Below, one piece after another: positions 1 to 21,318 of a stretch of 21,318 nt of DNA. A model generated the notes under the pieces. The model ran no database searches, had not been told where the DNA came from, and worked only from the letters and a program-made list of their open reading frames with translations. This stretch comes from Thermoplasmatota archaeon. Lineage in GTDB: Archaea; Thermoplasmatota; Penumbrarchaeia; Penumbrarchaeales; Penumbrarchaeaceae. Where the stretch lies: assembly GCA_029762535.1 (NCBI GenBank), contig JARVGK010000044.1, positions 1-21,318 of the forward strand. Reading direction: 5' to 3'. Each line of letters begins with the position of its first letter. Position 1 is the first letter of the stretch. The position numbers were made by a program, and so were the translations under genes.

Positions 1-146
1 GATATCGCCACATCCACCTGGTCTACTCCGTATTCCGTCCCCACATCGCCGTGGGAACGGTCGAAATATGCGATCGCACCGAAAACACCCAATAACATCA
101 TCGCCGCTATTGTCACTATTATGATCTCTTCCTTCTTGCTCTGCAT
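1..146 (-). CDS. Secreted or membrane-anchored protein, 5' part only (runs off window start)
   Basis: Not in ORF track. ATG at 146 with GAGGTG SD upstream. Reads MQSKKEEIIIVTIAAMMLLGVFGAIAYFDRSHGDVGTEYGVDQVDVAI: charged N-terminus then hydrophobic helix. Frame stays open to position 1. Confidence 0.75.
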   Translation of the reverse strand, partial: MQSKKEEIIIVTIAAMMLLGVFGAIAYFDRSHGDVGTEYGVDQVDVAI

Positions 147-289
147 GTCACTACACCTCTCATGATAGATTCTGAGATATGCTATCGAAAAGGTGCAGGA
201 GGTACCCTTATTTAATATTTTTTGTACGGTGGTCGAATGTGATCCGGCAAGTATTTTTATGTCAGTAAATTCCTGTCGGCACGGATACC

Positions 290-685
290 ATGGCAGTACA
301 GCTCTGGAGCGGCGACTGCTCGCTCGTGAAGGGGCGGAAGCTCATACCAGGTTACCTCTCCCTCAGCTCGGCCTCGATGGAGTTCATGTCCCGTTCCAAG
401 GGTTTTCTGGGCATCGGCGGAACGAACTACGAACGCATCTGGAACGTTCAGGCCTCGAGCATAACGTGTGTCAAGATCGGAGATGAGGGGTGGAGGTCAG
501 GCATCGTCCTTGTGGAATACAACGGTAAGAGGGTGAGGTTCCATTTCGAACCATCATCGGTCCTGTCCGCCGTCACCTCGATAAGCTACGCCCTTGACGT
601 GTCAAGGAGGTTGGGGGACGGGGAGAGGTTCTCCATGAAACGGGCCGTCCAGGAGTTCAACGCGGAAGCTGCCAGGACAGCATGA
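290..685 (+). CDS. Hypothetical protein, possible PH-like fold
   Basis: 131 aa with genome-typical codon usage. TTTTTAT box about 30 nt upstream. Pattern of short beta strands (GYLSLS..MEF; IVLVEY; VRFHF) followed by a C-terminal helix. Confidence 0.65.
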   Translation: MAVQLWSGDCSLVKGRKLIPGYLSLSSASMEFMSRSKGFLGIGGTNYERIWNVQASSITCVKIGDEGWRSGIVLVEYNGKRVRFHFEPSSVLSAVTSISYALDVSRRLGDGERFSMKRAVQEFNAEAARTA

Positions 686-911
686 GATCCCTTGTTCTCG
701 ATCACTTTCCAGATTAAAACTCAATATCATGTAGAAACATCTACAACTTATTACATAAATATCGGCAACTCCAAATTGAACACAGCTCCCGCCCCCCTGT
801 CCTCGGGATCCTCCTTCCTATCTATCGATCGTTCATTTGTCTATGTTACCGATAATAAATATGTGTGGTTCATGATCATCGCCCGTTAATTGAAAAGAAA
901 GGATCCGCACA

Positions 912-2090
912 CTACACCGGCTTGAACCTGTTCTTCCTCTTTCGGAGGATCCCCCTCACGATGTTGACGATCCCCACCATCAAAATCACAAGGGATCCCA
1001 GTAAGCATACGTATATCCCGATCCCGAACGATAGGCCCTCCTCCGCTCCCTCGAGCCTGAGGGCGAGAAGGGATACCGCCTCCATCATCCCTATGTAGAA
1101 CCACAGCACCGATCCGAACCCGAACATCGAGGATACCACACACAGGTTCCTGAACACGGCGCTCCTCCTCGTTATCGCAAGGATCCCCAGAATTGAGGTG
1201 AGGATGCAAAGGGATATCAATATCGATGAGAACGGGATCCCCGCCCCCTTCAATATGGAGACGCCCGATACCGGCCTGACATTGATGGGATTGGCGTTCC
1301 CTGTGAGCGTCTGCCTCTCCCCCCTTCCCCAGAAATCCGTCATCGAGGCGTCGATCCTCACGAACACCCCCATGACCTCCACGTTCTCGGGGAACTTGAC
1401 CCCGGCATCTATCCTGAACGACTCGTTGGTCCCCCTCAACGTCCAACCCTCTTTTGATGAGAAGAGCAGCATCTCCTCACCGGTATACCCGCCGGTGTCG
1501 GGATCTATCCTCGTCCTTGCAAGGACCTCCACGCTGTTGACGTTCACTGAGAATTCAGGGTAGAGGCTTTGATCGATCCGATCCTCCAGATCGTGCCCCA
1601 AAAGGGTCACTGTCACATCGATCCCGTTACTTCCCCTCTCGCTCCAGAAAGGTATCATATCCGAATGAAGAGAAACGTTTAGATAGACCCTCGGACTCCC
1701 GGACCCGGACCAAACGATCCCCGAATCCGCAGGGGGGTTCAGCATGATCAGCTCGTAAACGTAGGAACGCGTCCTGTATGAGTCGTATATCAGCCCCAGG
1801 TTGTCAAGGAACTCCCCCCTGGCCTGGGGATAGGTCCTCCTGACAGGGCCAATCGTGGCTCCTCCGCCGAGGTCCCCGCCTATCATACCACCGTCTGTCG
1901 GCTGGGTCCTTATCTCGTATTCGAAACCGATAGGATCGCAGCTTGCCTTCAAAGTGTAATCGACGGGGCCGATGCCCCTGGTCCTCTCGAAATCGGCCCA
2001 TGTGTAGAAGGTGGAGGCCGAACCCGCGACCAGCAGGATCCCTAGGATCATGAACGATGCCGATATCCAGTCTATCTTTTCCCGTTTCAC
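912..2090 (-). CDS. Membrane protein: 1 N-terminal TM, large soluble loop, 3 C-terminal TMs
   Basis: 392 aa, GTG start, TATA-like TTATATATA at about 2112-2120. Hydrophobic segments at about aa 9-28 and three in the last ~110 aa; basic C-terminal tail. Confidence 0.8.
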   Translation of the reverse strand: MKREKIDWISASFMILGILLVAGSASTFYTWADFERTRGIGPVDYTLKASCDPIGFEYEIRTQPTDGGMIGGDLGGGATIGPVRRTYPQARGEFLDNLGLIYDSYRTRSYVYELIMLNPPADSGIVWSGSGSPRVYLNVSLHSDMIPFWSERGSNGIDVTVTLLGHDLEDRIDQSLYPEFSVNVNSVEVLARTRIDPDTGGYTGEEMLLFSSKEGWTLRGTNESFRIDAGVKFPENVEVMGVFVRIDASMTDFWGRGERQTLTGNANPINVRPVSGVSILKGAGIPFSSILISLCILTSILGILAITRRSAVFRNLCVVSSMFGFGSVLWFYIGMMEAVSLLALRLEGAEEGLSFGIGIYVCLLGSLVILMVGIVNIVRGILRKRKNRFKPV

Positions 2091-2134
2091 GCACCGGTAA
2101 TCCGAGCGGTATTATATATAACATGGGTACAAGC

Positions 2135-2154
2135 GGCCCCGCATTGGCGGGGCC
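2135..2154 (-). terminator. GC-rich hairpin downstream of the small ORF (possible terminator or processing site)
   Basis: GGCCCCGC-ATTG-GCGGGGCC is a perfect 8-bp stem about 45 nt after the sORF stop. No long U-tract follows. Confidence 0.35.
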
Positions 2155-2197
2155 TTGCGGGTTCAGTCCATATAAATGATAGCGGCCATGACCTAGG

Positions 2198-2335
2198 TCA
2201 GGGGCCCATCCTCCCCTTCCTCTCGCACGAGCCCGCCACTTCTTTTTCCTCGAGGAACTCACGAAGGTCTATCGCCAGGCTCTTCTGGAGCGCGTCGATC
2301 TCGTTCACGAGGTTCTCGATCCGGACTTCGGTCAT
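2198..2335 (-). CDS. Small protein (45 aa), predicted amphipathic/coiled-coil helix
   Basis: ATG at 2335, GGGGGT SD 5 nt upstream, TGA at 2200-2198. Reads MTEVRIENLVNEIDALQKSLAIDLREFLEEKEVAGSCERKGRMGP. Uses the genome's preferred codons (ATC, CTC, GAG). Confidence 0.6.
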   Translation of the reverse strand: MTEVRIENLVNEIDALQKSLAIDLREFLEEKEVAGSCERKGRMGP

Positions 2336-2358
2336 GGCCTACCCCCTTTGATGGATGG

Positions 2359-2378
2359 CTGGAAATACTCATTTCCAG
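2359..2378. promoter_or_regulatory. Inverted repeat (operator or 5'-UTR hairpin) between the sORF and trmI
   Basis: CTGGAAAT-ACTC-ATTTCCAG, about 23 nt from a minus-strand TTTATAT box (2407-2401). Confidence 0.4.
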
Positions 2379-2472
2379 TGGAACCATCGATACGGGATGC
2401 ATATAAATGAGACGATGGGACATCCCGGGGACACACCCAAACGTATATCTGTTCGGCCTATTCTCCTCCCGT

Positions 2473-3240
2473 ATGAGCGACGATATCAAAGGATACGGGA
2501 GCGTGATACTCCATGATGGTAAGAGGCCCGTTCTTGTTCGCTTCAAAGGCGGTTCCGGCAAGATCGAAGGCGGCGGGGGTTCGATCTCGGCAGCGACCCT
2601 CGAAGGGAAGGGCCCCGGCGACCGGATCAGGATCGGCTCAAGGGAGTTCACATTGGTCCGACCGGACATCCTGGACCATCTGGTCAACCTAAAAAGAGGG
2701 GCGCAGATCATCCTGCCAAAGGACGCTTCCTACATCGTCCTTCATCTTGGATTGAGAAGTGGGGATACCGTCATCGAGGCGGGAGCCGGGTCAGGGGGAT
2801 CCACGCTGGTCCTGCTGAACACCGTGGCTCCAGGCGGCATGGTCTTGACCTACGATATAAGGAAGGAACATCTCGACCTAACAGCGGAGAACGTGGCACG
2901 CTCGGGTCTCTCTTCCTCCTGGGAGGGCAGGCTCGGTGACATAAAGGAGGCGAGGCCACAAGTAAAGGCGGACGCGTTCCTCCTTGACATCCCGGACCCC
3001 GAGAACGCTCTCACCACGGCGAAGGAAGCCCTGAAGCCTGGAGGGAGGCTGTGCTGCTATCTGCCCACGTTCAATCAGGTCGAGAGATGTCATATGGCCA
3101 TGGAAAGGACCGGCTTCATAGACATCAGGGCGGTCGAGCTCCTGGAAAGAACGCTCTCCGTGAAGGAGGGCGCCACCAGGCCATCCACGGAAATGCTTGG
3201 ACACACGGGATACCTGGTCTTCGGCAGAAAGCTATCTTAG
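2473..3240 (+). CDS. trmI: tRNA (adenine-57/58-N1)-methyltransferase (TrmI/Gcd14 family)
   Basis: Motifs KRGAQIILPKD, SAM-binding VIEAGAGSG, LDIPDP, YLPTFNQV and RPSTEMLGHTGYLVFGRK. Start moved from 2407 to the ATG at 2473. Confidence 0.95.
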   Translation: MSDDIKGYGSVILHDGKRPVLVRFKGGSGKIEGGGGSISAATLEGKGPGDRIRIGSREFTLVRPDILDHLVNLKRGAQIILPKDASYIVLHLGLRSGDTVIEAGAGSGGSTLVLLNTVAPGGMVLTYDIRKEHLDLTAENVARSGLSSSWEGRLGDIKEARPQVKADAFLLDIPDPENALTTAKEALKPGGRLCCYLPTFNQVERCHMAMERTGFIDIRAVELLERTLSVKEGATRPSTEMLGHTGYLVFGRKLS

Positions 3241-3699
3241 CCTGTCCTCTATGATCCTCTTCAGCCTAGGGTCCGTCACGCGATGCTGCAGATTGCTGTA
3301 TATCTTCTTGGCCTCGGTGAAACGGACGGTGTCCATGAGCAGCTGGGCGAGATTGAGGTGCGTGTTCATGTCCCCGGGTTGTATCTCCAATGCCTTCCGG
3401 TAGAATGACTCCGCGTCCTCGTAGTTCCTTGCCGCGTGGTGAAGCGCACCCAGAGCGGCGTAGGGCTCGCCGCGCTCAGGGTCCATTATCGATGCCTTCT
3501 TGTATTCGAGCTCCGCGGCCCTGGGCCTGTCCGTCTTCCTGAGGAGGTCCCCGTAGTTCAGATGCACTTCGAAATGGTTCGGATCATATGCCAACGCCTG
3601 GGTGTAGAACCATTCCGCTCCCTTGAGGTCCCCTGCCTTGTGGAGTTTGAGACCCTCCTCGAACATCTGCTTGGCCTTTCTCTTTCCAAGGAAACCCAT
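3232..3699 (-). CDS. Tetratricopeptide repeat protein
   Basis: About 4 TPRs (AEWFYTQALAYDP; AELEYKKASIMDP; AESFYRKALEIQP). GAGGTG SD before the ATG at 3699. Confidence 0.9.
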   Translation of the reverse strand: MGFLGKRKAKQMFEEGLKLHKAGDLKGAEWFYTQALAYDPNHFEVHLNYGDLLRKTDRPRAAELEYKKASIMDPERGEPYAALGALHHAARNYEDAESFYRKALEIQPGDMNTHLNLAQLLMDTVRFTEAKKIYSNLQHRVTDPRLKRIIEDRLR

Positions 3700-3732
3700 A
3701 GGGACCACCTCTACTGCTTGGTGAAAACCGCC

Positions 3733-3744
3733 ATATATTTAAAT
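3733..3744. promoter_or_regulatory. AT-rich TATA element of the divergent TPR/nadX promoter
   Basis: ATATATTTAAAT lies about 34 nt from both start codons. Confidence 0.5.
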
Positions 3745-3777
3745 CATATTCGATTAACTCCCCCCGGACGTGCAAGA

Positions 3778-4560
3778 ATGGATATCGGGATCATCGGCTG
3801 CGGTTTCATAGGGACCACCATCGCCCACTATCTCGAGAACATGGACGAGATCGGGAACATACATCTGATCGATGCGACGGATGCAACCTCCATGAAACTC
3901 GCCTCGACCCTGAAAAAGGGGGAGTCCCACCCTATCGGCGATATACAAGGGTTCATCAGATCGTCGGACCTGATCGTCGAGGCCGCCTCTCAGGAGGCCG
4001 TTTTGGAGTATTCGGAGATGATACTTGGGTCCGGAAAGGACCTGATGGTCCTTTCGGTTGGGGCCCTGGCGGATGCGGCGCTGTGGCAGAATATGAAAGC
4101 GGCTGCCAGAGGGAGCGGGGCTAGGATATTCGTCCCCTCGGGAGCGATCAGCGGCCTGGACGGGATCGGCGCCGCCTCCATGTCCGGGCTGGGATCCGTT
4201 TCCTTGACCGTCAGGAAGCCACCCGGGAGCCTATCACTAGGAGGAGATGTCCCCGAAGAGACCGTTCTCTTCGAAGGAAGCGCTCGGGAGGCCGTTTCGA
4301 GTTACCCCAAGAACGTCAACGTATCAGCCGCGATCGCATTATCCGGGGCTGGGTTCGAAAACACCAAGGTCCGTATCATCGCCGACCCGAACGTGGATAG
4401 GAACACGCACACCCTGAAGGTGAGCGGAAGGTTCGGTGAAATGACGATAGAGATGAGTAACATGCCCTCGGACACCAACCCGCGTACCAGCTACCTCGCC
4501 CCCCTTTCGGCCCTGTACATGATCGATAAGATAATCTCGGGAATATACATAGGGAGCTGA
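3778..4560 (+). CDS. nadX: L-aspartate dehydrogenase
   Basis: IGIIGCGFIG Rossmann motif, VEAASQEAV, LSVGAL, PSGAISGLD, FEGSAREAV..YPKNVNV, NPRTSYLA. True start is the ATG at 3778. Confidence 0.95.
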   Translation: MDIGIIGCGFIGTTIAHYLENMDEIGNIHLIDATDATSMKLASTLKKGESHPIGDIQGFIRSSDLIVEAASQEAVLEYSEMILGSGKDLMVLSVGALADAALWQNMKAAARGSGARIFVPSGAISGLDGIGAASMSGLGSVSLTVRKPPGSLSLGGDVPEETVLFEGSAREAVSSYPKNVNVSAAIALSGAGFENTKVRIIADPNVDRNTHTLKVSGRFGEMTIEMSNMPSDTNPRTSYLAPLSALYMIDKIISGIYIGS

Positions 4561-4566
4561 TCTGAG

Positions 4567-6939
4567 ATGATCGTAAGGAGCATCGATCTGACGTCAAACG
4601 ACCTCGTGGTCGGGGACAGGGTAGATATAATGATCGGTGAGGCGGACCTGAGATCGGGCGAGGATGGTTCGATCCGTATGACCATGATCGCTGGAAAGCC
4701 CGTAGGGGACCTTTCCGTAAGGTCACTGATAGGCTTCTCCAGTTCACGCTTGGAGATGTCCAGTACTGAAGAGGGGTGCGAAGGTACGCTCAACCTCGTT
4801 GCGAACGGAGATCCTGGAGATGCCAGGATCGAGATCACCTTAAGGACGGGGGATGTCGGGGCCACTGCCGGGACCGCATTGATGGAAACGAGGATCGGTG
4901 AAGGGTCCATGGGGATCGAGCTTTCGGAGATCCCCGTACATTGGAACGGCAATGAACCCATATCGATACCTCTCATCTTGAGCTCCCGGTCGAAGGTCAA
5001 AGGCAGGCTCGTGGCGCTCTTGAAAGATACCGGGGATACCCTTTTGAACACCAGCGTATCGTTCAAGGGAGAACATCATCTGTCGATCCTTCTGGACCCG
5101 TCAAAAGCACACGACCTGGAGAGAATGGACATACTTGTACGTTTCACCTCCGGGGATCGGAAGGAAGAGGTGTTGTTCGATGGCGCCGTTTTGCTGGATC
5201 GTATCCCTGATGACCCAAACCCCATACCGGAGATGCTCACAGCAGGGGGGGAGATGGACATTGGGTCCATGGGAAACGGTTTCACCAGTGCCACCCTCAC
5301 GGCGGAGAAGGACCGGACCGTTCTGAAGGCGATCGAGGGAAGGGAGGGAAAATGGGTCCGCATACCCGAAGAGGCAAGAGGGGAATACACGCTGGAACTC
5401 GAGGGACCACATGGCAGGATGATGAAAAAGATCTCGATAGATCCCATACCTCCGTTCCAGCATCTCTCGGTCACCGCCGAAAAAGAGAGCGTCATGTCCG
5501 GGGATGAACTGGACCTGATGGTCCATTTCGAACCCAATGAGACTTCGGACCAAGAGCTTCGCATCAGGATCGGCCATGACAGGCGCATGTTTTTGAGAGC
5601 GCACCTGGATGGACAGAGAACGAGGATGAGATGCTCCCTCAGCGTGCCTCCGGACCACCCTCCTGGTCCCCAACCGGCCATTATCGAGGTATTCAAGGAT
5701 GGGGGCTCCGTCCACAGAGAGGTCGTTGCCGGTTTCATCAATATCATATCATCGTTGTCCCTTCCCGTTGCATTGGAATTGCCGGAACGGGGCAAGCATC
5801 AATATCTTTTTCCGGGTGAATCGGTCAGGGTGGAAGGGTCCTTGGGGCCGTTGAGATGCCTCGAACTCACCTCCGGCAGACGCCTCCTCGCGCTGGAGGG
5901 TTCCACTTTATGGGGGATCGGTTGGAAGGAGGAGGACACGGAAAGAACGCTGGAACTGTACCTTGAATTCCTCTACAGGGACGCCCTGAGGGATATGGAG
6001 AGGGCAAGGTCCATCAGGCAAGGCGCCTTGAGGCAGATGGCCTGCGCCGAGGAAGCCATCTCCTCAAGGCCGACGCCGAATGGAGAAGCGCCGATCGTAT
6101 CTTGTTCCTTCAGATCGATGGCATCGGGAAAGGACCCTAACGAACTATCGAAAGCGATCGCCTCATTCAACGGATCGCTCCTGTCCGGTCGTTCGCTGCT
6201 AGAGGGCTTCGACGCCAGGAACTCCGCTAGAGAATTGGTTGAATCGGTCGTGAGGTCCCTCAAAGGGTATCGGTCATCCTCCACTACCCACACCATTGCG
6301 GCGATAAGGGACGCTGCGAAGGGGATCGAGGACGCTCTGAGAGAGCTCCGTTCTGTTCCTGAGGATCCCAGGGGCCTGATCACGAAGACATTGGACCTGC
6401 TTGTTCATGGATCGCTCCTGCAGATAGAGCTCTCATCCGTGTGGACCGATCCGGCCATATCCTCCTGGGATGATCTGAGGACGCTGCGACAGAGGTACAT
6501 CAAGCGTTCGATACAATGCGCTCTCGACGGCCTTGAGGCCCTGGCCTCGATCCACGCACGAGCCGGAGGGAGGATAAGATCTTTGAGGAACAACATGGAA
6601 GTGAGGAGAGCCCTAAGCTCGACCCGGGAGATCATTTTGAAGGGGACACCTCTTCTAAAGGCCACCGGGACGGGCTCATTGAAGGGGGAGATCGAGATCG
6701 TCCCGGGCCCGTTGAAGGTGGAATCGGACGTTTACGTCTTGAACCCCTCCCCATCGTGGCAGCTGATCTCACCTCTTTCCACGCGCGACAGGACAGGGCA
6801 CTTCATCGGACGCTACGAACTGGACCGCGGACATCCTCTAAGGATCGAGCTGGAGCTCATTCCACCTCAGGGCTCGTTCACGGGATCCCCCGCGATCTTC
6901 ATAAGGCCATCGAGGTATTACCTGGAGGAAGAACCGTGA
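4567..6939 (+). CDS. Large hypothetical protein (beta-sandwich-rich N-half, helical middle, beta C-terminus)
   Basis: 790-aa ORF starting 6 nt after the nadX stop. No signal peptide or TM segment and no recognisable catalytic motif. Confidence 0.8.
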   Translation: MIVRSIDLTSNDLVVGDRVDIMIGEADLRSGEDGSIRMTMIAGKPVGDLSVRSLIGFSSSRLEMSSTEEGCEGTLNLVANGDPGDARIEITLRTGDVGATAGTALMETRIGEGSMGIELSEIPVHWNGNEPISIPLILSSRSKVKGRLVALLKDTGDTLLNTSVSFKGEHHLSILLDPSKAHDLERMDILVRFTSGDRKEEVLFDGAVLLDRIPDDPNPIPEMLTAGGEMDIGSMGNGFTSATLTAEKDRTVLKAIEGREGKWVRIPEEARGEYTLELEGPHGRMMKKISIDPIPPFQHLSVTAEKESVMSGDELDLMVHFEPNETSDQELRIRIGHDRRMFLRAHLDGQRTRMRCSLSVPPDHPPGPQPAIIEVFKDGGSVHREVVAGFINIISSLSLPVALELPERGKHQYLFPGESVRVEGSLGPLRCLELTSGRRLLALEGSTLWGIGWKEEDTERTLELYLEFLYRDALRDMERARSIRQGALRQMACAEEAISSRPTPNGEAPIVSCSFRSMASGKDPNELSKAIASFNGSLLSGRSLLEGFDARNSARELVESVVRSLKGYRSSSTTHTIAAIRDAAKGIEDALRELRSVPEDPRGLITKTLDLLVHGSLLQIELSSVWTDPAISSWDDLRTLRQRYIKRSIQCALDGLEALASIHARAGGRIRSLRNNMEVRRALSSTREIILKGTPLLKATGTGSLKGEIEIVPGPLKVESDVYVLNPSPSWQLISPLSTRDRTGHFIGRYELDRGHPLRIELELIPPQGSFTGSPAIFIRPSRYYLEEEP

Positions 6940-8027
6940 GCTGTGATATCGACACGCTTATCAGAGAGTATCTCTCATTTAGCAATTACAGACATGGCAG
7001 ACAACCTCTGGATGGGATGGATCCCGCGTCGAGGATACGCAGGTCCATTTGGAGGGACGAAGGTGTGGATATCGAAGCAATGACAGGAAAGGGTATCGAC
7101 GATGGCGACCCGATGAACTTGGTTATGGAGATAGGAAAGGCGAACGTGAGGGTCGGATTCCTCCGTAGAAAAAAGGAGAGGATGTTCATAAAGGGCCTCG
7201 CCGACCCCGAAAGGATCCTGGAGAAGTGGACGGACCTCAGAGGACTCTTACTATCCTCCCGTCTCCTTTCAGTTCCGCTCATCCTCAAAGAAGGAAGAGG
7301 TTTAACGGATGCTATCGCTAGCATGTCCATCCCTCCTTCCGCTCAATCCGAGACCTTCTCCCTGGAGCCGGTAGGACGATCTCGACCTTCGGCATCCCAT
7401 GGGACCGCGGAGGAGGACCTTTCCATTTTCGATAAAAGAACGGCCAGGGACCGTGAGCTCGTCCTGAGAGGGGGCCGTAGAGTGAACGACCTCTCGTCGC
7501 TGATAATCGCAGTGATGGAAATGAAGGATGAAGAGCTCTCCGAACTGCTCTTGAACGGGACCCTGACAGGCTTTGCCCGAAAAGGGCTTGGATCCCCCTC
7601 CCTTGAGGCAATATTCACGGAATTGTCAACGGACAGGGACGCAGTGGACATGAAAGGTGTTCGTCAGAGGTTCGGTCTGTGGCTTATGGAGGGTCCTTTG
7701 GGGGCGAGAGCGGTGAGCGAAGTGGTGACGCCCCTGCTGGGTCGAATGGAGAAATGCGGGAGTAAGGAGGCATACCGGATCGCAAGGATGCTCGATCCGC
7801 TCATGGACGAGCGGTCCGCCCAGATAATCCTGGATATGATGTTCAGGGCGCCGCCGGCCAACAGGCCTCCGATGATCAGGCTGCTCTCATCCACGATGTC
7901 CGACATTGCTGTGGACCCCCTTACCAAGCTCGCCGAGATGAGTCTCGTTGATTCGGACAGGAAGGAGGCGAAGATGGCCCTTGAAAGGATGGGCATCGGA
8001 CGGGTCAGGTCTGAACAACGACTATAA
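6936..8027 (+). CDS. Hypothetical protein with C-terminal HEAT-like repeats
   Basis: GTG at 6936 overlaps the upstream TGA (GTGA) and follows a GGAGG SD; 363 aa. C-terminus AVDPLTKLAEMSLVDSDRKEAKMALERMG fits the HEAT/PBS-lyase pattern. Confidence 0.75.
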   Translation: MSCDIDTLIREYLSFSNYRHGRQPLDGMDPASRIRRSIWRDEGVDIEAMTGKGIDDGDPMNLVMEIGKANVRVGFLRRKKERMFIKGLADPERILEKWTDLRGLLLSSRLLSVPLILKEGRGLTDAIASMSIPPSAQSETFSLEPVGRSRPSASHGTAEEDLSIFDKRTARDRELVLRGGRRVNDLSSLIIAVMEMKDEELSELLLNGTLTGFARKGLGSPSLEAIFTELSTDRDAVDMKGVRQRFGLWLMEGPLGARAVSEVVTPLLGRMEKCGSKEAYRIARMLDPLMDERSAQIILDMMFRAPPANRPPMIRLLSSTMSDIAVDPLTKLAEMSLVDSDRKEAKMALERMGIGRVRSEQRL

Positions 8028-8075
8028 ACTTGATAACGTAGAAAGGAATTCACTATCTGTTCGGGGGACCGGTCA

Positions 8076-8672
8076 TTGAGGTTTGACGAAAGGACGGAAC
8101 CACTTCTCGAGGACATCGCCCAGAAGATCATAACATGCAGGAAATGCGCCTTGCATGAGGGAAGGAAGAACGCCGTGCCGGGCGAAGGACCCCAACATGC
8201 GCGTTTGATGATGGTCGGCGAGGCGCCTGGCGCGAAAGAGGACGAGAGCGGACGTCCCTTCGTCGGCCAGGCGGGAAAGCTAATGGACGAACTTCTGGCC
8301 AAGTCAGGTATCAAGAGGGAGGACACGTTCATCACATCCGTGATAAAATGCAGGCCCCCGGATAACAGGAACCCGAATGAGAGCGAGGTCATAAGCTGTG
8401 TACCATATACCCTTGCTCAACTGGATTCGATCTGTCCGGCGGTGATAGTGATCATGGGCAACGTCGCCTACCAGATATTCGCCGAGACCTTCTATCTACC
8501 CAAGAAGAACATAAGTGATGTCAGGGGCAAGGGCTTCAGGCTGCATTCGACTGGCGCCAGGATACTGGTTCCCACCTATCACCCTGCGGCACTGATCTAC
8601 AACAGGAGCCTGATACCACAGTTCCTCGATGACATGAAGACGGTACAATACCATCTCAAGGTCCTGCCTTAG
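8076..8672 (+). CDS. udg: Uracil-DNA glycosylase, family 4 (Fe-S)
   Basis: CRKCAL, VGEAPG, GRPFVG, KCRPPDNRNP, TYHPAA. Confidence 0.95.
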   Translation: MRFDERTEPLLEDIAQKIITCRKCALHEGRKNAVPGEGPQHARLMMVGEAPGAKEDESGRPFVGQAGKLMDELLAKSGIKREDTFITSVIKCRPPDNRNPNESEVISCVPYTLAQLDSICPAVIVIMGNVAYQIFAETFYLPKKNISDVRGKGFRLHSTGARILVPTYHPAALIYNRSLIPQFLDDMKTVQYHLKVLP

Positions 8673-9486
8673 GCCTTATCCTGTACCTCTTGTTGGACAT
8701 GAAGTACGAGAAGTATCCCATGAATGCAACGGAGGTCCTCAGTAGCCACCAGAAACCGATAGGTTTCTCGAGCATCTCCTGAGGCTTGTAGTTCCCCCAG
8801 AGGGAGCCATGCTTCATCGTGAGCTGCTTCCTTCCGAAACCGTTCCAGAACGCCTGCTTCATGAAGCCTATCACCGTGGAGCGTTCCTTATGGTAGATGA
8901 CCATATCGGGATCCTCATGGATACCGTATCCCAGCTCCGTCGCCCTGAAATTCAGGTCAACGTCCTCGGCCGTGACGAACCTCGTGTCGAAACCGCCCAG
9001 CTCATCGAGTATGTGTTTTCTGTATGCAAGGTTGCAGGAGGGGAACGTGATGTCGTAACCCTTATGATACACCTCGACCCGGCCAAGGTTCCTCATCGGC
9101 TCGTAGCCCATGGTTATCGTTCTTCCCCCGACGATGTCATGGTCCTTCAATGAATGCCTGATACACCGCACCCAGAAAGGGTTGGCTATGCAATCCCCGT
9201 CGGTGAAGGAAACGTACTTTCCTTTGGCCATTTTTATTCCTGCATTGCGGCTCTCTCCTCTCTGGGCATCGTGCAGGTGCAACTTGACGAACGGGTAGCG
9301 CTTTGAATAACTCTTGACGATCCCCTGGGTGCCGTCGGTGGATGCCGCGTCGATAATGAGTATCTCCAGCGGAGGTTCCTGGACGACCAGAGAATCGAGA
9401 AGGAACCCGATGTTCGCGGATTCGTTCTTCACCGTTACAACGACGGAGACCAGAGCTCTGTTCCCCTCGTTCTTCGGTTCGTCCAT
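8656..9486 (-). CDS. Glycosyltransferase family 2
   Basis: VSVVVTVKNE, IIDAASTDGT, FTDGD (DxD), GGFD..F..AEDVDL. Confidence 0.92.
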   Translation of the reverse strand: MDEPKNEGNRALVSVVVTVKNESANIGFLLDSLVVQEPPLEILIIDAASTDGTQGIVKSYSKRYPFVKLHLHDAQRGESRNAGIKMAKGKYVSFTDGDCIANPFWVRCIRHSLKDHDIVGGRTITMGYEPMRNLGRVEVYHKGYDITFPSCNLAYRKHILDELGGFDTRFVTAEDVDLNFRATELGYGIHEDPDMVIYHKERSTVIGFMKQAFWNGFGRKQLTMKHGSLWGNYKPQEMLEKPIGFWWLLRTSVAFMGYFSYFMSNKRYRIRPKAGP

Positions 9487-9499
9487 GAGCGGTTCACTC

Positions 9500-9976
9500 T
9501 CACCTTTTCTTCTTCACTATGAAATCGGCCAGGGTCATGCCGGTAGAGGATGCGGCGGATGTCGCCCTGACATCCTCGACCCTCTCCATAAGTGTGATCT
9601 CCAGAGCCTTCTCCAACTTCCTTACAAGACTATCAGGTGGATGCAGTTGTTTCGTCTCCAGATGCGCTATGGTGGACACCTTCTCGTTGATCATTCTGCC
9701 CAGGTCCTCTCTGGATAGGGCCTTTCTCTCCCTTGCCCTCTGTATCCTCACATGATAATCGTCGGCGAGCTCCAGTTCCCTGTTGGCCAGGGCATCCTTG
9801 TTCGGGTTCGGAGCACGCGTCCTTGTTGCTCCTGCGGGCTGGACAGGTCTGCTGGAGGTCTCCTTTATCGGCGTGCCCAACCTGGAGCAGTCCGGACAGA
9901 CGTACATTCTGGCACCCTCTATGGAATGCAGTGAGAGGGCTCTTGAGGACCTTCCGCATCTTTCGCAATCGGCCAT
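9500..9976 (-). CDS. mbf1: Archaeal multiprotein-bridging factor 1 (Zn ribbon + Cro/C1 HTH)
   Basis: CERCG...IEGARMYVCPDC Zn ribbon; RIQRARERKALSREDL HTH; C-terminal MTLADFIVKKK. Confidence 0.92.
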   Translation of the reverse strand: MADCERCGRSSRALSLHSIEGARMYVCPDCSRLGTPIKETSSRPVQPAGATRTRAPNPNKDALANRELELADDYHVRIQRARERKALSREDLGRMINEKVSTIAHLETKQLHPPDSLVRKLEKALEITLMERVEDVRATSAASSTGMTLADFIVKKKR

Positions 9977-10031
9977 GTGGATCTACCCTTTGTACCGTAT
10001 GACGTATGATTTCAAATAAATTGCCCATCGC

Positions 10032-11789
10032 TCAGGACATTCCCCAGGTGGGTTTCTCGCGTCTTCTTATCTCAATGATATGTTCCAGGACCTCTTTCTC
10101 TTCAACACTAAGGTCCCTGGTCTTGAGATCAGTGACCTTCAAGGAGGGGATATCGATGTAGAGAATGTCCTCCTCCCAGAAATGCCTGCCCACCATTGGA
10201 CCATCGATCGCCATCGCCACCTCGTCCCCCATCTTCGCCTCCTTGATGTTCTTTCGATCTATCTGCATTGAGGAGATCCTGCCAATGACCTTCCCGTCCT
10301 CCCTCATGACGCTCTGGTTTATCCGGATCCTTCCGGCGAGGACCCTTATACCAACGACAGCGGGCTTCGATATCCTGAAAACATTGTCTCGAAGTACCAG
10401 AAACTTCGCCGGGTGAGCGTACTCGCTCCTTCTTTCGTTGTCCAGCTCCATTCTCCTTAATTTGGTCCATTCCTGGAAATCCTCTATTATCTTGTAGATC
10501 ACATTGTTCATGATCAGCTTTACGTCCGCCCCATCGGCATCGTTCTGAACATCGGGCAGGGCCTTGACGTTGAACGCTAGGATGACCCTTCTCAGAGGGT
10601 CCTCGACCGCTGCGATCTCCTTGATCTCGCGCTCCGAGATGTCCCCCACCTCCGCTCTCGATATCTTGAAACCCTGTTGCTTGAGAAGGTAGGACATCGC
10701 CTCGAGGGAACCGATGGCGTCTGCCTTGATGAATATCCCCTCAGGATCAGTCTCTATCGACACGCGGGTCATGCTGAGGACGTCCTCGATCGCCCTCTCG
10801 GCGGTCATCTTCCCCCCTATGACCCTCAGCGGGGCTCCGGCAACAACGTCCCCGGATCCCCTGGCCAGTATCTTCACGCCGGAAGCGGCGTGTATCTCCT
10901 TGATGTTATCGAAGCTCTCCTTGGGATCGCGTATCTCATCAAGGGGCTTTGGCTTCAGGAGGGATTTGACCTTCAGCAGGACAGGCTCGGATCCGGTGCC
11001 CACCACGAATGAATCCTCCCGGCGTATCATCCCGGAATAGATTATCGTATCCAGGGTGGTGCCCAATCCCTTCTCCTCCTTGACCTCCAGTATCGTTCCC
11101 TCGGCCGGGCCGTCCTCGGTTATCAGATTGCCTTCAAGATATTTTTGGGCGAGGCCTATGAGTATCATGAGGGCGTCCGGGATGCCCAGACCGTTCACGG
11201 CCGACATGGGAACGAGGGCGATCTCCTTGGAGAAATCACCTATCCTATCATAGCGGTTAGCATTGAAGCCGTGTGCCGACAGGGCTCCGATCAGGTTGAA
11301 CATCCTATCGTCCAGCTCCTGTACGAGGAGTTCCTCCTGATCCCTTATATTCAATGCGAACGACTGGTCCTCGACGACCTTCCAACCATTTATCCTGTCT
11401 ATCTTGTTAAGGCCTATGATAAAGGGGGTCTTGTACTGTTTGAGAATGTTTATCGATTCCACTGTCTGCGGCATCAGCCCTTCACGGATATCTATTATCA
11501 GTATGGCCATGTCCGCAAGGGACCCACCACGGGCCCTGAGAGAGGTGAAGCTCTCGTGTCCGGGCGTGTCGATGAAGAGCAGCCCGGGGACCTTGAAGTT
11601 GGGATCCCTTATCATGGACCCGCAGATCTTGACTATCGTCTCCGTGGGGACCTCGGTCGCGCCTATATGCTGGGTGATCCTTCCAGCTTCTCTCTCCACG
11701 ATCCCGCTGCCCCTTATCCTGTCCAAAAAGGTGGTCTTGCCGTGGTCCACATGGCCCAGGACCGATACGATGGGTTGTCTTATACGCAT
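10032..11789 (-). CDS. infB: Translation initiation factor aIF5B/IF-2
   Basis: RQPIVSVLGHVDHGKTT, ITQHIGA, DTPGHESF, NKID, KADAIGSLEA. 585 aa, no intein. Confidence 0.98.
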   Translation of the reverse strand: MRIRQPIVSVLGHVDHGKTTFLDRIRGSGIVEREAGRITQHIGATEVPTETIVKICGSMIRDPNFKVPGLLFIDTPGHESFTSLRARGGSLADMAILIIDIREGLMPQTVESINILKQYKTPFIIGLNKIDRINGWKVVEDQSFALNIRDQEELLVQELDDRMFNLIGALSAHGFNANRYDRIGDFSKEIALVPMSAVNGLGIPDALMILIGLAQKYLEGNLITEDGPAEGTILEVKEEKGLGTTLDTIIYSGMIRREDSFVVGTGSEPVLLKVKSLLKPKPLDEIRDPKESFDNIKEIHAASGVKILARGSGDVVAGAPLRVIGGKMTAERAIEDVLSMTRVSIETDPEGIFIKADAIGSLEAMSYLLKQQGFKISRAEVGDISEREIKEIAAVEDPLRRVILAFNVKALPDVQNDADGADVKLIMNNVIYKIIEDFQEWTKLRRMELDNERRSEYAHPAKFLVLRDNVFRISKPAVVGIRVLAGRIRINQSVMREDGKVIGRISSMQIDRKNIKEAKMGDEVAMAIDGPMVGRHFWEEDILYIDIPSLKVTDLKTRDLSVEEKEVLEHIIEIRRREKPTWGMS

Positions 11790-11994
11790 GAATGACCCCC
11801 GGAATTCCCCCGATACACCTATTGTTATAAAAACCCTGACGACCGGCTCGTGATAAAAAAGATATGCTCCTCCTCAACGAAAACCTCGACCGTTGTGGAA
11901 ATGTATGTATGCTTCGAATTTGGAACGATCTCGACGGCTATCTCAATGTTGTTAAATATCCGATCGTCCCATATCAAGAGCTGGAGGCTTTGAC

Positions 11995-14900
11995 CTGATC
12001 CTATCGCCCAGAGAGCTCGTTCCTCTCGTTCACGTTCTCAAGGGAGCGAGAATGTCTGTAGAGGACCTTGCCGATGCTTTAGGAGTATCCAAAAGGCATG
12101 TCCTCAGAACATGTTCCTTGCTCGAATCCAGAGGCCTGCTGGTCAGGACCAAAAATGGTGATGAGTATATGGTCGAAGCAAGGTCCGATGACCCTCTGAT
12201 CGTGAACCTGGGATCATTGATGGGGTCCTTGGACGCGTCCGCCATGATCGCTATTCTCGACAGGTCTAACGCTCTTCTAACCTTATCGGCCTTGGGGTGT
12301 GGATCATGGACGATCGACGCCCTCATCAAGTTCATCGATTGCTCAAGGTCTTCCGTTTATCGCACGATAGAATTCATTGAACGGGTCCTTCCCGGGGCCA
12401 TGATCAGGGATGGAAGGAGATCGTCCTTGCTCCGTTTGAACCACGAATTGGAGTATATGGATCCCCTGATGAAGCTGGCAAAATCGGTCCATCCATTGGA
12501 AGGCATCGATGGAATGGAGGACATGCTCTTAAAGGAGATCACAACGGTCCGGTCAAGGCTCGTCCTTCATCTTTTCCGGTACCCGGATCCCGGTGACCGA
12601 TACAATGCCCCGGTGGAATTGACCCAGAGGTTCATAACCAGGACACTTAGGACCAGCCAGCCCCTGATTAGCCGGGAGCTCAAGGACCTGATGGACAATG
12701 GTCTGATCGAAAAGACTCGGTTGAGGGTGCCTGGTTCGAAGAAAAGGGAGAACTCATACCGCCTTACGGAAAAGGGATGGAACGAAGGCGAACGCCTGAT
12801 GGAAAAGGCAAAAAGGTCCATGGTGGACCTTATCGACATGGATGGTGTCCAGGTCCGGGTGGCACTGACCGAGGTTCCCAATATGAGCAGGGTCTGCATA
12901 GACCTGAACGACGTTCTATATCATGCGGGATACATGAGGCCTCTGGTACTGGATAGGATCATGAAGGAGGCGGAGGCCCTGAGGGAGATGGATTTCATCA
13001 AGGGAATAAGCGGGACCTCCGTACCGGAGGACCTCTTCGGAAGGAAAAGGGAGGAAGAGGAATACCTAAAATGGCTGGAAGGGAAAGAGGGCACATTGCT
13101 GGTGATAGGGCCACCGGGCATAGGTAAGACCGCATTCATCTCACAGATGCTCAAGGGAACCAGGTCCGATCATATTGTATTCTCTCATGCGCTTAATGAA
13201 TGGAGCTCCCCTGGTTCGTTCATGAAGCATCTCTCCATCTTCCTGAAGGAGGATGGTATCCGCCATTGCTTTACGGATCCATCACCCAAGGGATCGATGA
13301 GCCTCAGGGAGCAGGAGATCATGTTCGAGAGGATGATCACCGGAACCAAGGTCCTCATTTGTCTGGACGATTCACATAAGATCGCCCCCGTGATGAAAGG
13401 CTTCCTCCTGAAGGTATTGTCCCTCTCCGGAGAAAATTCGAAGGTCGTCCTGGTCGGCAGGGAGAGACCAAAGGACCTGCCAATATCGAATTCTTGCCGT
13501 GTACTGAAGCTGGGAGGTCTGGACCTGGGATCCGCGATGTCGCTGCTTCAAAGGTCTGGCGGCCCGGTGGGCGACCTTGAAAGGATCCACGAGATCACAG
13601 GCGGCAATCCCTTGGCGATAAAACTCATCGCAAGTATGCACACAAGGGATTACGACGACCTTGGATCCCTGATCGAGCGGGAGATGATGCCCAACATATC
13701 GGCTAGGGATATGGAACTGCTTAACTTCCTGAGCGTTCTGAGGTATCCTTTCCCGCCTGTCGTAATGAACTATCACTACATCGACGACGGAGTTAGACCA
13801 TTGTTCAGCCTCGAAAGGTCCAGAAAGCGCATGGAGGATCTCAGATCAAGGTCGATACTGACCCACAGCGGGAACCTGTATCGTATGCATGACATAATAA
13901 GGAACCATTTCCTCAAGATAATGGACCATGAGACGCGTTGCAGGGCGAACAGGGCGGCATCGAAATACTACCTTGAACTCGAGAACGACCCCGCCCGGAT
14001 CGAGGCGCTGCATCAACTGCTGTCCTCTGGGGATACGGAAGGGGCGATGACCCAAATCGTGGAACTTGGAATGCCGCTGATCAAGAGGGGATATGCGGAT
14101 GAGCTGCGAGATGTCCTGTCCTTGATGGACCCAGCTGAAATGCCGTTGAAGCTCTCCCTGGAATACCATCATATCCTTGGAGAGGTCCAACATGTGATGG
14201 GAGATTGGGAATCCGCGATGAAGAGCTTCAGGAAAGCGTTGGAAGTGTGCGAGGAGATAGGCGAAACCGGGATGAAAACCAGATCGAAGATCATGCTTGC
14301 CAGACTGCTGATGCTCAGGGGCAGGTCCTCGGAGGCGATCGAGATGTTCCGAAGGACACTTGACCTCTCAAGGGCGAACGGGCAGTTCATGCACGAATCG
14401 TTCGCCGTTCGCCAGCTTGGATCGATATATTATCTCATGGGTGACAACGAGAACGCAAGAACATGCCACGAGAGGTCCCTTGAGATCGCCAGGATAACCA
14501 GGAGCAAGGAGTGCCTTGCCAACGCATATTTTCTGGGATCGCTGTTGAAGAGGCTGGATGGGGACAACGAAGGATGCGAGATGGAGATCAAGGCCGCCAT
14601 GGCGATATACGATGAACTCGGCGATACGATACAGAAATTGAAGCTTATAAACAATCTGGGATGGCTCTACAGCCTTCAGGAGAGATGGGAGGAATCCCTC
14701 GAGCTTATGGAGGAGGTCCTGGAGATGGCCACCTCCTGCAGCGACCTGGAGAACATCGGATACGGGCTACTCAACTCCGCGGATATTCTCATCCGTTTGA
14801 AGCGTTACGATGAGGCGAAGGGAAGGCTGGAAAAGGCCGAGAGGCTGTTCCACCGATTGGAGGACATGAGGCTGATAAGTTCGACCGAGTTCACTTTCGC

Positions 14901-15153
14901 ACAGCTTTACACCGCAACGTCCGAATGGGATGATGCCGCGGAACGGTTCGACAGGTCCATAGAAGGATACGAGAAGCTCGGGATCCTCAACCAGCTGCCG
15001 GAGCTCTATTTCTACTACGGTAACATGGAACTCGGGAGAGGGGATCGGGAAAGGGCGAAAGAGTTGTATGTTTTGGGTCTGAAGTATGCCCGGAGGATCA
15101 AGGATTCTTCCTGGTTGGAGAAGATTACGGATAGGTTATCCTCGCTCCATTAA
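11995..15153 (+). CDS. STAND (NB-ARC/AP-ATPase-like) regulator: 3x winged-HTH, P-loop NTPase, TPR array
   Basis: FGRKRE pre-P-loop; Walker A GPPGIGKT (~13108-13131); Walker B VLICLDD (~13351-13371); LVGRE sensor; GGNPL (~13600); MHD (13885-13893); ~400 aa of TPRs. First ATG is at 12052; the proposed start is the CTG at 11995. Confidence 0.88.
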   Translation: MILSPRELVPLVHVLKGARMSVEDLADALGVSKRHVLRTCSLLESRGLLVRTKNGDEYMVEARSDDPLIVNLGSLMGSLDASAMIAILDRSNALLTLSALGCGSWTIDALIKFIDCSRSSVYRTIEFIERVLPGAMIRDGRRSSLLRLNHELEYMDPLMKLAKSVHPLEGIDGMEDMLLKEITTVRSRLVLHLFRYPDPGDRYNAPVELTQRFITRTLRTSQPLISRELKDLMDNGLIEKTRLRVPGSKKRENSYRLTEKGWNEGERLMEKAKRSMVDLIDMDGVQVRVALTEVPNMSRVCIDLNDVLYHAGYMRPLVLDRIMKEAEALREMDFIKGISGTSVPEDLFGRKREEEEYLKWLEGKEGTLLVIGPPGIGKTAFISQMLKGTRSDHIVFSHALNEWSSPGSFMKHLSIFLKEDGIRHCFTDPSPKGSMSLREQEIMFERMITGTKVLICLDDSHKIAPVMKGFLLKVLSLSGENSKVVLVGRERPKDLPISNSCRVLKLGGLDLGSAMSLLQRSGGPVGDLERIHEITGGNPLAIKLIASMHTRDYDDLGSLIEREMMPNISARDMELLNFLSVLRYPFPPVVMNYHYIDDGVRPLFSLERSRKRMEDLRSRSILTHSGNLYRMHDIIRNHFLKIMDHETRCRANRAASKYYLELENDPARIEALHQLLSSGDTEGAMTQIVELGMPLIKRGYADELRDVLSLMDPAEMPLKLSLEYHHILGEVQHVMGDWESAMKSFRKALEVCEEIGETGMKTRSKIMLARLLMLRGRSSEAIEMFRRTLDLSRANGQFMHESFAVRQLGSIYYLMGDNENARTCHERSLEIARITRSKECLANAYFLGSLLKRLDGDNEGCEMEIKAAMAIYDELGDTIQKLKLINNLGWLYSLQERWEESLELMEEVLEMATSCSDLENIGYGLLNSADILIRLKRYDEAKGRLEKAERLFHRLEDMRLISSTEFTFAQLYTATSEWDDAAERFDRSIEGYEKLGILNQLPELYFYYGNMELGRGDRERAKELYVLGLKYARRIKDSSWLEKITDRLSSLH

Positions 15154-15247
15154 TGGCATTCCTCCGATAACATATCCGACCATGAGACTTCATTATTATG
15201 AAGAATAGGTATCTTTTTTGAAACTCCATATTATTAATAGAATGGGA

Positions 15248-15266
15248 AGGTATAGTTTGTATACCT
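15248..15266. promoter_or_regulatory. Palindromic operator upstream of the Fe-S protein gene
   Basis: AGGTATA-GTTTG-TATACCT with perfect 7-bp arms, between a TATTATTAATA box and the start codon. Degenerate copy at 15207-15225. Confidence 0.6.
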
Positions 15267-15276
15267 GGTGGGTCAA

Positions 15277-16089
15277 ATGGCAAAGAGACAGATAATAAAT
15301 ATCGATCATGAACTCTGCAACGGATGCGGGGCATGCGTTCCCGACTGCCCCGAAGGTGCGATTCAGATCATCGACGGCAAGGCGCATCTCATATCGGATA
15401 TTTTCTGCGATGGGCTCGGAGCGTGTTTGGGCACTTGTCCCGAGGGAGCGATCTCCACCATAGTTCGTGAGGCCGAGGAATACGACGAGAAGAGGACCAT
15501 GGAGAACATCGTAAAGGGTGGGCCGAACGTGATCAAGGCCCATCTCAAGCATCTCAAGGACCACGGGCAATGCGCCTATTTCGACCAGGCCCGGGAATAC
15601 CTCAATGAGAAGGGGATCGATGTCCCCGAGATCGAGGAGGAGACGCTTCCGTGCGGATGCCCCGGAACCGAAATGAGGGTCATCGATGTCAAAGGGGAAG
15701 GGGGATCAAAACAGAATGAGGCGAGATCGGAATTGAGACAATGGCCTGTCCAGATCCATTTACTCCATCCCAAAGCGCCATTTCTGGACAATTCCCACCT
15801 GCTGCTTTTATCCGACTGCGTGGCCGTGGCGAACCCCAACGTTCATTCCCAGTTGATACACGGCAGAACGGTGGCCATGGGATGCCCCAAGCTCGACGAC
15901 TCCGGGGCATATATCGAGAAACTCACAGGGATCCTCGAACAGAACCGGATCAAGTCCATAACCGTGGCGGTGATGGAGGTCCCCTGCTGCTCGGGAATGG
16001 TCAGGATCGCCAGGGAGGCGATCAGCAGGAGCGGAAAGGAGATCCCCCTGATCGTGGAGACGATCTCCGTTGATGGCAGGGTGCTGTGA
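15277..16089 (+). CDS. 4Fe-4S ferredoxin-domain iron-sulfur protein
   Basis: CNGCGACVPDCP and CDGLGACLGTCP; CGCPG; SELRQWPVQ; GCPKLDD; MEVPCC. This family of anaerobes is often found near hcp. Confidence 0.88.
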   Translation: MAKRQIINIDHELCNGCGACVPDCPEGAIQIIDGKAHLISDIFCDGLGACLGTCPEGAISTIVREAEEYDEKRTMENIVKGGPNVIKAHLKHLKDHGQCAYFDQAREYLNEKGIDVPEIEEETLPCGCPGTEMRVIDVKGEGGSKQNEARSELRQWPVQIHLLHPKAPFLDNSHLLLLSDCVAVANPNVHSQLIHGRTVAMGCPKLDDSGAYIEKLTGILEQNRIKSITVAVMEVPCCSGMVRIAREAISRSGKEIPLIVETISVDGRVL

Positions 16090-16188
16090 AACCAGATCAG
16101 GTCCAGTAAAAGTTATTTCATCTCCATCCTACCTTTTGTTGAAAGTTATTAATCCATGTAGTGGATTACCCAGACCAAGGGGATCGTT

Positions 16189-16563
16189 ATGACCGAGGAA
16201 TATCAGAAGGTGTTCAAGGGAAAGTATGGCTCTTACAACAGATACCCGCAGAACGAGAACGACAAGATACTTGCCGCGTTCTCGTATTTCACATGGATAG
16301 TCGCGCTCATCGCCCTGCTTGCGGTAAAGCCGCAGTCGCCATACCTGAGGTACCACGCCATTCAAGCCCTGGGACTGATGTTGTCGTTAATGGTCCTGAC
16401 CTTCGTAACGGTCTTTTTATGCTTCCTCATCATCGGATTCATACTACTTCCATTCGTATGGGTGCTGAGCTTCTATCCTATCGTCATGATGATATTGGTC
16501 CTCATCGAAAAGGAACATAGGATCCCATGGCTCTCCAATTACGTGGAGAGGAATTACGTCTGA
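16189..16563 (+). CDS. DUF4870-like (Tic20-like) small membrane protein
   Basis: DKILAAFSY, YLRYHAIQAL, three hydrophobic segments, C-terminal RIPW. Confidence 0.8.
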   Translation: MTEEYQKVFKGKYGSYNRYPQNENDKILAAFSYFTWIVALIALLAVKPQSPYLRYHAIQALGLMLSLMVLTFVTVFLCFLIIGFILLPFVWVLSFYPIVMMILVLIEKEHRIPWLSNYVERNYV

Positions 16564-16566
16564 AAG

Positions 16567-16593
16567 ATAACATTCATAACAATCATAACGTTA
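16567..16593 (+). repeat. Three imperfect 9-bp tandem repeats
   Basis: ATAACATTC ATAACAATC ATAACGTTA. Confidence 0.6.
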
Positions 16594-16631
16594 GCATATT
16601 ATTATCCTATTAACGCATGTTCCATCATCAT

Positions 16632-16768
16632 GGAGGCCGGGGGGATCCCCCGGGAACATCCCCTCCGGTGGGATTAACAGACGCCCGGCCTCCGGTAAGG
16701 GGTTGACCAGAGGATCTGGATGCAAGCGGGCAGACCGGGTACATTGACCCAACAGACCGTACCCTTTG
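16632..16768. ncRNA. Candidate structured ncRNA or structured DNA element, family unknown
   Basis: GC-rich island in an AT-rich spacer. 10-bp stem 16632-16641/16684-16693 plus further hairpins. No convincing ORF. Confidence 0.35.
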
Positions 16769-16887
16769 ATATCCATTATCGATTATCATTGATGTGGGAT
16801 CGGCTTTTTCCATCTTAATGACCCTTTCTTATTTGCGAAAGATAATAATCTCAGGGATAAGGATAAGTCTTGGATCGATGATCAAGG

Positions 16888-17175
16888 ATGGGTAAAAGCA
16901 TGATGTACTGCTCCAAATGCGGATCGGACCTGAGGGGGAACAGCAGCCGCTGCCCTACCTGCGGGTATTCTCTCAGCCAGATGAAGCTCGAGGATTCACA
17001 GAAGAGGATCGGCTACCGCCATTCGGAGATCGCACGTGAGAAACCGCTCGGAGACATCAAGCGCGACGAGAACGGCGATCCAATCATCCCCCACACGGAC
17101 GAATGGCGAAGGGCCCGGGAGGAGGACCAAAGGCCAAGGGTCCTGACCTTCAGGAAGTTCGATGACGAGAACTGA
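16888..17175 (+). CDS. Zinc-ribbon domain protein
   Basis: YCSKCG...CPTCG followed by a charged tail. Start may be the ATG at 16900 or 16903. Confidence 0.8.
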   Translation: MGKSMMYCSKCGSDLRGNSSRCPTCGYSLSQMKLEDSQKRIGYRHSEIAREKPLGDIKRDENGDPIIPHTDEWRRAREEDQRPRVLTFRKFDDEN

Positions 17176-17838
17176 TCATCGGTCCAATCCATCGAGAACA
17201 CCTATGACACCATCAAGCAATAGCTCATGTGTATTCTCGAGAAGGATATCCGGGCCTTCCTCTTTCAGAACTTGTGGGCCTCTTATACCGTTCGAGATCC
17301 CGATCGTGAACATGCCCAGCTCCTTTCCGGACCTTATATCCGTGTCCGTATCGGTTATGATCACATGCCCCTTACCGTTGTAATCCAGGTAGCTTCCCAT
17401 CAGATCGTGCTTGATCCTCCACCTGGGGATCTTCTCCTCCCCCGTGGAGAGAACATCGAAGAACATATCGGCGATCTTGAGATGGTCCAGCTGCCAAAGC
17501 AGGTTCGCCCTGTTCCACCTGAGGGTCGCAAGGACGTTCCCCGGACGTTCCCTCAGCGCCTTAAGAACCTCAAACGCCCCTTCCTGAAGCCGGTCATGGA
17601 GGAGGTATTCCCTCTCCTCGATGATCTCCTGCCTCCTCCTTCGGTATTCGGTAACGATATCAGAGGATCCAAGCTTTTCAAGGACATCGGATTCGAGCAT
17701 ACCAAGCCTCTTCATCGCCCAGTATTCATCCTTTTTGAACGATGGTCTTCCGTACTCGGCCATTATATCACGATGTATGAGCCAATACCTCTCGGAAACG
17801 TCAAGGATCGGGCCGTCGTAGTCCCAGAACACGGTCAG
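17176..17838 (-). CDS. HAD-superfamily hydrolase (phosphatase)
   Basis: Motif I FWDYDG, motif II ATLR, motif IV TDTDTD..SG, GISNG. ORF-track start is the GTG at 17832; the CTG at 17838 is proposed. Confidence 0.9.
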   Translation of the reverse strand: MTVFWDYDGPILDVSERYWLIHRDIMAEYGRPSFKKDEYWAMKRLGMLESDVLEKLGSSDIVTEYRRRRQEIIEEREYLLHDRLQEGAFEVLKALRERPGNVLATLRWNRANLLWQLDHLKIADMFFDVLSTGEEKIPRWRIKHDLMGSYLDYNGKGHVIITDTDTDIRSGKELGMFTIGISNGIRGPQVLKEEGPDILLENTHELLLDGVIGVLDGLDR

Positions 17839-18524
17839 TGCGATACCCCCATGGAGAAGGCCATGTCCCTCAATCCCTCGTGAACAGGCCTCTCGTCATC
17901 CTCCAACTTCACATCGTAAGATGTGCAAACGGACCTGACCAGCTCGTCCATCCGGCGGTTGTCAACGACAACCCCCTCGATCCTGTGAATGCCTTTATCA
18001 TTCAGAAGGCCGGGTATCATCAGGGATAGGTCCCTAACGTGAAGATATTCCTTCGACCCTTCCCTCAATTCCAGGTCCTCTCCCGCCAGATATTTCCTGA
18101 ACAGCCTCGGAACGAGCTTGTCATGCGTATCCCCGGCCCCGAAGACCGAGGGGCATCTAATGACCAGATTGTCCGGATCCCTCAGGACGATCCTCTCGGC
18201 CTCGATCTTGGACCTTGCATACGGGGACAGGTCATCGCTCTCGACGTCAGTGGACGAGAGCAGTATCATCTTCGACCCGGAGTATAGGTCCATGACGTTC
18301 TTTGTACCATCCACGTTGACCTCGAACAGTTCGGGCGTGTCCCAGTATCTCCTGTCCACCAGGGATGCCATGTGCAGCACCGCATCGAAAGGCCCCTCAT
18401 CGAAGGTGGATACGTCCCTCACATCCCCGGAGAACTCGGTCACCTCATGGCCGGAGGCCTTCAAGGCCCCGACCACGTGCGGACCGATGAAACCTATGGT
18501 GCCCGTGCAGAGTATCCTCATCAT
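17835..18524 (-). CDS. NAD(P)-dependent epimerase/dehydratase/reductase (extended SDR, short form)
   Basis: ILCTGTIGFIG, VLHMAS, NVDGT, LSST, YARSK. ATG at 18524 overlaps the upstream TGA; 229 aa. Confidence 0.9.
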   Translation of the reverse strand: MMRILCTGTIGFIGPHVVGALKASGHEVTEFSGDVRDVSTFDEGPFDAVLHMASLVDRRYWDTPELFEVNVDGTKNVMDLYSGSKMILLSSTDVESDDLSPYARSKIEAERIVLRDPDNLVIRCPSVFGAGDTHDKLVPRLFRKYLAGEDLELREGSKEYLHVRDLSLMIPGLLNDKGIHRIEGVVVDNRRMDELVRSVCTSYDVKLEDDERPVHEGLRDMAFSMGVSH

Positions 18525-19603
18525 AATTCCTTCATCAGGCCCTCGTATTCGGCGACCTTGGCCTCTATCTCGCTTTTGTGTATCAGGACCGGGATCACGT
18601 CTATTCCCCTTATCCAGTGCATGTCCTTCTGGCAGGGGTTCATGACGCCGAATGGACCGTCGTACTCGCCGAAAGCGAGCTGTACGAGTATCTGCGGCAT
18701 GTTGCATCCTGTCCTAGTGATGAAGTGATGCGTGGTGAAGAACTTGGCGATGTTTATCTCGGTCGGATTGGGGAAACCCTCCCTGTCGTAAGTGAAATCC
18801 ACGCTGAAGATCCCGTGGGGCTTTTTATCCGCCGATCCTATGCATTTAATGGACAGCTCGTCCAGGAGGGGATCGGATATCGTTGTCCCGGTCCCCGTCA
18901 ATCCGGTGACGCCGGATTGCGCTCTGTTCGAGAATGCCCAGTACTCCCTCTTCCTGCCCTGGGCGACAACAAGCTCCCCTTCATACCATATGGACTGCCA
19001 TGTGGTGGTGTCCGAGGTGAGATGCTCCGCCGCCACGGTCCTGCCCCAGGCGTTCCTCGAATTTATGTGGGCCAGCGCCATCTCGTAAGTGGGTCTGGAC
19101 AGGGATCCCTTCCCCGCGGCTCCGACCGTTTCTCTGATCCAGATGTCCTCACCGAACCGCTCGAAGGCACGCTTCAGGTCCTCTTCGTTGTTTATGTCCA
19201 TGTTCTCGGGGACCTTCAATCCGGCATTTTTCCAAACATAATAGGACCTCGACTTGTCCCTGAGGAGCTCGATCGTATCCTGATCAGGCATGAACAGCCT
19301 GCATCCGGTCTCCATTATCTCTTTTCGGTGTTTCCCTATGACGTAGGCCTCTATCTCGGGCTGGGAATGGAGGAAGTCGATCCCTTCTTTTTCTATGACG
19401 TGCTTTATGAACGGAATGTAGTTGGGATCGTCCGCCCTCGGACAAAGATATGTTCTATCCACCTCCGAGCGGTGTATATTGTAGCGGTCGCAGTCCGTCC
19501 CCACGATATAGTATTCCTCTTTTTTGGGATCCGCATCCCTCAGGCTTCTGGTGAAGCTCAGGGTGGATGGGCCCCCGCTCGCCGTCGTCAGGATCCGCTT
19601 CAT
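18521..19603 (-). CDS. ATP-grasp protein (CarB/PylC-like carboxylate-amine ligase family)
   Basis: Pre-ATP-grasp domain (ILTTASGG, IVGTD, PRADDPNYI), DK, Gly loop GAAGKGS, FSVDF, PTEIN. Confidence 0.85.
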   Translation of the reverse strand: MKRILTTASGGPSTLSFTRSLRDADPKKEEYYIVGTDCDRYNIHRSEVDRTYLCPRADDPNYIPFIKHVIEKEGIDFLHSQPEIEAYVIGKHRKEIMETGCRLFMPDQDTIELLRDKSRSYYVWKNAGLKVPENMDINNEEDLKRAFERFGEDIWIRETVGAAGKGSLSRPTYEMALAHINSRNAWGRTVAAEHLTSDTTTWQSIWYEGELVVAQGRKREYWAFSNRAQSGVTGLTGTGTTISDPLLDELSIKCIGSADKKPHGIFSVDFTYDREGFPNPTEINIAKFFTTHHFITRTGCNMPQILVQLAFGEYDGPFGVMNPCQKDMHWIRGIDVIPVLIHKSEIEAKVAEYEGLMKEL

Positions 19604-19688
19604 GTTGATCGCCCTTTAATATGGCCGGAGGCTATAAAAACTATCCTGAAAGGGAAAATTCAATGAACAGGATGCTTCATGGTGTCAT

Positions 19689-20183
19689 ATGGCCCAGGAC
19701 CGATGCGATATGAGCCCCATAGGGATCGTTCACACGCCTTTTACCGATACCGCAGAGATGCCGATCCAATCGGTCGGGGGATCGGACATCGAGGGTAACG
19801 TGGAGGTCTTCGAGGAGTACGCCCTGGGATTGAAGGACCTCGGGGATTTCTCCCACATCATCCTGATCTATCATTTCCACAGGTCAGAAGGATACGATAT
19901 CCTGGTCAAGCCCTTCCTGGACACGGAGGTCCGGGGGCTCTTCTCGACAAGGGCCCCGAGAAGGCCCAATCCCATAGGGATCTCCGTCGTGGAACTGCTC
20001 GGTATCGAGGGGAACGTGATGCGCATAAAGGGAGTGGACATGCTCGACGGCACCCCTCTTCTGGACATCAAACCCTACGTCCCGGATTTCGACCGGAGGG
20101 AGGTCCACAGGATCGGATGGCTCGAGGGAAAGGCGGACAGGGCGAGGGAGATAAGGTCTGATGATAGGTTCTCCGGAAAATGA
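19689..20183 (+). CDS. trmO: tRNA t6A37 N6-methyltransferase TrmO/TsaA
   Basis: PIGIVHTPF, FSHIILIYHFH, GLFSTRAPRRPNPIGIS, GVDMLDGTPLLDIKPY. Confidence 0.93.
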   Translation: MAQDRCDMSPIGIVHTPFTDTAEMPIQSVGGSDIEGNVEVFEEYALGLKDLGDFSHIILIYHFHRSEGYDILVKPFLDTEVRGLFSTRAPRRPNPIGISVVELLGIEGNVMRIKGVDMLDGTPLLDIKPYVPDFDRREVHRIGWLEGKADRAREIRSDDRFSGK

Positions 20184-20191
20184 TATGAGAT

Positions 20192-20214
20192 TAATAACGT
20201 TAAAATAGTTATTA
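20192..20214. promoter_or_regulatory. Inverted repeat enclosing the TATA box of the DUF6293-like gene
   Basis: TAATAAC-GTTAAAATA-GTTATTA. The ATG is about 23 nt after the box and has no SD (leaderless-like). Confidence 0.55.
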
Positions 20215-20229
20215 TGTCTTTACGTCCTC

Positions 20230-20979
20230 ATGAACCTGCGCATCGTGGTTTCCTGCGTTACGTTCGAGGTCGCCAAGGTGATCTCGCCGATAAAACATTA
20301 CAGGGCCGATAAGGCGATCCTTCTCCACTGGGGGGAAAGGGAGCCTTACACCAGGTTCCTCTCCGAGATAGTGAGGCTGCTCAAGAGGGCCGGGATCGAA
20401 TACGACAAGAGGGACATCAACATCATGGAGTTCCCGATCGTGATGAGAGAGGTCCGCTCTATAATAGTCGGGGCGAAGGGGAGAGGGGATCACGTTTACG
20501 TGAACATAGGCGCTGGGCCGCAGGTGTTCTCCTCCGCGGCAATGGTCGCGTGCATGATGGAGGGGGGGATCCCGTTCAACGCCCCGACGGAGGAGTTCAC
20601 CGTTGGGTACGACAAATTCTTCGAGAATGAAAAACCCGTGGGGATCGCCAGAAAGGTCAGGGACCCCAGGGAGATCCCCGTGTTCAGGATGGATCCCCCG
20701 GATGGGGATCTGGTCCGGGGACTGGCGATCTTCAAGGACGTGACAGAAAGATACAGGGTCCGTCCCACGAGACACGTCATGGAGGCACTCAAAGAGGCGG
20801 GAATGCTTGATGATATCTATCTTGAGGGCGCAAGGAAGAAGATCTCCCAGGGGGCGCTGATGAGGTTCCGGAGGAACTTTTTGGAGAAATGGGAGCGGGA
20901 GAACTGGATCGTCTGCGACGGGAGGGGGAAATACTCCCTTACCGATCAGGGGCTGATGATGCTTCAGATCTTCGGGTGA
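20230..20979 (+). CDS. DUF6293-like regulator (CARF-like Rossmann domain + C-terminal wHTH)
   Basis: RIVVSCVTFE..., ADKAILLH, VYVNIGAGPQVFSSAAMVA (CARF motif-II-like); C-terminal KYSLTDQG wing. Confidence 0.72.
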   Translation: MNLRIVVSCVTFEVAKVISPIKHYRADKAILLHWGEREPYTRFLSEIVRLLKRAGIEYDKRDINIMEFPIVMREVRSIIVGAKGRGDHVYVNIGAGPQVFSSAAMVACMMEGGIPFNAPTEEFTVGYDKFFENEKPVGIARKVRDPREIPVFRMDPPDGDLVRGLAIFKDVTERYRVRPTRHVMEALKEAGMLDDIYLEGARKKISQGALMRFRRNFLEKWERENWIVCDGRGKYSLTDQGLMMLQIFG

Positions 20980-21318
20980 GGGGGGGATCCTCCATCATTA
21001 TTTCGTATGAGGAACCGTTGCCTCTACCACTAACAGTAATGTAATCTTTACATTTCAATTTGTTCAAGGCATCTGTAAGCGTTTTGTTATCCAAACCCGT
21101 GCTTTCTCTCAGGTCCCTTCTCTTTGATCCAGGGTTGTCCAATATCCATCTCAGAACGGTGTAACTGATCGGATCCAATCCCATTCTGTTTGCCTCCATC
21201 GAATTATCTACGGGGGCAAAACAGCATTGATTCCCATCCTTCCTTGAAGTAATAAGATCGTATCTGATCAGAATATCCAAATGATATCGGAGAGTGCCTC
21301 TATTCAATTTCAAAACCC
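20939..21318 (-). CDS. Winged-HTH protein with tandem HTHs, 3' part only (start beyond window)
   Basis: LNRGTLRYHLDILIRYDLI and ILDNPG..RRDLRESTGLDNKTLTDALNKL. Frame open to the window end. Confidence 0.8.
   Translation of the reverse strand, partial: VLKLNRGTLRYHLDILIRYDLITSRKDGNQCCFAPVDNSMEANRMGLDPISYTVLRWILDNPGSKRRDLRESTGLDNKTLTDALNKLKCKDYITVSGRGNGSSYEIMMEDPPLTRRSEASSAPDR

Follow-up and report, generated by a model that had tools for sequence, protein, structure and literature searches.

The window, by which we mean the whole 21,318-nucleotide stretch of DNA analyzed here, comes from an uncultured Thermoplasmata archaeon and holds an open frame of 1,052 codons plus a stop, which encodes a 1,052-residue protein. 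From its N-terminus, this protein carries three tandem winged helix-turn-helix (wHTH) domains, a small linker domain, a STAND NTPase core, an arm, and a TPR array that runs to the last residue in the AlphaFold2 (AF2) model. The features are listed in Table 1, with residue 1 at position 11995. The gene's neighbors encode aIF5B, MBF1, a ferredoxin-type 4Fe-4S (Fer4) protein, and a DUF4870 protein.

Table 1. Coordinates of the STAND gene, its upstream signals, and its domains.
Feature	Position	Strand	Basis or remark
TATA-like box TTAAATAT, STAND gene promoter	11952..11959	+	read directly; in block conserved with L001
GGAGG, Shine-Dalgarno-like site	11983..11987	+	7 nt before CTG 11995
STAND gene, whole	11995..15153	+	probable CTG start 11995; first ATG 12052
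wHTH1, residues 1-64, MarR/TrmB/Crp-like winged helix	11995..12186	+	AF2 and Pfam
wHTH2, residues 91-150, recognition helix SRSSVYRTI	12265..12444	+	AF2, sub-threshold HTH_29, hhalign
wHTH3, residues 185-275, PadR/MarR-like winged helix plus C-terminal helix	12547..12819	+	AF2, MarR_2
Small alpha/beta linker domain, residues 276-340, between wHTH3 and NTPase	12820..13014	+	AF2
Nucleotide-binding domain (NBD): Walker A GPPGIGKT 13108-13131, Walker B LICLDD 13354-13371, GRE 13456-13464	13027..13509	+	
Helical domain (HD; GxP motif GGNPL 13600-13614) and STAND winged-helix domain (WHD; MHD 13885-13893)	13510..13923	+	
Arm (HD2) helices, residues 644-712	13924..14130	+	AF2, analogy with PH0952 arm; boundary approximate
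TPR sensor, 17 helices, period ~40 residues	14131..15150	+	Pfam, AF2 helices 718-1051

Reading frame and start codon

The frame opens with a CTG, a non-canonical start codon. Its first ATG falls within wHTH1, and no in-frame ATG, GTG, or TTG lies between the stop codon at 11953 and position 12052. By comparison with related loci, CTG 11995 is the probable start of the gene. In L001, a relative with 72% identity, the aligned codon is TTG, and the 19 codons 5′ of ATG 12052 are conserved between the two at the protein level (PRELVPLVHVLK vs. PRDLIPLIHVLK), with synonymous and conservative changes. The other members of the triple-wHTH family all start upstream of helix 1, and a canonical start was present in the open frame 5′ of helix 1 at each of the seven other family loci checked. 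In the upstream spacer, the TATA-like block is conserved with L001 and the middle has diverged; L001 reads AGAGG at the position of the GGAGG.

With CTG here and TTG in the relative, translation would either begin at a weak start or begin at ATG 12052 and yield a shortened wHTH1. The window copy could thus be decaying or down-tuned by a TTG-to-CTG change, yielding little or no full-length protein or a product that lacks helix 1 of wHTH1; with the canonical start missing, it may be poorly expressed or N-terminally truncated. The start codon comparisons favor this reading, as does the long branch (1.02) of the window and L001 lineage within the triple-wHTH family. However, elsewhere the 1,052-codon frame is intact with every motif present, the GGAGG is ideally spaced ahead of the CTG, and the CTG itself may come from a miscalled consensus base in the metagenome assembly. 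CUG initiation does occur in prokaryotes, at low efficiency. We consider decay of this copy unlikely, and it would be compatible with any other reading of the protein. In public gene calls, the window protein and its closest relative have 994 and 1,006 residues; both calls begin within or beyond wHTH1, and databases therefore hide the triple-wHTH architecture.

Domain architecture of the protein

The preliminary description of this DNA had proposed three winged helices followed by an intact STAND NTPase and a TPR array, and both Pfam and AF2 uphold that order. The peptides and motifs that it quoted are all in place: SVEDLADALGVSKRHVLRTCSLLESRGLL at residues 21-49, TIDALIKFIDCSRSSVYRTI at 105-124, LTQRFITRT...YRLTEKG at 209-261, GPPGIGKT at 372-379, LICLDD at 454-459, GRE at 488-490, GGNPL at 536-540, and MHD at 631-633. 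The AF2 model of the N-terminal part (mean pLDDT 86.4) contains three tandem winged-helix domains of H-H-H-beta-beta topology at residues 5-62, 91-148, and 185-257. For the first two helix-turn-helix domains, whose profile or structural support was in question, wHTH1 lies above a Pfam threshold, wHTH2 lies below threshold in this protein, and both are present in the model.

The elements of wHTH1 are H5-16, H22-29, H33-45, E49-54, and E57-62, and its Pfam matches are HTH_Crp_2 (42.5 bits, above threshold), HTH_11, and HVO_A0261_N. In wHTH2 (H91-101, H107-114, H118-131, E136-139, E145-148), the HTH_29 match scores 23.5 bits against a cut-off of 28.1 (E 5.9e-5), and the homologous domain of a nucleotidyltransferase family described below exceeds the TrmB threshold (35.9 bits). 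Its recognition helix, SRSTxYR across the family, is the best-conserved stretch of the N-terminus, with S117 and R123 invariant in 15 aligned sequences (14 full-length members and one 280-residue fragment). The third domain (H185-194, H211-218, H222-234, E238-244, E251-257, H259-274) matches MarR_2 at 44.6 bits, above threshold. It is the head common to all single-wHTH paralogues, was matched in 37 of 37 genomes of the class, and aligns with the lone wHTH of the 800-900-residue relatives P0005, P0006, P0009, and P0049. It is also strongly basic, with a net charge of +9 (family mean +8.1); the charges of wHTH1 and wHTH2 are +2 and +3. Since it is both strongly basic and shared by all paralogues, wHTH3 is probably the ancestral DNA-reading head. 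Conserved recognition helices are found family-wide in all three domains (xRHASR, SRSTxYR, and QxxISKELK). The best Foldseek matches of the array are the tandem winged-helix proteins RPC62, SelB, ScpB, and SarS. Following wHTH3, the linker domain (E276-280, E286-290, H291-297, H304-311, H319-340) is conserved jointly with it in the paralogues, and D281 and L308 are invariant.

Judged by its sequence, the STAND NTPase core is intact, with all switch motifs present. The G, K, T, DD, and R residues of the NBD are invariant in the triple-wHTH family, and the switch motifs are invariant or almost so across its 14 members. The general STAND traits, namely Walker A, Walker B, the sensor arginine, GxP in the HD, and the conserved His (MHD) in the WHD, were all found. 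The arm consists of helices H645-662, H665-677, H681-697, and H701-708. Beyond it, the TPR region matches TPR_12 (1.5e-31) and TPR_MalT (45.1 bits) in Pfam, is modeled with a pLDDT of ~90, and resembles the LGN/Pins TPRs in Foldseek; 17 helices with a period of ~40 residues amount to about eight TPRs and a cap. The full-length model has a pLDDT of 84.1 and a pTM of 0.69.

Family placement, origin, and genomic context

By both profile and Foldseek comparison, the protein belongs to the PH0952 clade of STAND NTPases. A profile of the NTPase core, run against all PDB sequences, matched 6mfv (PH0952) with an E-value of 4.3e-33 over 315 positions, followed by Roq1 at 6e-8. In Foldseek, the full model matched 6mfv_A first (E 1.3e-18), then the MalT core 8bob_C (TM 0.74, rmsd 3.8), and then Apaf-1 and CED-4. 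The clade traits found here are an N-terminal winged helix, a NOD core (NBD-HD-WHD) nearest to that of PH0952, and a C-terminal arm with TPRs. Taken alone, the window protein misses the gathering threshold of NB-ARC (PF00931), with 14.7 bits and an E-value of 0.019 against a cut-off of 23.5. All 14 members match NB-ARC at E ≤ 0.1 (best 1.4e-11), which places the family adjacent to NB-ARC.

PH0952 of Pyrococcus horikoshii (PDB 6MFV) was crystallized in 2019, was predicted to be an archaeal wHTH-NOD-TPR transcription factor, and is sister to APAF1 (Lisa et al. 2019, PMC6468293). Every one of the 37 class genomes searched contains single-wHTH relatives, at 3-13 matches per genome. The preliminary description had offered the locus as an undescribed system; its base wHTH-NOD-arm-TPR architecture is in fact already described and widespread, and novelty is confined to the two additional wHTH domains at the N-terminus. 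That triple-wHTH form is rare: of 401 genomes sampled across the phylum, 4 carry it. The locus encodes an uncommon variant of an established family and does not amount to a new system.

When a tree was built from the shared region, wHTH3 to WHD, the 14 triple-wHTH proteins formed a single group with support of 100/99, indicating that the two-wHTH module was gained once. By profile alignment, this module shares its stock with a Thermoplasmata family of double-wHTH nucleotidyltransferases: the wHTH1-linker-wHTH2 region is homologous to the N-terminal half of a 378-residue wHTH-wHTH-nucleotidyltransferase protein (hhalign 99.1%, E 1.1e-18, 161 columns). The latter family comprises at least 30 clusters and is annotated as [quoted passage not shown] The triple-wHTH form shows the effector end of PH0952-type STANDs to be modular and able to gain a preassembled cassette of two winged helices.

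The neighborhood of the gene is not a family trait. Synteny with infB-mbf1 extends solely to L001, and no conserved neighbor was found across six family loci; the neighbors of the five others are unrelated to those in the window, which lends no support to the proposal that the infB-mbf1 operon is the target. Family contexts include aIF5B/MBF1; PolB/metallophosphatase/HSP20; a giant CarboxypepD_reg protein with an S12-S7-EF2-EF1A-S10 operon; giant PKD and beta-helix proteins; and a Zip transporter/PGK/HTH-PAS locus. We looked for a shared operator in the ~200 nt that precede the gene in six independent family members, using 9-mers on both strands with one mismatch allowed, and only TATA-like words recurred (in 4 of 6, which did not exceed the 3-5 reached by shuffled controls). 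The palindrome GGAATTCC in the aIF5B leader was rejected as an operator, being broken in L001 (GGAATGCC). That the six members share neither an upstream motif beyond TATA boxes nor a conserved neighbor counts against their being regulators.

Predicted function and comparison with known systems

We think it reasonably probable that the protein is a PH0952-clade transcription regulator that works in the cytoplasm and is gated by a signal, with wHTH1 and wHTH2 adding DNA contacts. Its targets probably lie in trans or are lineage specific, as there is no conserved neighbor. The earlier idea of a one-component sensor with a DNA-binding output is supported in general terms, the output being predicted. 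By analogy with PH0952, MalT, and Apaf-1, the resting state would be an ADP-bound closed monomer that the arm and the TPRs hold shut by contacting the NBD. A ligand on the TPR sensor would release this state, after which ADP would exchange for ATP and the core would open and multimerize. The multimer would gather the DNA-binding heads, which would then occupy multiple sites arrayed at target promoters. The first two winged helices would most likely supply further DNA contacts and so lengthen the operator or make it composite. With three heads per protomer, the site recognized should be long and composite, and DAP-seq should locate it more readily than the site of a single wHTH. To our knowledge, no class of predicted archaeal transcription factors is larger or less understood than the PH0952-type STANDs, and we know of no member of the clade with a demonstrated DNA target, ligand, operator, regulon, or phenotype; “transcription regulator” is thus itself a prediction.

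Tandem winged helices also bind protein or RNA, an observation that weighs against the regulator reading, as does the mild basicity of wHTH1 and wHTH2. A PH0952-type regulator might instead contact DNA through wHTH3, with the wHTH1-wHTH2 module binding protein, RNA, or a small ligand, or packing on the core as an autoinhibitory or input module. The low charges of the two domains next to that of wHTH3 would fit, and so would the top structural matches, as RPC62, SelB, and ScpB are protein- or RNA-binding winged-helix arrays. Elsewhere the module is fused to a nucleotidyltransferase, where it may target the enzyme and not regulate a promoter, and the fairly high pTM of the full-length model is compatible with a packed arrangement. 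Both domains nevertheless have the full H-H-H-wing topology and conserved recognition helices, and SRSTxYR is typical of the DNA-reading helix of HTH_23/28/29/resolvase-type domains. We regard a non-reading module as doubtful.

Less probable still, an oligomer with three heads per protomer, and thus at least 18 per ring, might act as a signal-triggered DNA-bridging or nucleoid-organizing switch instead of a classical factor specific to promoters, or the extra heads might be a second, nucleic-acid-sensing input. If true, a DNA-bridging or nucleic-acid-input STAND would be an output mode that is not known from any domain of life.

Between the window and L001, the TPR array is 87% identical and the heads are 48-62% identical, with wHTH1 at 48%. 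The sensor is therefore the most conserved part, not the most variable, which is a housekeeping pattern rather than one of conflict. The preliminary description had also raised an Avs-like infection sensor with no nuclease. In such an Avs- or NLR-like protein, the TPRs would see a viral protein and the many winged helices of the oligomer would act on DNA, for example by silencing or compaction. We judge this very unlikely: the combination of STAND and TPR-like sensor is the Avs design, Avs3 appears at Foldseek rank 23, and the base family has expanded in the manner often seen in immune receptor families, but the sensor evolves slowest, PADLOC returned no Avs or other STAND defense match (generic TPR and weak Csa3/CasR HTH matches only), no defense or mobile-element genes adjoin the family members at six loci, relatives keep the gene in synteny among housekeeping genes, and PH0952 and MalT are nearer relatives than Avs.

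Among known systems, Avs1-4 share the STAND core and TPR-like sensor and oligomerize on ligand binding, as is predicted here. Avs proteins are equipped with effectors that kill, such as nucleases and proteases, and are located in defense islands; Pfam found no nuclease, protease, TIR, or SIR2 domain in the window protein. MalT of Escherichia coli shares the STAND core, arm, and TPR-like sensor, and the TPR_MalT match lies at threshold (45.1 vs. 45). MalT is bacterial, activates transcription by ligand- and ATP-driven multimerization, and has a lone C-terminal LuxR-type HTH. The window protein ends in TPRs and scores 15.2 bits with the NCBIfam MalT model, whose cut-off is 537. AfsR and other SARP-NB-ARC-TPR proteins of Streptomyces and the bacterial XRE-HTH-NB-ARC-TPR proteins likewise combine an N-terminal DNA-binding domain, a STAND NTPase, and TPRs, and many of them are weak matches, mostly across the TPRs. 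They differ in having one head each, either an OmpR-type wHTH with BTAD or an XRE HTH; no SARP, BTAD, XRE, or Trans_reg_C domain was found here by Pfam or NCBIfam, and the AfsR model covers only residues 709-855 of the TPR region.

PH0952 is archaeal and has the same order of winged-helix effector, NBD-HD-WHD, arm, and TPRs; the GxP and (M/V)HD motifs align, with GGNPL and MHD here facing GHPL and VHD, although identity is ~17% in the structural alignment. PH0952 has one ArsR-like wHTH and its NBD begins at residue 102, whereas ~345 residues (three wHTH domains and the linker domain) precede the NBD here. The wHTH1-linker-wHTH2 stretch has its homologue in the first 160 residues of the ~370-residue Thermoplasmata nucleotidyltransferases. 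In that family the double wHTH leads into a C-terminal Pol-beta-type nucleotidyltransferase, whereas in the window protein it leads into wHTH3, the STAND core, and the TPRs.

Translation start and domain anatomy

The STAND gene occupies a single long frame (+) that opens at a TAA (11953) and closes with the stop codon 15151-15153. The earliest canonical start, ATG 12052, would yield a 1033-aa product, against which the Pfam wHTH models begin to match only at about profile position 22; wHTH1 would thus lack helix 1. Further upstream, the codon at 11995 is a CTG, 7 nt downstream of GGAGG (11983-11987), and adding the 19 N-terminal residues raises the Pfam score of HTH_Crp_2 from 37 to 42.5 bits and that of HVO_A0261_N from 26.8 to 35.4. 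In the nearest relative (metagenome contigs L001/L002, 72% identity, syntenic), a TGA lies five codons before the aligned position, and the frame is open from there; L001 carries a TTG aligned exactly to CTG 11995, with no ATG downstream, and its 19 codons differ from those of the window by synonymous or conservative changes only (PRELVPLVHVLK versus PRDLIPLIHVLK). The remaining family members have either an M directly before helix 1 or an open frame with a canonical start at that place. Because of the Pfam gain, the TTG and codon conservation in L001, and the starts of the other members, translation must, by this comparison, begin near 11995, putatively at the CTG, since the relative has a TTG at the aligned codon. 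With such a start, the public gene calls of 994 aa (window protein) and 1006 aa (nearest relative) would remove wHTH1.

Starts called inside wHTH1 recur (L031 7001, window 12052, and public P0003, P0004 and P0126, with calls of 994, 1006 and 1059 aa), and database records of the three-wHTH family have the first winged helix cut or absent owing to these internal calls. An imperfect inverted repeat (ATTTGGAACGATC / GATCGTCCCATAT, 11918-11930 and 11962-11974) flanks the TATA-like box of the gene; its arms are altered in L001, with the GGGAC...GTCCC pairing retained. It is a possible autoregulatory operator, on a comparison of two sequences that is indistinguishable from chance.

Numbering the protein from 11995, we modeled residues 1-345 with AlphaFold2 from a 15-sequence alignment (mean pLDDT 86.4) and obtained three complete winged helices connected by helical linkers. 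The top Foldseek matches of this model are tandem winged-helix proteins (RPC62, SelB C-terminus, ScpB, TFIIIC tauB, SarS, and AtxA). The Pfam threshold is exceeded by wHTH1 and wHTH3; wHTH2 is under it in the window protein (HTH_29, 23.5 bits, E 5.9e-5), and three family members match HTH_29 at up to E 1.6e-6. Eight residues are invariant in the N-terminal region, and two of them, S117 and R123, lie in the wHTH2 recognition helix, SRSTxYR. The full-length model (pLDDT 84.1, pTM 0.69) also contains a Rossmann-type NBD, a helical domain, and a winged-helix domain, followed by the arm and sensor, and the five STAND motifs are invariant or nearly so among 14 homologues. The models, Pfam matches, and motif positions bear out the earlier parse into three wHTHs, intact STAND motifs, and a TPR array.

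Features of the STAND gene and protein (protein residues numbered from window 11995) and of the homologous module
Feature	Position	Details
TATA-like box TTAAATAT	11952-11959 (+)	CTG 11995 about 36 nt further downstream
wHTH1	H5-16, H22-29, H33-45	wing 49-62; AlphaFold2
wHTH2	H91-101, H107-114, H118-131	wing 136-148; AlphaFold2
wHTH3	H185-194, H211-218, H222-234	wing 238-257; PadR-like C-terminal helix 259-274; AlphaFold2
Small alpha/beta domain	276-340	after wHTH3; AlphaFold2
Walker A	372-379	GPPGIGKT
Walker B	454-459	LICLDD
GRE	488-490	
GGNPL	536-540	
MHD	631-633	
Arm	645-708	four helices; full-length AlphaFold2 model
TPR array	718-1051	17 helices, period about 40 residues, about eight TPRs; full-length AlphaFold2 model
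wHTH-wHTH-nucleotidyltransferase protein, 378 aa	L037 4666-5802 (G006:C47)	first 160 residues homologous to STAND extra module

Origin and distribution of the three-wHTH form

The base, single-wHTH architecture is common. A wHTH3 plus linker module heads 750-1000-aa frames in 37/37 class genomes searched, with 3-13 matches each, and those extracted can be aligned across the STAND core. Three such paralogues, at 25-26% identity, are present in the window's own genome. The three-wHTH form is rare: it is present in 4/37 reference genomes of the class and 4/401 sampled across the phylum. An exhaustive phmmer search with residues 20-349 against 1.84 billion representatives found about a dozen clusters (1040-1067 aa) aligning end to end, all metagenomic, those named being "Thermoplasmata archaeon." Thus, it is the base form that is widespread, not the three-wHTH form.

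We computed a maximum-likelihood tree of the wHTH3-to-WHD region common to all forms from 35 sequences: 14 three-wHTH proteins, 17 single-wHTH paralogues from class genomes, and 4 more distant proteins, with a midpoint root for drawing only. The 14 three-wHTH proteins form one group (100/99 support), and one change suffices in 100% of bootstrap trees, which fits a single accretion event for the extra module. The wHTH1-linker-wHTH2 segment has a homologue in the N-terminal half of a 378-aa protein from another class genome (hhalign 99.1%, E 1.1e-18, 161 columns), in which the double-wHTH module precedes a Pol-beta-type nucleotidyltransferase domain. Thermoplasmata contain at least 30 clusters of this family, with proteins of about 370 aa, and Altiarchaeota contain one; weaker copies of the module, stand-alone or in small ORFs, are found in 18 further phylum genomes. 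Judged from these homologues and copies, the segment is a pre-existing cassette that became fused to a PH0952-type regulator. The gene for the 378-aa protein is flanked by UbiD-like and aconitase X genes.

Neighborhoods and candidate targets

The preliminary description had proposed infB-mbf1 as a target. The divergent aIF5B-MBF1 arrangement is kept only in the close (72%) relative, the other members neighbor PolB/metallophosphatase, ribosomal-protein and elongation-factor, Zip transporter, or HTH-PAS genes, and the only upstream motifs shared among family members are TATA boxes; therefore, this operon has no support as a family-level target. The remaining candidate lead is a set of large secreted-type proteins adjacent or nearby at four of the loci examined (L031-L034), as observed counts only: a divergent CarboxypepD_reg protein (1240 aa, L032), a divergent PKD protein (1437 aa) with a downstream NosD/beta-helix protein (1296 aa, L033), a nearby fn3 protein (L031), and a Big_7-type protein <7 kb away (L034). 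No such gene lies beside the STAND gene in the window.

Several other features of the window were observed. A Fer4 (ferredoxin-type 4Fe-4S) gene downstream of the STAND gene (15268-16089) is missing from the otherwise syntenic L001 (11021-11057), where DUF4870/MamF_MmsF follows directly, an indel between close relatives. Pfam gave no match at E <= 0.1 for a pair of large overlapping ORFs at 4567-8027 (790 and 423 aa), whose synteny is kept in L001 (790 and 365 aa). An ATP-grasp gene at 18521-19603 (-), whose product matches only PylC-like_N (E 3e-8), forms a three-gene cluster with SDR epimerase-like and HAD hydrolase genes.

Function and relation to known STAND regulators

An Avs-like infection sensor had also been suggested. 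PADLOC assigned no defense system, no defense or mobile genes surround the family at 6/6 loci, and identity to the 72% relative is highest in the TPR sensor (87%) and lowest in wHTH1 (48%), the reverse of what is expected of an arms-race sensor; on present evidence, this reading is not sustained. With a net charge of +9 (family mean +8.1), wHTH3 is strongly basic, wHTH1 (+2) and wHTH2 (+3) are mildly so, and all three recognition helices are conserved family-wide. The intact motifs speak for a functional ADP/ATP switch. Based on the basic heads, kept recognition helices, intact switch motifs, conserved sensor, and lack of defense assignment or context, we lean towards a ligand-gated transcription regulator. 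The general one-component regulator idea is supported along with the domain parse; the undescribed system is not, nor, on present evidence, is the antiviral sensor.

When a profile of the core (residues 340-700, 14 sequences) was run against every sequence in the PDB, its best match was 6MFV, the "tetratricopeptide repeat sensor PH0952" of Pyrococcus horikoshii (E 4.3e-33, 315 profile positions), followed by the plant NLR Roq1 (6e-8) and then Cdc6, NRC1, CED-4, and MalT. Foldseek with the full model also ranked 6mfv_A first (E 1.3e-18, 721 columns), ahead of the MalT core (TM 0.74, rmsd 3.8), Apaf-1, and CED-4. The window protein alone is under the Pfam NB-ARC threshold (E 0.019) and 14/14 family members match (best 1.4e-11), scores which fit a clade adjacent to, yet outside, NB-ARC proper. 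Lisa et al. (2019; PMC6468293) group the PH0952 clade as sister to APAF1 and MalT as basal, and describe PH0952 as doubly autoinhibited through arm contacts and sensor-NBD contacts. The STAND protein represents a rare and new form of this known, structurally characterized archaeal regulator family. By analogy with MalT, PH0952, and Apaf-1, ligand binding would come first, followed by nucleotide exchange, oligomerization, and finally clustered DNA binding.
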